64,000 bases of DNA from Clostridiales bacterium. Its GTDB lineage: Bacteria; Bacillota; Clostridia; Christensenellales; SZUA-584. The notes under the pieces are model-generated. The model was not told where the DNA came from. It ran no database searches and worked only from the letters and a program-made list of their open reading frames with translations. Of this stretch, positions 1 through 64,000 are shown piece by piece; within the stretch, counting starts at the first letter, position 1; each line of letters starts with the position of its first letter. The position numbers and the translations under genes were made by a program. Location of the stretch: the NCBI GenBank assembly GCA_029265435.1, contig JAJUJH010000001.1, positions 484 through 64,483 of the forward strand, read 5' to 3'.

Positions 1-490
1 GGCTGATCAGCGTGGTGGCGTCCGGCTTTTTCAAATCCGAGCCGAGCTTTGCGAACACCTTGTTGTAGCTGACGCCGACCGACGCTGTGACCCCCAGTTC
101 GCGCCTGACGCGGCTTCTGATTTCGTCCGCGATGCGCACGCCGTCTTCGCCGCTCACATCGAGCCACGCTTCGTCCAGGCCGAACGGTTCGATCCGGAAG
201 GTATAATCCGCGTAGATGCTGCGCGCGAGCTTCGCGTACCGCAGATAAAGCGGGTAGTTCGGCGGAAGCACGATGAGACCGCCGCATTTTTCGCGCGCCT
301 GCCAGAGCGCTTCGCCGGTGCGCACGCCCGCCGCCTTGGCAATATCGTTTTTGGCAAGCACAATGCCGTGGCGAAGCTCTTCGTCGCCGCCCACCACCAC
401 CGGCTTGTTTCTGATTTCAGGCCGGTGCACGCATTCGACGCTCGCGTAAAAATTGTTCATATCCGCATGCAAAATGACACGCTGTTTCAT
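1..490 (-). CDS. dinB: DNA polymerase IV (Y-family translesion polymerase), N-terminal part; gene runs off the window start
   Basis: Own translation of the minus strand from ATG at 490-488: MKQRVILHADMNNFYASVECVHRPEIRNKPVVVGGDEELRHGIVLAKNDIAKAAGVRTGEALWQAREKC...SVGVSYNKVFAKLGSDLKKPDA. This is a typical ImpB/DinB catalytic core. It is absent from the ORF track because it is truncated by the window edge. Confidence 0.85.
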   Translation of the reverse strand, partial: MKQRVILHADMNNFYASVECVHRPEIRNKPVVVGGDEELRHGIVLAKNDIAKAAGVRTGEALWQAREKCGGLIVLPPNYPLYLRYAKLARSIYADYTFRIEPFGLDEAWLDVSGEDGVRIADEIRSRVRRELGVTASVGVSYNKVFAKLGSDLKKPDATTLIS

Positions 491-501
491 TTCTTAAACC
501 C

Positions 502-515
502 CGAACATATGTTCG
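502..515. promoter_or_regulatory. LexA (SOS / Cheo) box CGAACATATGTTCG controlling dinB
   Basis: Perfect palindrome matching the Firmicutes LexA consensus CGAAC-N4-GTTCG. It lies 11 nt upstream of the dinB ATG and 5 nt downstream of a minus-strand TATAAT (526-521), which has a TTGTTT -35 (549-544) and a 17-nt spacer. Confidence 0.7.
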
Positions 516-772
516 ACTATATTATATTCCGCTCCTTTTTAAAAAACAACAGGGAAATGTATGAAAGAGAGAATCATGAACTCAAAAAAAAGGACGGGCG
601 CCCATCGCAAACAGGCCGTCTCAAAAAACCGCCTTCATCCGCTGCGGAGCTTTGGGAACAAGCCGGAAAAACGGTTTTTCGTTTTCATCATCTATAAAAA
701 AAACCAAACCGATGATATAATAAAACGGTTCAGTTTTTTGGACGATATTTTTTCGCCAAGGGAGGCGTGTTC

Positions 773-1324
773 ATGGACGATAATCTGCGCCAGATATCCA
801 GCCGGATTAAGGAATTGCGCGATATTTTGGGCATTGGCGCCGCGGAAATGGCGGCCGGAATCGGCGTGCCCGAAAAAACGTATATCGACTATGAGGAGGG
901 CGTGCGGGACATCCCTATCAGCGTGCTTTATAAAATCGCAGGGGAGCTGAAGACCGATCCGACGGTGCTGCTGACGGGAGAAGCGCCGCGCATGAACACT
1001 CACAGCATAGTTCGCGCGGGGCACGGCGTCGACATAGAGCGCTACCCGGGCTACAGCTATTCGAGCCTTGCGTACAACTTCATCGGGCGCGATATGGAGC
1101 CGCTGCTGGTTTCGCTGCAGCCGGAGGATAAAACGCCGGCGCTTGTGGTGCATGGCGGACAGGAGTTCAACTATGTGCTGGAAGGCAAGATGCGCGTGAC
1201 GCTCGGCAAGCACACGTATGACTTGAGCGCGGGGGACTGCATCTATTTTGACCCCAAGCTGCCGCATGCGCAAAGCGCGGTGGACGCGCCCGCCAAATTT
1301 TTGACCATCATTAACGAAAAATAA
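773..1324 (+). CDS. XRE-family HTH plus C-terminal cupin domain transcriptional regulator
   Basis: ORF 767..1324. The N-terminus LRQISSRIKELRDILGIGAAEMAAGIGVPEKTYIDYEEG is an XRE HTH. The C-terminus (HGGQEFNYVLEGKMRVTLG...GDCIYFDPKLPH) is cupin-like. GGAGG at 761-765 favours the ATG at 773. Confidence 0.8.
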   Translation: MDDNLRQISSRIKELRDILGIGAAEMAAGIGVPEKTYIDYEEGVRDIPISVLYKIAGELKTDPTVLLTGEAPRMNTHSIVRAGHGVDIERYPGYSYSSLAYNFIGRDMEPLLVSLQPEDKTPALVVHGGQEFNYVLEGKMRVTLGKHTYDLSAGDCIYFDPKLPHAQSAVDAPAKFLTIINEK

Positions 1325-1339
1325 CGGAGACATCATCAC

Positions 1340-3019
1340 ATGAGCGAAATAATGAGCCGGTACTGCCCGCGCATCACATTTGATTCGTATGAGGATTTCA
1401 AACAAAACTATGTATGCAACGAGCCCGAAAGCTTCAACTTTGCGTACGATGTTGTGGACGAATGGGCGCGGCTCGATCCCGAAAAGCCCGCTTTGGTATG
1501 GACGAACGACAACGCCGAAATGAAGCGGTTTTCGTTTGCCGACATGAAGGCGCTGAGCGACCGCGCCGCGAATATGATCCGCTCCTTCGGCATCAAAAAG
1601 GGCGACGTGGTGATGCTGATATTGAAACAGCGCCCGGAGGTATGGGTATGCATGACGGCGCTGATGAAGATGGGCGCCATCTGCATTCCGGCGAGCTATC
1701 AGCTCACGCCAAAGGATATCGTTTACCGCTGCAATATCGCAAACGTGAAAATGCTGATCTGTGTGGATGAGGATGAGGTCGTCCGGCATATCAACGCCGC
1801 GCTGCCCGAATGCCAAACGCTTGAAACGCTTATTTCGGTTGGGGACAACCCTCCCAAAGGATATCGGTGCTTCAAAGACGAAATGCAAAAGGCGGACGCC
1901 GTTTTCACGCGCCCGACGGGAAGTGAAGCCGCGAAGAACACCGATACGATGCTGATCTATTTTTCTTCCGGCACAACGGGTATGCCCAAAATGGTATGGC
2001 ATGATTTTGCGTTTCCGTTGGGGCATATCGTGACGGCGAAGTATTGGCAGTGCGTGATAGACGGACGCATTCATATGACGCAGACGGATTCGGGCTGGGC
2101 GAAATTTGCGTGGGGAAAGATATTCGGGCAATGGATATGCGGCGCGGCCATCGGCGCGTACGATACCGAGAAGTTTGTGCCGCACAAGCTGCTGGATGCG
2201 CTGATGCGCATAAAGCCCGCCACATTCTGCGCTCCCGCGACGATATACCGCTATCTCATCAAGGAAGATTTGTCGGGCTACGATTTGAGCTTTATTGAGC
2301 ATGCGAGCCTTGCGGGAGAACCGCTGAACCCCGAAGTGTTTAAAAAGATAAAGGAGCTGACGGGCCTGACGGTGTACGAAGGGTTCGGACAGACCGAATC
2401 GTCGGTGCTGCTTGCAAATTTCCCGTGGATCGAAATCAAACCCGGTTCGATGGGGAAGCCGTCGCCGCTGTACCATATCGATTTGATCGATGCGGACGGC
2501 AACCCGTGCGAAGACGGCGTGGTGGGTTCCATCGTCATCAAGGATACCGATAAGAAGCATCCGCTCGGGCTTTTCCACGGCTATTACAAAGACGAGGAAA
2601 CCACGCTGAAATCGTGGCATGACGGGGTTTACAACACGGGCGATATGGCATGGCGCGACGCGGACGGCTATTATTGGTTCGTGGGGCGCAGCGACGACGT
2701 AATCAAATGCTCGGGATACCGCATCGGGCCGTTTGAGGTGGAAAGCGTGCTGATCGAGCATCCGTCGGTGCTTGAGTGTGCGGTGACGGCCGCGCCCGAC
2801 CCTGTGCGCGGGCAGGTGGTCAAGGCCACCATCGTTCTCGCAAAGGGATACGAGCCGAGCGACGCGCTCATAAAAGAGCTTCAGGATTATGTGAAAAAGA
2901 CGACCGCACCGTATAAGTATCCGCGCATCGTGGAATTTGTATCGGCGCTGCCCAAAACCACAAGCGATAAAATACAGCGAAACGTGATCCGTGAGAGGGA
3001 CCTCGGGAAACGGCAGTGA
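1340..3019 (+). CDS. AMP-forming acyl-CoA synthetase (medium-chain acyl-CoA ligase-like)
   Basis: 559 aa with the AMP-binding signature YFSSGTTGMPKMV, plus YGQTE-like GFGQTES and GDMAWRDADGYYWFVGRSDDVIK motifs. Confidence 0.85.
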   Translation: MSEIMSRYCPRITFDSYEDFKQNYVCNEPESFNFAYDVVDEWARLDPEKPALVWTNDNAEMKRFSFADMKALSDRAANMIRSFGIKKGDVVMLILKQRPEVWVCMTALMKMGAICIPASYQLTPKDIVYRCNIANVKMLICVDEDEVVRHINAALPECQTLETLISVGDNPPKGYRCFKDEMQKADAVFTRPTGSEAAKNTDTMLIYFSSGTTGMPKMVWHDFAFPLGHIVTAKYWQCVIDGRIHMTQTDSGWAKFAWGKIFGQWICGAAIGAYDTEKFVPHKLLDALMRIKPATFCAPATIYRYLIKEDLSGYDLSFIEHASLAGEPLNPEVFKKIKELTGLTVYEGFGQTESSVLLANFPWIEIKPGSMGKPSPLYHIDLIDADGNPCEDGVVGSIVIKDTDKKHPLGLFHGYYKDEETTLKSWHDGVYNTGDMAWRDADGYYWFVGRSDDVIKCSGYRIGPFEVESVLIEHPSVLECAVTAAPDPVRGQVVKATIVLAKGYEPSDALIKELQDYVKKTTAPYKYPRIVEFVSALPKTTSDKIQRNVIRERDLGKRQ

Positions 3020-3075
3020 TAACCGCCGCTTGATGTGCTCGCATGACCAGTATGCGATACTGGCAAAAGAGGTGC

Positions 3076-3849
3076 ATGATGAAGTTTGAAAATAAAATCT
3101 GCGTGGTGACGGGCGGCGCGAACGGCATCGGACGATGCGTTGCCGAAGCGTTTTTGGATGAAGGCGCAAGCGTGGCCGTCTTCGATACGGACGGCGTGTC
3201 GGGCGAAAAGCTGGCTTTCAAATACGGGGAGAGGCTGCTCTTTTTCAAAGGCAGTATTGCGGAGAAGCCTGCGCTTGAACGCTTTGCCCGAAGCGTGCTT
3301 GAAAGGTTCGGACAGGTTGACTGTCTGGTCAACAACGCGTGCATCAGCAAAAAGGGGCTGCTTTCGGGCTGTTCATATGAGGATTTTGTCGAAACGCTTC
3401 GTATCGGCGTGGCCGCGCCGTATTACCTGACGCTGCTTTTTAAAGACCGTTTTTCAAAAGGCGCGTCGGTCGTCAACATATCATCCACACGGCAGATGAT
3501 GTCTCAGCCGGATACCGAAAGCTATTCGGCGGCCAAAGGCGGCATTGGTGCGCTGACACACGCGCTTTGCGTGAGCCTTTCGGGCAAGGTGCGCGTCAAC
3601 GCGGTGAGCCCCGGCTGGATCGACACGGGAGCGTATCAGCATGAAGATGAGTATGCGCCGGTTTATTCGGCGGCGGACGAAGCGCAGCATCCGGCGGGCC
3701 GCGTGGGCAGGCCCTCCGATATCGCGGCCATGGTGCTTTATTTATGCGGCGAAGAAGCGGGCTTTATTGACGGGCAGAACATCGTGGTGGACGGCGGCAT
3801 GACGCGCCGCATGATCTACCACGGGGACGACGGTTGGACGCTCAAATGA
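3076..3849 (+). CDS. SDR-family short-chain dehydrogenase/reductase
   Basis: VTGGANGIGR Rossmann motif, NNAC, and the catalytic YSAAK motif. The start is probably one of the ATG ATG pair at 3076/3079 rather than 3043. Confidence 0.85.
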   Translation: MMKFENKICVVTGGANGIGRCVAEAFLDEGASVAVFDTDGVSGEKLAFKYGERLLFFKGSIAEKPALERFARSVLERFGQVDCLVNNACISKKGLLSGCSYEDFVETLRIGVAAPYYLTLLFKDRFSKGASVVNISSTRQMMSQPDTESYSAAKGGIGALTHALCVSLSGKVRVNAVSPGWIDTGAYQHEDEYAPVYSAADEAQHPAGRVGRPSDIAAMVLYLCGEEAGFIDGQNIVVDGGMTRRMIYHGDDGWTLK

Positions 3850-3867
3850 GTGACGCAGTTTGCGCCG

Positions 3868-4836
3868 TCAGCCGAAATAATCCGCGATGCCGTTGGCGAT
3901 GCCCTGCGCGCAAAGCGTCTGGTAATCGTCACTGACGAGCAGCTTGTCTTCATCCTCGTTTGTCATATATCCCATTTCAATATTGCAGACGGGTACGGTG
4001 CTCCAGTTAAAGCCCGTTTGGTCGCTCCGGGCCTGAAGACCGAGGTTTTTTGCGCCCGTCACGGCGCAAAACGCGTCGATGATGCGGCGGCCCGCTTTTT
4101 TGCTTGCGTCGTTGATGGAGCTGGTGCAGTCGTTTGACGGAACGAGCATAAACGCGCCGTGAACCGACTGGTCGTCGTTGCCGTTGCAGTGAATGCGGAT
4201 CACGAGGTCCGCGCCCGCGGCGTTCATCATTTCCGCACGTTCCTTATTGGAGATGTTCACATCGTTTGATTCGCGCGTCATGACCACTTCTGCGCCAAGG
4301 CCTGTCAGCAGGTCTTTGAGCTTAAGCCCCACCTGAAGATTCACCTTGTATTCCGCGACTCCCGTAAAGCGCCCCTGTGTGCCCGAAGACACCTTCTTCT
4401 TTGTTTCATCCGAGCCGGGCGCAACGGGTTCCTGCTCCGAGTTGGCATGCGCCTGATGACCGGGGTCAATGCCGATCACGATGCCCGAAAGCGGCGTTCC
4501 CGACGCGGCCGAAACGGGAGGACGGGAGGATGAGGGCTGCGCGGGCTTTTCGGTTGTTTTTGGGGGCGTTGTTACCGCAGAGGGGGATGGCTCGTCCGTC
4601 ACAGACGGCTGAGCCGTTTGGGTATTGTCGGGCCGCGTGGTAACGATCGGCGTCGGCGCCGCCTGAGACTCGGACGGAGAGACGGACGGTGCCGTTTGGG
4701 ACGGCTGGGCGGCTGTGGATATTTCAGCGGCTTGCCCGCATGCTCCCAAAAGCATCAGCGCCGCAATGAGTATGACAAATGACTTGATTGTTTTCCTCAC
4801 AGTGATGGTATCCTTCTTTGAGGCCATAAGGGCCAT
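3868..4836 (-). CDS. N-acetylmuramoyl-L-alanine amidase (Amidase_3 family) lipoprotein with Pro/Thr/Ser-rich linker
   Basis: Signal peptide with lipobox (LMLLGAC), a low-complexity PT-rich linker, then IVIGIDPGHQ...VIRIHCNG...CNIEMGYMTN, typical of CwlD/AmiC-type amidases. Confidence 0.8.
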   Translation of the reverse strand: MALMASKKDTITVRKTIKSFVILIAALMLLGACGQAAEISTAAQPSQTAPSVSPSESQAAPTPIVTTRPDNTQTAQPSVTDEPSPSAVTTPPKTTEKPAQPSSSRPPVSAASGTPLSGIVIGIDPGHQAHANSEQEPVAPGSDETKKKVSSGTQGRFTGVAEYKVNLQVGLKLKDLLTGLGAEVVMTRESNDVNISNKERAEMMNAAGADLVIRIHCNGNDDQSVHGAFMLVPSNDCTSSINDASKKAGRRIIDAFCAVTGAKNLGLQARSDQTGFNWSTVPVCNIEMGYMTNEDEDKLLVSDDYQTLCAQGIANGIADYFG

Positions 4837-5124
4837 TTTTGTTTCCGGGGATCAATTTCATGCCGGAATGACGTACTTCCATAATAAGTTTGTGTGCATC
4901 GTATGTCAACGTGTGAAGACCGGAATCAACGCTGACAATCCCTTATATGCGCAAGCTTGTACCGAAGAAGACCATATTCATACCATATGATAACGATATT
5001 GGAATGATTGCGTCGAAAAATATCGAAAAAATAAAAAAATTTAATTTTTTGATAGCACTTTTGCGGTTTCAGAACGTCTTATATGTGTGCGCAAAACTGC
5101 ACAAAATAAACAGCGCCATACCCT

Positions 5125-5289
5125 GTGCGGACCGCACGGCCTTTATGCGGCTGGTGCGGTCCGCCATCTCCCAAAAAAGGGACAGCGGAGCCGGTATATT
5201 GGGCAGGAGCAGTCAGAAGCGATCTTCCCGCGCAGGCCATGCGGACACCCCATCCCGTCCGTATGGCCTGCCATCTCCCAACAGCGGAA
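5125..5289 (+). repeat. Two diverged direct-repeat modules, each a long hairpin followed by GCCATCTCCCAA and CAGCGGA
   Basis: Hairpin A: 5127-5137 pairs with 5154-5164 (11 bp). Hairpin B: 5232-5246 pairs with 5257-5271 (15 bp, one G-T). GCCATCTCCCAA occurs at 5163-5174 and 5270-5281. CAGCGGA occurs at 5183-5189 and 5282-5288. Both stems contain GCGGAC...GTCCG. Confidence 0.5.
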
Positions 5290-5365
5290 GGCCGATAAAG
5301 CCTTTTTTTAATTTGCATATTCCATCATTTGCATTTATCATGTGTATATCTGAAAGGAGCGCGAA

Positions 5366-6922
5366 ATGAGATCGAATATAAAAGCGGTATTGGCGGTTAT
5401 CGTTTGTTTGGCCATGCTTCTTGCTGCGGCATGTTCGGCCTCGCATCCCGCCGAATCCGAATCGGCGCAGGCGTCCGTTCCGCCGGAAGCGCCCGCACCG
5501 GCGGAAAGCCCCGACATGCAGCAGATCGGGCTTCCGTCGCGAACAAAGGAAACGGGCAGCCCAAAGTATGTGTTTCTGTTTATCGGAGACGGCATGTCCT
5601 TTGCGCAGGTGAACGCGGCGCAGATATTCAAAGCCGCGGACGGCGATACGGCCATCGGAAGCCTGAGCTTTACCGTGTTTCCCGTTACCGGTACGGCGAC
5701 CACATTCGATCTGACGTCGGTCATTCCCGATTCGGCATCGGCGGCGACGGCGATGGCGTGCGGCATCAAAACCCAGAGCGGCATGCTTGGCATGACGGAG
5801 GATGATGAAAAGATACCAAAGAACATTGCCGAATTGTTCAAAGAGAACGGCGGAAAAGTCGGCATTGTATCCACGGTGTCTTTAAACAACGCGACGCCGG
5901 CGGCGTTTTATGCACATACGGATTCGCGGGGGGATTATGATGACATTGCGCGGCAGATGGCCCAAAGCGGTATCGATTATTTTGGCGGCGGGTCTTTGGT
6001 CAGCCCTTCCGGCTCAAAAGGACAGCAGGCAGACGCATTTGACCTGTTCGCGCAAAACGGGTATGCCATCGCCGATACAAAGGAAAAGATAATGGCGGTC
6101 AGCGGCGCTTCAGGCAAAACGTATGCGGTGAGTCCCGCGCTTCAAAGCGCTTCGGCGATGCCGTTTTCATTGGATGCGGAGAAAGGCGGGCTGACGCTTG
6201 CCGATTTTGTGCGGAAGGGGATCGACGCGCTTGATAACGAAAAAGGGTTTTTCATGATGTGCGAATCCGGAATGATCGATTGGGCATGCCACGCCAACGA
6301 TGCGATGACGGCCATTTCCGAAACGCTTGTGCTGGAGGATGCGGTGGCCGAAGCGGTCGGGTTCGCGCAGGCGCATCCGGAAGAAACGCTGATCGTTGTG
6401 ACGGGAGACCATGAGACGGGCGGCATGGCGATCGGCTGTGCGGATACCGGCTACAATACGCGCTTTTCACTGCTCAAAGGGCAGACGCTTTCCTATTCGG
6501 CTTTTGACGCCGCATTTCAGGAGCTGAAAAAGAGCAAGACGCAGCTGTTGATGAGCGATGTGGTGCCGCTTATCAAGCGGAGCTTTGGTCTTGCCGCACC
6601 GGATGATACGGCGGAAAACCTGTATGCCGTCCTGACCGCGGACGAATACCAAAGGCTGCTTGATGCGCTGGAGGCATCGCTTAACGGCGTACCCGGTTCC
6701 GATGAGGCGAAGCGGCTGTACGGAGGCTATGAACCGCTGACGGTGACGCTGACACATATACTTGACAACAAGGCGGGCATCGGCTGGACGACGTATGCGC
6801 ATACGGGCGGTCTTGTGCCGGTATATGCATACGGCAGGGGCGCGGAAATGTTCGCCGGGTCTTACGACAATACGGATATATTTAAAAAGCTTGCGAAAGT
6901 CTGCGGGCTGAACGCAGACTGA
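5366..6922 (+). CDS. Alkaline phosphatase (PhoA family) lipoprotein
   Basis: Lipobox LLAAAC. Active-site region VIPDSASAATAMACGIKT (D-S-A-x-x-x-T-A) and metal-site motif VTGDHETGG. AAAGGAG RBS before the ATG. Confidence 0.85.
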   Translation: MRSNIKAVLAVIVCLAMLLAAACSASHPAESESAQASVPPEAPAPAESPDMQQIGLPSRTKETGSPKYVFLFIGDGMSFAQVNAAQIFKAADGDTAIGSLSFTVFPVTGTATTFDLTSVIPDSASAATAMACGIKTQSGMLGMTEDDEKIPKNIAELFKENGGKVGIVSTVSLNNATPAAFYAHTDSRGDYDDIARQMAQSGIDYFGGGSLVSPSGSKGQQADAFDLFAQNGYAIADTKEKIMAVSGASGKTYAVSPALQSASAMPFSLDAEKGGLTLADFVRKGIDALDNEKGFFMMCESGMIDWACHANDAMTAISETLVLEDAVAEAVGFAQAHPEETLIVVTGDHETGGMAIGCADTGYNTRFSLLKGQTLSYSAFDAAFQELKKSKTQLLMSDVVPLIKRSFGLAAPDDTAENLYAVLTADEYQRLLDALEASLNGVPGSDEAKRLYGGYEPLTVTLTHILDNKAGIGWTTYAHTGGLVPVYAYGRGAEMFAGSYDNTDIFKKLAKVCGLNAD

Positions 6923-7011
6923 ATAGCAAGGGCGCGGCCCTTTGCCTGCGCAAAGCCGCACGCCATACGGTCAGCGCCCGGCGACGGCGGCTCGGATGCC
7001 GTTTGGGAAAT

Positions 7012-7809
7012 TCACTCGGCCTTGATATACTGGCTGACGATCGTTTGGATTTCGCCCGACGCTTCAAGCTCCGCGATTGCCGAATTGATGAGCTTGAGCA
7101 AGGACGAGTTGTTTTTGTTTACCGCGATGGCGTAGCTGTCCGTTCTGTAAAGCGTATCGAGGAGTTCAACGCCTGTGTTTTCAAGATCCAGCTCGACGGC
7201 GGGGGCACGGTCTGTGACGACGGCATCCACGCCTCCGCTGATCAGCGCCTGAACCGCTTCCGCCCCGGTTGCAAACCGGGATATGGGCGCTTCTCCGAAC
7301 TGCTCGACGCAATAGGTTTCTCCCGCTGTGTTTTCCACAACGCCCAGCTTTTTACCCGTCAAATCGGCGGGCGATGAGATATCGGATTCGCTCGGCACGA
7401 TGACGGCCTGTTTTCCCACCACATAGGGGATTGTGAAGCTGACGGACGCAAGCCATGTTTCGCTGGCGGTCAATGCCGCCATGCCGATGTCGGCCGTTCC
7501 GTTCTGCACGGCGGGAACGATTTCGTCGAATCCCATTTGTCTGATTTCAAGCAAATAGCCTGTCTTTTCCGCGATTTTCCGGGCAATGTCAATGTCGATC
7601 CCGACGATATCCTGTTCGTTTAGGTACTCGTACGGCGCAAACGAGGCGTCCGTCGCCATTACAAGCTTCGGAGGGCCCGTTTCATCCGTTGTTTCGCCGT
7701 CTGCATCGCCGACTGCGCTTTCTTCAATATTAAGCGGCGTACACGCTCCGAACACAGCGGACAAACCGATCAAAAGCGCAAGCAGCACCGCGGTTTTTTT
7801 TGCTTTCAT
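7012..7809 (-). CDS. Polar amino-acid ABC transporter substrate-binding lipoprotein (second copy in the operon)
   Basis: Internal ATG at 7809 gives MKAKKTAVLLALLIGLSAVFGAC (lipobox). FAPYEY...GIDIDIARKIAEK...DIGMAALT is the family-3 SBP signature. Paralogous to the 9519..10376 gene. Confidence 0.85.
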   Translation of the reverse strand: MKAKKTAVLLALLIGLSAVFGACTPLNIEESAVGDADGETTDETGPPKLVMATDASFAPYEYLNEQDIVGIDIDIARKIAEKTGYLLEIRQMGFDEIVPAVQNGTADIGMAALTASETWLASVSFTIPYVVGKQAVIVPSESDISSPADLTGKKLGVVENTAGETYCVEQFGEAPISRFATGAEAVQALISGGVDAVVTDRAPAVELDLENTGVELLDTLYRTDSYAIAVNKNNSSLLKLINSAIAELEASGEIQTIVSQYIKAE

Positions 7810-7958
7810 TTGGGGGTCTCCCGTCGGTTGAATTTTGGACGTTTTTATTATATGACATTTCTTGAAACCGCTCAATAAAGGCCGGACGATTATTTGTGCG
7901 ATACCGGAATGAAAATAAAAAAGCCGCGCAGACATGGCGCGGCCGCAGATTCGTTGGA

Positions 7959-8699
7959 TCAGAGCACCTTGGCGAGAAAGCTTTTCAGCCGTTCGCTTTG
8001 AGGACGGTCAAACAGCTCGGCGGGTTTGTTTTCTTCGATAACACGGCCTTCGTCCATAAACAGCACGCGGGTTCCCACCTCGCGCGCGAAGCCCATTTCG
8101 TGTGTGACCACCACCATGGTCATGCCGCCCTGTGCGAGAGACTTCATCACGTCAAGCACCTCGCCGACCATTTCGGGGTCGAGCGCGGAAGTGGGTTCGT
8201 CGAACAGCATCACGTCGGGGTTCATGCACAGCGCCCGCACGATTGCAATGCGCTGTTTTTGGCCGCCCGAGAGCTGAGCGGGGTAAGCTTCCGCGCGGTC
8301 TGCAAGCCCCACGCGCTTCAAAAGCGTCATGGCACGGTCTCTGGCTTCCTCCTCGGAAAGCTTGAGCAGCTTCACCGGCGCAAGCGTCATGTTTTTGATA
8401 ACCTTCATGTGCGGAAACAGATTGAACTGCTGGAATACCATGCCCATCTTCTGGCGGTGGATATTGATATCCACATTGGGATCCGTAATGTCTATACCCT
8501 CGAAGAATACGTGACCGCCTGTCGGAACCTCCAGCAGGTTCAGGCAGCGAAGGTATGTGGATTTTCCCGAGCCGGACGGCCCGATGATCACCGCGACATC
8601 GCCCTTATGAATTTCGGAATCGATGCCGTCAAGCGCTTTGATAGCGCCGTAATGTTTTTCAAGCCCTTGTGTGCGAATCAAAACGTCGTTATCGGTCAC
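7959..8699 (-). CDS. Polar amino-acid ABC transporter ATP-binding protein (GlnQ-like)
   Basis: Walker [10 protein letters not shown], signature LSGGQKQR, Walker [12 protein letters not shown]. Confidence 0.9.
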
Positions 8700-9393
8700 T
8701 GCGTCTCAGCCTCCTTTCAAGCTTGCTCACGCCCCACGAAAGCAGCATGACCAGCATCAGGTAGATCAGCGCCACCGCAAGCAGCGGCAGCGTGTACGCA
8801 AATGTGGCGCCGCCGATGATAAACCCGCCGCGCGTGAGCTCTTCAACGGAGATGTAGCCGGCTACGGAGGTTTCCTTGATCAGCACGATAAACTCGTTGG
8901 CAAGCGCGGGAACAACATTTTTAAACGCCTGCGGCATGATGATGTGCCACATCGTCTGATTATAGCTGAACCCAAGGCTTCTGCCGGCTTCAAACTGGCC
9001 CGCTTCAATCGCATTGATTCCGCTGCGGAATATCTCGGCCACATAAGCGCCCGAGTTGATGCCGAAAGACAGTATCGCAATCGGGATCTTATAATCGGTG
9101 GGTGCGGCGGCGAATATGACAAAATAAGCGATCATGATTTGCACCATCACCGGTGTGCCGCGAATCACCGTCAGATAAACCTTGCATATTGTGTTGCTGA
9201 TTTTGAGTTTGCCGGTTCTATCGTGCGTGGTGCGTATAACCGAAACGATAAAGCCGATTATGATGCCGATCATGACGGCGAACAGTGTGATGATCAGCGT
9301 ATTGAGCAAGCCGTTCGTGATGAATTTCCAGCGATCGTGATCGATAAAGGCGATTGTGAAATCCTTCACGAATTGCTGCCACCACTCAGCCAT
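8689..9393 (-). CDS. Polar amino-acid ABC transporter permease (His/Glu/Gln/Arg/opine family)
   Basis: Multi-TM protein with the EAA-like loop [15 protein letters not shown]. Overlaps the ATPase gene start by 11 nt. Confidence 0.9.
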
Positions 9394-9518
9394 ATAAACC
9401 CCCTCCTTTTGCCGAAAGCTGATTAAAAAAAGGCTGCCTGAAACGCCAGGCAGCCCTGTTGTTATCGCATTTGCTCTGCCCTTTCAAAAGTAACAGCGGA
9501 GCTGTGCTTTGTCAAGGA

Positions 9519-10376
9519 TTATTCGGCCTTGATATACTTGTCGATGATCTTCTGCACCTCGCCCGAAGCGATAAGCTCCTGAAGCGCGCCGTCGATCTTC
9601 TGAAGCAGATCGTTGTTGTCCTTCGATATGGCGATGGCGTAGTCTTCCAATGCGTATTCCGTTTCCAGTATCTTCAGCCCTTTGGTCTGCGCCACAAATA
9701 CCTTGGCGGGTTCGTTGTCGATCACGACCGCGTCGATCTTGCCCTGCGCGAGAGCCTGAATCGCGTCGGCGCCCTTGCTGTACCGTTCGATCTGGGCAAG
9801 CCCCGTATCAACGTAGTCCCATGTCACATAATAATCGCCCGTGGTGGCAAGCTGAGCGCCGATCGTTTTTCCTTTGAAATCGTCGGCGGATTTGATGTCG
9901 GAATCTTCACGGACGATGATGACCTGTTTGCCTGTCGCATACGATGTGCTGAAATTGACGGCTTGCAGACGCTCGTCGTTCACCGTCATGCCGGCCATGC
10001 CGATATCGACCTTGCCGCTTTGCACGGCGGGAATGATCGAATTGAATTCCATATCCTCGATTTTCAGCGTCATACCCAGTTTGTCGGCAATCAGCTTGGC
10101 AATATCGGCGTCGATGCCCACGATTTCGTCGCCTTCATAATATTCGTACGGCGCAAAAGTGGCGTTGGTGCCCAACGTCAATACATTGCCTTCAGTGCCG
10201 GCGGCTGCGGACTCGCTGGGCGCGGCAGATTCACTCGCTCCGGCGGATTCGCTTGCCGCAGAAGAAGCGGATTCGCTTGCGGACGGCTCGGTGGAAGTCT
10301 GCGGTGCGCAAGCCGCAAATGCGAATGCCGTGCACAATACGAGAACCAGCGATACGGCTGTTTTCAGTGCTTTCAT
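9519..10376 (-). CDS. Polar amino-acid ABC transporter substrate-binding lipoprotein (first gene of the operon)
   Basis: Lipobox FAFAAC, a Ser/Ala/Glu-rich linker, then FAPYEYYEGDEIVGIDADIAKLIADK...DIGMAGMT. Confidence 0.85.
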   Translation of the reverse strand: MKALKTAVSLVLVLCTAFAFAACAPQTSTEPSASESASSAASESAGASESAAPSESAAAGTEGNVLTLGTNATFAPYEYYEGDEIVGIDADIAKLIADKLGMTLKIEDMEFNSIIPAVQSGKVDIGMAGMTVNDERLQAVNFSTSYATGKQVIIVREDSDIKSADDFKGKTIGAQLATTGDYYVTWDYVDTGLAQIERYSKGADAIQALAQGKIDAVVIDNEPAKVFVAQTKGLKILETEYALEDYAIAISKDNNDLLQKIDGALQELIASGEVQKIIDKYIKAE

Positions 10377-10672
10377 TTGGTTTCCCCTTTATTCGAAATT
10401 TAACGTGGTCATTATATTATATTCGGGAAGGTTGTTCAACAAATATTCCTTGCCAAACGGAAATCGCTTGGCAAGGCAGCTCGCTGAAACGGCAAAAAAC
10501 AGCGATTTTAAAAGCAAGCATGCCATTGACGGAGTTTGAAAAGCTTCGGAGTAAAACAGAGGGCCATGCGTTTTTTCAGCCGGCTTGAGTCTGATTCTAA
10601 TATTTGTTATTATAAAACAAATATCGGTTTTAAACAATCGTTCGGCGCTGCCGCAAACGCGGGTGGTGGATT

Positions 10673-12751
10673 ATGAACAGCCTTTTTCGTTTTTTTGTCC
10701 GGCACAAATATCTGGTGATTGCATGCGTGCTGCTTGCATGCGGCGCTTCGGTTTTGGGCATCCCTTTGGAAAAAACAAGCTTTGAGATGTCCGATTTTAT
10801 GCCAAAAGGGGCCAATTCGGTGGCGGGCGGCGAAATTGAAGCAAGGGAGTTTTCTTCGTGCGCTCAAGGCTATCTGCTGCTTGAAAACAAAGAGAACTGG
10901 CGGGCTGAGGCGTTAAAGAAGCGCATTGAAGCGATAGACGGCGTAAAGAGCGTACAATGGATGGACGATACGCTCGATATCTATACGCCCGAGGCGTTTC
11001 TTTCGGAGGATGTGCTTTCACGCTTTAAAAAAGGCGATTGCACGATCATGGTTATTTCGTTTGAGGGCGGCAGCCGGAGCGATTTTTCTGAAGACGCGGT
11101 GAGCGAGATCGGTTCGCTGCTTGAAGACGGCGAATATTTCGGCGGGCAGCCGGTGATACTGAGCGAGCTTCGCCAAACGCTTCACAGGGAACAGCGCCTT
11201 TATCTGCTGATAGCGGGTGCAATCCTTTTGGGCATACTCGCCGTTTCGCTATCCTCTTATATGGCGCCGCTGCTGTGCATACTCAATATCGGCATCGCGA
11301 TAGTGCTCAATTACGGTACGAACTTTCTAGTGCGCAGCCAGGTTTCGTTCTTGACGGTAGCTATTGCGGCGATTTTGCAGCTCGCCATTTCCATGGATTT
11401 TTCGATATTCCTGATCCACCGCTTTGAGGAGGATTTAAAGAACGGCGGCGGCAACGTCAGCATGGCGATGGTATCGTCGATGCGCGCCACGCTGACCGCA
11501 ATATCCTCAAGCGCGCTTACGGACTGCGCCGGATTTGCCGCGCTGATGTTCATGCAGAACCAGATCGGTCTTGATATCGGCATTGTGCTGTGCAAAGGCG
11601 TCGTTTTCAGTCTGATAACCAGCCTCACGTTTCTGCCGTGTGCGATACTCGCCACTTACGGCGTCGGGAAACGCAGCCACCGCGTGCTGATGCCGTCGCT
11701 CGGGCGGCTGTCGGATCCGCTTATCAAATACCGCTTCGTGCTGCTCGGCGTGGCGGCGGCTGCGCTGATTCCCGGCATTATCGGCAGCCAGAATCTGCGC
11801 TATTATTATACGTCCGACAAATTCATGCCGGAGGATGCGAAGCCGATCGTCGCCACCGAAAAAATCAGCGATACGTTCGGCACGACGGATACGGTGCATG
11901 TGCTTTACCGCAGGACGTACGCCGGAGAGGAAGAGGCCGCGGTAAGGCAGATCGGCGCGCTGGACAGCGTGCGCGAGGTATCCGCGTATTCAAACAGCGA
12001 GGCGGCGGCGGTGCCGGATGCGTTCATACCCGACGCGTTCAAAGACGCTTATATCGGCGATACTTACCGCCGGTTTACCGTTACGCTGCGGGGCGGCCTT
12101 GACAACGACACGCTTTTCGCCGCAATCGGCGATATCCGCGGTATCGCGCGTTCGCATTTCGGGGACGACAGCTATGTGACGGGCTCATACGCGAGCGCGG
12201 CGGATATGGCCTCGACGGCAAAAACCGATAATATGGCGGTGGACGTCATTTCGGTGCTGTTCATCTTCTTGATCGTAATGGCCGCGTTCAAGTCTTTGCT
12301 GATCCCTGTATTTTTGGTTGCCGTTATCAAGGCGGCAATCTATATCAACGTCGGCTGGGGCTTTTACTTCGGAGAGGATATGATTTTCATCACGCCCGTG
12401 CTTGTCAATTCGATACAGCTCGGCGCGACGGTGGACTATGCGATACTTTTCACATCGCGGTATGTGGAATTCCGCCGGCAATCGGGCGACGCCAAAACGG
12501 CGGTCAGACAGGCGATCGCCGCATCCACGAAGCCCATGCTGACAAGCGTGCTCACTTTTTATTTCGCCACGCTGTCTATCACGACGGTCAGCTCCATCAA
12601 AGCCACGCGAGAGATTGCGTCGGTGGTGGGGCGCGGCGCGCTGATCAGCTTTGTCGTCATCATGTTTGCGCTGCCCGCGTTGTTCATATTGTTCGACAGA
12701 CCGCTTCGGGCCACGACGTTTTCTCTGCGCGAAAGGAGAAAGAAGGGATGA
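10673..12751 (+). CDS. MMPL/RND-superfamily membrane transporter
   Basis: 692 aa with two blocks of about 6 TM helices, each preceded by a soluble loop. Sterol-sensing/MMPL-like segments (ISMDFSIFLIHRFEE, GATVDYAILFTSRY). Confidence 0.8.
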   Translation: MNSLFRFFVRHKYLVIACVLLACGASVLGIPLEKTSFEMSDFMPKGANSVAGGEIEAREFSSCAQGYLLLENKENWRAEALKKRIEAIDGVKSVQWMDDTLDIYTPEAFLSEDVLSRFKKGDCTIMVISFEGGSRSDFSEDAVSEIGSLLEDGEYFGGQPVILSELRQTLHREQRLYLLIAGAILLGILAVSLSSYMAPLLCILNIGIAIVLNYGTNFLVRSQVSFLTVAIAAILQLAISMDFSIFLIHRFEEDLKNGGGNVSMAMVSSMRATLTAISSSALTDCAGFAALMFMQNQIGLDIGIVLCKGVVFSLITSLTFLPCAILATYGVGKRSHRVLMPSLGRLSDPLIKYRFVLLGVAAAALIPGIIGSQNLRYYYTSDKFMPEDAKPIVATEKISDTFGTTDTVHVLYRRTYAGEEEAAVRQIGALDSVREVSAYSNSEAAAVPDAFIPDAFKDAYIGDTYRRFTVTLRGGLDNDTLFAAIGDIRGIARSHFGDDSYVTGSYASAADMASTAKTDNMAVDVISVLFIFLIVMAAFKSLLIPVFLVAVIKAAIYINVGWGFYFGEDMIFITPVLVNSIQLGATVDYAILFTSRYVEFRRQSGDAKTAVRQAIAASTKPMLTSVLTFYFATLSITTVSSIKATREIASVVGRGALISFVVIMFALPALFILFDRPLRATTFSLRERRKKG

Positions 12752-14493
12752 TGCAATTGAAACCCCATAAAAATGTGCTGCGTATCACGGCGGCTGCGGC
12801 GGCGGCAGCCGTTTTTGCGGCGGGCTTTTCGGGAAGCGCCGCGGCAAAGCCTAACCCCGAAAGACAAAAGAGCGAGACGGTTTATGCCGTGCTTTCAAAC
12901 GACGGTGCTTATACGGGAGCGACCGTGGTCAACTGTTTTTATACGGACGGCGAGATCGTGGATTACGGCGAATATGCGTCGGTTGAAAACCTGTCGGGGC
13001 CGGACGCGCCTGTGATCGACGGCGATAAGATCACGTGGCCCGCGGGTCTGGGCGGAAAAGACGGTTTTTACTATCAGGGTGAGACGCAAAAGGCGCTGCC
13101 CGTCAGCTTTGAAATCGCTTACTCGCTGAACGGCCGGACGGCGAGGCCCGAGGAAATCACGGGCCGGACGGGCGAACTGAAGATAGACATCACAATGCGA
13201 AACAATACGGGTACGGGTGAAACCGACGAATTGACCGGACGCGAAATAATGACGCCGTTTGCCGTGCAGATATCCTTTTCCCTGGACGGCGCCATGTATA
13301 CCGTACGGGATATTCCGGAAACGGCGTCCGTGGTGAAGGCGGGCTCCGGCTATACGGTGGCGTACTCGGCGTTTCCTCTGCCCGAAAGCACATTTTCGCT
13401 CATGCTGTTCGGCACAAACATGGCGCTGGAGCCCATCAGCATCGTGGCAATCCCCAAAGCGCTGCCCGGTCTGGACACCTTCGGAGATTATATCGATATT
13501 GATGCGCTCACAAGCGGTGCGGACGACATGCTCGCCGGCGCAGAAGACATGAAGTCCGGCGCGAACGAGCTGCTTAACGGCCTGAAGGAAATGAAAAACG
13601 CCGCAAAACAAACGCAGAGCGGTTTAAAGAGTCTCGCATCCGGCGCGTCGTCGCTGGAAAACGGCGCGGATGCGCTTTATACGAACATCAAGGCGCTGGA
13701 AACCTCGGCGGACAGCTTTTACGCGGGCATGTCGGCGTTTGCGTCGTCATTTGCTTCGTTCGATACCGGCATGGGAACGCTTGAAGCGAATGCAGCGGCG
13801 ACGGCAAAAACCATATCGGATCTTAGCGCGCTGGCCGCAGGCGTTGACGGCGGCATGGGGCAGATGTGCGCGGGACTTGAAGGTCTTGCCGCATCAAACA
13901 AAACGCTGGCGGAAAACGCCGCCGCGCTGGCCGCTTCGGACCCGGCTGCCGCGCCGCTCGCCGCCGGCCTCAACGCACAGCAGGATGCCATTATGAATAT
14001 GACGTCGTCGGCGGGGAGCCTCAAATCCTCATCCGCCCAGCTCGGCGCAGGGCTGGTCCAGTTCAGCGCGGGCTTTACGGGAGATTTTGCCGCCGGTGTG
14101 AGCCAATTACGCGCGGCAAGCGCGTCGCTTTACGCCTCTTGTCTGCAGCTGCTGGACGGCGCATACGGCATAAAGTCGGCCTGCGGCAAGCTCCGCGGCG
14201 CGGCGGGTACGCTTTCGGGAGGCGCCGATGACGTCGCCGAAGGCGCTTCCGAGGCGGCGGCGCAAGCTCCGCAGCTCATTGAGGCGCTCGACCGTCTCAT
14301 CGACGGCATGTGGCGGCTCAAGGACGGCATTTCGGATTTGGATGAGGACGGCTTAAGGCCGCTCAAAGACGATTTCGACGGCATGCAGGCATATCTGAAC
14401 GCGCTGTCGGAGAAGGCCGAAAGCTATAGGTCGTTTATGGACGGCCGAAACAATGCCTCCGTACAGTTCATACTCAAGACGAAAGGTTTTTGA
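12748..14493 (+). CDS. Secreted protein: N-terminal beta-rich domain plus a long Ala/Gly/Leu-rich heptad-repeat coiled coil (YhgE/Pip-like central region), with no membrane domain
   Basis: ATGA start/stop overlap with the MMPL gene. Signal peptide (AAAAAAAVFAAGFSGSAAA). Repeats such as LAGAEDMKSGANELLNGLKEMKNAAKQTQSGLKSLASGASSLENGADAL. Confidence 0.6.
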   Translation: MMQLKPHKNVLRITAAAAAAAVFAAGFSGSAAAKPNPERQKSETVYAVLSNDGAYTGATVVNCFYTDGEIVDYGEYASVENLSGPDAPVIDGDKITWPAGLGGKDGFYYQGETQKALPVSFEIAYSLNGRTARPEEITGRTGELKIDITMRNNTGTGETDELTGREIMTPFAVQISFSLDGAMYTVRDIPETASVVKAGSGYTVAYSAFPLPESTFSLMLFGTNMALEPISIVAIPKALPGLDTFGDYIDIDALTSGADDMLAGAEDMKSGANELLNGLKEMKNAAKQTQSGLKSLASGASSLENGADALYTNIKALETSADSFYAGMSAFASSFASFDTGMGTLEANAAATAKTISDLSALAAGVDGGMGQMCAGLEGLAASNKTLAENAAALAASDPAAAPLAAGLNAQQDAIMNMTSSAGSLKSSSAQLGAGLVQFSAGFTGDFAAGVSQLRAASASLYASCLQLLDGAYGIKSACGKLRGAAGTLSGGADDVAEGASEAAAQAPQLIEALDRLIDGMWRLKDGISDLDEDGLRPLKDDFDGMQAYLNALSEKAESYRSFMDGRNNASVQFILKTKGF

Positions 14494-14577
14494 GCCGAAA
14501 AGGGCGCCGTGCAAAAATCTTGGCTGAAGGCGGCGGCTGTGGTATATTGGCGTTAATCCATATCGGGAGGCCGTTTG

Positions 14578-15564
14578 ATGCTCAGGCGATTTTATTTTCA
14601 TAGGTCGGATTCTTTATGCCCATGGCACAACCTTGCGGTGGAGGAGCATATACTGCTCACGTTGCCGCCCGAAACATGCGTGATGTATCTGTATCAGAAT
14701 CAGAACACTGTTGTGATCGGCAAGAACCAGAACGCGTGGAAGGAATGCCGTCACACGCTGCTCCAAAGCGAGGGCGGCAAGCTCGCTCGCCGCATATCCG
14801 GCGGCGGCGCGGTGTTTCATGATTTGGGCAACCTCAATTTTTCATTCATCGTGGATAAAGCCGGATACGATCTGAACCGGCAGCTCGGCGTGATACTTGA
14901 CGCCGTAAAGTCGTTGGGTGTTGAGGCGGAGTTCTCGGGGCGAAACGATATCCTTTCGCAGGGTGCGAAATTTTCGGGCAATGCGTTTTGTTTCAAAAAG
15001 ACGAGCGCGTTTCACCACGGCACCATATTGATCGATGCGGATATGACGCGGCTTGCGCGCTATCTTTCGGTTTCGCAGGACAAGATCGTTTCCAAAGGTG
15101 TGGAATCGGTGCGTTCGCGCGTCTGCAATCTGAGGGATCGCAACAAAGACATCACCGTTGAAGCGATGGCCGGCGCGCTTTTACAGAGCTTTCAAAGGGC
15201 CTACGGGGCGTATGAACCGCTTTGGAAACTGGACGATGAGGCGGTTGCCGCAATCGAAAAGCGCAACGCGTCGTGGGAATGGCGGCTCGGCAGTTCGCCG
15301 CGTTTCGATATCGAAACGGGCGAGCGGTTTGCATGGGGACGCGTAGATTTTTGTTTTGTGCTGGAAAACGGAAGAATCAAAGATGCGCGCGTTTTTTCCG
15401 ACGCGCTGGATGCGGATCTCATCGACGCGCTGCCGGATGTGCTGATCGGGGCGCCGTTTGAATCCCGTGAGCTTGCGCGGCGTTTGACCGGGATGGCCGT
15501 ATCCGGGGAGCAAAAACGCATGACGGGCGACTTGGCGGATTTTATCATCGGGAAGGGCTATTAA
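14578..15564 (+). CDS. lplA: Lipoate-protein ligase A
   Basis: NLAVEEHIL..., RRISGGGAVFHDLGNLNFSF and GAKFSGNAF (lipoyl-AMP binding lysine motif). GGGAGG RBS 7 nt before the ATG at 14578. Confidence 0.85.
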   Translation: MLRRFYFHRSDSLCPWHNLAVEEHILLTLPPETCVMYLYQNQNTVVIGKNQNAWKECRHTLLQSEGGKLARRISGGGAVFHDLGNLNFSFIVDKAGYDLNRQLGVILDAVKSLGVEAEFSGRNDILSQGAKFSGNAFCFKKTSAFHHGTILIDADMTRLARYLSVSQDKIVSKGVESVRSRVCNLRDRNKDITVEAMAGALLQSFQRAYGAYEPLWKLDDEAVAAIEKRNASWEWRLGSSPRFDIETGERFAWGRVDFCFVLENGRIKDARVFSDALDADLIDALPDVLIGAPFESRELARRLTGMAVSGEQKRMTGDLADFIIGKGY

Positions 15565-16058
15565 CCCTTAAATAAGTCGCAGCAGGGCTCGTGCCCTTCA
15601 ATGGCGCCCACGCTCCCGAGGAACGATTCGCATATTGTGGGGCCGAGAAAGCGGTAGCCGCGCCTTTTGAGGTCGAGGCTGAGCGCGGCGCCGTCCGTAA
15701 AGCGATAAACGTAATCCGAAAAACTGCCCTCCGTCGGAAACTGCAGGGTATGAAGACGCGCGTTGTGAATAACCGCGTCGATCTTGCGGCGGTTGCGGAT
15801 GATGGCGCTGTTTGTCATCAGCGTGTCAGCGTCCCGTTCCGTCATCAGCGCCACCCGCTGCGGGATGAATCCATGAAAGGCGCGGCGGAAGGCCTCGCGC
15901 TTATACAGAACGGTGCGCCATGAAAGCCCCGCCTGAAAGCATTCAAGGCAGAGCTTCTCAAACAGCGCGGCATCGCTGTTTTTGCGCTTGCCGAATTCGT
16001 TGTCGTGATAGTCGCGCAGCAGCTCGTCGCCGCCGCTTGCCCATAAGCATCTGTTCAT
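15561..16058 (-). CDS. tag: DNA-3-methyladenine glycosylase I
   Basis: YHDNEFGKRKNSDAALFEKLCLECFQAGLSWRTVLYKREAFRRAF is the Tag signature. 4-nt convergent overlap with lplA. Confidence 0.85.
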   Translation of the reverse strand: MNRCLWASGGDELLRDYHDNEFGKRKNSDAALFEKLCLECFQAGLSWRTVLYKREAFRRAFHGFIPQRVALMTERDADTLMTNSAIIRNRRKIDAVIHNARLHTLQFPTEGSFSDYVYRFTDGAALSLDLKRRGYRFLGPTICESFLGSVGAIEGHEPCCDLFKG

Positions 16059-16116
16059 GAGATGATTTTATCATAGACGCAAAAAAATGTTAATCTTTTG
16101 TGGCGGTTATGATAAT

Positions 16117-17166
16117 ATGATAAAAAACATTCGGAGGTTTGCTTTGACACAGTATTTAAGCCGCCGCGCCGCGACGATTACCCCGTATGTGGCGGGAGAG
16201 CAGCCTGCGGGCAGCGATATCATCAAGCTCAACACCAACGAAAACCCGTATCCGCCGTCTCCGAAGGCTCTATGCGTGCTGCAAGCCTTTGCGGGCGAGC
16301 GGCTGCGTCTTTATCCGAGGCCCGACGGCGGCAGCCTCAGAAGCGCGGCCGCCAAAGTGTACGGTCTTTCGGAAGACCATATATTCTGCGGCAACGGTTC
16401 CGACGAGGTGCTGGGGCTTGCGTTTCAGGCTTTTTTTGACGGGGACGTCGCGTTTCCCGATATCACATACAGCTTTTATCCCGTTTGGGCGGAGCTTTAC
16501 GGCATCAGCTATAAGCTGGTGCCTCTGAACGCCGATTTCACGATACCCGTGGATGATATGAGAGGAAACGGCGTGGTGTTTGCCAACCCCAACGCGCCCA
16601 CGGGCATTGCGCTTGGCCGGAGCGATATCGAGCGGATATTGCAAAACAACAGCGATCATGTGGTGATCGTGGACGAGGCGTACGCGTCTTTCGGCGCGGG
16701 TACGGTGGCGCCGCTGATCCCCCAATATCCGAATTTGCTGATCGTGTCCACGATGTCGAAGTCGCACGCGCTCGCCGGGCTGCGCGTCGCTTTCGCGATC
16801 GGCCAGCCCCACCTGATCGAGGGGCTGATGCGCATCAAAGACAGCTTTAATTCGTACCCGCTCGATATGGTGGCGCAGGAAACGGCGGCGGCGGCTCTGC
16901 TTGATGAGCCGTATTGCGCGGCCATGAGTGAAAAGATCATCGCGACAAGGGAGAACACAATAAAGCGCCTTGCCGATATCGGCTTTCGCGTTCTGCCGTC
17001 AAGCGCGAATTTTGTGTTCGCGTCGCATCCGCAGGCCAGCGCGGCGGCGCTCAAGGAGTATCTCGCGGACAACGGCATTTATGTGCGGCATTTCAACAAG
17101 CCGCGCATATACGATTATCTGCGCATCACGATCGGTACGGACGCGCAGATGGATAAGCTGATCTAG
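16117..17166 (+). CDS. hisC: Histidinol-phosphate aminotransferase
   Basis: ITPYVAGEQP..., KLNTNENPYPPSP, and STMSKSHALAGLRVAFAI (PLP lysine). The start is ambiguous: ATG at 16117, or TTG at 16144 preceded by GGAGG. Confidence 0.85.
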   Translation: MIKNIRRFALTQYLSRRAATITPYVAGEQPAGSDIIKLNTNENPYPPSPKALCVLQAFAGERLRLYPRPDGGSLRSAAAKVYGLSEDHIFCGNGSDEVLGLAFQAFFDGDVAFPDITYSFYPVWAELYGISYKLVPLNADFTIPVDDMRGNGVVFANPNAPTGIALGRSDIERILQNNSDHVVIVDEAYASFGAGTVAPLIPQYPNLLIVSTMSKSHALAGLRVAFAIGQPHLIEGLMRIKDSFNSYPLDMVAQETAAAALLDEPYCAAMSEKIIATRENTIKRLADIGFRVLPSSANFVFASHPQASAAALKEYLADNGIYVRHFNKPRIYDYLRITIGTDAQMDKLI

Positions 17167-17221
17167 ACGGCGGCGGCTTATATCCGGTCCATATCATGCT
17201 GACGCGGTGAGAGGCGATGCG

Positions 17222-17440
17222 ATGAGCAAATACGACGCGTTATGGAAGCATGTGCAAAGCGACGGAAGGGACGCCTTCATACTGACTTTCGATGAGATCG
17301 GAAAAATCGCCGGAACGGTGCTCGATCATTCCTTTTTGAACTATAAAAAAGAGCTGCTTCAGTACGGCTATGAGGTCGGTAAGATATCGTTGAAGGAGCG
17401 AACGGTCGTTTTTCGCAAGACGAATCAGAACGATGCGTGA
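17222..17440 (+). CDS. Small hypothetical protein (72 aa)
   Basis: ORF MSKYDALWKHVQSDGRDAFILTFDEIGKIAGTVLDHSFLNYKKELLQYGYEVGKISLKERTVVFRK. Normal composition, but I recognise no family with certainty. Confidence 0.4.
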   Translation: MSKYDALWKHVQSDGRDAFILTFDEIGKIAGTVLDHSFLNYKKELLQYGYEVGKISLKERTVVFRKTNQNDA

Positions 17441-17474
17441 ACGGTTCTGGCATTGTTCCGCATGAAAGGCAATC

Positions 17475-18020
17475 TCAAGGCTTAGCGGTATCAATGCCGA
17501 TATATCGGAACGCCTGTTCCAATAGATCCGCAAACATTTCCGGCGGCATGGGCGCGCTGTCTTTGAGCCATTTGATGATGCTTTCACGCACGGCGGCGGT
17601 CAAAAATGCGCAGAAAAAGTCGCGGAAGCCGGTATCGGAAATGCGGTTTTTAAAGGATTCATATGCGAACGATTCGAGCGTTTCCTGAAAGAACTCCGTG
17701 AAAGAATTCTGTCCTTCCACGTTGAAAGCGTTTGAATAAAACGTGCGGTTGGCATACAGATATCCGCATATCGTATTGAAAAACGTGTGCCCGTCGATAT
17801 CGCCGTTCTGTTCGAAAAAAGCGATCAGATCCGTATAGAATATCCAGTTGACGAGCTCATATTTGTCTTTAAAATGGTAATAGAAGCTTTTGCGGCTCAT
17901 GCCGCACTGTTCGCAAATATCGCCGACGCTGATTTTCGAGAAAGCCTTTGTTTCCATGAGCCGTTTCATCGACTCGGCAAGCGCTTTTTTTGTGACTGCG
18001 GGAACCGGCATGTTTTTCAC
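17475..18020 (-). CDS. TetR/AcrR-family transcriptional regulator (DhaS-like C-terminal domain)
   Basis: N-terminal HTH FSKISVGDICEQCGMSRKSFYYHFKDKYELVNWIF. Last gene of the radical-SAM operon, 6 nt after the upstream gene. Confidence 0.8.
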   Translation of the reverse strand: MKNMPVPAVTKKALAESMKRLMETKAFSKISVGDICEQCGMSRKSFYYHFKDKYELVNWIFYTDLIAFFEQNGDIDGHTFFNTICGYLYANRTFYSNAFNVEGQNSFTEFFQETLESFAYESFKNRISDTGFRDFFCAFLTAAVRESIIKWLKDSAPMPPEMFADLLEQAFRYIGIDTAKP

Positions 18021-18026
18021 CTGTTC

Positions 18027-19058
18027 TTATGGGTTCGTGTATGTCACGCGGGGCATCGCCGCGCTCAAAATCTGTTCGAGTGAAGACGTTAATGCGCTGA
18101 CGCTCGCGACGGCGTTGTTTCCGGCCACTACGCTGCCGTCACAGCGTATTTCCGCCATGCACGATTCGGTGGATATCACTCGGTCCACATAATCCACATC
18201 GCCGTAAAGGTCAAACACATACAGCGGATATGCCTGCCGGCTGCGGTAATCGGCGATATGCGCGCTGACTCTTTTTTTCGTTTCCTCGCTGCAGTTATCG
18301 TCGGCAACGAAGAAACCGAAGCTGCATCGGAGCGCATGCCAACGCTTGGCGCAGCGGTCTTTGAGCACATCGGATACATTCGCGTCGTTATAAAGATAGT
18401 GGACGCCGAACAGACGCTTGTTTTGGATAAGCATTGAGACGTGGCGCTCAAAATGCGCTTGTGTGCAGCCGACGGAAATCATCACGTTGAAAAGCGGCGC
18501 CTTGCTTTCACAGAGAACGGCGCTTAACGAATCGGAATTGGAGAATACGATAAACGCGCAGTCCGGGTACGCTTCAAACAGCGAAAGCAGCGGTTTGATT
18601 TCCGAGGTTTTTTGGCCGACAAACACGAAATAGGTAAAAATGCCCATGGACTGGCCCTGCGAGACAATGCCGTGAAAATCGACGGTTTTGGCCGCGTCCA
18701 CATCGCAGTTTAGAAAAATCGTCCACGGGACGTTATAGCCGCATTTGCTTTCATGCTGGCGGATGATGCGCGCGCCATACGTCCACGACATATAGCCGAT
18801 GTTCATGCCCACCGTTTCAAGCGTTTTCGGATCGACATCCTTGATGACCTGTGCGGCCAGCCTGTAATAGACGCTCTTCGGGTTCTTAAGAAGCGACTGC
18901 GCGTTTTGGAAGAACTCCTTCTGCACGCGGGTTTTGGCGACATGCGCGCCAAGGTCCACCATATAGCGGACGCCTCTGTCGGAATCGTTCCGTATGTCGC
19001 GGATGCCTTTTTTGACGGCGTTGGCGACAACGATTTTCGTAAGCTTTGAATGATCCAT
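18027..19058 (-). CDS. Radical-SAM-like paralogue lacking the CxxxCxxC cluster and GGE SAM motifs (probable non-catalytic partner)
   Basis: Colinear similarity to the adjacent 19180..20547 protein: CGYNVPWTIFL / CNVPWAILM, YPDCAFIVFSNS / HPDCSFLAFTNG, KRLFGVHYLY / RRLFGISCCY, YPLYVFDLYGD / KPIFTMDFWND. However, SACNLHCTGCW is replaced by NCDVDAAKTVD, and YSGGEPL by FVGQKTS. Confidence 0.65.
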   Translation of the reverse strand: MDHSKLTKIVVANAVKKGIRDIRNDSDRGVRYMVDLGAHVAKTRVQKEFFQNAQSLLKNPKSVYYRLAAQVIKDVDPKTLETVGMNIGYMSWTYGARIIRQHESKCGYNVPWTIFLNCDVDAAKTVDFHGIVSQGQSMGIFTYFVFVGQKTSEIKPLLSLFEAYPDCAFIVFSNSDSLSAVLCESKAPLFNVMISVGCTQAHFERHVSMLIQNKRLFGVHYLYNDANVSDVLKDRCAKRWHALRCSFGFFVADDNCSEETKKRVSAHIADYRSRQAYPLYVFDLYGDVDYVDRVISTESCMAEIRCDGSVVAGNNAVASVSALTSSLEQILSAAMPRVTYTNP

Positions 19059-19179
19059 TACGGTTACCTGCTTTTTCGGGAATGGGATAGGATGCGCATG
19101 AACCCACTTTTATTATGATATGGCGAAGTTGCCGCGTCAAGGACATACGCATCCTCATTGTGCAGCCGGTTTTGACTTT

Positions 19180-20547
19180 TCAGCGTCTCATATGATGACA
19201 GTAGTGCGACTCGTTCCAAAGCTTATCCGCCGTACCCGCCCAGCACTGCGCGGCATGGACGCATTTTTCCGAAAGCGCGCGCACGTCTTCGGGCGATTGC
19301 ATGTCGGTGGATTTCGCGCCGGATTTTTCGACCATGTCGGTCAACCGTCCCGGGTTGTCGAGCAGCGGGCATGGACGAAGATGGTTCTCGTTAAACGGCT
19401 GGTTTTGATGATATTGCATGAACAAAGGAGACTTCAGCGCTTCAAGCAGCGTCTTCTCTTTGATATTGCTGTCGGCATAATGGATGAAAGCGCAAGGCTC
19501 AATGTCTCCGTTTGCATTGATATGCAGATACGCCCTGCCGCCCGCGATGCATCCGCCCACAAATTCTCCGTCGTTCCAAAAATCCATCGTAAATATCGGC
19601 TTTGTCTTGCGGTATTCGCGGATTTTCCTGAACATGTCGGCGCGCTGCTCCGCCGTCACCATCAAAGAGGGAACGGCGTCTGCACCGACCGGCATATAGG
19701 TAAAGAACCACGCAAATTTCGCGCCTTTTTCGATCATATCGTCAATGAATTTTTCGCTGCCGATATCCTCGCAGTTTTGGCTGGTGTAGCAGCAGGAAAT
19801 GCCGAACAGCAGACGGCGTTCTTTGAGTATGCTCATCGCGCGGGTGACGGCCTTATAAGTGCCTTCGCCGCGCCTTGAATCGGTGGCCTGTTCAAAGCCT
19901 TCCACGCTGATGGCCGGAACGAAATTTTTCACACGCAGCATTTCATCCGCAAAGGCTTCGTCGATCAGCGTGCCGTTGGTAAACGCGAGGAACGAGCAAT
20001 CCGGGTGTTTTTCGCAAAGCGTGATGATGTCCTTTTTGCGCACCAGCGGTTCCCCGCCCGAATAGAGGTAGATGTATACGCCAAGCTCCTTGCCCTGACG
20101 GATGATATCGTCAAGCTGCTCAAGGCTCAGATTGAGCTTGTTGCCGTATTCCGCGGCCCAGCAGCCCGTGCAGTGAAGGTTGCAGGCGGAAGTGGGATCC
20201 ATGAGTATGGCCCACGGCACGTTGCAGCCCTCCTGTTTTGAGAGCCTGACCTGACGCGGCGATCCGATCATGCTTCCGTTGACGACGGCGCCGATCAGCA
20301 GCTTTTCGACAACGCCCTTGTCGATGTCCGTCCAAAAGCTCTTCACGAGTTTATACCAGTTGCTGTTGGTATCGGATATGCTTTCCCTGATCATCCGGAC
20401 CTGATTGACCGTTGTGCCGCCTTTATCGTGCTTCTCCAGCCAGTCAAGCAGCTTGGGGATGTTCTTGTCCGGGTCTTTGCTGATATACGAAACCAACTGT
20501 CTCAACCCAAAAGACTTGATGCTTTCCGATGCCGACTTATATCTCAT
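19180..20547 (-). CDS. Radical SAM enzyme with an N-terminal extension of about 110 aa and a Cys-containing (twitch/SPASM-like) C-terminal region
   Basis: CNLHCTGCW (CxxxCxxC, nt 20161-20184), YSGGEPL, later GGCIAGG...EPCAF...RPCPLLDNP. GGAGGGTG RBS supports the ATG at 20547 (the ORF track starts at a GTG at 20556). Confidence 0.85.
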   Translation of the reverse strand: MRYKSASESIKSFGLRQLVSYISKDPDKNIPKLLDWLEKHDKGGTTVNQVRMIRESISDTNSNWYKLVKSFWTDIDKGVVEKLLIGAVVNGSMIGSPRQVRLSKQEGCNVPWAILMDPTSACNLHCTGCWAAEYGNKLNLSLEQLDDIIRQGKELGVYIYLYSGGEPLVRKKDIITLCEKHPDCSFLAFTNGTLIDEAFADEMLRVKNFVPAISVEGFEQATDSRRGEGTYKAVTRAMSILKERRLLFGISCCYTSQNCEDIGSEKFIDDMIEKGAKFAWFFTYMPVGADAVPSLMVTAEQRADMFRKIREYRKTKPIFTMDFWNDGEFVGGCIAGGRAYLHINANGDIEPCAFIHYADSNIKEKTLLEALKSPLFMQYHQNQPFNENHLRPCPLLDNPGRLTDMVEKSGAKSTDMQSPEDVRALSEKCVHAAQCWAGTADKLWNESHYCHHMRR

Positions 20548-20571
20548 AATATACACCCTCCATGAAATGAT

Positions 20572-20589
20572 ATTGTCTTTTTCGACAAT
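20572..20589. promoter_or_regulatory. Inverted repeat ATTGTC-N6-GACAAT upstream of the radical-SAM operon; candidate TetR operator
   Basis: The palindrome is seen directly, 25-42 nt upstream of the ATG at 20547. Its function is inferred only from position and the TetR gene in the operon. Confidence 0.3.
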
Positions 20590-20731
20590 TATAGAGGGGG
20601 AATTTTGTTATTTCGCCTGACAAAAACGGAAAAACGGCGCTTTTTTGGACACTTTCCGCATTTTGGGCAAAACAATAAGGCCTGCGGCGCTCGGCCGAAG
20701 GCCCTGCGGGGCTGTGTTTATACGATTGACG

Positions 20732-21625
20732 CTAAAAAAGAGGCGTGCTCAGATACTTTTCGCCGCGGTCGGGGAATATGCAGACGATCACGCCGTTATC
20801 AATTTGTTCGGCCACCTTTACGGCCGCGAGCATCGCCGCGCCGGACGACATGCCGACGAATATCCCTTCCTCCCTGACGATGCGGCGCGCCATGTCAAAA
20901 GCTTCTTCCGAATCGATCATGATGGACACGTCGATGATGGACGGATCGTAGATATCCGGTACGATGGCCTCGCTCATGTTTTTGAGACCCTGTATATAAT
21001 GCCCGCGCACCGGATGCGCTTCCACGATGCGGATATCCGGATTGAGCTCCTTCAGCCGCTTGGCCGTGCCCATCAGCGTGCCCGACGTGCCGAGCGCCGA
21101 TACAAAGTGCGTGATGCGTCCCTCGGTGTCGCGGATCATCTCTTCGGCTGTGGTCGAATAGTGCGCGATTTTGTTGTAGCGGTTGGTGAATTGGTCCGGC
21201 ATAAAGTACTTTTCCGGGTTTTGCGCGACAAGCGCGCGCGCCTTGCGTATGGCGCCGTCGGTGCCTTCTTCGGCTGCGGTCAGTATCACTTTGCCGCCGA
21301 AAGCCGCGATCATCTTCTGCCGTTCCACGGATACCGCGCTGCTCATGACGATCTCCACATCATATCCTTTAACCGCGCCGATCATCGCGAGCGCGATACC
21401 GGTGTTGCCCGATGTCGGCTCGATGATGGTTTTGCCGGGGCGCAGCGTGCCTTCGGCTTCGGCCTGCTCCACCATCTTTAAAGCGATGCGGTCTTTGATA
21501 CTGCCGGTCGGGTTGGTCCCCTCGTTTTTTGCATAGATCTCGACGCCGGGCTTCCGGAACAGTCGATTGATCCTCACAAGGGGCGTATTGCCGATCGTGC
21601 TTAAAATATTGCCGTATACGTTCAT
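20732..21625 (-). CDS. cysK: Cysteine synthase A (O-acetylserine sulfhydrylase)
   Basis: IGNTPLVRINRL, NPTGSIKDR (PLP lysine), EPTSGNTGIALA, GTSGT. ATG at 21625 (MNVYGNIL) is preferred over 21664. Confidence 0.9.
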   Translation of the reverse strand: MNVYGNILSTIGNTPLVRINRLFRKPGVEIYAKNEGTNPTGSIKDRIALKMVEQAEAEGTLRPGKTIIEPTSGNTGIALAMIGAVKGYDVEIVMSSAVSVERQKMIAAFGGKVILTAAEEGTDGAIRKARALVAQNPEKYFMPDQFTNRYNKIAHYSTTAEEMIRDTEGRITHFVSALGTSGTLMGTAKRLKELNPDIRIVEAHPVRGHYIQGLKNMSEAIVPDIYDPSIIDVSIMIDSEEAFDMARRIVREEGIFVGMSSGAAMLAAVKVAEQIDNGVIVCIFPDRGEKYLSTPLF

Positions 21626-21746
21626 GATGCCGCCTTCCGTTCCCGAAAATGAAATCTTCTTCATTATAGTTTATATTCGCCGCAATGCAAGTGTGACAGG
21701 CAGCCCGGGCGTTGATAGACGGCGTGCTGCGCTGATTCCGCTGATT

Positions 21747-22418
21747 CTACAGCCATTCGGGACGCGTGAAGATCTCAAGCTCGATTCGCTGTGCGGAAAC
21801 GTCCGGATGCTGCGCAAAGAAGCGCTCAAGCGCTTGCTTTGTGCCGCTGATGTATTTAAGAGGAATGCCGGCCATGTCCGAAAGCGCGTGCACGATCGGC
21901 AGGCCGAGGCTCAGCTCGTCTCCGGTGGTGCCTGCGCCAAGATTGGCATTGAGAATTAATCCGTCGGCGCGAAGACGTGCGTTATCCTGTATGCGCGAGA
22001 GGCTGTCGAAAAGATGCGCGGCATCGCCCTGAAAAGGCCGGTTCGTATTGATGACAAAAAGCACTTCCGTTTCGGCGCGGCAAGCGTCGAATCTGTCTTT
22101 GAGCGTGCCGAGCGCGGATGCGCCCACGGCGTCGCCGCCGCAGTCGAATACGGCATATCCGCCCTGAAACGCAACGAGGATATCGGGCGGAAGCGTCGGC
22201 AGATCTACCGCTGTGTTGGCGTATACGGGCGCAATCACGCGGATGCCGTGCGATTCTAGCAGTTTCCGATGCTCCGACGAACGGAAATACGGATTGACGA
22301 TGTCAAGGTCGATCAGGCAGACGTTGTCGTGCCGTTTGGCAAGCATAAGCGCCAGATTCAGTGACAGCTCCGTTTTTCCGCTGCCGTAGTTGCCGAAAAG
22401 AACGTTGATTTTTTTCAA
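21747..22418 (-). CDS. P-loop NTPase of the MinD/ParA/CooC-like (SIMIBI) type, function unknown
   Basis: Deviant Walker A near the N-terminus (FGNYGSGKTELS), then CLIDLDIVNPYF. 223 aa. Confidence 0.7.
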   Translation of the reverse strand: MKKINVLFGNYGSGKTELSLNLALMLAKRHDNVCLIDLDIVNPYFRSSEHRKLLESHGIRVIAPVYANTAVDLPTLPPDILVAFQGGYAVFDCGGDAVGASALGTLKDRFDACRAETEVLFVINTNRPFQGDAAHLFDSLSRIQDNARLRADGLILNANLGAGTTGDELSLGLPIVHALSDMAGIPLKYISGTKQALERFFAQHPDVSAQRIELEIFTRPEWL

Positions 22419-22428
22419 ATGACACTCC

Positions 22429-24018
22429 TTATGATGGCCGCGCGTATTGGCTGAGTATCGCCTGTGCGCATTTGATGCCGTCTACCGCGGCGGACACGAT
22501 ACCGCCCGCGTATCCCGCCCCTTCGCCTGCGGGAAAAAGGCCGCCGATGCCTTCCGCCGCAAAGTCTGCGCTGCGCGGCAGCCGCACGGGGGACGACGTG
22601 CGGGTTTCCACGCCCGTGAGCACGGCGTCCGGCATCGCAAACCCTTTGAGCTTACGGTCGAAATCCTTAATCCCGGCTTTCAAACCGTCCGCGATGAAAC
22701 GCGGCAGGCAGACGTTCAAATCGGCCGGGACGGCCGCGGGGCGATAAGACGGCATGACGCCGCCAAACCGGCGCGACGGCCTGCCGTCCAGAAAATCGCG
22801 CAGCGTTTGGGCGGGAGCGCCTTCGCCTTTTGCGAGCGCGAAAGCGGCGCGCTCAAGGCGCTGCTGAAAAAGAACGCCGCCCAAAGGGCCGCTTTCAAAA
22901 TCGGCGGGGGAAACGCTGACCACCACGGCGCTGTTGGAATTGACCGCGTCGCGCGCGTAATAGCTCATGCCGTTGACCGCTACGCCGTCCGGCTCTGTCG
23001 CCGAACAGATCACCTCGCCGCCCGGACACATGCAGAACGTATAGACGCCCCTCTCACCCCACCTGGAGGTGAGGCGGTATTCTGCCGCGCCGAGCATCGG
23101 GTGGCCAAAAGCCGCGCCGTACTGCGATCTGTCGATAAATGCCCGCGGATGTTCGATACGTATGCCCGCCGCGAACGGCTTCGGAACGATGACGACGCCG
23201 TTTTGCAGCAGCATGCGGTAAGTATCGCGGGCGCTGTGGCCGATGCAAAGCGCCACCGCGCGCGTTTCGACGGTATGCGGCACTCCGTTTCTGACGTAGG
23301 TAACGCCGGTCACATGGCCGCCGCTGATTTTGAGATCCTCAAGGCGGCTTTCAAAAAGCACCTCGCCGCCGAGACCGATGATTTTTTGAATGAGGCCGGA
23401 CACTGCGGTGCGGATATGTTCGGTGCCGGTATGCGGCTTTGCGTCCGTGAGTATGCCGGCGGGCGCACCGCAGTCCGCAAGCGTCTGCAGAACATACTCG
23501 CTGCGGGGGTCTTTGATGCGTGTGGTAAGCTTGCCGTCGGAAAACGCACCCGCGCCGCCCGCGCCGAAACAGACGTTGCTTTCCGGGTCGAGCACGCCTT
23601 TTTCACGCAGGCGTTCCACATCGGCGGTGCGCGCGGCTACGTCGCGCCCGCGCTCGAGCAGAAGCGGTTTGTAGCCGTGCTTTGCGAGCGTGAGCGCCGC
23701 GAACAATCCGGCAGGCCCCGCGCCCGCCACAACAGGGCGGACAACGGGCTTGGCGCCGTAAACGATGTCCGGCTCAACGTAGGCGGCGGCGCTGCCGTGG
23801 ATGCCCTCGAGCGTTTCTTGGCGGCTCTTGTCATGCAGGTCAACAAGCACCGTCAGCACCAAACGAAGCCGTGCGCGGCGCGCGTCAACGGCCTGCCGTT
23901 TCACACGGAGGCACGCGATTTCCGAAACCGGCACGCCGAGCATCGACGCGGCGGTTTCGCGTATCGTCTGGCCGCCGCTTTCAAGCGGAACGCTGACGCC
24001 GGCGAGTATAATCGACAT
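22429..24018 (-). CDS. FAD-dependent oxidoreductase of the uncharacterised COG2509-type family
   Basis: N-terminal small domain, then dinucleotide-binding VVAGAGPAGLFAALTLAKHGYKPLLLERG, and a C-terminal GLFPAGEGAGYAGGIVSAAVDG motif. Confidence 0.8.
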   Translation of the reverse strand: MSIILAGVSVPLESGGQTIRETAASMLGVPVSEIACLRVKRQAVDARRARLRLVLTVLVDLHDKSRQETLEGIHGSAAAYVEPDIVYGAKPVVRPVVAGAGPAGLFAALTLAKHGYKPLLLERGRDVAARTADVERLREKGVLDPESNVCFGAGGAGAFSDGKLTTRIKDPRSEYVLQTLADCGAPAGILTDAKPHTGTEHIRTAVSGLIQKIIGLGGEVLFESRLEDLKISGGHVTGVTYVRNGVPHTVETRAVALCIGHSARDTYRMLLQNGVVIVPKPFAAGIRIEHPRAFIDRSQYGAAFGHPMLGAAEYRLTSRWGERGVYTFCMCPGGEVICSATEPDGVAVNGMSYYARDAVNSNSAVVVSVSPADFESGPLGGVLFQQRLERAAFALAKGEGAPAQTLRDFLDGRPSRRFGGVMPSYRPAAVPADLNVCLPRFIADGLKAGIKDFDRKLKGFAMPDAVLTGVETRTSSPVRLPRSADFAAEGIGGLFPAGEGAGYAGGIVSAAVDGIKCAQAILSQYARPS

Positions 24019-24042
24019 GTGGCGTTACCTCTTTGACAGATT

Positions 24043-24072
24043 AAAAAGGGACGGCTACCGCCGCCCCTTTTG
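24043..24072 (-). terminator. Rho-independent terminator after cdaR (A-run / stem / T-run, potentially bidirectional)
   Basis: AAAAAGGGACGGC-tacc-GCCGCCCCTTTT. On the minus strand the stem is followed by TTTTTAATC. Confidence 0.6.
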
Positions 24073-24086
24073 TGTATACAGAAAAC

Positions 24087-25346
24087 TCAGTATATCGTGA
24101 CGGTGACGGTGCCGGCGCTGGCCGTAAAGTTCTCTTCCGAAAAGCCCTTCGGAATTTCGAACATGACTTCGACGCTGTATGTGCCCGGCGTGTATCCGTC
24201 AAGGTCCACATACGGCACGATATCCGACCGGCTGAGCCTTGAAACCTCTGAAACGCCCGCCATCACGGTCACATCCACCATCGGATTGCTCAGATCGGCG
24301 TGAAGTCCTGCGGCCAGATCCTTTGTTTTAAGAGCGACGTCTTTATATGTTTTGGTTTTCATCACTTCACGGATTGTGATGTACACCTCGGCCTTTTGGT
24401 TGGTCAATACGGTAACGCCTTCCGGCGGCGCGTATTCCAGCACGACGGCTTCGCTTGCGCTTTTGCCGCTCACCGAATACGGCGTCAGACCGATTTTGCT
24501 GATGCCAGCCAAAACGTCCGCACTGCCCGCTATGGCAACTTTTTGCGGCTTGCACGAGATCTCCGATACCTCGCAGCCCGGCGCGACTTCATCTTGCCCC
24601 ACAATCGAATTCTCCGCATCGACAGGCACCGTTTTCATCGGCAGCACATTCAGCTTGACAATGACCGACGGCAGATCCTCCGTAAACAGACTTTTGTCGA
24701 TCACGTTTCCGTCGGCGTCCAGAAGTTCGACATCCATGTTTCTGCTGAAGCCTTCCGTGAGCCCCGTCAGATCCACGTTGCAGACGGCGCTGGCCACCTT
24801 CTGCACATCGTTGCGCGCGCCCTTCACATCCACCGTTGTGGTCAGTATCTCCGGTTCGCTTGCATAATATCCGTTCGGCACGCTGCCTGTCGTCTTCACA
24901 ATCACGGGAACCTGCTTGGACATATGGTATTCCACATGCACCTTGATTTTGTTCGGGCTGACCTCCAGCACTTTGCCGTCCAGATTCAGCGTTGCCTGAA
25001 CATCGAGCGTATAATCGCCCACGTCGTTGATCCTTGAAAGGTCCACATAGGCGCTGACGTTGTTGACGCTGAGCGATTTGACTTCGCTTTGCTTGACCTT
25101 GACCTTGACGTTGACGCTGTCGAGCAGTTCGGACAGGCTGTTGGATATCTCAAGATCCTTATTGCTCAGATGGCTTATGTCGAGCGTGACGGGTACATCG
25201 GAAACCACTCTGACCCGTTCGGGATTGATGATGGAGATCACATAGCTCCATAAAATAACGGCGAAAAGCACGGCGATGATTTTCATCAGCGTATTGCTCT
25301 TAAAGCCGTCCCATATCCATTTAAGCGCGGTCTTCATTGTGATCAC
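24087..25346 (-). CDS. cdaR: YbbR-domain protein, CdaA regulator
   Basis: N-terminal TM segment, repeated YbbR-like beta domains, and position immediately downstream of (and overlapping) cdaA. Confidence 0.8.
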   Translation of the reverse strand: MITMKTALKWIWDGFKSNTLMKIIAVLFAVILWSYVISIINPERVRVVSDVPVTLDISHLSNKDLEISNSLSELLDSVNVKVKVKQSEVKSLSVNNVSAYVDLSRINDVGDYTLDVQATLNLDGKVLEVSPNKIKVHVEYHMSKQVPVIVKTTGSVPNGYYASEPEILTTTVDVKGARNDVQKVASAVCNVDLTGLTEGFSRNMDVELLDADGNVIDKSLFTEDLPSVIVKLNVLPMKTVPVDAENSIVGQDEVAPGCEVSEISCKPQKVAIAGSADVLAGISKIGLTPYSVSGKSASEAVVLEYAPPEGVTVLTNQKAEVYITIREVMKTKTYKDVALKTKDLAAGLHADLSNPMVDVTVMAGVSEVSRLSRSDIVPYVDLDGYTPGTYSVEVMFEIPKGFSEENFTASAGTVTVTIY

Positions 25347-26211
25347 GTCCTTTTTTGATGATGCGAAGACCTCTGAATTTCTGCGGCTGCTTGTTGATCA
25401 TATAGATGTCTTCCAGCAGATCGCGGATGGCTTTGGTATCGAGATAACGGATCAGCGTTCCGTCCTGCGCCACGGAGATGACTCCCGTCTCTTCGGAGAC
25501 GATGAGCGTCACGCAGTCTGACACCTCGGAAACGCCGAGCGCCGCGCGGTGCCTTGTGCCGAGCTCCTGCCCGATTTGCTTGTTGTCGCTCAACGGCAAA
25601 AAACAGCCGGCGGCCTCGATCACGTCGTCACGGATAATCACCGCGCCGTCGTGCAGCGGCGAATTGGTGAAAAAGAGATTTTCGAGCAGCTCGGCCGATA
25701 TGACCGCGCTTAAACGTGTGCCGCTCTCGATCACGTCTTTGAGCCCTGTTTTGCGTTCAAATACGATCAGCGCGCCCACACGCTTTTTTGAGAGGTTCAA
25801 AATCGCCTTTAGTATGCTTTCCACATTTTCCTGCGCGTTTCCCGACGGCGCCGGCGAAAGGTCGATACGGCCGCGGCCGATACGCGCAAGCGCGCGCCGG
25901 ATTTCCGGCTGGAATATGATCACGATCAGCACTGCGCCGATGTTAAGCACATAGTTTAACAGCCACGTTGTCCCCACAAACCCCAGAAAATCGGTTACCC
26001 AGGTGACAAGAAGAATGATTCCGAGGCCCTTGAGCACCTGAATCGCCCGCGTTTTTGACGTCAGCTTCAAAAGCCAGTAGATGATGACCGCCAAAAGCAA
26101 TATATCGATGAAATCGACTATTTCGAAGTCCGATATGCTGTTGATAATGGCATGAATAATCTGCTCCAAAATATAGTCACCTTTCGAATATCGTTCCGCC
26201 GCGGATGGCAT
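25321..26211 (-). CDS. cdaA: Diadenylate cyclase (c-di-AMP synthase), membrane-anchored
   Basis: Three N-terminal TM helices, then the DisA_N core GALIVFERKTGL...SPLHDGAVII...GTRHRAALG. The long N-terminal extension in the ORF track (to 26421) is implausible. Start is ATG at 26211 or a nearby TTG. Confidence 0.85.
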   Translation of the reverse strand: MPSAAERYSKGDYILEQIIHAIINSISDFEIVDFIDILLLAVIIYWLLKLTSKTRAIQVLKGLGIILLVTWVTDFLGFVGTTWLLNYVLNIGAVLIVIIFQPEIRRALARIGRGRIDLSPAPSGNAQENVESILKAILNLSKKRVGALIVFERKTGLKDVIESGTRLSAVISAELLENLFFTNSPLHDGAVIIRDDVIEAAGCFLPLSDNKQIGQELGTRHRAALGVSEVSDCVTLIVSEETGVISVAQDGTLIRYLDTKAIRDLLEDIYMINKQPQKFRGLRIIKKGRDHNEDRA

Positions 26212-26376
26212 GCTGAAGAGTGTGAGTATACGGTGCCGCCGATTTTTATTATATACGATTATAAAAAAAAAGCATACCCGTATCAATATAATTCCAAAAA
26301 AATTACGTTTTGTGTATGGATGTGGTTTGGCGAAAATAAACCGGCTCTTTCTGCGCATAATCGGAGCGGCATGGCC

Positions 26377-26405
26377 TTGAGCGGCGCGGGTGGCCGGAGT
26401 ATAAT
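26377..26405 (+). promoter_or_regulatory. Sigma-A-like promoter TTGAGC-17 nt-TATAAT directly abutting the UDG start codon (possible leaderless mRNA)
   Basis: -35 at 26377-26382 and -10 at 26400-26405. The ATG at 26412 is only 6 nt after the -10, and there is no RBS. Confidence 0.4.
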
Positions 26406-26411
26406 CATGGT

Positions 26412-26981
26412 ATGTATACAAGCTTTCAAAGCCTTATGGACGATGTGGCGGCCTGCGAAAAATGCGGGCTTAGCAAAACGCGCACGCATACGGTATTCGG
26501 CGAGGGCAATATCCATGCGCCCGTCATGTTTGTGGGGGAGGGGCCGGGGCGCGACGAGGACGAACTGGGCCGTCCGTTTGTGGGGCGCGCGGGGCAGCTG
26601 CTTGATAAGATGCTTGCCAGCATTCAATTGACGCGCAACGACGTTTACATTGCAAACGTGATCAAATGCCGGCCGCCGGGCAACCGCGACCCGGAGCCGG
26701 ACGAAGCGGCGGCGTGTATCGGATACCTGCGGGCTCAGGTGGCGTTTATCAAGCCGCGCATCATCGTCTGCCTTGGGCGCATATCGGCAAAATACATACT
26801 CGGGCAGGATATCCGCATCACGCGGGACCGCGGCGTGTGGCACGAGGCAAAAGGATTTTTTATCATGCCGACGTATCATCCCGCCGCGCTGCTGCGCAAC
26901 GAGCTTCTGAAAAAGGACGCATATCAGGATCTTCTGGCCGTCAGGGCAAAACTTCGGGAGACAGGCGGTTTGACGCGATGA
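26412..26981 (+). CDS. Family-4 uracil-DNA glycosylase (4Fe-4S type)
   Basis: CEKCGL (CxxC), [31 protein letters not shown]...AACIGYL, YHPAALL. All four cluster cysteines are present. Confidence 0.85.
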
Positions 26982-27589
26982 AGCTACACAGCATCAATGA
27001 GGACATCTTTATCGCCGCGGGCGCTTTTCAAAAAACGCGCGGCGACATGGTATTCGGCGAGGGCAACGAAAACGCCGATATCATGCTGATCGGCGAAGCG
27101 CCGGGAGCCGAGGAGACGAGGCTTTCACGCCCGTTTGTGGGCAAGGCCGGCAAGAACCTCGACGCCTTTTTATCTGTGCTTGAGCTGAAGCGAGAAGACA
27201 TTTACATCACAAACGTGGTCAAATTCAGGCCGTACAAAACAAGCGGGAAGGGAACGATTTCCAACCGCCCGCCCGAAAAGGAAGAGCTGACCGCCATGTG
27301 CCCGTTTCTGATACGCGAGATTGAAGCCGTCGCTCCGCGCGTGGTGGTCACGCTTGGCAATGTGCCGCTCAAAGCGGTTTATGGCGCCGGCGCCACGATC
27401 GGAGAAAATCATGCCGTACCGGCGGCCGCCCGCGCGCTGTCGCACCGGTTTATGCTGTTTCCGCTTTACCATCCCGCGAGCATCATATATAACCGTGCGC
27501 TCAAAGCCGTGTACGACGAGGATCTGAAAAAGCTCAAAGCCTTTTTGAACGCAATCGGTGCGGCGGCCCGGCATAAATGCACGCTCTGA
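26978..27589 (+). CDS. Family-4-like UDG paralogue lacking three of the four Fe-S cysteines
   Basis: Internal ATG at 26978 overlaps the upstream stop (ATGA). [45 protein letters not shown]. The first 104 codons of track ORF 26666..27589 are an out-of-frame overlap of the first UDG. Confidence 0.75.
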
Positions 27590-27838
27590 CCTTGGACATG
27601 TTACAAAAATATTAAATTGATTCATAAAAGCGTAACAATACGAGCTCGCTTACTTTATCTGCCCTTTTCTTTCATTTTTGGGCTCAAACGAGATTTGCTT
27701 TTTTCCGTGCTTTTTTTGATAATGAATCCAACCATAACGGCTGATATTGGCAACGCCGATGATGCCGGAAACCAAGGCGCTCTTTTACCGAAGAATCAGG
27801 AACCTCCTAACCACGCCCCGTCATCGGGGACGCTCAAC

Positions 27839-27864
27839 CGGCGCGGCAAGCGCCGTTTTTCTTT
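27839..27864 (+). terminator. Orphan rho-independent terminator with no recognisable gene upstream
   Basis: CGGCGC-ggcaa-GCGCCG followed by TTTTTCTTT, 250 nt after the UDG stop. Confidence 0.5.
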
Positions 27865-27912
27865 GATCGGTTTGAAAAAAGGCGTCGCGTCCGGATAAAT
27901 ATGAACGACAAA

Positions 27913-28109
27913 AGCCCCCGGCGTTTGCCGAAGGCTCAGAGTGTCGATAAGTCAAGAATATCATTTGTGGGCAAGACGGGCTTCGCCCGCGCAGCCCACA
28001 CCTTGCGGTTTTACGCCGTTTCGAGCTTGCGAAGAACAAGCAAAACCGGAAAACTGTCGGAAACCGAAGGTTTTTCGACAAGTGAGCCCTCGGCGTTTGC
28101 CGAAGGCTC
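27913..28109 (+). repeat. Structured intergenic repeat, copy 1: 147-bp core (27938-28084) flanked by a 25-bp duplication of the tkt terminator hairpin
   Basis: The core aligns end to end with 40323-40464 and 47419-47569. Flanks are AGCCCCCGGCGTTTGCCGAAGGCTC (27913-27937) and AGCCCTCGGCGTTTGCCGAAGGCTC (28085-28109). Confidence 0.85.
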
Positions 28110-28124
28110 GTGCAGTTGTGCCGC

Positions 28125-30107
28125 TTATTTGCCGAGCAGCTTTTTGGCTGTGGCCGCGGCGTTTTCGGCTGTGAGGCCGAACGCTTCGTACAGCTTGCCC
28201 GCAGGGCCGGATGCGCCGAAATGGTCGAGCGCGATGATTTCGCCGTTGGCCGCGTACTTATGCCACCCGAAAGAGGCCGCCGCTTCCACGATCACGCGTT
28301 TATCGAGCGCGTCCGGAAGCACGCTCTTTTTGTAGGCTTCGTCCTGCTGCTCAAACACCTCTATGCACGGCATGGAGACCACGCGCGCGGCAATGCCTTC
28401 CTCAAGCAGCTTCTGGCCCGCCTTATAGCAGATTTCCACTTCACTGCCCGTACCGATAAGTATGACGGACGGATTCGGGCCGAAGTCCTTCAAGACATAG
28501 CCGCCCTTGAGTGCGGCTTCGCCTGTCTCCTCATACAGCGGCAGAGTCTGACGCGAGAGCGCGATGACGGACGGGCCGGATACGGTCAGCGCCGAAATGT
28601 AAGCCGCCGCCGTTTCCTTGGAATCCGCCGGACGCCACATATAGGTGTTGGGCGTCGCGCGCATGCATGCGAGCTGTTCGATGGGCTGGTGCGTCGGGCC
28701 GTCTTCGCCTACGCCGATGCTGTCGTGCGTCATTACGTATATAACGGGTAGGTTCATCAGCGCCGACATGCGCACTGCATTTTTCAAATAATCGGTGAAC
28801 ACGAAGAACGTCGCGACATACGGGATCACGCCGCCGTGCAGCGCAAGGCCGTTGGCAATCGCCGCCATCGCGAATTCACGGATGCCGTAATGGATATTGA
28901 CGCCTTCGCGGCAGTCGGGCGCAAAATACGGTTTGCCCTTGATGACAGAGTTGTTGGAGGGGCCGAGGTCCGCGCTGCCTCCGAACAGGCCGGGCAGCTT
29001 TTCGGCAAGACGATTCAGAATGATGCCGGAAGACTGGCGGGTGGCCAGCGGCTTATCAAAATCGTAAAGCGACTTGTCGTTGAGCACGCTTTCGTCCACA
29101 GGACCAAAGCATTTTTTCCAGAGCGCGGCCATATCGGGGTACTTCGCGCAATATTCGGCGAACATCGCGTTCCATTTTTCTTCGGCCTGCGTATAGGCTT
29201 TCTGCCGTCTGCCGGCTTCGGCCTTCACTTCGTCAGGCACATAGAAGCTTTCGCTGTAAGTCCAGCCGAGCGTCTGCTTGAGCGCCGCGATATTCTCGTC
29301 GCCGAGCGGTGAACCGTGGCACGAGGCTTTGCCCTGCACGGCGGGGCAGCCGTAACCGATCGCCGTTTTGATGATGATGATGGAAGGCTTGCCAGTTTCC
29401 GCTTTTGCGGCCGCAATGGCTTTGTCGATGCCGTCGATATCCTCGTTGCCGTCTTCGACGGTAAGCACCTGCCAGCCGTACGCTTCAAAACGCTTGGCGA
29501 CATCTTCATCAAACGCGAAATCCGTTTCGCCCTCGATGGTGATCTTGTTCCTGTCGTAAAGCAATATCAGCTTGCCGAGCTTCAATGTGCCCGCGAGAGA
29601 GCACGCTTCGGACGCGACGCCTTCCATCAGACAGCCGTCGCCCGAGAGCACGTATGTGTAGTGGTCAACCACGTTGTAGCCGTCTTTATTGAACATCGCG
29701 GCAAGGTGCGCTTCCGCCATCGCCATGCCCACGGCGTTGGCAATGCCCTGGCCGAGAGGGCCTGTGGTGGTTTCGATACCCGCGATGTGACCGTATTCGG
29801 GGTGTCCAGCCGTTTTTGCGCCGTACTGGCGGAAATTTTTGAGCTGGTCGAGAGTGGCTTCCTCATAGCCGAACGTGTGCAGCAGCGCATAGAGCAGCAT
29901 GGAGCCGTGCCCCGCCGACAGCACGAAACGGTCTCTGTCCGCCCAAGACGGATTTTTGGGGTTGTGCTTCAAATGCCTGGACCAAAGCGTGTAGGCCATG
30001 GGCGCCGCGCCCAGAGGCAGCCCGGGATGGCCGCTGTTTGCTTTCTGTACGCCTTCAACCGCCAGTATGCGGATGGTGTTGACGGACAGCTTGTCGATGT
30101 TGATCAT
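28125..30107 (-). CDS. tkt: Transketolase
   Basis: [55 protein letters not shown] before the ATG at 30107 (the track ORF extends to 30176). Confidence 0.9.
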
Positions 30108-30227
30108 AGATACCTCCTCGTATTGATACGGCTTAAACCGTTTTCTGCGTCGTTCTCTTGAACGTATCAGACTCATTATAGTGTTTGCCGAAGATAATCA
30201 CAATAATAAAAAGAGAGTTGGCCAATA

Positions 30228-30923
30228 TTAACGCCTGCGTGACGAGAGCATCATAAAGCGCAGCACGTTGAGCAGCGCGATCAGCGTGGCGGCCACATAG
30301 GTGAGCGCCGCCGCGTCAAGCATCTTTTTCGCGCCGTACTGTTCTTCATCCGTCAGCATGCCCTCCGCCTGTATCGCGGCGAGCGCGCGTTTCGACGCGT
30401 TAAACTCAACGGGCAGCGTAATGAGCTGAAATGCGAAAATCGCAAGGAAAATGTAGACGGCGACGGTCACCGTATTTGTATAGCCGAGCGCAAGCCCGAG
30501 TATCAGAACGGGCCAGAGCATGTAAGACGCAAAGCTGACCATCGGCGCCATAAAGCTGCGCAGACGAAGCGGAATATAACCGCCGCCATGCTGCATCGCG
30601 TGGCCGGATTCGTGTGCGGCGATGGCGACCGCGGCCACAGAGCTGCCCGAATAGCAGGCCTCCGATAGATTCAGCGTCCTTTTCCGGGGGTTGTAGTTGT
30701 CGGAAAGCCGGCCGCTTACGGGAAGAATCTGCACGCTGTGAAGCCCGTTTGCGGCGAGTATTCTCGCGGCGGCTTCCCTGCCCGTCATGCCGCTTCTGAC
30801 GGGGATTTTGGAATACGTCCGATAAGCGCCGTTCACTTTTGACTGCGCCCATGCGGCCAGCAGTATGCCGGGTATGATGAGAAATATCGTCCAGTCGATA
30901 TAATAATAGTTCGCCATGTGCAT
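30228..30923 (-). CDS. Membrane zinc metallopeptidase (Zn_peptidase_2 / YpfJ-like family)
   Basis: HESGHAMQH zinc motif with flanking TM helices. 231 aa. Confidence 0.8.
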   Translation of the reverse strand: MHMANYYYIDWTIFLIIPGILLAAWAQSKVNGAYRTYSKIPVRSGMTGREAAARILAANGLHSVQILPVSGRLSDNYNPRKRTLNLSEACYSGSSVAAVAIAAHESGHAMQHGGGYIPLRLRSFMAPMVSFASYMLWPVLILGLALGYTNTVTVAVYIFLAIFAFQLITLPVEFNASKRALAAIQAEGMLTDEEQYGAKKMLDAAALTYVAATLIALLNVLRFMMLSSRRR

Positions 30924-30947
30924 CTCTTTTTCCCTCCGTTTGTTATA

Positions 30948-31484
30948 TTATTGTTTTGTTTGCAGCTTTAATGCGCCCGCGGCCCGGCCGAACAGCGCGT
31001 GCGCCGTAACGCCCGTTATCGTGCCGGACACCTCGCCGATGATGAGCAGTATGAACGCATAATAGAATAGCCGCGTTTCGCCTGTCGTCAGAACGGCGAT
31101 GCACACCTGCATAAAATTGTGCGTGCATGCTCCGAGCACGGAAACGCCCGTGATGGTCAGCGGCTTTATCGTTTTCATAGCGGCAAACATCACAAGAATG
31201 CTGAAAATGACGCCGGAAACCGAATAGAAAAACATTCCGAAGCCGCCCGCAAAAAACGATGAGAGCAATGCACGCAAAAGCCCTACCGTCAGCGCCGCAG
31301 ACAGAGAAAAATAGCTTAAAAGAAACATGGAAACGATGTTGGCCAGCCCGAGCTTGACGCCGGGCACGGGGATCGGGATCAGCGCTCCCAGCATGCTTTC
31401 TGCCACCGAAAGCACAAGCGACAGCGACAGCAGCGCGCCGAGCAGCGCGATACGCCTCGGCGTCAGCTTATTCCGCAATGGCAT
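30948..31484 (-). CDS. Gx transporter family membrane protein (formerly 'heptaprenyl diphosphate synthase component I'-like)
   Basis: Start at the internal ATG at 31484 (MPLRNKLTPRRIALLGALLSLSLVLSVAESML...PGVKLGLANIV). Overlaps the upstream gene end by 17 nt. Confidence 0.7.
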   Translation of the reverse strand: MPLRNKLTPRRIALLGALLSLSLVLSVAESMLGALIPIPVPGVKLGLANIVSMFLLSYFSLSAALTVGLLRALLSSFFAGGFGMFFYSVSGVIFSILVMFAAMKTIKPLTITGVSVLGACTHNFMQVCIAVLTTGETRLFYYAFILLIIGEVSGTITGVTAHALFGRAAGALKLQTKQ

Positions 31485-31821
31485 CCACCTCGCTTTTGCC
31501 CGAGAGCGTGACGGATATTCTGTTCGGCAGGCAGGCCATGCTGCTGCCCGGCGATGAGAGCCATCCCGCATGAACGCATTCCTGACCGGCGCAGTTTGAC
31601 TCGGCGAAGCGGATCGAACCGCTTTTGACTTCAAAACGGACACTGCCTATCCAAAACGACTGGTCGGCATCCAGCTGCACTTCCTTCACGATCTGTCCGT
31701 TTTGGCGGATCACGGCTGTCTGCGCGCCGCCCGATCCGGACAGCAATATCATGCCGGAAACGGCGATGACGGCGATGAGTATGAAAAGCAGGATATCAGC
31801 TTTTGAGAGTATAGGCTTCAT
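31468..31821 (-). CDS. NusG domain II-containing (DUF1312) membrane-anchored protein
   Basis: ATG at 31821: MKPILSKADILLFILIAVIAVSG (TM)...IRFAESNCAGQECVHAGWLSSPGSSMACLPNRISV. The C-x2-C...C pattern is typical of this family. Confidence 0.65.
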   Translation of the reverse strand: MKPILSKADILLFILIAVIAVSGMILLSGSGGAQTAVIRQNGQIVKEVQLDADQSFWIGSVRFEVKSGSIRFAESNCAGQECVHAGWLSSPGSSMACLPNRISVTLSGKSEVDAIAE

Positions 31822-32803
31822 CGGTGATCCGTATATTGTCCTCCAGTCCGCTTGTGACATAAACATATCTGTCGTCCGTGATGAAAACGGCCTCCACGCC
31901 GTCTTCATGCTCCGCAAAAACAAGCCCTTTTTCAAGCCCCATCACAAAAAGCGCGGTTGAGAGGGCATCCGCCTTGGCGCTGCTTTCGCAGACCACGGTG
32001 ACAGCAAGCAATCCGTTATCGGCAGGCCGGCCCGTTTTCGGGTCGAACAGATGGTGATATGTTTTGCCGCCGCTTTCAAAAAAGCGCTCGTAAACGCCCG
32101 ATGTGACCACGGAGGTGTTGCTGACGCTGATGATGGCCGCATATTCGTTTTCCGCGCCGAGCGGGTCTCTGAGGCCGATGCGGAAATCGCTGCCGTCCGT
32201 CTTTTTTCCGTAAACGCAGACGTTGCCGCCAAGGTTGAGTATCGCGCTGCCGACGCCGTATTTTTGATAAATTTGGACGGCAAGGTCTGCGGCATATCCT
32301 TTGGCGATGCCGCCGAGATCAAGCAGCGTCCCCTTCTTGGCGATCGTGACGGCATTGCCGCTGACAGTGACGTTATGATAATCGGTGAACGGAAGCGCGT
32401 CGGCGATTTCATCGTCGGACGGAACGCGCGGACTGCCGGTGATATCCCACAGCGTGGATATCGCGCCGATGGCGGGGTCGAAAGCGCCGTCCGTTTCATC
32501 GGCATAACGCAGCGCTTCGGCAATAAGCCGGGCCGCTTCGTCGCTTACGGCCGCCGGTTCCGGCGCGCTATGGTTGGCGGCGTAAACATATGAACCTTCG
32601 TTCATCGACAGCTCCCGCGTGATGCGCGTCAGGTTTTCGTTGACCTCACTGACGGCGGCATCCGCATTTATACCGATGACCTGTTGGGTGCATATCGTGT
32701 CAAGCGCGAATGTTTCGCTTGTTTTTTCGGCGGGCGTGCACGAACATAGGAGCAGCGAGAGAACGGCCGTCAGCGCCGGTACGACGGATGATCTTTTTTT
32801 CAT
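31796..32803 (-). CDS. apbE: FAD:protein FMN transferase (ApbE) lipoprotein
   Basis: Lipobox LLLCSC. FALDTICTQ..., GAFDPAIG, LDLGGIAKGYAAD, TSGVYERFF, HHLFDPKTGRP. Confidence 0.85.
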   Translation of the reverse strand: MKKRSSVVPALTAVLSLLLCSCTPAEKTSETFALDTICTQQVIGINADAAVSEVNENLTRITRELSMNEGSYVYAANHSAPEPAAVSDEAARLIAEALRYADETDGAFDPAIGAISTLWDITGSPRVPSDDEIADALPFTDYHNVTVSGNAVTIAKKGTLLDLGGIAKGYAADLAVQIYQKYGVGSAILNLGGNVCVYGKKTDGSDFRIGLRDPLGAENEYAAIISVSNTSVVTSGVYERFFESGGKTYHHLFDPKTGRPADNGLLAVTVVCESSAKADALSTALFVMGLEKGLVFAEHEDGVEAVFITDDRYVYVTSGLEDNIRITDEAYTLKS

Positions 32804-32902
32804 GCCTTCATTATAGTGATTGCCGCGGTGCGCCGCAACAGAGTGTTTTTTATCTTAATGGTAAATAATCATTGAACATATTGTGAACGATTGCAAAGAC
32901 TG

Positions 32903-32953
32903 TTGACGATGCGGCCGAAAAAACAGTATATTGATGAAAGTAAGTACTTACTT
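32903..32953 (+). promoter_or_regulatory. Promoter TTGACG-18 nt-TATATT followed by a perfect 16-bp palindrome AAGTAAGTACTTACTT (candidate TetR operator)
   Basis: -35 at 32903-32908, -10 at 32927-32932, palindrome at 32938-32953. All lie immediately upstream of the RBS and ATG (32990) of the TetR gene. Confidence 0.5.
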
Positions 32954-32989
32954 AAAAAGTTTTCAGTTGACAACAAAGGAGGCGAAACA

Positions 32990-33577
32990 ATGAGAGACAC
33001 GCGGAGCAATATCTTGGCGGCGGCGCGTGAGCTTTTTGAAAAACGGGGCTTTGCCGCCGCGACCACAAAGGATATTGCCGCGCTTGCCGGAGTGAGCGAG
33101 GTGACGTTGTTCCGGCACTTTCCCACCAAGCGCGCGTTGTTTGACGAGACGCTGCACAGCTGCCTTCATCCAAGCACGATCGAAGAATATCTGAAAAGCG
33201 GCGTCACATATGATTTGGAGCGGGATCTGAAGCATATCGCCTATGATCTGCGCGATAATTACCGCAAGAACGCTCCGTTTATCCGCATGATCATGCGCGA
33301 CAAGGTGAGGGATTCCATGCCCGAGAAGGACATGAGAGAAAAGGAGCATCATGTGAAAGCCAGCCTTCTTTCTTATTTCAGCGCGATGAAAAGCGCGGGC
33401 GATATGAATGCGCCGCCGGAGATGGCAATGAAGCTTTTTGTAACCAATGTGACCGGAAGCATCATCAGAGAGATAATGACGTTCGGAAAGGCTGAAAACG
33501 ACGAAGCGTATTTTGATTGGATGCTGGACAGGGTCATCGAAGTGTTGAAGACGAAACCGGGAAAGGACGATTTATGA
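32990..33577 (+). CDS. TetR/AcrR-family transcriptional regulator
   Basis: ILAAARELFEKRGFAAATTKDIAALAGVSEVTLFRHFPTKRALF. AAAGGAGG RBS before the ATG at 32990. Confidence 0.8.
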   Translation: MRDTRSNILAAARELFEKRGFAAATTKDIAALAGVSEVTLFRHFPTKRALFDETLHSCLHPSTIEEYLKSGVTYDLERDLKHIAYDLRDNYRKNAPFIRMIMRDKVRDSMPEKDMREKEHHVKASLLSYFSAMKSAGDMNAPPEMAMKLFVTNVTGSIIREIMTFGKAENDEAYFDWMLDRVIEVLKTKPGKDDL

Positions 33578-35301
33578 GGAAATTAATGAGGTATTTGAAG
33601 CCTTACACATGGCCGGTGATTATCGTGGTGATCATGACCGCCGCGCAGTCGATCTGCCAGCTTTATCTGCCGAATCTGATGTCCGATATTGTGGATAAGG
33701 GCGTCGTCGGCAAGGATGTGGGGCTGATTATTCAAACAGGGCTTGTCATGCTCGGGTTTTCGCTGATTATCACCGTCTGCACGGTGCTGGCGCGGCTGTA
33801 CGGCTCCAAAGCCGCCGTCGGTTTTGCGCGCGATCTGCGCGCCGATATTTTCAAGACGGTCACAAATTATTCAATGAACGAGTTTGACAAAATCGGTACG
33901 GCGTCGCTGATCACGCGTTCCACCAACGATGTGACGCAGATACAAAACGCGATGGTGATGATATTAAGCATGCTGATATTCGCGCCCATTATGTGCGTGG
34001 GCGGCATCATCATGGCGGTCAACGAAGGCACCGGCCTATCGTGGATCATCGTGGCGACCATCGTGCTGATGTCGGCATTGATACTCGTGGTGGCCCGGTA
34101 TGTGCTGCCGCTTTTCAAATCGCTGCAGAAGAAAGTCGATAAGGTGAACCTTGTGCTGCGTGAAGGCCTGACGGGTATTCGCGTGATCCGCGCGTTCAAT
34201 AAAACGGGCCGCGAGGAAGAGCGGTTTGACGAAGCGAACAAGGATCTGACCAAAACGTCCATATCGGTTTACCGCTGGATGGCGGTCATGTTTCCGGCCA
34301 TCATGATGGTGCTGAATCTGGGTACCGTCGCGGTGATATGGTTCGGCGGCTTGCGGGTGGACAGCGGCGAAGTGCAGGTGGGTCAGCTCATGGCGTTTCA
34401 GCAGTATGTGATGCAGATCATGTTCTCCGTGATCATGGCCACGATGATGTTCGTTATGCTTCCGCGCGCATCGGCGTCGGCAGACCGCATCAACGAGGTG
34501 CTGGAGCTCAAGCCGTCGATCGTGGACAGGACAAAAAGCGCGCCCGAAACGGCGGTCCGCGGACACGTCGAGTTCAAAAACGTGAGCTTTTGCTACGAAG
34601 GCGCAACGGAACCGGTGCTCAAAGACATCAGCTTTGAATGCCGGCCCGGGCAGGTGACGGCGATCATCGGCGGTACGGGGGCGGGAAAATCGACGCTGGT
34701 CAAGCTGATACCGCGCTTTTATGATGCGACGGAAGGCCGGGTGCTTGTGGACGGTGTGGACGTGAAAGATTACCCGCAGAGCGTGCTGCGCCAAAAAATC
34801 GGTTTTGTCCCGCAGAAGGCAAGTCTGGTGAGCGGCACGATCGCCGATAATCTGAGGTTCGGAAAAGCGGATGCAACGGAGGAAGACATCAAAAAGGCGC
34901 TTTCGGTCGCACAGGCGGAAGAGTTTGTGTCAACGCTGGAAGACGGAGCGGAAGCGGCGGTGTCACAGGACGGCACGAATTTTTCGGGCGGACAGAAGCA
35001 GCGCCTTTCGATTGCGCGCGCGCTTGTCAGGAGGCCGGAAATCTATATCTTTGACGACAGCTTCTCGGCGCTTGACTTTAAGACGGACGCGAAGCTTCGG
35101 GCGGCGCTGGCCGGCGAGGTCAAGGAAGCGGCCGTTCTGATCGTGGCGCAGCGTGTCAGCACCGTCATGAACGCCGACAACATACTTGTGCTCGATGAAG
35201 GCCGTCTTGTGGGCCAGGGCACGCACCGGCAGCTGATGCAAAGCTGCGGCACATACCGGGAAATTGTCGAATCGCAGCTTTCAGTGGAGGAACTCGCATG
35301 A
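33574..35301 (+). CDS. ABC exporter, fused permease/ATPase (heterodimer subunit A, multidrug/lipid type)
   Basis: ATGA overlap with the TetR stop. 6 TM helices, then [34 protein letters not shown]. Confidence 0.9.
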   Translation: MRKLMRYLKPYTWPVIIVVIMTAAQSICQLYLPNLMSDIVDKGVVGKDVGLIIQTGLVMLGFSLIITVCTVLARLYGSKAAVGFARDLRADIFKTVTNYSMNEFDKIGTASLITRSTNDVTQIQNAMVMILSMLIFAPIMCVGGIIMAVNEGTGLSWIIVATIVLMSALILVVARYVLPLFKSLQKKVDKVNLVLREGLTGIRVIRAFNKTGREEERFDEANKDLTKTSISVYRWMAVMFPAIMMVLNLGTVAVIWFGGLRVDSGEVQVGQLMAFQQYVMQIMFSVIMATMMFVMLPRASASADRINEVLELKPSIVDRTKSAPETAVRGHVEFKNVSFCYEGATEPVLKDISFECRPGQVTAIIGGTGAGKSTLVKLIPRFYDATEGRVLVDGVDVKDYPQSVLRQKIGFVPQKASLVSGTIADNLRFGKADATEEDIKKALSVAQAEEFVSTLEDGAEAAVSQDGTNFSGGQKQRLSIARALVRRPEIYIFDDSFSALDFKTDAKLRAALAGEVKEAAVLIVAQRVSTVMNADNILVLDEGRLVGQGTHRQLMQSCGTYREIVESQLSVEELA

Positions 35302-37328
35302 GCAACGATAACAAATATACGGCAAGGCCTATTAGACCGGGGCGCGGACGAGGCCCGATGGGCGGCGGCCCGATGGGGCATGGCATGCCCGCCGAGAAGG
35401 CGAAGGATTTTAAAGCGGGATTCAGCCGTTTGATGACTTACCTTACAAAACACAAAGCGGCGCTGATCGTCGTGATCGTCATGGCGGTATGCAGTACGGT
35501 GTTTTCGATATTCGGCCCGAAGGTGCTCGGCAACGCGACAACGGAGCTATTTAAGCCGCTTTCGGCGAAGGGGCAGGCATACAGCCATCTTCAGGACGCA
35601 CTGCCGGAGGATATCAGGGCCGGTATGGAGGCGGGGACATTGACGCCCGAACAGGCGGTGATGGCCGCTGTCAATTCGCCCGACAAGGAGACGGCCGCCA
35701 ATGTCATGAAAGCGGCTGAGGAGCTGAAGCAAGCGTCTGAGATGAGAATCGACTTCGGCAAGGTGGGCGGCATCATACTGACGGTGCTCGCGCTTTATCT
35801 CTTAAGCTCGCTGTTTTCATTCGTGCTGCAGTATGTGATGGCAAAAACCTCGCAGGCCATCGTTTACGACATGCGGCGTGAGGTGGACGTCAAGCTGGGA
35901 AAACTGCCGCTTAGATTTTTCGACGGACGGACGCACGGCGAGATCCTCTCGCGCGTGACAAACGACATCGATACCATATCGACGTCTTTGCAGCAGGGGC
36001 TGACGCAGGTGATTTCCGCAGTGACCACGCTGCTCGGCATCGTCGTGATGATGCTGACGATATCGTGGATCATTACGCTGGTATCGCTGGTGATATTGCC
36101 GGCAAGCTTTATTGTGACAAAGACGGTCATCAAAAAATCTCAGGTTTATTTCAAGAAGCAGCAGGCGGAGATCGGCCACATTAACGGCCACGTGGAGGAG
36201 ATGTACGGCGCGCATACCGTCGTGAAGGCGTTCGGCAAAGAGGAGGAAAGCGAAGAGAAGTTCGCCCGGATCAACGAACGGCTTTACGGTGTGGGCTGGA
36301 AGGCGCAGTTTCTTTCCGGCATCATGATGCCGCTGATCAATTTTCTGAGCAACATATCGTATGTGCTTGTTTGTGTGATCGGCGGCGTGCTCGTCATCAA
36401 CGGCCGGATATCCATCGGCGACGTGCAGGCGTTTATCCAATATTCGCGCCAGTTCACGCAGCCGATCACGCAGGTGGCGCAGATTGCAAACGTCATGCAG
36501 TCCACGGTTGCGGCGGCGGAGCGTGTGTTTGAAGTGCTCGACGAACCGGAGATGACGCCCGACAAGCACGCGGTTCACGTGCCCGAAGCGCGCGGCGCCG
36601 TGGAATTCGAGCATGTCAGCTTCGGGTACGAACCCGGTAAACCGGTGATCAAGGACATGAATTTGAAGGTGAACCCCGGCGACGTGGTGGCGATCGTCGG
36701 CCCGACGGGGGCGGGCAAGACCACGCTTGTCAACCTTTTGATGCGTTTTTACGAGGTGGACGAAGGACGCATATGCGTTGACGGCATGGATATCAGCGAG
36801 ATGCCGCGCGAAACGCTGAGGCGGCGCTTCGGCATGGTGCTTCAGGACACATGGCTGTTCGGCGGCACGATACGCGACAACATCGCTTACGGCCGCGAGG
36901 GCGCAACGGAGGAGGAGATCGTGAAAGCGGCCAGAATGGCGCACGCGGATCACTTTATCCGAACGCTGCCCGACGGCTACGATACCGTTTTGAACGAGGA
37001 GGCATCCAACATATCGTCGGGCCAAAAGCAGCTTCTGACCATTGCGCGTGCGCTTCTGGCGGATCCGCCGGTGCTGATACTTGACGAGGCGACGAGCAAT
37101 GTGGATACGCGCACCGAGGCATATATACAAAACGCGATGATTGCGCTGATGAAGGGCCGTACGAACTTCGTGATCGCGCACCGCCTCTCGACAATCCGCA
37201 ACGCGTCGACGATACTCGTGATGAATGAAGGCAGGATCATCGAACAGGGCACGCATAAGCAGCTGATGGACAAAAACGGCTTCTATGCCGACCTTTACAA
37301 CAGCCAGTTTACGGGCGCCATCGCTTAA
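35298..37328 (+). CDS. ABC exporter, fused permease/ATPase (heterodimer subunit B)
   Basis: 4-nt overlap with the upstream gene. GPTGAGKTT, SSGQKQLLTIARAL, LILDEATSNVD. Confidence 0.9.
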   Translation: MSNDNKYTARPIRPGRGRGPMGGGPMGHGMPAEKAKDFKAGFSRLMTYLTKHKAALIVVIVMAVCSTVFSIFGPKVLGNATTELFKPLSAKGQAYSHLQDALPEDIRAGMEAGTLTPEQAVMAAVNSPDKETAANVMKAAEELKQASEMRIDFGKVGGIILTVLALYLLSSLFSFVLQYVMAKTSQAIVYDMRREVDVKLGKLPLRFFDGRTHGEILSRVTNDIDTISTSLQQGLTQVISAVTTLLGIVVMMLTISWIITLVSLVILPASFIVTKTVIKKSQVYFKKQQAEIGHINGHVEEMYGAHTVVKAFGKEEESEEKFARINERLYGVGWKAQFLSGIMMPLINFLSNISYVLVCVIGGVLVINGRISIGDVQAFIQYSRQFTQPITQVAQIANVMQSTVAAAERVFEVLDEPEMTPDKHAVHVPEARGAVEFEHVSFGYEPGKPVIKDMNLKVNPGDVVAIVGPTGAGKTTLVNLLMRFYEVDEGRICVDGMDISEMPRETLRRRFGMVLQDTWLFGGTIRDNIAYGREGATEEEIVKAARMAHADHFIRTLPDGYDTVLNEEASNISSGQKQLLTIARALLADPPVLILDEATSNVDTRTEAYIQNAMIALMKGRTNFVIAHRLSTIRNASTILVMNEGRIIEQGTHKQLMDKNGFYADLYNSQFTGAIA

Positions 37329-37346
37329 GACAACTTCGATAAAGCA

Positions 37347-37388
37347 AACGCCCCGTCTGCGCGGATTTTTGCACAGCGGGGCGTTTTT
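37347..37388 (+). terminator. Rho-independent terminator of the TetR-ABC operon
   Basis: AAACGCCCCGTCTG...CAGCGGGGCGTTTTT, 19 nt after the stop codon. Confidence 0.7.
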
Positions 37389-37587
37389 GCGTGCCGCCGT
37401 TATCGGGCCATGCGGCGTTCTCGGATTCGGTCGGCGGTCCGCGCAGATCTTCCCCTCGGACGCGCCGGTTTGATTGACTTTGGCCAAGCGGGCTTGCTAT
37501 CATGTCAGTTGTAAACAATATGTGAAAACATGGCGTTGTTTATATTTTAGACGCAACTTTTTAGTATGATATAACAGAGGACAAACA

Positions 37588-38277
37588 ATGAAGTTATACC
37601 AGTTTGAAACGCATTGCCACACGGCGGAAACCAGCCCCTGCGGCGTACTCAAAGCGGCGGAAGCGGTGGACGGCCTGAGGGCGGCGGGATACGCGGGCAC
37701 GTTCATTACGGACCATTTCTATTCGCGCTATTTCGACAGGCCCGATATGAGGGGGCTGTCGTGGACCGAAAAGGTGGACCGGTATCTTGCGGGGTACCGT
37801 GCGGCAAGGAAACGCGGCGAGCAGACGGGCCTTAAAGTGTTTTTGGGGCTGGAGGTGCAGCCGGAAGGCTCGCCGTATGAATTTTTGATATTCGGGCCGG
37901 ACGAAGCGTTTTTGCTTGAAGCGGGCCCGTTTTATAAACTGCCGATAGAGAAGATTTACAGCCTCATGCACGAAAACGGCTTTCTCGTGTTTCAGGCGCA
38001 CCCTTTCCGGTTTGGGCTGTCGCCCGAAAATCCCGCGTATTACGACGGCATCGAGATCGTCAACGCGCAGGTCAGACACCAAAGCCGCAACAGGCTGGCG
38101 CTCAAATTCGCATATGAGAACGGTGTGATGGCGATTGCGGGCGGAGATGTGCACATGAGCGAGGATATCGGCAAAAGCGGCATAATGCTGCCCGCGGACG
38201 TGGACGGCTTGCCGTCGTTCATCAGCTATTATAAGGAGGTCAGAATCCCGGAACTGATCGTGTCATGCGGGGTCTGA
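37588..38277 (+). CDS. PHP-domain metal-dependent phosphoesterase
   Basis: N-terminal ETHCHT (HxH) motif. FQAHPFR and AGGDVH motifs further on. Confidence 0.75.
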   Translation: MKLYQFETHCHTAETSPCGVLKAAEAVDGLRAAGYAGTFITDHFYSRYFDRPDMRGLSWTEKVDRYLAGYRAARKRGEQTGLKVFLGLEVQPEGSPYEFLIFGPDEAFLLEAGPFYKLPIEKIYSLMHENGFLVFQAHPFRFGLSPENPAYYDGIEIVNAQVRHQSRNRLALKFAYENGVMAIAGGDVHMSEDIGKSGIMLPADVDGLPSFISYYKEVRIPELIVSCGV

Positions 38278-38305
38278 CGCGCGGACGATTGAAGGTGGTG
38301 TTTAT

Positions 38306-38680
38306 ATGTTTAACAGGATGTTCATCGGGCGCAACGGCCCCGATCAGCTCTCGCTTGCGCTGATCATTCTTGCTTTGATATTGAACTTTGTGCCGTGGCC
38401 GTATATGTTTATCATCACGTTTTGCATCGTGGGCGCTGCGGTATGGCGCATGTTCTCGCGCAACATCGCGCAGCGGCAGAAAGAGAATTTATCTTTCATG
38501 AATGTGGTTAATAAGATCAAATCGTGGTATTATAGGAGTAAAGCAAGGAGTCAGCAGCGAAAGCTGTATAAAATATTCAAATGCCCCAAATGCTCGCAAA
38601 AGCTGAGGGTACCGAGAGGAAAAGGCAAGGTATCCATCAAGTGTTCAAAATGCGGGCACAAAATGATCAGAAATACTTAA
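38306..38680 (+). CDS. Membrane protein with a C-terminal zinc ribbon
   Basis: Two TM helices, then CPKCSQKLRVPRGKGKVSIKCSKCGHKM (CxxC...CxxC). Confidence 0.6.
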   Translation: MFNRMFIGRNGPDQLSLALIILALILNFVPWPYMFIITFCIVGAAVWRMFSRNIAQRQKENLSFMNVVNKIKSWYYRSKARSQQRKLYKIFKCPKCSQKLRVPRGKGKVSIKCSKCGHKMIRNT

Positions 38681-38696
38681 AAAATGAGGTAACAAT

Positions 38697-38900
38697 ATGG
38701 CACAGATTACAAAAGACATGACCATCGCTCAGCTGCTTTCCATGGATCCGGGCTGCGCCAAGGTGCTGATGGAAGCGGGAATGCACTGCATCGGCTGCCC
38801 GGCGTCCGCAGGTGAAAGCCTTGAAGAAGCCAGCGCCGTTCACGGCCTTGATGTTGACGAGCTGGTCGCCAATTTGAACGCTTATTTTCAAAATAAATAA
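38697..38900 (+). CDS. DUF1858 (hybrid-cluster-protein-associated redox disulfide) domain protein
   Basis: [45 protein letters not shown]. CxxC is preceded by the conserved MHC motif. Confidence 0.75.
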
Positions 38901-38913
38901 AAAGGAGAAGCTT

Positions 38914-39072
38914 ATGAAAAAATACGAGTGCACCGTTTGCGGCTACGTTTACGATCCCGAAGCGGGCGATCCGGATAACGGCATTGCGCCCGGCACCCCG
39001 TTTGAAGACATCCCCGACGATTGGGTATGCCCGCTGTGCGGCGCATCCAAGTCCATGTTTGAAGAAGCTTGA
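38914..39072 (+). CDS. Rubredoxin (52 aa; below the ORF-track size cutoff)
   Basis: Own translation: [52 protein letters not shown]. Two CxxCG knuckles. AAAGGAGAAG RBS. Confidence 0.9.
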
Positions 39073-39087
39073 ATCCGGAGAAGAGGT

Positions 39088-40287
39088 ATGCGGTCTTGTG
39101 AAATCGCAAAAGGCGTGTTTTGGACGGGAGCAACAGATCCCGCCGCACGCGGGCTCGGCGCTTTGCCGCACATGAAGCGGGGCGCGTCATATAACAGCTA
39201 TTTGGTATTAGGGAGCGAAAAGACCGCCGTTGTGGAGACGGTGGGAGAGCGTTTTTCAGACGAGCATATCGAGAAATTATCCGGCTTGTGTGATATATCG
39301 TCCATCGACTATATCATATGCAACCACTCGGAGCCCGACCATTCCGGCGGGCTCTTTAAGCTTCTCAAAGCCGCGAAAAATGCGTCGGTGGTTTGCACAA
39401 AGCCCGCGAGCGTTTTTCTCGGAAATATTTTAAACGAAAAGTTCGAGTGCAAAACCGTTGAGGACGGCGATACGATCGAGCTGGGCGGCAAGACGCTTCG
39501 GTTCATATCCGCGCCGTTTTTGATTTGGCCGGACACGATGTTCACATATATCATCGAAGACGCCGTGCTGCTGACGGGAAACGCGTTTGGGTTTCACTTT
39601 TCGGCGGAAAGCGATTTCGACGACATGACGCCGCTGACAGGCAGGATGATCGAGGCGCAGAAAGCGTATTTTGACGCGATGATGAGCCCTTTTAAAACGT
39701 ATGTGCTCGATGCGGTCAAAAAAACGCGCGCGCTGCATATCGACGTGATCGGTCCGTCGCACGGGCCGGTGCTGCGCAAAGACCCATGGGCTGCGGTTGA
39801 CCGCTATGAGAAATGGGCGTCGGATACGCTTGCCGTCAACAACCCCAAAAAGGTATATATCGGTTTTGCGTCATGCTATGGATATACATCAAAGCTCGCC
39901 GAACGCATAGCGCAGACGGTCAGGGAAGGGGGCTGCGACGCGGAGGTTGAAGATATATCCGCCGCCGATGCCGCACGATGCGCCGCCAAAATCCATTCGG
40001 CCGACGCTTTTGCGATCGGCTCGCCGACGATCAACCGCGATGCCTTAAAGCCCGTATGGGATGTGCTTTCGTCGCTGTCCGTAATGATCGTCAAAGGCAA
40101 AGCGGCGGCGGCTTTCGGTTCTTTCGGATGGAGCGGCGAATCCGTCAAATATCTGAGCGACCGGCTTCGGAATCTGGGCGCGGAAGTGGTCGGCACTTGC
40201 AGCGCCAAATTGAATCCGGACGACAAGGAACTGGCTGAAGCCGGAAAACTCGGCGAAGCGATATGCGCCGCGCTGGCTGAACGATAG
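39088..40287 (+). CDS. Flavodiiron protein (FprA-type O2/NO reductase: metallo-beta-lactamase-like plus flavodoxin domains)
   Basis: Di-iron motif HSEPDHSGG. C-terminal flavodoxin-like YIGFASCYGYTSKLAERIA...GSPTINRDA. Confidence 0.85.
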   Translation: MRSCEIAKGVFWTGATDPAARGLGALPHMKRGASYNSYLVLGSEKTAVVETVGERFSDEHIEKLSGLCDISSIDYIICNHSEPDHSGGLFKLLKAAKNASVVCTKPASVFLGNILNEKFECKTVEDGDTIELGGKTLRFISAPFLIWPDTMFTYIIEDAVLLTGNAFGFHFSAESDFDDMTPLTGRMIEAQKAYFDAMMSPFKTYVLDAVKKTRALHIDVIGPSHGPVLRKDPWAAVDRYEKWASDTLAVNNPKKVYIGFASCYGYTSKLAERIAQTVREGGCDAEVEDISAADAARCAAKIHSADAFAIGSPTINRDALKPVWDVLSSLSVMIVKGKAAAAFGSFGWSGESVKYLSDRLRNLGAEVVGTCSAKLNPDDKELAEAGKLGEAICAALAER

Positions 40288-40298
40288 CGGCTGCAACA

Positions 40299-40488
40299 AA
40301 AAAGAGCGGTTTGTCGCCGCTCCCAGACTGTCAATAAGGCTCAAAATATCATTTGCGGGCAAGACGGGCCTGGCCCGCGCAGCCCGCACCTTGCGCCGAT
40401 TCGAGCTTGCGAGGAACAAGCAAAGCCGGAAAACTGTTGTAAAACCGAAGGTTTTTCGACAAATAAAAAGAGCGGTTCGTCACCGCTC
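40299..40488 (+). repeat. Structured intergenic repeat, copy 2: 142-bp core (40323-40464) flanked by a 24-bp duplication of the fprA/rpsR bidirectional terminator hairpin
   Basis: Flanks are AAAAAGAGCGGTTTGTCGCCGCTC (40299-40322) and AAAAAGAGCGGTTCGTCACCGCTC (40465-40488), followed by TTTTGC. Confidence 0.85.
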
Positions 40489-40507
40489 TTTTGCTATGCG
40501 ATTGCAA

Positions 40508-40756
40508 TCAGTCCTGCGAATATGGAAGCAGCGCCATCATACGCGCACGCTTCACCGCCATCGCAAGATCTCTTTGATGCTTGGCGCAAACGCCGGATGT
40601 GCGTCTTGGCTGGATCTTGCCGCGCTCCGTCAGGAAACGCTTCAGCTTTGTGACATCTTTATAATCAATGCTCTTTGCTTTATCCGCACAAAACGCGCAG
40701 ACCTTGCGCCGGGGCTTGCCGCGCCGGATTTTCTTCTGCGACTTATCGTCATTCAT
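40508..40756 (-). CDS. rpsR: 30S ribosomal protein S18
   Basis: [62 protein letters not shown]. Confidence 0.95.
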
Positions 40757-40777
40757 AATGACTCCTCCTTATCTTTG

Positions 40778-41206
40778 TCAAAAAGGCATCTGTTCATCGT
40801 CCAGAGGCTCAAAATCGTCCGGCTCATCGCCGAATAGGCCCGCGTCGTCCGGCGGCGGGGGAACATCCTGCCCTCGGCTGAAACCGCCGCCCCCCTCGCC
40901 CTTGGGCGTCAGGAACTCCACATCGTCCGCGATAATTTCGGTTATATAGCGTCTCTGCCCGTTATTATCGTCGTAGCTTCTGACCTGAATCCGTCCGCTC
41001 ACGCCCACTTTGCGGCCTTTGGAAAGGAACTTGCCGCAGTTGTCCGCGAGGCCGCGCCATGTGACAACGGGGATATAGTCCACTTCCTTTTTGTCACCGA
41101 ACCCCCTGTTGACCGCCACGGTAAAACTGCATACCGATATGCCCTGCGGTGTGGTGCGAAGCTCAGGATCTTTGGTCAGATTCCCGATTATGATGGCTCT
41201 GTTCAT
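40778..41206 (-). CDS. ssb: Single-stranded DNA-binding protein
   Basis: MNRAIIIGNLTKDPELRTTPQGISVCSFTVAVNR..., Gly/Pro-rich tail ending DDEQMPF. Confidence 0.95.
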   Translation of the reverse strand: MNRAIIIGNLTKDPELRTTPQGISVCSFTVAVNRGFGDKKEVDYIPVVTWRGLADNCGKFLSKGRKVGVSGRIQVRSYDDNNGQRRYITEIIADDVEFLTPKGEGGGGFSRGQDVPPPPDDAGLFGDEPDDFEPLDDEQMPF

Positions 41207-41221
41207 AATACAAACCTGCCT

Positions 41222-41503
41222 TTACAGTCTTATCACATTGAATCTTAGCACACTGTCGCTGATGTTGTAATTACGTTCAAGCTCTAAAGGTAACGTCGGC
41301 GGTGCTTCAAATGTCATGAGCACATAGTAACCTTCTTTGATATAATCGATCTCATAGGCCAGCTTTCTTTGGCCCCATTCGTCGACGTTCTCGATTTTGC
41401 CGCCGTTGTCCGTGACGATTGCCGAGAATTTCCCGATCAGCGCTTTGCGCGTTTCCTCGTCTAAGTCGGGCTTCAAAATATACATGCTTTCGTACTTGTT
41501 CAT
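41222..41503 (-). CDS. rpsF: 30S ribosomal protein S6
   Basis: MNKYESMYILKPDLDEETRKALIGKFSAIV...WGQRKLAYEI. Confidence 0.95.
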   Translation of the reverse strand: MNKYESMYILKPDLDEETRKALIGKFSAIVTDNGGKIENVDEWGQRKLAYEIDYIKEGYYVLMTFEAPPTLPLELERNYNISDSVLRFNVIRL

Positions 41504-41624
41504 ATCCTACCTCCCTTATGGACTCTCCGCACACAAAACTGCCGCGCTTCACCTGCCGTCAATAAAGTGCCGGATGTTGGCCCTGCGCAAAAAACGCAGA
41601 GCAAGAAAGACGCTACATCGTTTG

Positions 41625-41653
41625 ATTATAACATTGCTTTACAAAACTGACAA
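41625..41653 (-). promoter_or_regulatory. Promoter of rpsF-ssb-rpsR (TTGTCA-17 nt-TATAAT on the minus strand), giving a leader of about 115 nt
   Basis: -35 at 41653-41648 and -10 at 41630-41625 (minus-strand reading). The leader could hold the S6:S18 autoregulatory structure, but I did not verify this. Confidence 0.5.
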
Positions 41654-41774
41654 CACAAATTTCTCTGCCTGAGGTTTTCACCCGCGTCACAATTCCCCTT
41701 CCGTTTCCGGCGGTATGAAAACGCGAATAATGACGGATAATAGGTATCAGCAATATCGGGAAAGGATGTGTGCC

Positions 41775-41930
41775 ATGTCAAAGATGAATTGCTCAAGCTG
41801 CAAAAAACCCACGGAGTCGCGCGCGATGCAGCATTGCAAGGGATGCAATGCGTATATGTGCCAGGACTGCTACGATTTGAACAGCGGTTACTGCAGCGAT
41901 TGCCAGAACAGCCTCGAGATGTACGAATAG
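41775..41930 (+). CDS. Small cysteine-rich (double zinc-ribbon-like) protein, 51 aa
   Basis: MSKMNCSSCKKPTESRAMQHCKGCNAYMCQDCYDLNSGYCSDCQNSLEMYE, four CxxC pairs. Convergent (tail to tail) with the DtxR-family gene 41933..42304. Confidence 0.5.
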   Translation: MSKMNCSSCKKPTESRAMQHCKGCNAYMCQDCYDLNSGYCSDCQNSLEMYE

Positions 41931-41932
41931 CG

Positions 41933-42304
41933 TTACGGCTGCTTTGTCAAATAGACCTTCATGGCTTTGACGGTCTCGGGCGATATGATATGCTCCATGC
42001 GGCAGGCGTCCGCCTCGGCGACGGCCACATCGATACCCAGCGATCGGACGAGAAAATCGGTGATGACGTGATGAAGCTCGTGGATCCGCGCGGCCTTGCT
42101 GCGCCCTTTTTCCGTAAACGTCACGTCGCCGTAAGGCTCCTGATTGATATACCCTTCGCGTTTCAGATTGCTCATGGCTCTGTTGACGCTGGGCTTTGTG
42201 ACGCCTAAAAACCGTGCAATATCCACGCTTCGCACCACGTTGTTTTTGGCTTCCAGCTCCAATATCGCTTCCAGATACATTTCCAGAGATTCGCTTACAT
42301 CCAT
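41933..42304 (-). CDS. DtxR/MntR-family metal-dependent transcriptional repressor (short, no SH3 domain)
   Basis: SLEMYLEAILELEAKNNVVRSVDIARFLGVTKPSVNRAMSNLKREGYI...HELHHVITDFL. Confidence 0.85.
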   Translation of the reverse strand: MDVSESLEMYLEAILELEAKNNVVRSVDIARFLGVTKPSVNRAMSNLKREGYINQEPYGDVTFTEKGRSKAARIHELHHVITDFLVRSLGIDVAVAEADACRMEHIISPETVKAMKVYLTKQP

Positions 42305-42375
42305 GACCGTACCGCCGTTTCATGCCGTTTGGATTATGATAGCATAATTGTCAGCGCAAATAAAGAATCTGCCGG

Positions 42376-42534
42376 TCATTTTTGCGACAGAAGCAGAAAT
42401 ACCAAGGCGGCAATCAGAAAAGGAACGAAAAACAGCAGGCGGGTGAAGTTCATCCGCCGAAGGAATTCCTTCTCCCTTTCGTCGTGCTGAGGGTTGCGAA
42501 TTTTGTGAAGAAGCCTTGTAAGTTTCTGTTTCAT
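42376..42534 (-). CDS. Small membrane protein (52 aa), translationally coupled to the upstream kinase gene
   Basis: Own translation: MKQKLTRLLHKIRNPQHDEREKEFLRRMNFTRLLFFVPFLIAALVFLLLSQK. Its ATG overlaps the kinase TGA (TCATGA at 42531-42536, plus strand). Confidence 0.4.
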   Translation of the reverse strand: MKQKLTRLLHKIRNPQHDEREKEFLRRMNFTRLLFFVPFLIAALVFLLLSQK

Positions 42535-43640
42535 GACGTAAAAAACCGTTCCTTGTCGTGGTAGCGAAGGTGAGAGGCGGGGAGCTCCGTATGGTTGAGC
42601 GGACTGTCCGTCAGCTCAAGCAGCCGCTCAAGAGGACGCGCGGCGCTGACGGCGTCGTAAGCGGTGCAGCACAGCGCGCCGGAAAGACTGGCAATGCGCG
42701 CGCAGTCCTCCAGCGAGAAGCCGCGTATCATCGCGGAAAGAAAACCGGCGATGGCGCTGTCGCCGCTGCCGAGCGCCGAGACGAAGCGTTCAACGCGGTA
42801 AGACGGCTGGAATATCTCCCTTGCCGAAAAACTGCCGCTCATGCCTGCGGATGTTTTGACATAAAGGCCATGAACGCCGCATTTGATAAGCGCGAGCCTT
42901 GAACCCATATCCAGGATACGGTTTGCGAGCGTCCGTATGCGCGAAAAATCCGGACGGCCGCCTGCGCAGATCCTCTCGAATTCGGGGCGGTCGAGCATGT
43001 ATAGCGCCTCGTCGATACTGGGCATAAACAAATCCACATGCGGCAGCGTTTTTTGAAGCACCGTTTTCCAATCCACTTTGCCCGATTCGCTTTGGGGGTC
43101 GGGCAGAGACATATCGAGCGACGTGACCGCCCCTTGAGCCTTGGCAGCGGAGAACAGGCGCACAAGCTCGGCGCCGTTGTTTTCGTACAGCCTCTTCATC
43201 ACGGTCGGATAACCGAAGTGAAAAAAGCCCGCTTCCCTTACACAGCGAAAATCGATATCATCCGCGCTGAATTCGTTGTTGTCAGCCGGATCGTGCAGTA
43301 TGATGCGGTCGATACCCGGCGGCGACAACACGACTGAATACGACGTGCGGCTGCCTTTCCGGCATGGCAGGCGGACGCCCGTTTCGCCTGCCGCGATGCC
43401 GGCAATGAGCTGACCGAAAGGATCGTCGCCGATTCGGGCAACGGGGTGCACACGCAGCCCCATTCTTGCCATCGCAAAGCCGGTATTTGAAACGGGGCCG
43501 CCGGCGGACACGGTGATGCCGTTCATATTGATGATCTTGCCGGGGCGGAAAAGCATGCCGATATCCTGAGCCTGGCCGGCTTCAAAGGCGGGACATACAT
43601 CCAGACAGATGTGTCCTGCCGCCACAATGTCGTATTTCAT
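42531..43640 (-). CDS. PfkB-family carbohydrate kinase
   Basis: N-terminal GHICLDV...GGPVSNTG and C-terminal ALGSGDSAIAGFL (the DTxGAGD-type motif variant). 369 aa. Confidence 0.8.
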   Translation of the reverse strand: MKYDIVAAGHICLDVCPAFEAGQAQDIGMLFRPGKIINMNGITVSAGGPVSNTGFAMARMGLRVHPVARIGDDPFGQLIAGIAAGETGVRLPCRKGSRTSYSVVLSPPGIDRIILHDPADNNEFSADDIDFRCVREAGFFHFGYPTVMKRLYENNGAELVRLFSAAKAQGAVTSLDMSLPDPQSESGKVDWKTVLQKTLPHVDLFMPSIDEALYMLDRPEFERICAGGRPDFSRIRTLANRILDMGSRLALIKCGVHGLYVKTSAGMSGSFSAREIFQPSYRVERFVSALGSGDSAIAGFLSAMIRGFSLEDCARIASLSGALCCTAYDAVSAARPLERLLELTDSPLNHTELPASHLRYHDKERFFTS

Positions 43641-43854
43641 GCGTTCACCTTTATGATTCGAAAATGATGATTATATTATAGCATACTTCGTTGTATTTTG
43701 GCTCAGCCGTCAGCGTTTTTGTGTTGCCGATGAATAATTATAAGCGTCGTCAAGAATCGACAAGTGTCGACAAAATCTTTTTTATTCATTTTGCGAAACA
43801 TGCAGGAATTTTACGATCTCGCTCAGAGTGCTGATATCTCTTTTTTTCACAGGA

Positions 43855-43875
43855 TGTGGACAACGATGTGGATAA
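43855..43875. promoter_or_regulatory. Two adjacent DnaA-box sequences (TGTGGACAA and TGTGGATAA)
   Basis: 43867-43875 is the exact reverse complement of TTATCCACA. 43855-43863 has one mismatch. The two boxes have the same orientation and are 3 bp apart, in an AT-rich intergenic region. Confidence 0.45.
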
Positions 43876-44087
43876 GTGGGATAGATATATACATTTTTCA
43901 GCGGCGTGTATACATTGGTATATCGGATTGAATATGAACAAGCATTTGAACCATATGATAAACGGCGCAAAAATATTCGGTCAAAAAGAGAAGATATTCA
44001 GAATTTCAATGCGGATCAAAAAAAGAGGATAACATTCATATTATTGGGAATCATAGGATCAGACTCTGTAAAGGCGGTACAAACGGA

Positions 44088-44351
44088 ATGAACGATACGC
44101 TGGATGCGATTAAAAGGCAGATGCGTTCAAGCAAGGGTGTGCGCGTGACGCTTAAAACGCGGTACGGAAGGCGCGGCGGCGTTGAAATGGGCGGGATCAT
44201 CGAAGGGCTTTACCCAGAGGTGTTCACAGTGCTTGTGAAAGAGCATGGGTATAAAAGGCGGTACTGCTTTTCCTATTCGGAAGTGCTTACCCATCACGTG
44301 GAGATAGACCCATGTCCAGAACCTCTCCTGTCTCTGCGTCCTGAAACATAA
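44088..44351 (+). CDS. veg: Veg (DUF1021) protein
   Basis: LDAIKRQMRSSKGVRVTLKTRYGRRGGVEMGGIIEGLYPEVFTVLV...YCFSYSEVLTHHVEI parallels B. subtilis Veg along its whole length. Confidence 0.8.
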   Translation: MNDTLDAIKRQMRSSKGVRVTLKTRYGRRGGVEMGGIIEGLYPEVFTVLVKEHGYKRRYCFSYSEVLTHHVEIDPCPEPLLSLRPET

Positions 44352-45078
44352 GCCAATATCCGTTCGCATCCGCAGCGGCGCTGCGCATATACGTGCCGAA
44401 GCCTTCAAGCCATATGGGGGGCGCCATTCCGTACTCCCCCGGTACCCCCAGCACCTTTGCAACCACGGTGCTGCCGCTGTAGATTTTGCCCGAAATATAG
44501 TGCCACCAGCCGGTGGGGCCGGGATATGAGATTTTAACCCATTCGCTGTTCGGAAAGGCGTACGGAAACGGGTTGATCTTATCTTGGCGGATCACATGCG
44601 GGCATGAATCGCAGACGCGCGGCTGTGCGGGCTGTTCGCGCTGTTCGGGCTGTTTGTCTGCAAGCGGCGGAGGCTCCTCGATTTTTAGCGGTTCTATCGG
44701 TATTTTGTTTTCGGTTTTGGGCAGCACATGCTTGAGCTTAAAATGTGCCGTTATCTCCTGCCAGTTTTGTCCGGAGGATTTGAGCAGGAACGCCATCGAC
44801 CGCGTATCCGCCACGGCGGCTCCCCGCACGGAATCCAGAGGCATACCGGAAAGCTCCGTATTGAGGCGTCCGTCCTTTATGTCGCCTGCGAAGTGGTCGT
44901 TGCCCTCGGAATCGAAGAGATACAGCGCGCACGAATCCGCAGGCTGCGAGGGCACAGTGAGGTCGATGAATAGGCCGTTATTCAGCGATTGAAGCTTGAG
45001 CACAGCCGCATGCTTCAGGTCTTTGAGCGTGCCGTTGTCGCTTTTTAGCATCATTACAGACCGTTTAATGCTTTCCAT
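44287..45078 (-). CDS. Hypothetical protein (263 aa)
   Basis: GAGGGAGGAAG RBS before the ATG at 45078 (MESIKRSVMMLKSDNG...). Pro/Gln-rich linker, C-terminal WWHYISGKIY...GYWLMFQDAETGEVL. I recognise no family. Confidence 0.55.
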   Translation of the reverse strand: MESIKRSVMMLKSDNGTLKDLKHAAVLKLQSLNNGLFIDLTVPSQPADSCALYLFDSEGNDHFAGDIKDGRLNTELSGMPLDSVRGAAVADTRSMAFLLKSSGQNWQEITAHFKLKHVLPKTENKIPIEPLKIEEPPPLADKQPEQREQPAQPRVCDSCPHVIRQDKINPFPYAFPNSEWVKISYPGPTGWWHYISGKIYSGSTVVAKVLGVPGEYGMAPPIWLEGFGTYMRSAAADANGYWLMFQDAETGEVLDMGLSPRDG

Positions 45079-45339
45079 ATTTCCCTCGCTTCCTCCCTCA
45101 TATATATATGGGCGAAGCCGCGGGAAAATGAAGGTTTTATAAATTGATATGAATGTATAAAAAAGGCCAAACGAAACGACATAAATTAACATTAATAGAA
45201 ATTGACGCAAAACTGCCCGATGCTAAAATGAAGCTAGGAAGGAAAGCATTTTGAAACGGTTGTTCAATGTTGGGGAAATATCTGAGGGAGGGAGTGTGTT
45301 GTGTGGCAAGACCGCCTTAAACGAAAAGGACGAAGGTTC

Positions 45340-45442
45340 GGCAGCGGTGTTTACCGACGAGAAAAGCAAACCCGAGCGAAAGCCGGGGACGCAAAGCCAT
45401 GAAGTCTAAAGCGCGATAGCGCCATGACGGTTCGGCCGCCTC
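45340..45442 (+). promoter_or_regulatory. c-di-GMP-I (GEMM-I) riboswitch aptamer
   Basis: AAAAGCAAACCCGAGCGAAAGCCGGGGACGCAAAGCCATGAAGTCTAAAGCGCGATAGCGCCATGACGGTTCGGCCGCC contains the conserved GCAAAC, GAAA tetraloop, GGGACGCAAAGCC and distal helix pattern, as in Vc2. Confidence 0.8.
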
Positions 45443-45466
45443 ATTTCGGAAGCGGCTTTTTATTTT
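45435..45466 (+). terminator. Riboswitch expression-platform terminator
   Basis: GCCGCCTC...GGAAGCGGC followed by TTTTTATTTT. Its 5' arm overlaps the 3' end of the aptamer. The adhesin RBS and ATG follow at 45481-45499. Confidence 0.7.
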
Positions 45467-45496
45467 GCTGTCAAATAAGAAAGGAAGATAATAGTA

Positions 45497-47383
45497 ATGA
45501 AGAAAAGAATAACCTCGCTGCTCATTGCCCTGATGTTGCTCATCGCATTGATCCCGACGAAGGCTTTTGCGGAGGATGCGCAGGGACCGGAGACGGCGGA
45601 TGACGCGGTCATCACATCGGCTGAGCCAGAACAACCGTCGAATGCCGGATCGGATGCTCTGCAAGCGCCGGCGGCAGATGTTGCTGCGCAGTCTCCCAAT
45701 CTGCCGAAGCCCGAGATCACGATCGAAACGTATTGCGGCGGTACGAAAATCGACTATGAAGGCGGGAAGGTCGCCTGCATATGGTCAAGTATTTACAACA
45801 AATGGAAATTAGTTTCGGATGCAAAAGATGGTTTCAATTTTGACGGATTTTTTGGCGACGTTTATAAATATTATGGTAAATATTACGTCGATGCTGCGGA
45901 AGGAAAGAAAGTCACGGCAAAATTCGTTTGCTGCAATGAGGCTTTCAGAAAGCTGAAAATCAATATCGACGGAGAAGGTTCGGTGAGTACGGATCCCGGC
46001 GCGCTGTTTACGATTGGCGATGATCGTTATTATTATCCTGGCACGCGTGTCACGCTGACCGGGACGGCGGCGCATGGCTGGTGTTTCAAGAAATTCACCG
46101 GAGTCATCTGCAATAATAAAGTGGAGTTGTGGTTTAACAAGTCGGTCACCGCCCATTTTGAAAAATGCACCTACAATGTGGTCTTCAATCCGGGCATTCA
46201 TGGGATGCTGAACGGACAAACAAATCCTGTGACCGTTCCGACGCTGTTCGGAGAGAAGCCGGAAGAGCCTGCGGTAACCCCCTTTGACGGATACGGCTTC
46301 GCGGGCTGGTCTCCCGATATCGTTCCGGCGGACGAGGCACTCGAATATACGGCGCTGTACGACTGCATACCTTACAATATTGACTATGACTATGACGGCG
46401 GCAGTGCGGACAATCCCGATACGTACACTGTTGAGAGCGGCGAAATTACGCTCCGCAATCCTGTCAGGACCGGTTATCTTTTTGCGGGATGGAGCGGCAC
46501 GGGCATTGAAGACGGAACGATGGAGGTTGTCATTCCCGCCGGTTCGACGGGAAACAGAGAGTATAAGGCGCTGTGGACGCCCGTCACCTACTTTGTGACA
46601 TACAACAAGAACGGCGGCAGCGGCGGCATGACGGCGAACAGCACCCATGTCTATGACGTGGAATCCAAGCTGACCAAAAACGGTTATGATAAACAGGGAC
46701 ACGACTTCATCGGCTGGTCGGCTTCGCCTGATGCGGCAGCGGCGGATTATACGGATGAGATGTCCGTTATCAATCTGAGCAGCACCAACGGCGACGTGGT
46801 GGAGCTGTTTGCGGTTTGGAAACTCAAGAAGTTTGATGTCTCATTTTATCAGCAGGACGGCACCACACAGATCGGCGCCACTCAAACGGTGAACTGGAAC
46901 GCCGCGGCCGCGCTTGAAACGGCGCCCGCTGTGACCGGATACACGTTTGACAAGTGGGTGCTCACCGGAGATGACGATACGGAGACGACAAGCCTGACCA
47001 GCGTTAAAGAGAATATCAAGGCTGTGGCTGCGTATGAGAAAAACAAGTACACGGTCACGTTCGTGGACGAGCAGAACAAAGTGATCGCCACGCAGACCGT
47101 GGCTTACGGCGATGCCGCGACGGCTCCCGCACCGCCCGCAAAGTCCGGCTATACGTTTGCCGGATGGGATAAGCCGTACAGCCTAATCACGGGCGATCTG
47201 ACCGTGACGGCGCTGTATAAACGGATTGAGTCAAGCGGCGAGTCTGTTCCGGATACGGGAGACGCGGGTTCGCAGCCTTTCCCGTGGCTGTGGATCGGCA
47301 TAGCCGCTTTGCTTATCGGCGCAATCGCGGCAATAGCGGCGGTTCAATCAAAACGCGGTAAAAAGACCGGCGGCGCCGTTTAA
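45497..47383 (+). CDS. Cell-surface protein with five Listeria-Bacteroides-type (Flg_new) repeats and an LPXTG-like sorting signal
   Basis: Signal peptide. Repeat ends GYGFAGWSPD, GYLFAGWSGTG, GHDFIGWSAS, GYTFDKWVL and GYTFAGWDKP. C-terminus VPDTGD, a hydrophobic segment, then KRGKK. Confidence 0.8.
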   Translation: MKKRITSLLIALMLLIALIPTKAFAEDAQGPETADDAVITSAEPEQPSNAGSDALQAPAADVAAQSPNLPKPEITIETYCGGTKIDYEGGKVACIWSSIYNKWKLVSDAKDGFNFDGFFGDVYKYYGKYYVDAAEGKKVTAKFVCCNEAFRKLKINIDGEGSVSTDPGALFTIGDDRYYYPGTRVTLTGTAAHGWCFKKFTGVICNNKVELWFNKSVTAHFEKCTYNVVFNPGIHGMLNGQTNPVTVPTLFGEKPEEPAVTPFDGYGFAGWSPDIVPADEALEYTALYDCIPYNIDYDYDGGSADNPDTYTVESGEITLRNPVRTGYLFAGWSGTGIEDGTMEVVIPAGSTGNREYKALWTPVTYFVTYNKNGGSGGMTANSTHVYDVESKLTKNGYDKQGHDFIGWSASPDAAAADYTDEMSVINLSSTNGDVVELFAVWKLKKFDVSFYQQDGTTQIGATQTVNWNAAAALETAPAVTGYTFDKWVLTGDDDTETTSLTSVKENIKAVAAYEKNKYTVTFVDEQNKVIATQTVAYGDAATAPAPPAKSGYTFAGWDKPYSLITGDLTVTALYKRIESSGESVPDTGDAGSQPFPWLWIGIAALLIGAIAAIAAVQSKRGKKTGGAV

Positions 47384-47394
47384 CGGAATCGATA

Positions 47395-47593
47395 AGCAGG
47401 CCTGAAAAGCGGTTTGCTCAGAGTGTCGATAAAGCTAAAGATAATATTTGTGGGCAAGACGGGCTTTGCCCGCGCCGCCCACACCTTGCGGTTTTGCGCC
47501 GTTTCGAGCTTGCGAGGAACAAGCAAAACCGGAAAACTGTCGTAAAACCGAAGGCTTTACGACAAACAGAGCAGGCCTGAAAAGCGGCCTGCT
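47395..47593 (+). repeat. Structured intergenic repeat, copy 3: 151-bp core (47419-47569) flanked by a 24-bp duplication of the adhesin terminator hairpin
   Basis: Flanks are AGCAGGCCTGAAAAGCGGTTTGCT (47395-47418) and AGCAGGCCTGAAAAGCGGCCTGCT (47570-47593), followed by TTTTTGT. Confidence 0.85.
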
Positions 47594-47608
47594 TTTTTGT
47601 GCGGAGGT

Positions 47609-48511
47609 TCAGGTGCGGGTGATCACGCGGTTGCGTCCCAGATTTTTTGCGTCATACAGCGCGGCGTCGGCTGCGGCGAGCAGTTCGTCCACGGAGTTTT
47701 TTTCGATGCTGCTGGCGACGCCGATGCTGACGGATATGGAAAGCGCGCCCGACCGTGTCATCAGCCGGGTTTCGGCGATCTGTGTGCGGTAACGCTCAAA
47801 GCGCGCGCTCATTTCTTCTTCGGAAGAGGCTGTGGTGATGATCAGGAATTCTTCGCCGCCGATGCGGCCGATCGAATCCGATTTGCCGGTGATCTGCTCA
47901 AGGATTCTCGACAGCTTACATAAAACATCGTCGCCGGTCTGATGGCCGTACGTATCGTTGATGTTCTTGAAATGGTCGATATCGCAGATGCCCGCGCACA
48001 GCACCGAATCTCCGATGCCCATATGGAAAAACTGATGGTCGAGTATTTCCAATATGGCTCTGCGGTTGTAAAGACCGGTAAGCGGGTCGTGCGTCGCCTG
48101 ATAATTGAGCTGTTCGTTGGTCTTAAAAAGCGCGTCCTGAAGCTCCACCATGCGCTTGCCGACCTGAATCCTGGCTCGCAGCTCGTTTGGGTCAAAAGGT
48201 TTGATCAGATAATCGTTGGCGCCCGCGTCGAGCCCCGCGATGATATCTTTTGTTTCGCTTTTGCCGGTCAGCATGATGATATAAGGCGGACGCTCGGTTT
48301 TGGCTTCGCGGACTTTTCGAATCAGTTCAACCCCGTCGAGCTTGGGCATGATCCAGTCGAGTATCGCGATTTGCGGTGCGCCGGGCTTGCTGAGCTCAAC
48401 CCAGGCCTGCAAGCCGTCGGATGTTTCGACCACATCGTAGCCGTATTTTTTGAGCGAGCCGGCAAGAATCATGCGGCAGGTTGCACTGTCATCGGCAATC
48501 AATATTCGCAT
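47609..48511 (-). CDS. Response-regulator receiver plus GGDEF diguanylate cyclase
   Basis: REC domain (MRILIADD..., ILDWIMPKLDG, K at LIKPF) and a GGDEF domain with an intact GGEEF. The residues at the usual RxxD I-site position read KSDS. Confidence 0.9.
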   Translation of the reverse strand: MRILIADDSATCRMILAGSLKKYGYDVVETSDGLQAWVELSKPGAPQIAILDWIMPKLDGVELIRKVREAKTERPPYIIMLTGKSETKDIIAGLDAGANDYLIKPFDPNELRARIQVGKRMVELQDALFKTNEQLNYQATHDPLTGLYNRRAILEILDHQFFHMGIGDSVLCAGICDIDHFKNINDTYGHQTGDDVLCKLSRILEQITGKSDSIGRIGGEEFLIITTASSEEEMSARFERYRTQIAETRLMTRSGALSISVSIGVASSIEKNSVDELLAAADAALYDAKNLGRNRVITRT

Positions 48512-48700
48512 TTTTTACTCCAGAACGTCATCTTTTGTGATTGCGGCTGAAAACAGGGTGTGATTGTGTGATGATCCAAGTGTTTTTGTGCAGTAATTTA
48601 TTCAACGTTTTCTTAAATTATAACAGTATATAATAGGTTGTATCAATATTAATGTTTCAGGCGGAAACATAAAATTAAGCGGCAGTTTCAGGCGGTAATA

Positions 48701-48729
48701 TTGACATCGGTTCTTTTCGCATGTATGAT
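48701..48729 (+). promoter_or_regulatory. Promoter of malQ-glgP (TTGACA-17 nt-TATGAT)
   Basis: -35 at 48701-48706 and -10 at 48724-48729. Upstream there is an inverted repeat ATGTTTC-N5-GAAACAT (48652-48670) and a second GTTTCAGGCGG copy at 48685-48695. Confidence 0.5.
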
Positions 48730-48757
48730 TACCCAAAAATGATTGGAAACGCGGGAT

Positions 48758-50242
48758 ATGAAGCGCTGCAGCGGCATATTGATGCACATATCGTCGCTGC
48801 CGTCCGCATACGGCATCGGCACAATGGGCCAAGAGGCATATGCGTTTGTGGATTTTTTGAAAGCCTCGGGCACAACGGTCTGGCAGGTGCTACCGATCGG
48901 AGAAACGGGATACGGTGATTCGCCTTTTCAAAGCGTTTCCACGTTCGCGGGAAACCCGTATTTCATAGACCTCGATATGCTCGTTGCCGACGGCGTGCTG
49001 GCCGCAAGCGACATCGCGCATCTGTCAGGCGTCCCATACGAAGACCGCGTCGATTTTGCCTTTCTGAGGCGCACAAGGCTTGAAGTCCTTCGCACGGCGT
49101 TCGGCCGTTCCTATCAAAAGCTTAAAAACGATGTGGATGAATTTGCCCGGCATGCCCCGTGGCTTTTCGATTATGCGCTTTTCTGCGCGCTCAAGAGTCA
49201 TTTTCACGGAAAGGCATGGAACGAATGGCCCGACGATGCGATTAGGCTGCGCCGGCGCGAAGCGGTTGAGCGGTATGCGGTTCAGCTCCGGCAAGACATC
49301 GCTTTCTATTCATTTGTTCAATATCTATTCAATAAGCAATGGTTTGCGCTCAAAAGCTATGCCAACCGAAACGGCGTAAGGATATTCGGAGACATGCCCA
49401 TCTATGTCGCGATGGATTCCGCCGATACATGGGCGCATACGGAGCTTTTTGAGCTTGACGAAAACAAGAAGCCCAAAAGCGTTGCGGGCGTGCCGCCCGA
49501 CTATTTTTCGCAAAACGGACAGCTTTGGGGCAATCCCGTGTATGACTGGCGCGCACACAGAAAAACGGGCTTTGAATGGTGGAGACAGCGCATGGCGGCG
49601 ATGGCCGGCTATTTTGATATGCTGCGCATCGACCACTTTATCGGTTTTGCATGCTATTACGCGGTACCTGCAGACGCGCCGACGGCCCGGTACGGCGAGT
49701 GGAGAAAAGGCCCGGGGCGCGCCCTGTTCCGAGCGGTCCGGCGTGAAACGGCGGCTCTTACCGTTGTGGCGGAGGATTTGGGCGCGGTGACGCCGAGGGT
49801 GAAGCGGCTTTTAAAATGGTGCGGGTATCCCGGCATGAGGGTGCTGCAGTTTGCGTTCGGTTCGGACGATAAGAATCCGCATCTGCCGCATCATATACCC
49901 TGCAATTCCGTTGTTTATACGGGCACGCATGATAACGATACGCTGTCTGGCTGGTGGGAGAAAGCCGAAGATTCGGAAAGGCGTTTTGCCATGCGGTATC
50001 TTGACACGGACGAAGCGCATATCGTGGGTGCGCTGATAGAAGCCGCGTACAATAGCGCCGCAAATATCGCGGTGGTGCCGATGCAGGACCATTTAAGGCT
50101 TCAGACCGGCGCGCGGATGAATACGCCGGGAACAGTGGGGGGAAACTGGCAGTGGCGTATGCGGCCGGGACAATTGTCCGATGATCTCAAGAACGAGATT
50201 TTGAGTTTAAACCTGAAATCACATAGAACGGGAGACGCATAA
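48758..50242 (+). CDS. malQ: 4-alpha-glucanotransferase (amylomaltase)
   Basis: SGILMHISSLPSAYGIGTMG, LPIGETGYGDSPFQS, GDMPIYVAMDSADTW, LRIDHFIGF, YTGTHDNDT. Confidence 0.9.
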   Translation: MKRCSGILMHISSLPSAYGIGTMGQEAYAFVDFLKASGTTVWQVLPIGETGYGDSPFQSVSTFAGNPYFIDLDMLVADGVLAASDIAHLSGVPYEDRVDFAFLRRTRLEVLRTAFGRSYQKLKNDVDEFARHAPWLFDYALFCALKSHFHGKAWNEWPDDAIRLRRREAVERYAVQLRQDIAFYSFVQYLFNKQWFALKSYANRNGVRIFGDMPIYVAMDSADTWAHTELFELDENKKPKSVAGVPPDYFSQNGQLWGNPVYDWRAHRKTGFEWWRQRMAAMAGYFDMLRIDHFIGFACYYAVPADAPTARYGEWRKGPGRALFRAVRRETAALTVVAEDLGAVTPRVKRLLKWCGYPGMRVLQFAFGSDDKNPHLPHHIPCNSVVYTGTHDNDTLSGWWEKAEDSERRFAMRYLDTDEAHIVGALIEAAYNSAANIAVVPMQDHLRLQTGARMNTPGTVGGNWQWRMRPGQLSDDLKNEILSLNLKSHRTGDA

Positions 50243-52591
50243 ATGACCGACATCAATCAGATTATCGGCTTGACGGAGCGGAACTTAAAAAGCGCATATC
50301 AGACGGATATCGCAAACGCGGACGCGTTTCAGCTTCACGACGCGCTGTCGAAGGCCGTCATGACGCTGATAGCGGACGACTGGATCGAAAGCAAAAAAAA
50401 GCATGGCGGCGCGCGGCGGGCGTATTATCTTTCCATCGAATATCTGATCGGACGGCTTGTGTATAACAACCTGTATTGTCTCGGTGTGCTCAGCGGCGTG
50501 CGCGACAGGCTGCGCGAACGCGGCGCGGACTTGGCCGGCCTTGAGGACATTGAAGACGCGGCGCTCGGAAACGGCGGTCTGGGCAGGCTGGCCGCGTGCT
50601 TTTTGGACAGTGCGGCCACGCTTGAGCTGCCGCTGGACGGCTACGGGCTGCGCTATAAATTCGGGCTGTTCAGGCAGCTTTTTGTGGACGGCATGCAATG
50701 CGAAATGGCTGACGACTGGCGCTCCGGTGAGGATCCGTGGAGCTGCCGCCGCGACGATCGGGCGGTGACAGTGAAATTTGCGGATCAGACGGTGCGGGCG
50801 GTGCCGTACGATACGCCAGTGATCGGCTATCAAAACGGCCATGTGGGCACGCTGAGGCTGTGGCAGAGCGAGGCGCCGCAGGAGCTGGACTTTACCGCCT
50901 TCAACAATCAGGAATATGCCGAGGCGCTGAGGGAGAAGAATCAGGCGGAGGATCTGACGCGCGTTTTATACCCCAACGACTGCGGCGACGCCGGTAAAAA
51001 GCTGAGACTCAAGCAGCAGTATTTTCTTTCAAGCGCGTCGCTGCAGGATATGATCGCACGGTATAAGCGTACCTGCGGAAACGACCTCAAAGGTTTTTCG
51101 GCGCATTGCGCGGTCCAGCTCAACGACACGCACCCGGTGATCTCCGTTCCGGAGCTGATACGGCTTTTGATGAACGAGGGCTTTGGCTTTAACGAGGCGT
51201 ATGAGACGGCGCGGGGGACGTTTTCGTACACCAACCATACGGTGATGGGTGAGGCGCTCGAGTGCTGGCCCTTGGAGATGATCAACGAGGTGGTTCCGGA
51301 AATCGGCTCTATCATCATGCGGATCGATGAAAAGCTGGGCGATGCACTCTGTGCGGCCGGCATGCCTTCGGAAAAAGCGTGCGGCATGCGGATCATCGAT
51401 TGCGGCAAGGTGCACATGGCAAGGCTGGCCGTTTTCATGTCCGCCTGTGTCAACGGCGTGGCGGAGCTTCATACCGAAATACTCAAAAACGATCTGTTTA
51501 AGGAATGGTATGCATTCCGTCCCGAAAGCTTTCAAAACAAGACGAACGGTGTGACGCAAAGGCGCTGGCTCGGGCTTTGCAATCCGGAACTGACGGCGCT
51601 GATCGAAAGCCGTATCGGGAACGGTTTTCTTAAGGATTTGGCACAGCTTGAAAAGCTTAAGGGCAGTTTGGACGACGATTTCGTGCGGCGCTTCAACGAA
51701 GTGAAGCTTGAAAAGAAAAGGCAGCTCGCGGCGGTGGTGGCGCGGCGCGAAGGCGTCGAGATCCCGCCCGATTTCATATTTGACGTGCAGGTGAAGCGTT
51801 TGCATGAGTATAAGCGCCAGCTTCTAAACGCTTTTTCGATACTCGATATCTATTACGGGCTCAAAGACGGCAGTCTGACGGATTTTTATCCGACGGTGTT
51901 CTTGTTCGGCGCAAAGGCGGCCCCCGGCTATTTCAGAGCCAAGGGAATCATTAAGCTGATCAACGAGATCGCAAGGCTTGTTAACGCAGACCCGCAGACA
52001 AACGACCGTCTGCGCGTGGTATTCGTGCAGAATTATAACTGTTCGTATGCCGAGGCGATCATTCCGGCGGCGGATATATCGGAGCAGATTTCGACCGCGG
52101 GCACCGAGGCGAGCGGTACGGGCAACATGAAGCTGATGCTCAACGGCGCGGTAACGCTCGGCACATACGACGGCGCGAACGTGGAGATCGTACGGGAGGC
52201 CGGGGAGGATAACAACTACATTTTCGGCGCCCGCGTGGAGGATATCCGCCGGCAAAGCGCCGGATATGATCCGAAAGCGTTGTATGAAAGCAATTTCAGA
52301 ATCAGGCGCGTGCTTGACGCGCTGACGGACGGTACGCTCAGCGACGACGGCTTCGGGTATTTTAAGGAGCTGTACGGCGCGCTGCTTGAGGGCGCAAGCT
52401 GGCACAGGGCAGACCATTACTTTCTGCTGCTCGACATGATGCCGTACATCGAGGCCAAGCTCAGGGCAAACCGCGACTATGCCGACAGGCTGGCGTTTGG
52501 CCGCAAATGCCTGAACAACATCGCGGCCGCGGGCAAGTTCTCATCCGACAGGACGGTGATGGAGTACGCAAAGGAAATATGGAAAATATAA
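50243..52591 (+). CDS. glgP: Glycogen/maltodextrin phosphorylase
   Basis: YLSIEYLIGRL, LGNGGLGRLAACFLDS, EASGTGNMKLMLNGA (PLP lysine). The ATG directly follows the malQ stop. Confidence 0.9.
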   Translation: MTDINQIIGLTERNLKSAYQTDIANADAFQLHDALSKAVMTLIADDWIESKKKHGGARRAYYLSIEYLIGRLVYNNLYCLGVLSGVRDRLRERGADLAGLEDIEDAALGNGGLGRLAACFLDSAATLELPLDGYGLRYKFGLFRQLFVDGMQCEMADDWRSGEDPWSCRRDDRAVTVKFADQTVRAVPYDTPVIGYQNGHVGTLRLWQSEAPQELDFTAFNNQEYAEALREKNQAEDLTRVLYPNDCGDAGKKLRLKQQYFLSSASLQDMIARYKRTCGNDLKGFSAHCAVQLNDTHPVISVPELIRLLMNEGFGFNEAYETARGTFSYTNHTVMGEALECWPLEMINEVVPEIGSIIMRIDEKLGDALCAAGMPSEKACGMRIIDCGKVHMARLAVFMSACVNGVAELHTEILKNDLFKEWYAFRPESFQNKTNGVTQRRWLGLCNPELTALIESRIGNGFLKDLAQLEKLKGSLDDDFVRRFNEVKLEKKRQLAAVVARREGVEIPPDFIFDVQVKRLHEYKRQLLNAFSILDIYYGLKDGSLTDFYPTVFLFGAKAAPGYFRAKGIIKLINEIARLVNADPQTNDRLRVVFVQNYNCSYAEAIIPAADISEQISTAGTEASGTGNMKLMLNGAVTLGTYDGANVEIVREAGEDNNYIFGARVEDIRRQSAGYDPKALYESNFRIRRVLDALTDGTLSDDGFGYFKELYGALLEGASWHRADHYFLLLDMMPYIEAKLRANRDYADRLAFGRKCLNNIAAAGKFSSDRTVMEYAKEIWKI

Positions 52592-52640
52592 TATTCGCCG
52601 AGCCGTTGCCGGCGTTTTTCCGGGCGGATACCGCCCCGGA

Positions 52641-53435
52641 TCATATCAGCTTTTTCAGCCTTTTATCGCAAAGGCCGAATGCCGAAAGCGCATCAAACCG
52701 CTCTTGCGGAAGGAAAAACGCATCACCGTCGATCGTTCCGTATCGCCGGATATATGCAAGAAGCGCGGCCTGCTCGAACGTGAGCGCCTGCAGGCGCCCG
52801 CTTTGCGACTTGATTTCATCGAGCAGCGTTTCCAAATCGCCGAGCAATATCGGGTTGTAACCCGTTTCGTTTTTGAGACGCTCATCGTCCGCCTCCTCGC
52901 GTGATGTCACGGCGGAGTGGCCCGAAAAGACAAGAGGACGGTTTTGGCTGACGCACTGGCTGACTGCGCTCAAATAAACGCTGAGCGGCGTGCCGGATCT
53001 GATCGCCACCCAAACGGAGTAAGGCAGCGTGTTGCGCGTTTCGAGATGGAGGGCTTTCGCCATTGCGAGCGTTTGCCCGGTATAATCGTGATACGGGAAT
53101 GCGAAAGTGGCGGGATATACGCCAAAACAATCCCGTATACGCGTTGCCGCGTTTTGCAGGTTTTTGAGCGCGTGCGCGGGCGGAAGCTTGGACAGGTTGT
53201 CGTGGACATAACCGTGGCTGCCGATTTCAAAGCCCTGCCTTAGCAGTGCGCCGTATGCCTCTTTATGCTTTTCTTCAAACCCTTCTTCTCCGGGGTTGAC
53301 GTAAAACGTGCACCGAAAACCGCGCCGCAAAAACGCGGGCGCGATCATGCCGCCGTGCCGTGAGAAGTTGTCGTCGAATGTGAAGCAAACGGCCGTTTTT
53401 TCAGGATGTATACGGGAAAAACGCATCTTATTCAT
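52641..53435 (-). CDS. Polysaccharide deacetylase (NodB homology domain) family protein
   Basis: FTFDDN (DD motif), IGSHGYVHDNL (HxxxH), FAFPYH. Confidence 0.8.
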   Translation of the reverse strand: MNKMRFSRIHPEKTAVCFTFDDNFSRHGGMIAPAFLRRGFRCTFYVNPGEEGFEEKHKEAYGALLRQGFEIGSHGYVHDNLSKLPPAHALKNLQNAATRIRDCFGVYPATFAFPYHDYTGQTLAMAKALHLETRNTLPYSVWVAIRSGTPLSVYLSAVSQCVSQNRPLVFSGHSAVTSREEADDERLKNETGYNPILLGDLETLLDEIKSQSGRLQALTFEQAALLAYIRRYGTIDGDAFFLPQERFDALSAFGLCDKRLKKLI

Positions 53436-53558
53436 GATTTCCTCGCAAGCCTGTATTTCAAATTCATTATAGGACGGAACGGATGCCGTGTAAACGAGGC
53501 GGCTTTCGCGGCGGCCGACGCTGTGCTAAAATAGGGTAAAAAAGGACGGTATGACGGC

Positions 53559-55733
53559 TTGAGCGGTATTTTGGACGGACTCAACGAACGGCAGAGAGAA
53601 GCGGTAACGGCCACAGAGGGATATGTGCGCGTGATTGCGGGCGCGGGCAGCGGCAAAACGCGCGCGCTTTCGCACCGTTTTGCTTATCTCGTGAACGAAA
53701 TCGGCATTATGCCGTCGCATATACTCTGCGTCACATTTACCAACAAATCCGCAAACGAGATGCGCCGCCGCATCCGCCGCCTCACGGGCGACAGCGATAC
53801 GGGTTATATCGGCACGTTCCACAGCTTCTGCGTGACGGTGCTGCAGGAAGACAGCCATGCCGTGCAGTATCCCAAAAGCTTCCTTGTTCTCGACAATGCG
53901 GATATCGACGCGATGCTCGCGGTGATCTACGAGGAACGGGGGCTGACGCTGCGCCATATGACGTATGCCGCCGCGCGCGATATGATCGAGATGCGCAAGA
54001 TTTACAAAGACCCCGAATATTATGAACAAATGATCGCGATGCCGCTTGACGGACTGCGGCAAAAATACCTGGATGCAACGAAAACGGACGATATCCTGTT
54101 CTTTGGTTACCTCTACCAGCAGAAAAAATGCTTCGGGCTCGATTATAACGACCTCATCAAATTCACGCTTCATATTTTCGGCGTTAATGAAGACGTAAAG
54201 CTCAAGTGGCAAAGGCGGCTTGAGTATATCATGATCGACGAATTTCAGGACATCGACGAACTGCAGTACAGGCTGATGAAGGCGCTTTGCGGCTATCACA
54301 AAAACCTGTTCATCGTGGGCGATCCCGATCAGACGATATATTCGTGGCGCGGCGCAAGCGTCAGATACATACTCGATTTTGACAAGGAATTTCCCGATGT
54401 GCGCACCGTCGTGATGACGGAAAACTACCGTTCAACGCCGCAGATACTGGCCGCGGCGAATTCGCTGATCGACAAGAACAAAATGCGGGTGAAGAAAGAG
54501 CTGACAGCGCGTCTGGCGGACGGCGGACCGGTGGTTTATCATCATGCCCAAACGGCCGAGGAAGAAGCCGTTTGGGTGGCGCGGAAAATCAAAGAGCTTG
54601 AGGAGACCGGCGTTAAACCTTGCGATATCACGGTGCTGTACCGTTCTCATTTTGTGTCCCGCCCGATCGAGGAGGTCTTTCTTAAAGAAAAGATCCCATA
54701 TACCGTTTACAGCGGCGTGCCGTTTTTCGGGCGCATGGAAGTCAAAGACGCGCTTTCATATTTAAGGCTGATCGCGTTTAAGGACGATCTGTCGTTTCTG
54801 CGGGTTGTCAACACGCCCAAACGCAACATGGGCGAAAGGCGCATACGCTTTTTGCAGGACTATGCGGCGCGGCACGGGTGTGCGCTGTATACGGCGCTTG
54901 AGCGTTCGGCGGACGACGAAATATTCAAAAATACAAAGGCAAAGCGGTTTTTAACGTTGATCGGCCGGTTTTCGGCGGGATACTCGGACATGCCCGTTTC
55001 TGAGCTGTTAAGCGCCGTGCTTGATGAAAGCGGCTACGAGCAGATGCTGCGTACGGAAGGCGCCCAGGAGCGCCTCGACAATCTTGCGCAGCTCAAGCAG
55101 TCGGTATACGAATACGAGAAAAGCTGCGGCGAGGAAGTCACGCTTACGCATTATCTTTCCCGCGTGGCGATGCTGACCAACACCGATCTTGTATCCGCCA
55201 AGGATACGGTAAAGCTGATGACGGTGCATGCGGCCAAGGGGCTTGAGTTTCCGCATGTGTTCATATGCGGGCTGTCGGAGGGCATATTCCCGTCGAAAAA
55301 GACCGCCACGCCGGAAAGCATGGAGGAAGAACGGCGGCTTGCGTTCGTCGCCTTTACGCGCGCGCAGAAATCGCTTTTTTTGACCGACGCGGAAGGGAGC
55401 AACCTGGACGGCTCTTTCCGATGCCCGTCGCGGTTCATATTCAATGTGGATAAAGAGCGGATCTGTTACACTGCGGAATTGAGTGAAAACCTTATTGCAA
55501 AGACCGAATGGCATATCGCAAACAGCGAAAGCGGCTTTTTGTGCGCGGCGGAGAGGGAATCGTTCCGTATCGGCGACCGCGTCAGGCACAGCGTGATGGG
55601 AACGGGCGTGGTCGTGGATATTGATACGGAAAAGGGCGCCTATGTGGTTCAGTTCGACGGTCTGGGTACTGTGAGAAGCATCAGCTTCAAGGCCAAGCTG
55701 ATACGTTTGGACGGCAGCCAAAGCGCACAATAG
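53559..55733 (+). CDS. UvrD/PcrA/Rep-family ATP-dependent DNA helicase with a C-terminal Tudor-like domain
   Basis: LNERQREAV...IAGAGSGKT (motif I), IDEFQD, VGDPDQTIYSWRGA, TENYRST, MTVHAAKGLEF, VAFTRAQ. C-terminal GDRVRHSVMGTGVVVDI. TTG start. Confidence 0.85.
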   Translation: MSGILDGLNERQREAVTATEGYVRVIAGAGSGKTRALSHRFAYLVNEIGIMPSHILCVTFTNKSANEMRRRIRRLTGDSDTGYIGTFHSFCVTVLQEDSHAVQYPKSFLVLDNADIDAMLAVIYEERGLTLRHMTYAAARDMIEMRKIYKDPEYYEQMIAMPLDGLRQKYLDATKTDDILFFGYLYQQKKCFGLDYNDLIKFTLHIFGVNEDVKLKWQRRLEYIMIDEFQDIDELQYRLMKALCGYHKNLFIVGDPDQTIYSWRGASVRYILDFDKEFPDVRTVVMTENYRSTPQILAAANSLIDKNKMRVKKELTARLADGGPVVYHHAQTAEEEAVWVARKIKELEETGVKPCDITVLYRSHFVSRPIEEVFLKEKIPYTVYSGVPFFGRMEVKDALSYLRLIAFKDDLSFLRVVNTPKRNMGERRIRFLQDYAARHGCALYTALERSADDEIFKNTKAKRFLTLIGRFSAGYSDMPVSELLSAVLDESGYEQMLRTEGAQERLDNLAQLKQSVYEYEKSCGEEVTLTHYLSRVAMLTNTDLVSAKDTVKLMTVHAAKGLEFPHVFICGLSEGIFPSKKTATPESMEEERRLAFVAFTRAQKSLFLTDAEGSNLDGSFRCPSRFIFNVDKERICYTAELSENLIAKTEWHIANSESGFLCAAERESFRIGDRVRHSVMGTGVVVDIDTEKGAYVVQFDGLGTVRSISFKAKLIRLDGSQSAQ

Positions 55734-55888
55734 AGCATTGCATCGTTTCTTTTTGTTTTATGCATCGTCTTTAACATCAAAACATATACGGGAAGCCGAT
55801 TGAGGCAGAATATGTGGCCTGTTTGGACGCAATCCGCCAAATACCGCCCAAACAGGGCCGAAACCGCCGCTGAATGCCTTTTCGTTCA

Positions 55889-55917
55889 TTGACCAAGTGA
55901 CGGTATGCGCCTACAAT
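55889..55917 (+). promoter_or_regulatory. Promoter of the MATE gene (TTGACC-17 nt-TACAAT)
   Basis: -35 at 55889-55894 and -10 at 55912-55917, about 85 nt before the ATG at 56003. Confidence 0.5.
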
Positions 55918-56002
55918 AATACTTTGTGTGAAAAATAACGAAAAGGCTGTGTGCGGCTCGAGGGGCGTTCTTTTGGGCTGCGGGCTTTAAGATGACGCAA
56001 CA

Positions 56003-57415
56003 ATGAAATTCGGCATATTCAAACAAAACATCGGCGAACGGCGCAACATGATTGTCAGCGGGCCGATTCCAAAGACCATACTGCTGCTTTCGATGCCCAC
56101 GCTGCTGATGGGCATTGTGCAGGCGCTTCTGCCCGTTATCGACGGGCTTTATATCAACAACATCGCGGGTACAGCCGCCGCCGGCGCCGTGACATTCTGC
56201 GTACCGATCATCGGTATGATTGCGGGGCTGGGGCAGGGTCTCGGTTCGGCGGGCATGGCCATGATTGGTCAGGCCAACGGCAGGAAGGATTTCTGCCAAG
56301 GCCGCCGCATTGCGGTGCAGCTTGTGGTGTTTTCCGCAACGCTGGGTGTGGCGCTTGCGCCTGTGCTTATTGCGCTTGCTTTTCCCATATCCGCTTCGGT
56401 TGAAAGGACGATCGCCGGAAACGTGTTCACTTATCTTGCCTTCAACGCGCTGCTGATTCCTTTCTCGTTTCTTGAAGCCGTTTATAACGCGCTGAAAAAC
56501 GCCGAAGGAAAGCCGGAAGCGGCTTTTGTACGCATGGTGCTGCTGCTGATGATGAAGGTCGCTTTCAACACGTTGTTTCTAGCGGTTTTCCGTTGGGGCA
56601 TTGTGGGCGCGGTGATGGCGTCGCTGTCGGCAAACGTGCTGATTACCGGATGGATGTATGTGGAACTGTTTGTGCGCCGGGGCGAAAGCCGCCTCTCGCT
56701 TCAGGGCTTCCGTTTCGAGCGTGAAACGGTCGGCGAACTTGTGCGTATCGGGGCGCCGTCCATGCTGTCAAACCTTATACTGTATGCCGGTTTCTATCTT
56801 ATCAACAACGAGGTGCAAAAATACGGGCCGGACGTGCTGAACGGACAGGGTATCGCCAACAATATTTCATCGGTCTGCTTTATCGTTCCTTCGTCTTTCT
56901 CCGCGGCTGTCACGACGATGGTCAGCATGAATGTAGGGGCGGGACGGGGCGAACGCGCTCGCACCGTGACGTGGACCGGCAGCTTGATGAGCGCCGTTAC
57001 GGCCGCCTTTCTCATTGCTCTGATCGTGCCTTTATCGTCGTCGCTGACCGTGATGTTCACGCGTGAAGCCGGCGTGCTGGACGTCGCCAATAAAGCGCTG
57101 CATATCTATACCTATTCCGTTGTGGGCTTTGGCGTCTGCATGACGCAGCTTGGTGCGTTTACCGGCCTTGGGCGCACGCGCGTCACAATGGTGATCAGCC
57201 TGCTTCGCATCTGGCTGCTGCGGTATCTGTTTATATTGCTTACGGAAAAATCTCTGGGCGTTTACGCGGTGTTCTGGGGAAACCTTTTTTCCAACTATAC
57301 GGCCGTTGCCATCACGACAATACTGGTGCTCCGCGTCAAATGGAAAACGGTCACGCCGCTGGCCGAACGCATTCCCCGCGCCATCCGTTCCGAAAAGCAG
57401 TCTCATGCGGCTTAA
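56003..57415 (+). CDS. MATE-family efflux transporter
   Basis: 470 aa, 12 predicted TM helices, N-terminal PIPKTILLLSMPTLLMGIVQAL typical of MATE/NorM-like pumps. Confidence 0.85.
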   Translation: MKFGIFKQNIGERRNMIVSGPIPKTILLLSMPTLLMGIVQALLPVIDGLYINNIAGTAAAGAVTFCVPIIGMIAGLGQGLGSAGMAMIGQANGRKDFCQGRRIAVQLVVFSATLGVALAPVLIALAFPISASVERTIAGNVFTYLAFNALLIPFSFLEAVYNALKNAEGKPEAAFVRMVLLLMMKVAFNTLFLAVFRWGIVGAVMASLSANVLITGWMYVELFVRRGESRLSLQGFRFERETVGELVRIGAPSMLSNLILYAGFYLINNEVQKYGPDVLNGQGIANNISSVCFIVPSSFSAAVTTMVSMNVGAGRGERARTVTWTGSLMSAVTAAFLIALIVPLSSSLTVMFTREAGVLDVANKALHIYTYSVVGFGVCMTQLGAFTGLGRTRVTMVISLLRIWLLRYLFILLTEKSLGVYAVFWGNLFSNYTAVAITTILVLRVKWKTVTPLAERIPRAIRSEKQSHAA

Positions 57416-57420
57416 CCGGT

Positions 57421-58308
57421 TTATGCGGCGCAACGGCTGAAAAAGTCAAGGATCAGTTCGTTAGCGTCAAAGCCGGCGGTTTGAATTTGCGGCCACGAAT
57501 GACCGCCGCCTTCGATCTCAACATACCAGACAAGAGCGCGGTTCTTTTTGCTCGAATATCGGTAAACCTTCGCTTTATCGGAAAGCGAGGCCTGTTCAAA
57601 TTCATCAAGGCCGTTCGCGTTCCTCCAGTATTCGATGACGCCCCCGATGGCGGGAGCGTTTCCGTAATCGCTCTCTCCGGTGCCGAGCGGGACCACGGTA
57701 TCGGCCGTGCCGTTTATCTGAAGTATGCTGACCGACGCTGAAACGGGCCTTTCGTCCCACGCGCCGCCGCTCATTGCTCCGGAAACGCTGGCGACCGCCC
57801 TGAACGTATCCGGCGCTTCGCATGCGAGCTTGTACATCATAAAAGCACCGTTGCTGAATCCGGCGGCAAATGCTGCGTCTTTCCGAAATCCGTATTTTTG
57901 CTGAAGATGCTTAGCCAGCGCTTTAAGGAATCCTGCGTCGTCGTTGGCGGCGTTTGTCAAGCCCGAATTCCAGCATGCTCCGCCCGCAATGTGTGTTTTT
58001 TCGGTAAGGCCCTGCGGGTAAACCACGGCATAGCCGTATCGGCCGGCGGTTTTGTTCATGCCTGTTGAAGCCATGAAGCCTTTGGCGCTGTCCGCGTATC
58101 CGTGCAGCATAAATACGAGCGGTATGTTTCCGCTCTGCGCCTCGGGGATATACAGACAGTACTTCCGCTGAATCCCATTGTATTCGCATATATAGTATCC
58201 GTTTTCGTCAGGGCCGGATATGTCCGTGACTGTGGCTGCCGCCTGCGGTTCACAGCCGCAGACGAGAAACAAAACAAGAGCAATCAATGTGCAAATCCGT
58301 TTCACCAT
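57421..58308 (-). CDS. Secreted esterase lipoprotein (PHB-depolymerase / LpqC-type alpha/beta hydrolase)
   Basis: ATG at 58308 gives MVKRICTLIALVLFLVCGC (lipobox). LVFMLHGY..., nucleophile elbow GFSNGAFM, C-terminal GGHSWP. Confidence 0.75.
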   Translation of the reverse strand: MVKRICTLIALVLFLVCGCEPQAAATVTDISGPDENGYYICEYNGIQRKYCLYIPEAQSGNIPLVFMLHGYADSAKGFMASTGMNKTAGRYGYAVVYPQGLTEKTHIAGGACWNSGLTNAANDDAGFLKALAKHLQQKYGFRKDAAFAAGFSNGAFMMYKLACEAPDTFRAVASVSGAMSGGAWDERPVSASVSILQINGTADTVVPLGTGESDYGNAPAIGGVIEYWRNANGLDEFEQASLSDKAKVYRYSSKKNRALVWYVEIEGGGHSWPQIQTAGFDANELILDFFSRCAA

Positions 58309-58407
58309 CGAAATTCTCCAGAAAAACAAGCTTATCATTAAGAATCCGGCGCTTCCGGGCATGGAAAAGAAGCCTTCAGTCTCTCCGCAGCGCGACAAAA
58401 GGCGGCA

Positions 58408-59658
58408 TTAATTCGGCCGGATGTCTAAATCTTTGAGCCGTTTGAGCCATTTGAGAATGCTGCCGTCCTCAAAAAAGCCAAGCAATGCGCCGTCGCAGAA
58501 GCGCTCCGCTCGTACGGCTCCCATCATAAGAGCAAGAATACATGGCTCTCCCAATGATTCTGCATTGGCTTCCCGCATTGGCCTAGCGCCCCATTCAAGG
58601 CCGTTTTTTTTGAGTATTTCGCTGTAGCGGTCAAGCGAATATTCGGGGTGCGACTCGTGAAACTGATACAACTCTGTTGCAAAAGCGCGAACCAGTCTGT
58701 CATAGCTGACATGCGGCCATTGCGTCGGATGTTCACTCGTTCCATCGTTTTTTTGGTCAAAAATCCATTTGCCGTATGAATCGGATTCCGTGATTCTTTC
58801 GATATATTTTGTAAGAACCTTAAACCTCTCTCTCCCCTCGGCATACAGCGCCGACCATTCGTCATAAATCGCTCTAAGGCCGCCGTCCAAATAGGATAAC
58901 GCTTTGTTTCCGATTTCGTCCGGCACGCCATAATACGCTTCCGCAATGGCGCCCGTTATGGCCGCGATCGTGTCGCTGTCGCCGCCGAGCGAAACCGCCG
59001 TACGGATAGCGTCTTCAAAGGACGTCGCTTCAAGAAAGCATTCAATGGCTTGAGGCACGGTTTCCTGACAGGTTTCGTTGAAGCGGTACGCCCCCCTTAT
59101 CTGATCGATTGTAAAATCCAACGGGTAATACTCGTTTGTGATGTGGTCACGGATTTCTTCTTTCAGTGCGCCGCGCCGCGCCAAATAAATGGCGACAGCT
59201 GTGGCCTGCGCGCCTTTTATTCCCTCCGCGTGATCATGGGTGACTTCGGTGACCGCCCTTGCGATGTCAAGCGCGTTCTGCTTGCTGTGCGCGGCAAATC
59301 CGGCTGGACTGACGCGCATCGCCGCACCGTTCCCAAAGCTGTGATACGGTTGTGGAGCATCGCTGAACACCCAGTTGTAAAACATGCCGCCGAAACCGCA
59401 GTTTGGATACCTGCGACCGATTTCCTGCATATATTTGACCGTCAGGTTGCGGAGCGTATCCAAAAATTCCGCCTCGCCGTGCCTGCCGTCGCTTGGATGG
59501 ATCTTGCGCGCTTCGATTATCGCCTTTGCCACCGCAAGCGTCATGATGCTGTCGTCCGTCGCGAAGCAGCCCTCCGCAAACAAGTCGAAATCCTTGCGGC
59601 GATGGTTATTGAATTCAAAACGTGACCCGACAATGTCTCCGATAATGGCGCCAAGCAT
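58408..59658 (-). CDS. ADP-ribosylglycohydrolase-family protein with an uncharacterised C-terminal extension of about 130 aa
   Basis: MLGAIIGDIVGSRFEF...ATDDSIMTLAVA...GNGAAMRVSP...GGDSDTIAAITGAIAEAYYG, then a distinct C-terminal domain (WPHVSYDRLVRAF...CILALMMGAVRAERFCDGALL). Confidence 0.8.
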   Translation of the reverse strand: MLGAIIGDIVGSRFEFNNHRRKDFDLFAEGCFATDDSIMTLAVAKAIIEARKIHPSDGRHGEAEFLDTLRNLTVKYMQEIGRRYPNCGFGGMFYNWVFSDAPQPYHSFGNGAAMRVSPAGFAAHSKQNALDIARAVTEVTHDHAEGIKGAQATAVAIYLARRGALKEEIRDHITNEYYPLDFTIDQIRGAYRFNETCQETVPQAIECFLEATSFEDAIRTAVSLGGDSDTIAAITGAIAEAYYGVPDEIGNKALSYLDGGLRAIYDEWSALYAEGRERFKVLTKYIERITESDSYGKWIFDQKNDGTSEHPTQWPHVSYDRLVRAFATELYQFHESHPEYSLDRYSEILKKNGLEWGARPMREANAESLGEPCILALMMGAVRAERFCDGALLGFFEDGSILKWLKRLKDLDIRPN

Positions 59659-60165
59659 AATAATCCTCCTTTTACTACGGTTTGCATGGGATTCATTTGC
59701 GAAAAGTTTCAGCTTTTGTCTCCCGATAACCGCATTTAATTGAATTGTATCATATGACTATACTTCCGCCCCGTTTTTTTGTGCAATATGGTAATGCTGT
59801 TGAGATTGAAAATCCGCTGTTTTGCAGACAGTTTCAGCATTAGGACTTTGCATTTCTTTTATCTTCCGGGACGGAGGTTTTGTCCTTGTCTATCCGGTTT
59901 CCGATGGCGTTAAATGTGATTCCGTGATGCAGGCATTCCTGTATTTTAATACAGCCATTTCAAGTATGATGTTTGTTTTATGTTTGTCGCGGCCTCCTCC
60001 TAGAAATTTCCCATGCTTAATTCTACAGGATGACGCTTCAATCCTGCATCTTTATCCGCTATGGATATACTACGTGCATTAACTTCATTTAACGATTTAA
60101 TTAAATTAAGAAAAACATGCTTGAATTATACATATATTGAGCGTATTATGGGACAAAAAGGGTGA

Positions 60166-60423
60166 TATGATTATTCGCAAGCGTTAAAACAACGGGAATG
60201 TGCCCCTGCGACACAAAATCTTGATTTTCTTGATAAGCTTGAAGGCGATCACATTTTAGGCTTGATAAGAGAGATTTTTAACGGATCAGTAGTATGGGTG
60301 ATTAAATTCACATTAAGAACAAGTTGGGGTGAAGTCGATAGCATTTTTAATCCACTGGTTAATATGAGAATTGATGCTATGACAGGTGAAATAATTGAAG
60401 CAATCTCAACTGACGGCGATTGA
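60166..60423 (+). pseudogene. Start-less open frame whose end resembles a PepSY-like domain (possible gene remnant)
   Basis: Own translation: ...DHILGLIREIFNGSVVWVIKFTLRTSWGEVDSIFNPLVNMRIDAMTGEIIEAISTDGD*. There is no ATG/GTG/TTG in frame after the upstream stop at 60163-60165. Confidence 0.25.
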
Positions 60424-60578
60424 TAAGGGTTAAGGTTAAAGTATAGGCAATAGGATTTCAAGCGCTTTGCAACATTGATGAGCACTTTTCACTGTTAAAT
60501 TTGCTGGAAAATGTATGGTTTTTATATTTAAGCATATCCTTAAAAAGCTATCTATCGGGATTAACGGAAAAGGAGCGT

Positions 60579-61559
60579 ATGATGAAAAGAAGTAATTTTA
60601 AAAAATATGTTTTATCTTTTAGTGGTGTAGCTATTATTTTAGTAGGCTTGTTAATAGTGTTACCAATATTAATAAGAGACCAGCAGGAATTATCTTTGCA
60701 GAATGAGGGTGGATCAAAGCAGCCGATCGATGAAGAAATGGCAGCAGGAGGAGATATCAATGAAGAAGCGGCAGTAGGAGAAGATATCTGCGGAACAATA
60801 CCGCTGACAAATCTGATCATAGAGACTGACTATAGAAAGCCCTCTTCACTTTATATTGGTAAACAGTACTCAGTTAGGTTTTCGGAGGAAGATAAAGAGA
60901 CGATAATTAAAAATCTAACGGAGCATGGTTGGAATAATGTTACTGGTAAACTTACGTATTTTGACTCAAAGAATCAGTCTATGTTGAATTTCTTCCAACC
61001 GGAGACATATGATGATTCGAATGACGGGAAAAAGGATGAAAGCAACTTTGCTGCAACAGAGAAGCATATTCAGTTTGCACAAAAATTTCTTGAAGACAGC
61101 GGTATAGTCAAACTACTGCAAGGATATAACATTGAGCTGTCCAACAAGCCATCTGATGAAACGTTCGCAACTGTTTTTTATGCTTATTTTGAAGGGTTTA
61201 GGACAGAAACCTATCTTAGGGTACAATTCTCTCCAGATGGAACATTAGAAGATGCGCAGTTATATGCAGTAGAACTTGAAAAAGCCAATAATACTCATAA
61301 TGTTTTATCTCTTGAAGAGGCCATAAAAAATGCTTTTTATTCCAGCGAAAGTACAAACATTGGTGATGACGAATATTTGATAACAGGTGTTAATGTAATA
61401 TATAAAAGTGGATTCCCGTTTTATGAGCTGAAATTGAAAAGCAACAAGAACAATATGGTTATGGACGGATACGCACTTGCTGTAGATTATAACGAAATAA
61501 AGGACGATAAAGAATTAAGTATCGCATTTGAAAGCTTAAAGCAAAAAAGCATATGGTAA
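60579..61559 (+). CDS. Hypothetical signal-anchored extracytoplasmic protein (326 aa), low-GC gene
   Basis: AAAGGAG RBS plus ATG at 60579 (MMKRSNFKKYVLSFSGVAIILVGLLIVLPILI). Acidic linker, Lys/Asn/Glu-rich body. Codon usage differs clearly from the flanking genes. Confidence 0.6.
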   Translation: MMKRSNFKKYVLSFSGVAIILVGLLIVLPILIRDQQELSLQNEGGSKQPIDEEMAAGGDINEEAAVGEDICGTIPLTNLIIETDYRKPSSLYIGKQYSVRFSEEDKETIIKNLTEHGWNNVTGKLTYFDSKNQSMLNFFQPETYDDSNDGKKDESNFAATEKHIQFAQKFLEDSGIVKLLQGYNIELSNKPSDETFATVFYAYFEGFRTETYLRVQFSPDGTLEDAQLYAVELEKANNTHNVLSLEEAIKNAFYSSESTNIGDDEYLITGVNVIYKSGFPFYELKLKSNKNNMVMDGYALAVDYNEIKDDKELSIAFESLKQKSIW

Positions 61560-61572
61560 ATAATTAAAAATG

Positions 61573-61613
61573 ATGCAAGAAAGTGCTTAATTAACCGATG
61601 CGCTTTCTTGCAT
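61573..61613 (+). terminator. 14-bp stem hairpin after the 326-aa gene (weak T-tract), abutting the transposase fragment
   Basis: ATGCAAGAAAGTGC (61573-61586) pairs with GCGCTTTCTTGCAT (61600-61613), followed by TTATAAAAG. Confidence 0.45.
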
Positions 61614-61619
61614 TTATAA

Positions 61620-62060
61620 AAGCAAGTTGCGCGGTTATATAATGAATCGGAAGACCTGCCAAAGATCGCAGAGCGTTTTAGAGAGCGAACAGGCCATTAT
61701 CCGAAGCGGCTGTTGGCGGATAAGATATACCGAACGAGGGATAACCTGTCCTACTGCAAAGAGCATGGTATCAGGCTGTCAGGGCCGCCGCTGGGACGTC
61801 CCAGAAAAGATGAGCCGCGGGATAGAAAGAGCGAATACCGAGACAACTGTGAACGCAATGCCATAGAGGGCTTCTTCGGGACAGGAAAGCGCTCGTATGG
61901 GCTTAATGTCATTATGGCCAAGCTGCAAAATACCTCTGTGACGGTGATCATGGTAGGGATTATGGCCATGAACCTCAAGCGGCTGGTTTTACTGCAATTT
62001 TTGCGTCTGCTTCACAGATGGCCGGAGATGAAGCCAAGACTTTTCCTTTCCGCTGTTTAA
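61620..62060 (+). pseudogene. 5'-truncated DDE transposase gene (IS4/IS5-superfamily-like C-terminal part)
   Basis: The frame is open from 61620: ...RLLADKIYRTRDNLSYCKEHGIRLSGPPLGRP...YRDNCERNAIEGFFGTGKRSYGLNVIMAKL...MAMNLKRL. This has the typical D..(Y)..R...E......K catalytic C-terminal region. There is no N-terminal half and no inverted repeats were seen. Confidence 0.6.
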
Positions 62061-62989
62061 GATGGTTGCGGAGGAAGGCCTAATTAATAAGACAGATTCA
62101 AGATGAAAAGAGGGTTTTATTGCGCTTGAAAGCAAAGAATACTCCTTTTATGATGAATTTTAGGCGGTAAAACACTATGCTTACAATTATATTACATGTC
62201 GTTAATATCTTACTTACTTTAGTCGTAATAATTGCACTGTTTTTCTTGATTCGTTTTTTGAATTCCAAATTAGAAAAATAGGTTGATAGAGTATACGTGA
62301 AGGAGTCATCATAACTTTTCAGGCGAGGTGGTAGATCGCCATTTTAAAAACTTCCGTTCAGGTGCTTCCATCTTACACCCTCTCGGTGGTTTACATAAAA
62401 TTCGGGATGGTCTCTCGGCTTTAGCCATAGCTGTCAGCGGCCTTAAGGAATCAATTCTTTTTTCTTAATTCTTGCATAGTCTTTTTGATGAAGAAAATAC
62501 TTAGATATATACATGCAAAAACGGCAATAACCGTTATTGAATATAAGAGTATGCGCAAAACCGTTATATCTAATTCATTTAAGATAACTAACGGATATAG
62601 CGACTCTGTAGGTATAATTTCTGATGCTGACATTCAAAACCACCGCCTATTCAGTTTCAGTAAGCGACCATACAGTATTAGTGCGCCATTCATGAATATC
62701 CCTCAAAGTTCTCTCAAAAGTTATTATCTTTTTCATTTTGCACCTTAAAGATTTATTATTTCATTAACGAACAATATGCCAACTCGATATCTAACACCTA
62801 TCCGATTTATATCATTAATAGAAATATAAAGCAAATTTGATATCGGCAAGAAAAACAAAGATATACCACGGTACTGACATATATCATTGTGTATTTAAGC
62901 AAAAACCACACATAAACCCGAAATATGAAAATAAAGCAATAAGCTGTCACTGAAAAAACCTTATGCCGGTTGGACTGCGAAGTGCAAAC

Positions 62990-63125
62990 ATTTAGTGAAA
63001 AACCATGTAAACATGGGACTTTCACGCAAAGCGGTGTTTGCATACATCGAAGGATTTTACAATGCGCGCAGGGCTCAAAAGAGGTCAGGCTGACTCACTC
63101 ACAAGCAGCGGCTGAAAATGCTGGA
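62990..63125 (+). pseudogene. Remnant of an rve-type (IS3/IS30/IS481-like) transposase C-terminus, interrupted by a stop
   Basis: Own translation: ...SRKAVFAYIEGFYNARRAQKRSG*, then in another frame LTHSQAAAEN. This resembles the YIE-FYN-R-R-H--LG--(S/T)P motif at the end of integrase-core transposases. Confidence 0.35.
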
Positions 63126-63424
63126 TGGAAGGGTATATTAAACGAACGGCTTAGCAAATTGTCCGAAAAAGTATTGACTTCACCTGCTCAAAAAAGATGA
63201 TCCCTATTGTTGGAGCTGGATTTATAATAGAACTTGAAATGGATGGCATAAAATCGGGCATAGCTTTCGATGAATGTTAAAATAAAATCACAGCCGGAAG
63301 GGGGATGATGGATGATTGGGCGGATAGAGGGTAATTCGGGCAATTTCAAAACACAAATTACGGCAGTTCGACACATTGACCGTTAATGCTCCATATGATA
63401 TGCTTACTCCGTATTGAATATGAA

Positions 63425-63630
63425 CCATCGGGTGCCTTCGGCATAATGGAAAGCGTCGCTTTTCAGACTGCCAATGAAGGATAATAGGGAAAACGGTGAA
63501 ACGCCGTTGCAGCCCCCGCTACCGTATGGCCGACCGTCAGACATTCCGCCACTGAAGCAAACCGCTTTGGGAAGGCGTCTCAAACGGGATGAAGCCAAGC
63601 CGGTAAACCTGCCCGATGCGTAAGAGTCAG
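63425..63630 (+). promoter_or_regulatory. Cobalamin (B12) riboswitch
   Basis: AATAGGGAAAACGGTGAAACGCCGTTGCAGCCCCCGCTACCGTA, GCCACTG, GGGAAGGC, and a B12-box-like GAAGCCAAGCCGGTAAACCTGCC. Confidence 0.8.
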
Positions 63631-63676
63631 ATTTCTTCGGAGGGAAGGATGCAGACGGCCGTTATCATGCGGATTC

Positions 63677-63713
63677 ACGCCTTTAGCATCAGCGCTTCAG
63701 GCGTTTTTATTTT
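63677..63713 (+). terminator. Terminator of the B12 riboswitch expression platform
   Basis: ACGCCT...AGGCGT followed by TTTTTATTTT, about 70 nt before the downstream ATG. Confidence 0.6.
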
Positions 63714-63785
63714 CCGCCCGTTGCGTTTATGCCGGATATCCTCACCTCCGCAGGATAAAGGATCATACAACGGAGGAAAGTAAAG

Positions 63786-64000
63786 ATGAAAAAGACGGTG
63801 TATTTGTTTTTGGCGCTTGCGGCGGCGGCATGCCTGCTTTGCGGCTGTGCGCCGACCGGCGATGCGCAGACGGCTTCGGCGGCTGCGGCGACGCCGGTTC
63901 CCAAAGACATTTTGGACGACAATGTGGATGCGATGGGCAACGAAGTGACGGCGTCGGCGATTCCGGAGGAGGAACTGAGGATTGTTTCGACGGCGCCGAG
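63786..64000 (+). CDS. ABC-transporter periplasmic binding lipoprotein, BtuF/siderophore-type (5' part; runs off the window end)
   Basis: Own translation: MKKTVYLFLALAAAACLLCGCAPTGD...EEELRIVSTAP (lipobox LLCGC; RIVS-AP is typical of the start of class-III SBPs). GGAGGAAAG RBS. Sits behind the B12 riboswitch. Confidence 0.6.
   Translation, partial: MKKTVYLFLALAAAACLLCGCAPTGDAQTASAAAATPVPKDILDDNVDAMGNEVTASAIPEEELRIVSTAP

Follow-up and report, generated by a model that had tools for sequence, protein, structure and literature searches.

The 64-kb window, by which we mean the whole stretch of DNA analysed here, contains three copies of a short element, each enclosed by two copies of the stem-loop of a local transcription terminator. 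Copy 1 (27937-28084, + strand, 148 nt, ending with ...CAAGTG) is located between a uracil-DNA-glycosylase-family (UDG) gene and a hypothetical gene on the + strand and the convergent transketolase gene on the - strand. It starts with the left inverted repeat CAGAGTGTCGATAAG (27937-27951, + strand) and is predicted to form hairpin 1 (27966-28000, + strand), hairpin 2 (28006-28048, + strand) and a right-end hairpin, TGTCGGAAACC/GGTTTTTCGACA (28055-28080, + strand). The left flanking repeat (27913-27936, 24 nt, AGCCCCCGGCGTTTGCCGAAGGCT) is the stem-loop of the transketolase terminator, working on the - strand. The right repeat (28085-28108, 24 nt, AGCCCTCGG...) differs from it by one mismatch; the C that follows it may be assigned to the repeat or to the element. 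This right repeat adjoins the transketolase stop codon (28125) and is devoid of a T-tract on the - strand. The T-tract of the terminator (AAA on the + strand, 27910-27912) is found immediately outside the left repeat, so that only this gene-distal hairpin copy is a complete terminator.

Copy 2 (40323-40464, + strand, 142 nt, with an 8-nt deletion in hairpin 2) separates the convergent genes for a flavodiiron protein (+ strand) and for ribosomal protein S18 (rpsR, - strand). Its left repeat (40299-40322, 24 nt, AAAAAGAGCGGTTTGTCGCCGCTC) consists of five A residues and the stem-loop GAGCGGT..GCCGCTC; the right repeat (40465-40488, 24 nt, AAAAAGAGCGGTTCGTCACCGCTC) shows two mismatches and is followed by a T-tract on the + strand. 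The target was originally a bidirectional terminator common to both genes. Copy 3 (47419-47569, + strand, 151 nt) lies between the gene for an Flg_new-domain protein (+ strand), located behind a c-di-GMP-I riboswitch, and the convergent gene for a GGDEF response regulator (- strand). The left repeat (47395-47418, 24 nt, AGCAGGCCTGAAAAGCGGTTTGCT) is the terminator stem-loop of the Flg_new-domain gene (+ strand), altered from CC to TT in the 3' arm and lacking a T-tract. The right repeat (47570-47593, 24 nt, ...GCGGCCTGCT), which differs from the left one at two positions, is a perfect palindrome, AGCAGGCC..GGCCTGCT, followed by TTTTTT.

The three cores can be aligned end to end, the deletion in copy 2 being the single indel. 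Searches with nhmmer and blastn revealed exactly three copies within the window (E values of 1e-47 to 1e-53), which share 83-90% identity and all lie on the + strand. When the whole window was scanned for direct repeats of at least 15 nt and at most 5 kb apart, only these three pairs proved to be adjacent and hairpin-forming; the remaining pairs are inside paralogous genes. An earlier note on this DNA had described three alignable cores on the same strand with one 8-nt indel, locus-specific flanking direct repeats with one or two mismatches, and a duplicated terminator stem-loop with the core abutting the 3' end of the stem. The first description is borne out by the alignment and both searches, the others by direct reading of all three loci.

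Empty target sites in related genomes

Judged by its transketolase homologues, the window belongs to a Christensenellales-like lineage of the Clostridia. The nearest other genomes, with a transketolase of 89% amino acid identity, are GCA_023408075.1 (loci L004 and L006), ENA ERZ27269197 (L007) and a Logan assembly (L008). Gene order at these four loci is as in the window, and nhmmer detected no copy of the element in any of them. At the transketolase site, L004 (12000-12030) has matching flanks and is empty: ...TAA and 16 nt are followed by AAGCCTTCGGCAAACGCCGAAGGCTTTTTTCGGTTCGTCAT, a single hairpin. The corresponding arrangement in the window is ...TAA, 16 nt, AGCCTTCGGCAAACGCCGAGGGCT, the element and AGCCTTCGGCAAACGCCGGGGGCTTTTGTCGTTCAT. 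The S18 site is empty in L007 (13155-13182) and at the equivalent place in L008, with one hairpin (AAAAGAGCGGTTTACCCGCTCTTTTTT); in the window, two GAGCGG..CCGCTC hairpins flank the element. At the Flg_new site, L006 and L007 have one hairpin, CAGGCCGG..CCGGCCTG-TTTTTTT, and the window has two AGCAGGCC..GGCCTGCT hairpins. Orthologous empty sites with a single hairpin, a check set beforehand, were found for all three insertions. They exclude a tandem hairpin that existed before the element arrived, and as judged from these sequences each of the three window copies was inserted where one terminator hairpin had already existed.

The same comparison bears on the view that nothing mobile is involved and that the arrangement arose by local duplication, by recombination between terminators or as an assembly artefact. 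Repeats can break or confuse assemblies, and the present family does so, because contig SAHD_10001294 of JGI metagenome 3300001682 (L003, L005) terminates within copy 3. However, this contig carries the same insertions and is 99.4% identical to the window, which makes it a second strain or assembly, so that two independent assemblies show the arrangement. Four other sources have it too, the core remains constant while the hairpins differ at every locus, and the empty sites have one hairpin. The chance of a non-mobile origin seems negligible to us. An artefact of assembly is rejected, as it is contradicted by the second assembly, the other sources and the empty sites. We also rejected a site-specific att core, since no two loci have the same repeat and each repeat corresponds to the orthologous hairpin of its own locus.

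Family members and structure of the element

Eight more copies raise the family total to 11: two share another contig of the window's own sample, and six come from other MAGs (Clostridia/Bacillota) and metagenome contigs. Scanning a genome collection from which the source genome is absent gave two loci only, L001 in Clostridia MAG SZUA-584, with a hairpin duplication of 21 nt, and L002 in Bacillota MAG OH_CBlB_98, with a duplication of ~27 nt whose left copy is decayed. A first metagenome pattern, AACAAGCAAARCCGGAAAACTG, had 0 matches. Four loci were obtained with a second, two-block pattern, namely L010 and L012, which share one 490-kb contig, L013 and, from a marine metagenome, L011; their duplications of 24-27 nt are unrelated in sequence. 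Spurious ORFs provided a further route: the six-frame concatenate was compared with 5.8 billion proteins and an 86-aa ORF with 1.84 billion representatives. Only one protein was found (P0190/P0191), and this led to contig L009 with its two element copies (6639-6778 and 8876-9018).

Hairpin duplications of 21-27 nt flank nine of the 11 copies, in at least five sources and with unrelated hairpin sequences. The expectation that every copy has a hairpin duplication of ~24 bp holds for these nine, but fails for the two copies of L009. These are the most degenerate of the family: one has the right hairpin only and has lost its left end, the other is hairpin-free on both sides. The convergent intergenic location, which had been stressed for the window copies, is correct for those three but does not extend to the whole family. 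At L001, L002 and L010 both neighbouring genes point in the same direction, and the element follows the upstream one; what the sites have in common is therefore the terminator, not convergent transcription. At L001, the order hairpin-element-hairpin continues with part of a second left end; this part is 38 nt long and stops a single base away from the neighbouring gene's stop codon. Two origins fit this remnant, either a second hit on the duplicated hairpin with subsequent deletion, or an end-hairpin-end junction as in copy-out elements. Taken together, the empty sites and the independent copies elsewhere support the original proposal of a non-autonomous mobile element that targets terminator hairpins and duplicates ~24 bp.

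Copy length ranges from 142 to 190 nt across the family. In the alignment of the 11 copies, the ends read 5'-(T)CAGAsTGTCrAWAAG ... TTTTTCGACAAGCTs-3' and constitute an imperfect terminal inverted repeat of ~14 nt with ~11-12 of 14 positions matching; the inverted core ends reported earlier (TGTCGATAA ... TTTTCGACA) are real. The consensus fold is predicted to consist of three hairpins, the last of which, TGTCGGAAAACC/GGTTTTTCGACA, renders the right end palindromic. Single-strand folding stability is above that of shuffled controls (z of -2.5 to -4). Hairpin 1 of copy 2 has a compensatory change (TGCGGGC/GCCCGCA versus TGTGGGC/GCCCACA), and a 40-nt insertion in the apical loop of hairpin 1 at L002 leaves the stems unbroken. 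The hairpins of the core are thus predicted and conserved as had been claimed, but compensatory changes back them in only 3 of the 38 predicted pairs. Stem deviations of the G-U type and of the A-C type are about equally common, so that neither strand is favoured as RNA. These predictions make a three-hairpin fold plausible, though not one assignable to a particular strand.

As already stated in the earlier note, coding capacity is not conserved. No reading frame is kept across the copies, and a protein-coding function is rejected on account of the indels of 8 and 40 nt and the shifting stop codons. No Rfam match to the element was obtained, either for the whole window at the gathering threshold or for copy 1 at E<=10 (best covariance-model score 15 bits versus thresholds of 44-270), and a tRNA/tmRNA scan was negative. 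The element had no match in plasmid and phage collections (blastn distant mode, two different copies) or in IMG/VR viral contigs. Stretches of the core sequence gave only chance matches in unrelated papers of the literature.

Between hosts, identity amounts to 62% in the left 33 nt, 83% in the interior when the search blocks are omitted and 85% at the right end, in a sample that is biased by the search patterns. The value for the left terminus is unusual if only the terminal repeats matter, and we count it against a MITE-like DNA transposon. Copies within a host are about as similar to each other as copies from different hosts, which is unlike a simple recent transposition burst.

Conservation of the interior could also mean that the copies are kept for a host function of this structured part, as a 3'-UTR or small-RNA module or as a protein-binding site (cf. 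REP/BIME and SPRITE-type repeats), and that mobile origin is secondary. Between hosts, the interior is 83-95% conserved compared with 62% at the left end, although the search patterns inflate the former figure. Loops such as GGGCAAGACGGGC are invariant across the aligned copies, and the stems are spared by the insertion at L002. Many copies have a -10-like TATAAT box 5-6 nt upstream of a conserved GTGGGC, but no full sigma-70 promoter was predicted in a scan of two copies. Insertion would place the element within read-through 3' UTRs; its orientation with respect to neighbouring genes, however, is inconsistent, and the balance of stem deviations does not favour an RNA strand. As Rfam yields nothing even at E<=10 and close relatives exist without the element at all three sites, we consider retention for a host function unlikely.

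Insertion geometry and proposed mechanism

On its left side, the element invariably begins directly after the final base of the stem's 3' arm. At the right end, the next hairpin is preceded by 0-5 extra bases, with A-tract bases included in copy 2, L002 and L013. The duplications of the nine copies measure 21, 24, 24, 24, 24, 25-27, 26, 26 and ~27 nt. Each spans the stem-loop together with 0-5 nt 5' of it, and the length therefore depends on stem-loop size. No common motif is recognizable in the left flanks (GGCT, GCTC, TGCT, CCGC, TGCC, TGTT, TCTT, CCTC). In eight of nine pairs it is the left repeat that departs from a perfect palindrome; this decay may result from relaxed selection on a redundant copy or may have a mechanistic cause. 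Orientation relative to the direction of the terminator is not fixed, copy 1 and L002 being opposite to copy 3, L010, L011 and L012, in keeping with a symmetric DNA structure, and not a transcript, being recognized.

With a probability of about 0.7, we interpret the family as non-autonomous, MITE-like DNA transposons of ~150 bp, which a transposase supplied in trans would join to the target at the feet of a palindrome. At each foot, this transposase would connect one 3' end of the element to a target strand; the target would probably be an extruded cruciform, or else a palindrome to which a transposase dimer binds symmetrically. The joining points would hence be staggered by the full length of the hairpin, and repair of the two single-stranded gaps would leave a hairpin copy on either flank of the element. 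If the geometry is that usual for DDE enzymes, the left 3' end would be joined to the bottom strand at the right margin of the duplicated stretch, and the right 3' end to the top strand at the left margin. Each strand can form a hairpin, and in both cases the attack would then fall on the hairpin's 5' foot; the two feet are the symmetric positions of an extruded cruciform or of a dimer-bound palindrome. Attack at symmetric feet would explain a duplication length that depends on structure, the lack of a shared target sequence and the unfixed orientation of the element.

The best candidate for the enzyme, and a less certain part of the proposal, is a DDE transposase acting like that of IS1630; the IS30 family as such receives well under half of our overall confidence. 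A search for a mobilising gene, which the earlier note had proposed, found none in ~190 kb of the window and the other loci. Pfam analysis of the window ends, of L001, L002, L010, L012 and L013, and of the protein families of L003-L009 detected no transposase, integrase, Cas1 or reverse transcriptase. No element of greater length was found between hairpin duplications whose copies are up to 5-6 kb apart, nor, within the ~190 kb, a parent insertion sequence sharing these ends. When either end was searched with an HMM of its own, the partial second left end of L001 was the only solo end. Because no transposase was seen in these ~190 kb, the trans-acting enzyme is one that we entirely infer.

An alternative that we regard as rather unlikely is a self-contained structured module of ~150 nt whose whole fold is needed in cis by an undescribed or host-encoded structure-specific enzyme, and which is not a simple IS30-type deletion derivative. 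Such an enzyme would recognize the right-end hairpin of the element as well as the terminator hairpin at the target. A module of this type would explain the ~150-nt architecture shared by distant Clostridia hosts, the equal divergence within and between hosts, the failure to see a parent element and a possible preference for one replication strand.

Copies on the same contig share a strand (3/3 in the window, 2/2 in L009), and the strand of the element is the G-rich one in six of eight loci as judged by GC skew, a weak tendency that is not statistically significant. It would be unexpected for a symmetric double-stranded target and is counted against the transposon reading. The strand pattern would suit movement as single-stranded DNA by a hairpin-specific enzyme, either of the HUH/Y1 type, as for the IS200/IS605 PATE elements, or another structure-specific recombinase. 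The targets would be terminator hairpins exposed on the lagging-strand template, and the second hairpin copy would stem from a secondary replication or repair step. Consistent with this, the element is built of hairpins, of which the right-end one is 4-5 nt and the first one ~30 nt away from the respective tip in the predicted fold, resembling the ends of IS200/IS605, and conservation includes the interior and not the tips alone. However, transposition of the IS200/IS605 type proceeds without target duplication and requires a fixed left-flank target of 4-5 nt, whereas here 21-27 nt are duplicated next to motif-free left flanks. For these two reasons an identity with PATE elements was rejected. 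As no Y1 transposase was seen in any locus examined and the strand bias lacks significance, we judge a single-stranded route to be decidedly unlikely.

Integration of CRISPR spacers duplicates a whole repeat, and a Cas1-type (casposase-like) integrase or some other enzyme measuring across a palindromic repeat might act similarly at terminators. A complete palindromic unit of 21-27 nt is indeed duplicated, with one exact and one variable junction as in a leader-anchored ruler mechanism. Cas1-Cas2 duplicates repeats of ~28-37 bp, and casposons make duplications of 14-15 bp. But the length of the duplication tracks hairpin size instead of a fixed ruler, neither cas1 nor casposon genes were found in any locus examined, and we know of no link between casposases and terminators. 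Participation of such an enzyme is very improbable.

The low conservation of the left end, the equal identities within and between hosts and the G-rich strand, all based on small numbers and on a sample biased by the search patterns, leave room beside the transposon reading for a cis requirement for the entire fold, for a step on single-stranded DNA or for a role in the host.

Comparison with known elements and expected effects on host genes

The closest parallel in insertion style is IS1630, a member of the IS30 family from Mycoplasma fermentans. According to papers that cite its description, it inserts at inverted repeats and duplicates them over 16-26 bp of variable length and sequence; it has 27-bp terminal inverted repeats, and in strain M64 the duplication is present in four of seven copies only. 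Like IS1630 and the related ISMhom-1, the present element duplicates a whole inverted-repeat target of variable length, possesses terminal inverted repeats and has some copies without duplication. In contrast, IS1630 is autonomous, 1.2-1.4 kb long, equipped with an IS30-type DDE transposase and hosted by an AT-rich Mollicute, while the element described here is non-coding, 142-190 bp long, ends in inverted repeats of ~14 nt plus a right-end hairpin, and resides in GC-richer Clostridia/Bacillota. The IS1630 targets were reportedly traced, by Calcutt et al. in 1999, to rho-independent terminators of neighbouring genes. The statement that a duplication of ~24 bp exceeds the 2-14 bp of classical DDE elements is right as to length, but a DDE precedent exists in IS1630 with its 16-26 bp. 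Thus, the style of insertion has a published precedent; the element family, its miniature form and the Clostridia hosts are new. [quoted passage not shown] Insertion with duplication of a whole hairpin is very rare.

Several features are those of a MITE: the element is small (below ~500 bp) and non-coding, has terminal inverted repeats, shows a target duplication in 9 of 11 copies and is missing from the orthologous sites of relatives for all three window insertions. We class it as MITE-like with a presumed mode of action like that of IS1630, the likeness being one of insertion style. With the classical bacterial MITEs (Correia, ERIC, RUP, BOX, Chunjie) it shares small size, lack of coding capacity, terminal inverted repeats, predicted structure, intergenic location, several copies per genome and flanking direct repeats. 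It differs from them in its low copy number and in having no known parent insertion sequence; moreover, their target duplications are 2-10 bp long and are not structures. A 2024 review of prokaryotic MITEs makes no mention of a hairpin-duplicating one.

Other elements use hairpins in other ways. IS1272 and TnSha1 (IS1182 family) of staphylococci are described as targeting hairpins without primary-sequence specificity, many of them confirmed transcription terminators. The present element leaves two complete hairpin copies, whereas with IS1272 part of the hairpin is deleted or replaced and nothing is duplicated; an insertion of the IS1272/IS1182 type was rejected because the hairpin is duplicated as a whole. 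The IS200/IS605-derived PATE and the REP/REPIN elements are similar in being ~100-200 nt long, hairpin-built and intergenic with a possible strand bias, but they lack target duplications and depend on a fixed short target or REP sequence, whereas the hairpins here are locus-specific. The insertion site of group IIC introns is directly 3' of a terminator stem-loop. These introns are, however, ribozymes of at least 600 nt that do not duplicate their target and have a fixed orientation relative to the hairpin strand; with ~150 nt, no Rfam match and a duplication, the element is not such an intron.

With its ~150 bp, nine documented insertions, clean empty sites and several hosts, the family offers a compact substrate for an enzyme hunt and for a test of cruciform targets. 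As to the host, it follows from the sequence that the T-tract remains with one hairpin copy only, except when it is located on that side of the duplication which has the A-tract. Transcripts of the upstream gene would often run through the first hairpin and the element and stop at the second hairpin, by which the element becomes part of the 3' UTR. Each insertion turns one terminator into two, cuts the first hairpin off from its T-tract and thereby adds a structured 150 nt to the 3' UTR of the upstream gene. The genes affected here encode transketolase, the flavodiiron protein, ribosomal protein S18 (rpsR) and the surface protein under control of the c-di-GMP riboswitch. The tandem terminators of the family could mislead programs that predict terminators and small RNAs.

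Hairpin repeats and a partial element copy

The two hairpin repeats were compared in nine duplicated pairs, those of window copies 1–3 and those at six loci from other Clostridia/Bacillota assemblies and metagenome contigs (L001, L002 and L010–L013). In eight of the nine pairs, the repeat adjoining the left end of the element is no longer a perfect palindrome, while its partner at the right end remains intact. The changes in the hairpin repeats include several transitions which preserve G–U pairing on the transcribed strand.

At L001 (2141–2196), the right hairpin copy is followed by a second element left end of 38 nt, giving the order hairpin–element–hairpin–partial element. A Na+/H+ exchanger gene has its stop codon 1 base beyond the point where this second left end is truncated. 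Locus L010 contains a 52-nt sequence present twice at a spacing of 121 nt (L010:2149–2321, approximately 94% identical), which is not related to the element.

Genes beside the element sites and their counterparts

Copy 3 of the element is inserted at the terminator of a gene for a 628-residue Flg_new-domain protein (window 45497–47383), which is located directly 3' of a c-di-GMP-I riboswitch (window 45355–45443; Rfam RF01051, 65.6 bits). In the element-free relative L007, a 24-nt tandem repeat (L007:7843–7998, unit CAGACTCAGACGGTGGCTGAAGAT) lies in the 5' region upstream of a Flg_new gene (called at 5936–7726, minus strand), just past the start codon.

In another element-free relative (L004, GCA_023408075.1), the intact transketolase terminator is directly followed by a gene block (L004:12058–15260), which includes type I restriction–modification-like genes (Methylase_S and two N6_Mtase fragments) and HTH genes. 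The window genome lacks genes of this kind at its transketolase site.

At L009, a metagenome contig, a hairpin-less element copy is adjoined by a small ORF (L009:8680–8830, minus strand) for a basic peptide of approximately 47 residues. The ORF lies within an AT-rich intergenic region of 870 bp, and its own terminator hairpin is at L009:8646–8675.

A second assembly and the right end of the window

The JGI contig SAHD_10001294 terminates within element copy 3 (L005:18429–18543). As the contig end falls inside this copy, the element repeat probably broke the JGI assembly. The PfkB-family kinase is encoded by a single ORF of 369 residues in the window (42531–43640), is approximately 370 residues long in relatives, and is represented by three separate gene calls in the JGI assembly (L005:13463–14653). 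This split suggests that the JGI assembly contains either frameshift errors or a pseudogene at this position.

The GC content of window 60001–64000 is 40%, compared with approximately 54% in the rest of the window, and this stretch may be foreign DNA. An ORF of 352 residues at 60501–61559 has no Pfam match. Close to the right window end, a cobalamin riboswitch was identified (window 63413–63630; RF00174, 105.7 bits).

Follow-up and report, generated by a model that had tools for sequence, protein, structure and literature searches.

A family of short non-coding repeats, probably MITE-type transposons, that occupies and duplicates terminator hairpins in a Clostridiales bacterium

The window, that is, the whole stretch of 64 000 nucleotides of Clostridiales DNA analyzed here, contains three copies of a repeat that is probably a MITE-type non-autonomous DNA transposon, ~145 bp long and non-coding, which inserts into terminator hairpins and duplicates them. 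The unusual feature of this repeat is the duplication of an entire terminator hairpin, 24–25 bp in length, which is of moderate interest for specialists in mobile DNA. A single double substitution in a palindromic repeat, the feature on which a sequence-only reading of this DNA had focused, is no evidence for a functional RNA and matters little.

A dispersed repeat bounded by duplicated hairpins

All three copies in the window are on the plus strand and are 141–151 nt long (nhmmer profile, E-values of 1e-47 to 1e-52), and the reading of the region, the repeat finder and the nhmmer profile agree on the same three copies (Table 1). Two additional copies, numbered 4 and 5, are found on a 13-kb contig (L005) that belongs to the species of the window, and the proteins encoded in this contig are also present in the NCBI assembly of the window. 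The element has no coding capacity: a search with concatenated six-frame peptides yielded only P0001, a spurious ORF call over the element, and it was through this single protein that the 13-kb contig was reached. Copies 4 and 5 are ~80–85% identical to copies 1–3, their left ends are degraded and their left duplications are gone, and only copies 1–3 carry the duplication described below. Copy 5, too, is located between convergent genes, with a terminator hairpin adjoining CGACAAGCTG at its right end; compared with copies 1 and 3, copy 2 lacks 8 nt internally. In all, five dispersed copies are present within ~77 kb of one species; all five are co-oriented within their own contigs, and the plus strand of the window has a positive GC skew.

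Table 1. Coordinates of the repeat copies, their flanking duplications and neighboring features (window positions, except for copies 4 and 5)
Feature	Coordinates	Strand	Description
Copy 1	27937–28084	+	148 nt, nhmmer
Copy 2	40324–40464	+	141 nt, nhmmer; CAGACTGTCAATAA ... TTTTTCGACAAAT
Copy 3	47419–47569	+	151 nt, nhmmer
Copy 4	L005:8867–9016	co-oriented with copy 5	13-kb contig, JGI sample 3300001682
Copy 5	L005:6640–6779	co-oriented with copy 4	13-kb contig, JGI sample 3300001682
Copy 1, left target-site duplication	27913–27936		AGCCCCCGGCGTTTGCCGAAGGCT; on the minus strand, followed by TTTTGT
Copy 1, right target-site duplication	28085–28108		AGCCCTCGGCGTTTGCCGAAGGCT; no T-tract on either strand
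Copy 2, left target-site duplication	40299–40323	+	AAAAAGAGCGGTTTGTCGCCGCTC (to 40322) plus one extra C at 40323; T-tract lost
Copy 2, right target-site duplication	40465–40488, with T-run to 40492		Surviving bidirectional fprA/rpsR terminator
Copy 3, left target-site duplication	47395–47418		AGCAGGCCTGAAAAGCGGTTTGCT
Copy 3, right target-site duplication	47570–47593, with TTTTTT to 47599	+	AGCAGGCCTGAAAAGCGGCCTGCT; terminator of the surface-protein gene
Copy 1, stem-loop	27966–28000	+	TGTGGGC-aaga-CGGGC-ttc-GCCCG-cgca-GCCCACA
Copy 2, stem-loop	40354–40388	+	GC-rich; outer stem TGCGGGC/GCCCGCA, inner CGGGC-ctg-GCCCG
Copy 3, stem-loop	47449–47483	+	Same stem-loop as in copy 1
fprA (flavodiiron protein)	39088–40287	+	Upstream neighbor of copy 2; stop codon 40285–40287
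rpsR (ribosomal protein S18)	40508–40756	−	Convergent neighbor of copy 2
c-di-GMP-I riboswitch	45355–45443	+	Rfam; directly upstream of the surface-protein gene
Surface-protein gene, Listeria-Bacteroides-repeat (Flg_new)	45497–47383	+	Neighbor of copy 3
REC-GGDEF diguanylate cyclase/response-regulator gene	47609–48511	−	Convergent neighbor of copy 3

Each of copies 1–3 is bounded by direct repeats, namely, AGCCC(C/T)CGGCGTTTGCCGAAGGCT at copy 1, AAAAAGAGCGGTT(T/C)GTC(G/A)CCGCTC at copy 2 and AGCAGGCCTGAAAAGCGG(TT/CC)TGCT at copy 3, with one, two and two differences, respectively, between the left and the right repeat, all of which are transitions. The duplication is 24 bp long (25 bp with one ambiguous base) in the three intact copies and involves three unrelated sequences; the repeat finder recovered these duplications independently, as the pairs 27913/28085, 40294/40460 and 47395/47570. 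The probability of a chance match between 24-mers with at most three mismatches is ~2e-10 per locus, and such a match is observed three times, so that the repeat family with its flanking duplications is far beyond chance.

The duplicated sequences are GC-rich, terminator-like hairpins that are different at each locus. The left end of the element always joins the 3′ base of the stem, ahead of any T-run, and the other junction lies 24–25 bp upstream, so that the whole hairpin is duplicated by repair; within each pair, only one hairpin keeps the T-tract for a given direction. The claim of the sequence-only reading that the element lies inside a duplicated terminator hairpin is borne out by the near-identical flanking repeats, but the arrangement goes further than that reading concluded: hairpin, element, hairpin is a target-site duplication and, therefore, a signature of transposition.

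The presence of a hairpin at each end of every intact copy could, in principle, be accounted for if the hairpins were part of the element itself, a hairpin-core-hairpin cassette, or if they had arisen through a local duplication unrelated to transposition. This explanation is extremely improbable, and the fact that each locus has its own hairpin sequence effectively refutes it: the hairpins are near-identical within a locus but unrelated between the loci, their outer flanks bear the A- and T-tracts of the terminators of the neighboring genes, and the 3′ part of the right hairpin of copy 2, CCGCTCTTTTG, is conserved beside rpsR in a relative without the element. This hairpin tail is also the only part of the locus that can be aligned in a comparison aimed at an empty site, which yielded none among the nearest relatives, 74–76% identical in FprA and with rearranged loci. 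A search for tandem 24-bp hairpins, the footprints of excision, found none.

Copies 1 and 2 are present both in the window and in a sister strain, represented by the JGI contig SAHD_10001294 (L004/L010), and copy 3 is shared up to the end of this contig. The sister contig stops inside copy 3 (positions 1–115 of L004 correspond to positions 47419–47533 of the window), which is the kind of break expected at a multicopy repeat and suggests that the genome contains many more copies. No copy of the element is present in the syntenic loci (~11–21 kb each) fetched from GCA_023408075.1 and GCA_023399095.1, the relatives with 74–76% FprA identity, which are Christensenellales-like, judging from the names of the neighboring database matches. 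Under both gathering and E-value thresholds, Rfam yields no match to the element (the top hit, at E = 0.34, scores far below the gathering cutoff), and the only Rfam matches elsewhere in the window are cobalamin and c-di-GMP-I riboswitches. The scan of genome and metagenome contig collections with GAGCTTGCGANGAACAAGCAAA gave only chance coding matches, the element was not found in two scans of a viral contig collection, blastn against plasmids and phages with copy 1 as the query gave nothing meaningful, and no Pfam families were found around the window copies. The element is best described as a lineage-restricted MITE family without a prior description.

Ends of the element and its class

The ends of the element are imperfect terminal inverted repeats, 5′-CAGAGTGTCGATAA ... 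TT(T)TCGACAAGCTG-3′, such that, over 14 bp, CAGAGTGTCGATAA matches the reverse complement of TTTCGACAAGCTG in 11 of the 14 positions. The left end reads CAGAG or CAGAC followed by TGTCGATAA, and the right end reads TT(T)TCGACAA, after which come GTG, AT or ACAG, with copies 4 and 5 terminating in GCTG, so that the tips of the element are CAG...CTG. Both ends are conserved in copies 1–3, and the right end is also conserved in copies 4 and 5. A motif resembling TGTCGAnAA is present at each end, where TGTCGA and TCGACA start 5 nt inside the respective tips, and a third such motif, TGTCG(G/T)AAA, is located ~30 nt inside the right end.

The element thus combines the features that define MITEs, namely, a size under ~300 bp, the lack of coding potential, terminal inverted repeats, locus-specific target duplications and dispersed copies, and its location between convergent genes fits this class as well (cf. 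PMC3049150, PMC10969869). The window contains no transposase, cas or other mobile-element gene, and the fetched loci contain no transposase; neither further sites resembling the terminal repeats nor a full-length IS was found in the window and the fetched loci.

Several other classes of small elements were considered and rejected. PATEs, which derive from IS200/IS605, have no target duplication, insert 3′ of a fixed tetra- or pentanucleotide, and have subterminal hairpins rather than terminal inverted repeats. The repeat described here has 24–25-bp duplications, and although GCT(C) precedes copies 1–3, these bases belong to each of the duplicated stems. For REP/BIME, group IIC introns, retron ncRNAs and integron attC sites, the size, the genes or the defining features are missing.

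Insertion sites and transcription of the neighboring genes

All three window copies are inserted between convergent genes; copy 1 is located between a UDG-family gene on the plus strand and tkt on the minus strand. Copy 3 occupies the terminator between the riboswitch-controlled surface-protein gene and the REC-GGDEF gene. The fprA and rpsR genes that flank copy 2 are adjacent in the species of the window but are separated by a GntR regulator and an ABC-transporter operon in GCA_023408075.1 and GCA_023399095.1 (L006 11204–14163; L007 11207–15257), so that the terminator shared by the two genes is a lineage-specific arrangement.

The left hairpin of copy 2 starts at 40299, 11 nt past the fprA stop codon, and is followed by CCAGAC, without a T-run, whereas the right hairpin keeps the A-run, the stem and TTTT and is terminator-like on both strands; on both points, the sequence-only reading was correct. 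Given that no T-run follows the left hairpin, fprA transcripts should read through the element, plausibly as far as the right hairpin and its T-run. On the rpsR side, a terminator-like site is kept: read on the minus strand, the right hairpin leads into TTTTTATTTGT.

At copy 1, the minus-strand T-tract lies to the left of the left hairpin, and because this hairpin is followed by TTTTGT on that strand, it should be the working terminator of tkt. The tkt transcript would then read through copy 1 and represent the antisense strand of the element. With copy 1 antisense in the 3′ UTR of tkt, the orientation of the element relative to transcription is not conserved: transcripts arriving from one side would traverse the element before terminating, in the sense direction for fprA and the surface-protein gene, and in the antisense direction for tkt. 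No promoter-like sites were found in or beside the window copies.

The region downstream of the UDG-family gene (27590–27912) is either a small gene or non-coding. It includes an ORF of 93 amino acids (27617–27898) that has no Pfam match, is also called in the JGI contig, and overlaps a clean terminator-like hairpin with a T-run at 27839–27860. A 12-mer of the element, TTTGTGGGCAAG, recurs within the UDG-family gene, at 27134–27145, 800 bp before copy 1; across all the 12-mers of the element, chance alone would produce about one such match.

The double change in copy 2 and selection on structure

The sequence-only reading described an internal stem-loop common to the window copies, which is indeed found in all three, along with a matched pair of changes in copy 2, T to C at 40356 and A to G at 40386, and variation of the triloop (ttc, ctg and ttt in copies 1, 2 and 3, respectively); all these bases are confirmed. 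The double change replaces a T-A pair of the outer stem with C-G and is common to both strains, and therefore predates the strain split. The compensatory change is real but offers poor evidence that an RNA structure is under selection. It could result from two transitions that occurred by chance; or the pair could have been fixed, prior to insertion, in the mobile source lineage, in which hairpin integrity may matter for transposition; or one arm of the quasi-palindrome could have been corrected against the other via template switching, a known mechanism that operates at the level of DNA. None of these three origins needs an RNA function in the host.

The alternative, in which the repeat is a structured RNA or ssDNA maintained by selection, that is, a 3′-UTR module or a small RNA under purifying selection with a true compensatory change in copy 2, is unlikely. 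It would be compatible not only with the replacement of one Watson-Crick pair by another in the outer stem, present in both strains, but also with two more double changes in other predicted helices, which makes three pairs, one each in copies 2, 3 and 4. The covariation analyses that bear on these pairs include only five copies and have little statistical power. For these five copies, RNAalifold predicts five helices with 39 pairs, with an unfavorable covariation term of +1.8 kcal/mol. The three double changes are a modest excess over the mean of 1.1 in shuffled columns: three are reached in 33 of the 500 shuffles, and the covariation score in 29 of the 500. Random placement of the 35 observed substitutions (24 transitions and 11 transversions) produces at least one compensated double change within the 13-pair stem-loop in 14% of the trials (P = 0.14) and anywhere in the fold in 35% of the trials. 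The compensatory pair in copy 2 is, therefore, not beyond chance.

Other features of the copies point in the same direction. Helix 3 loses one arm through the 8-nt deletion in copy 2, and another 8-nt deletion, in copy 5, falls in helix 5, destroying these helices. Copy 1 folds better than shuffled sequences, as would be expected of a structured RNA (z = −2.1 for the plus strand), but the opposite strand folds equally well or better, with z = −3.9 for the minus strand of copy 1, as expected of palindromic DNA. In the outer stem, every single-sided change leaves a G.U-compatible pair on the plus strand, so that all cells of this stem are pairable on that strand when three G.U pairs are counted; across both stems, four of the five single-sided changes are G.U-compatible, which is not significant. 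There may be a weak constraint on the outer-stem hairpin alone.

The comparison between the strains involves a sister contig from a metagenome assembly, a kind of data in which repeats are error-prone. The two strains are 99.4% identical over 20.5 kb, with a divergence of 0.52% in coding DNA and 1.85% in all intergenic DNA. For the elements, copies 1 and 2 combined, the divergence is 3.1% (9 of the 289 positions), compared with 1.7% for the other intergenic DNA (p = 0.10); the difference between the elements and coding DNA is significant (p = 4e-5). In the sister strain, the outer stem of copy 1 has lost 1 nt from its 3′ arm, and this copy also has 1 nt inserted and a G replaced by C in the right terminal repeat. 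In copy 2, two substitutions, C to T and G to T, fall in the 5′ arm of the inner stem, the opposite arm being unchanged, and a C in the right terminal repeat is replaced by A. Thus, both copies that can be compared between the strains, 1 and 2, contain stem-breaking changes. The hairpin copies at each locus differ by 4–12%, compared with the intergenic divergence of 1.85% between the strains, so that the insertions are old. The resident copies are decaying, with drift no slower than that of neutral intergenic DNA.

The sequence-only reading had taken the pattern in the stem-loop as an argument for selection on structure rather than a decaying insertion. This interpretation is not supported: the covariation is non-significant among the five copies, helices are disrupted by deletions, the changes that break stems in the sister strain are uncompensated, in elements that diverge at least as much as other intergenic DNA, and copy 1 is antisense to tkt, the source of the only transcript that clearly enters this copy. 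The placement of copies 2 and 3 where read-through from plus-strand genes is likely would suit a structured RNA, but with no promoter-like sites in or beside the copies, no match in Rfam, and no counterpart of the element in the fetched syntenic loci of the relatives, the overall picture is against it. Supported covariation combined with purifying selection, the mark of a new conserved structured RNA, was not found among the five copies.

Within the same contig pair, the divergence between the strains climbs from ~0.4% to 2.4% in a 4-kb block (43465–47533 of the window, compared with 1–4066 of L004) that runs from the PfkB-side genes to the surface-protein gene, which suggests a recombination tract or a diversifying surface locus.

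Comparison with known mobile elements and a possible mechanism

In its general features, the repeat resembles the bacterial MITEs and small repeats, such as RUP, BOX and SPRITE of S. pneumoniae, the Correia elements and bcr1, which are also ~100–200 bp long, non-coding and multicopy, with terminal inverted repeats and target duplications, and fold strongly if transcribed. MITEs are enriched between convergent genes (PMC3049150), and both small repeats and MITEs are co-transcribed into 3′ UTRs (PMC3049150, PMC10969869). The main difference is in the target duplications, which are 2–9 bp long in these elements but here encompass a whole terminator hairpin of 24–25 bp. Furthermore, SPRITE itself resembles a terminator, whereas the present element inserts into one, and it matched nothing in the Rfam, plasmid, phage, viral, genome and metagenome collections.

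The only comparably long duplications with a fixed range that were found among the known elements, and hence the closest precedent, are those of the IS1202 group. The target duplications of this group, the IS1202 subgroup of the IS1202 family, are 16–28 bp according to PMC10132070, a range that includes the 24–25 bp seen in all three intact copies here, and 27–28 bp according to the preprint 10.1101/2022.12.17.520857. The subgroup employs a DDE transposase related to TnsB, IS3 and IS481, and the IS1202 family also shares with the present element additional repeats inside the ends, which in that family bind the transposase, and the occurrence in Gram-positive bacteria. However, the ends of the IS1202 family are 5′-TGT...ACA-3′ rather than CAG...CTG, and the members with long duplications reportedly lack target specificity, in contrast to the present element, all three intact copies of which occupy terminator hairpins. 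Given these differences, and with no IS1202-type transposase in the window or the fetched loci to examine, the element is not classified as an IS1202 derivative.

Long direct target repeats, from tens to hundreds of base pairs, are also produced by the IS1634/IS1549-type members of the IS4 family, but these vary in length, in contrast to the 24–25 bp at all three loci here. Intergenic hairpins and terminators serve as safe insertion sites for group IIC introns, for IS1397 and ISKpn1, and for IS110/IS1111 elements (REP, attC). None of these duplicates a whole hairpin: group IIC introns, ~2-kb ribozymes, integrate on the downstream side of the hairpin and leave it in a single copy, and the duplications produced by the REP-targeting IS are 0–4 bp.

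At the three loci, the element inserted into GC-rich hairpins of intrinsic terminators that lie between converging genes. A transposase supplied in trans would have cut the palindromic target with a 24–25-bp stagger, as in the IS1202 subgroup, and repair duplicated the whole hairpin, yielding hairpin, element, hairpin. A more ambitious proposal, which can be put forward only tentatively, is that the repeat represents a new transposon lineage whose enzyme recognizes intrinsic-terminator hairpins, cuts with a fixed stagger of 24–25 bp and so regenerates the hairpin on each side. Such a hairpin-specific enzyme may have diverged from IS1202-like DDE transposases and gained a new target specificity, or it may be an unrelated integrase.

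It is very unlikely that the repeat is mobile DNA moved by a non-DDE integrase, either one similar to Cas1 or a casposase or one acting at the base of an extruded cruciform. The analogy comes from the duplicated unit: Cas1-Cas2 duplicates the repeat in full, with palindromic or cruciform sites as its preferred off-targets, and like Cas1-Cas2 and casposons, which attack both borders of a palindromic unit of ~25–35 bp in a staggered manner and leave it duplicated around the insert, the present element is flanked by a hairpin palindrome of CRISPR-repeat-like length (24–25 bp) that is duplicated whole. The co-orientation of the copies and the positive GC skew of the plus strand also hint at a strand-specific process. 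The resemblance is an analogy only. In the present case, there are no cas genes and no leader, and the inserted DNA is a defined repeat bounded by inverted ends. For casposons, the duplications measure 14–15 bp, and no casposon genes are present in the window; the terminal inverted repeats and the repeated subterminal motifs are typical of the ends of DDE transposons. Moreover, the duplication at copy 2 is off-center on the palindrome, taking in the 5′ A-run but not the 3′ T-run, so that cutting with a fixed stagger of ~24 bp is a better fit than cruciform-base cleavage.

If confirmed, insertion by a MITE of this kind would add to the very few elements whose target duplications are long and confined to a fixed range, and would bring terminator targeting into this set. 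A lineage specific to terminator hairpins would, if real, follow a ‘safe-haven' strategy and, in addition, would divide a shared bidirectional terminator in two. Through such insertions, one bidirectional terminator common to two genes can become two separate hairpins, and 3′ UTRs can be extended; for annotators, tandem near-identical terminators ~170 bp apart mark an insertion.

Other features of the window

The last 4 kb of the window (60001–64000) have a GC content of 40%, compared with ~54% elsewhere in the window, and may be horizontally acquired DNA. This low-GC segment encompasses the cobalamin riboswitch (63413–63630, plus strand) and, at 60726–60788, a 30-nt tandem repeat (2.1 copies) within an ORF. 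On the minus strand, at 7012–7935 and 9519–10376, there are two paralogs encoding SBP_bac_3-type solute-binding proteins, ~2.5 kb apart, which the repeat finder flagged as stretches with 77–79% identity.
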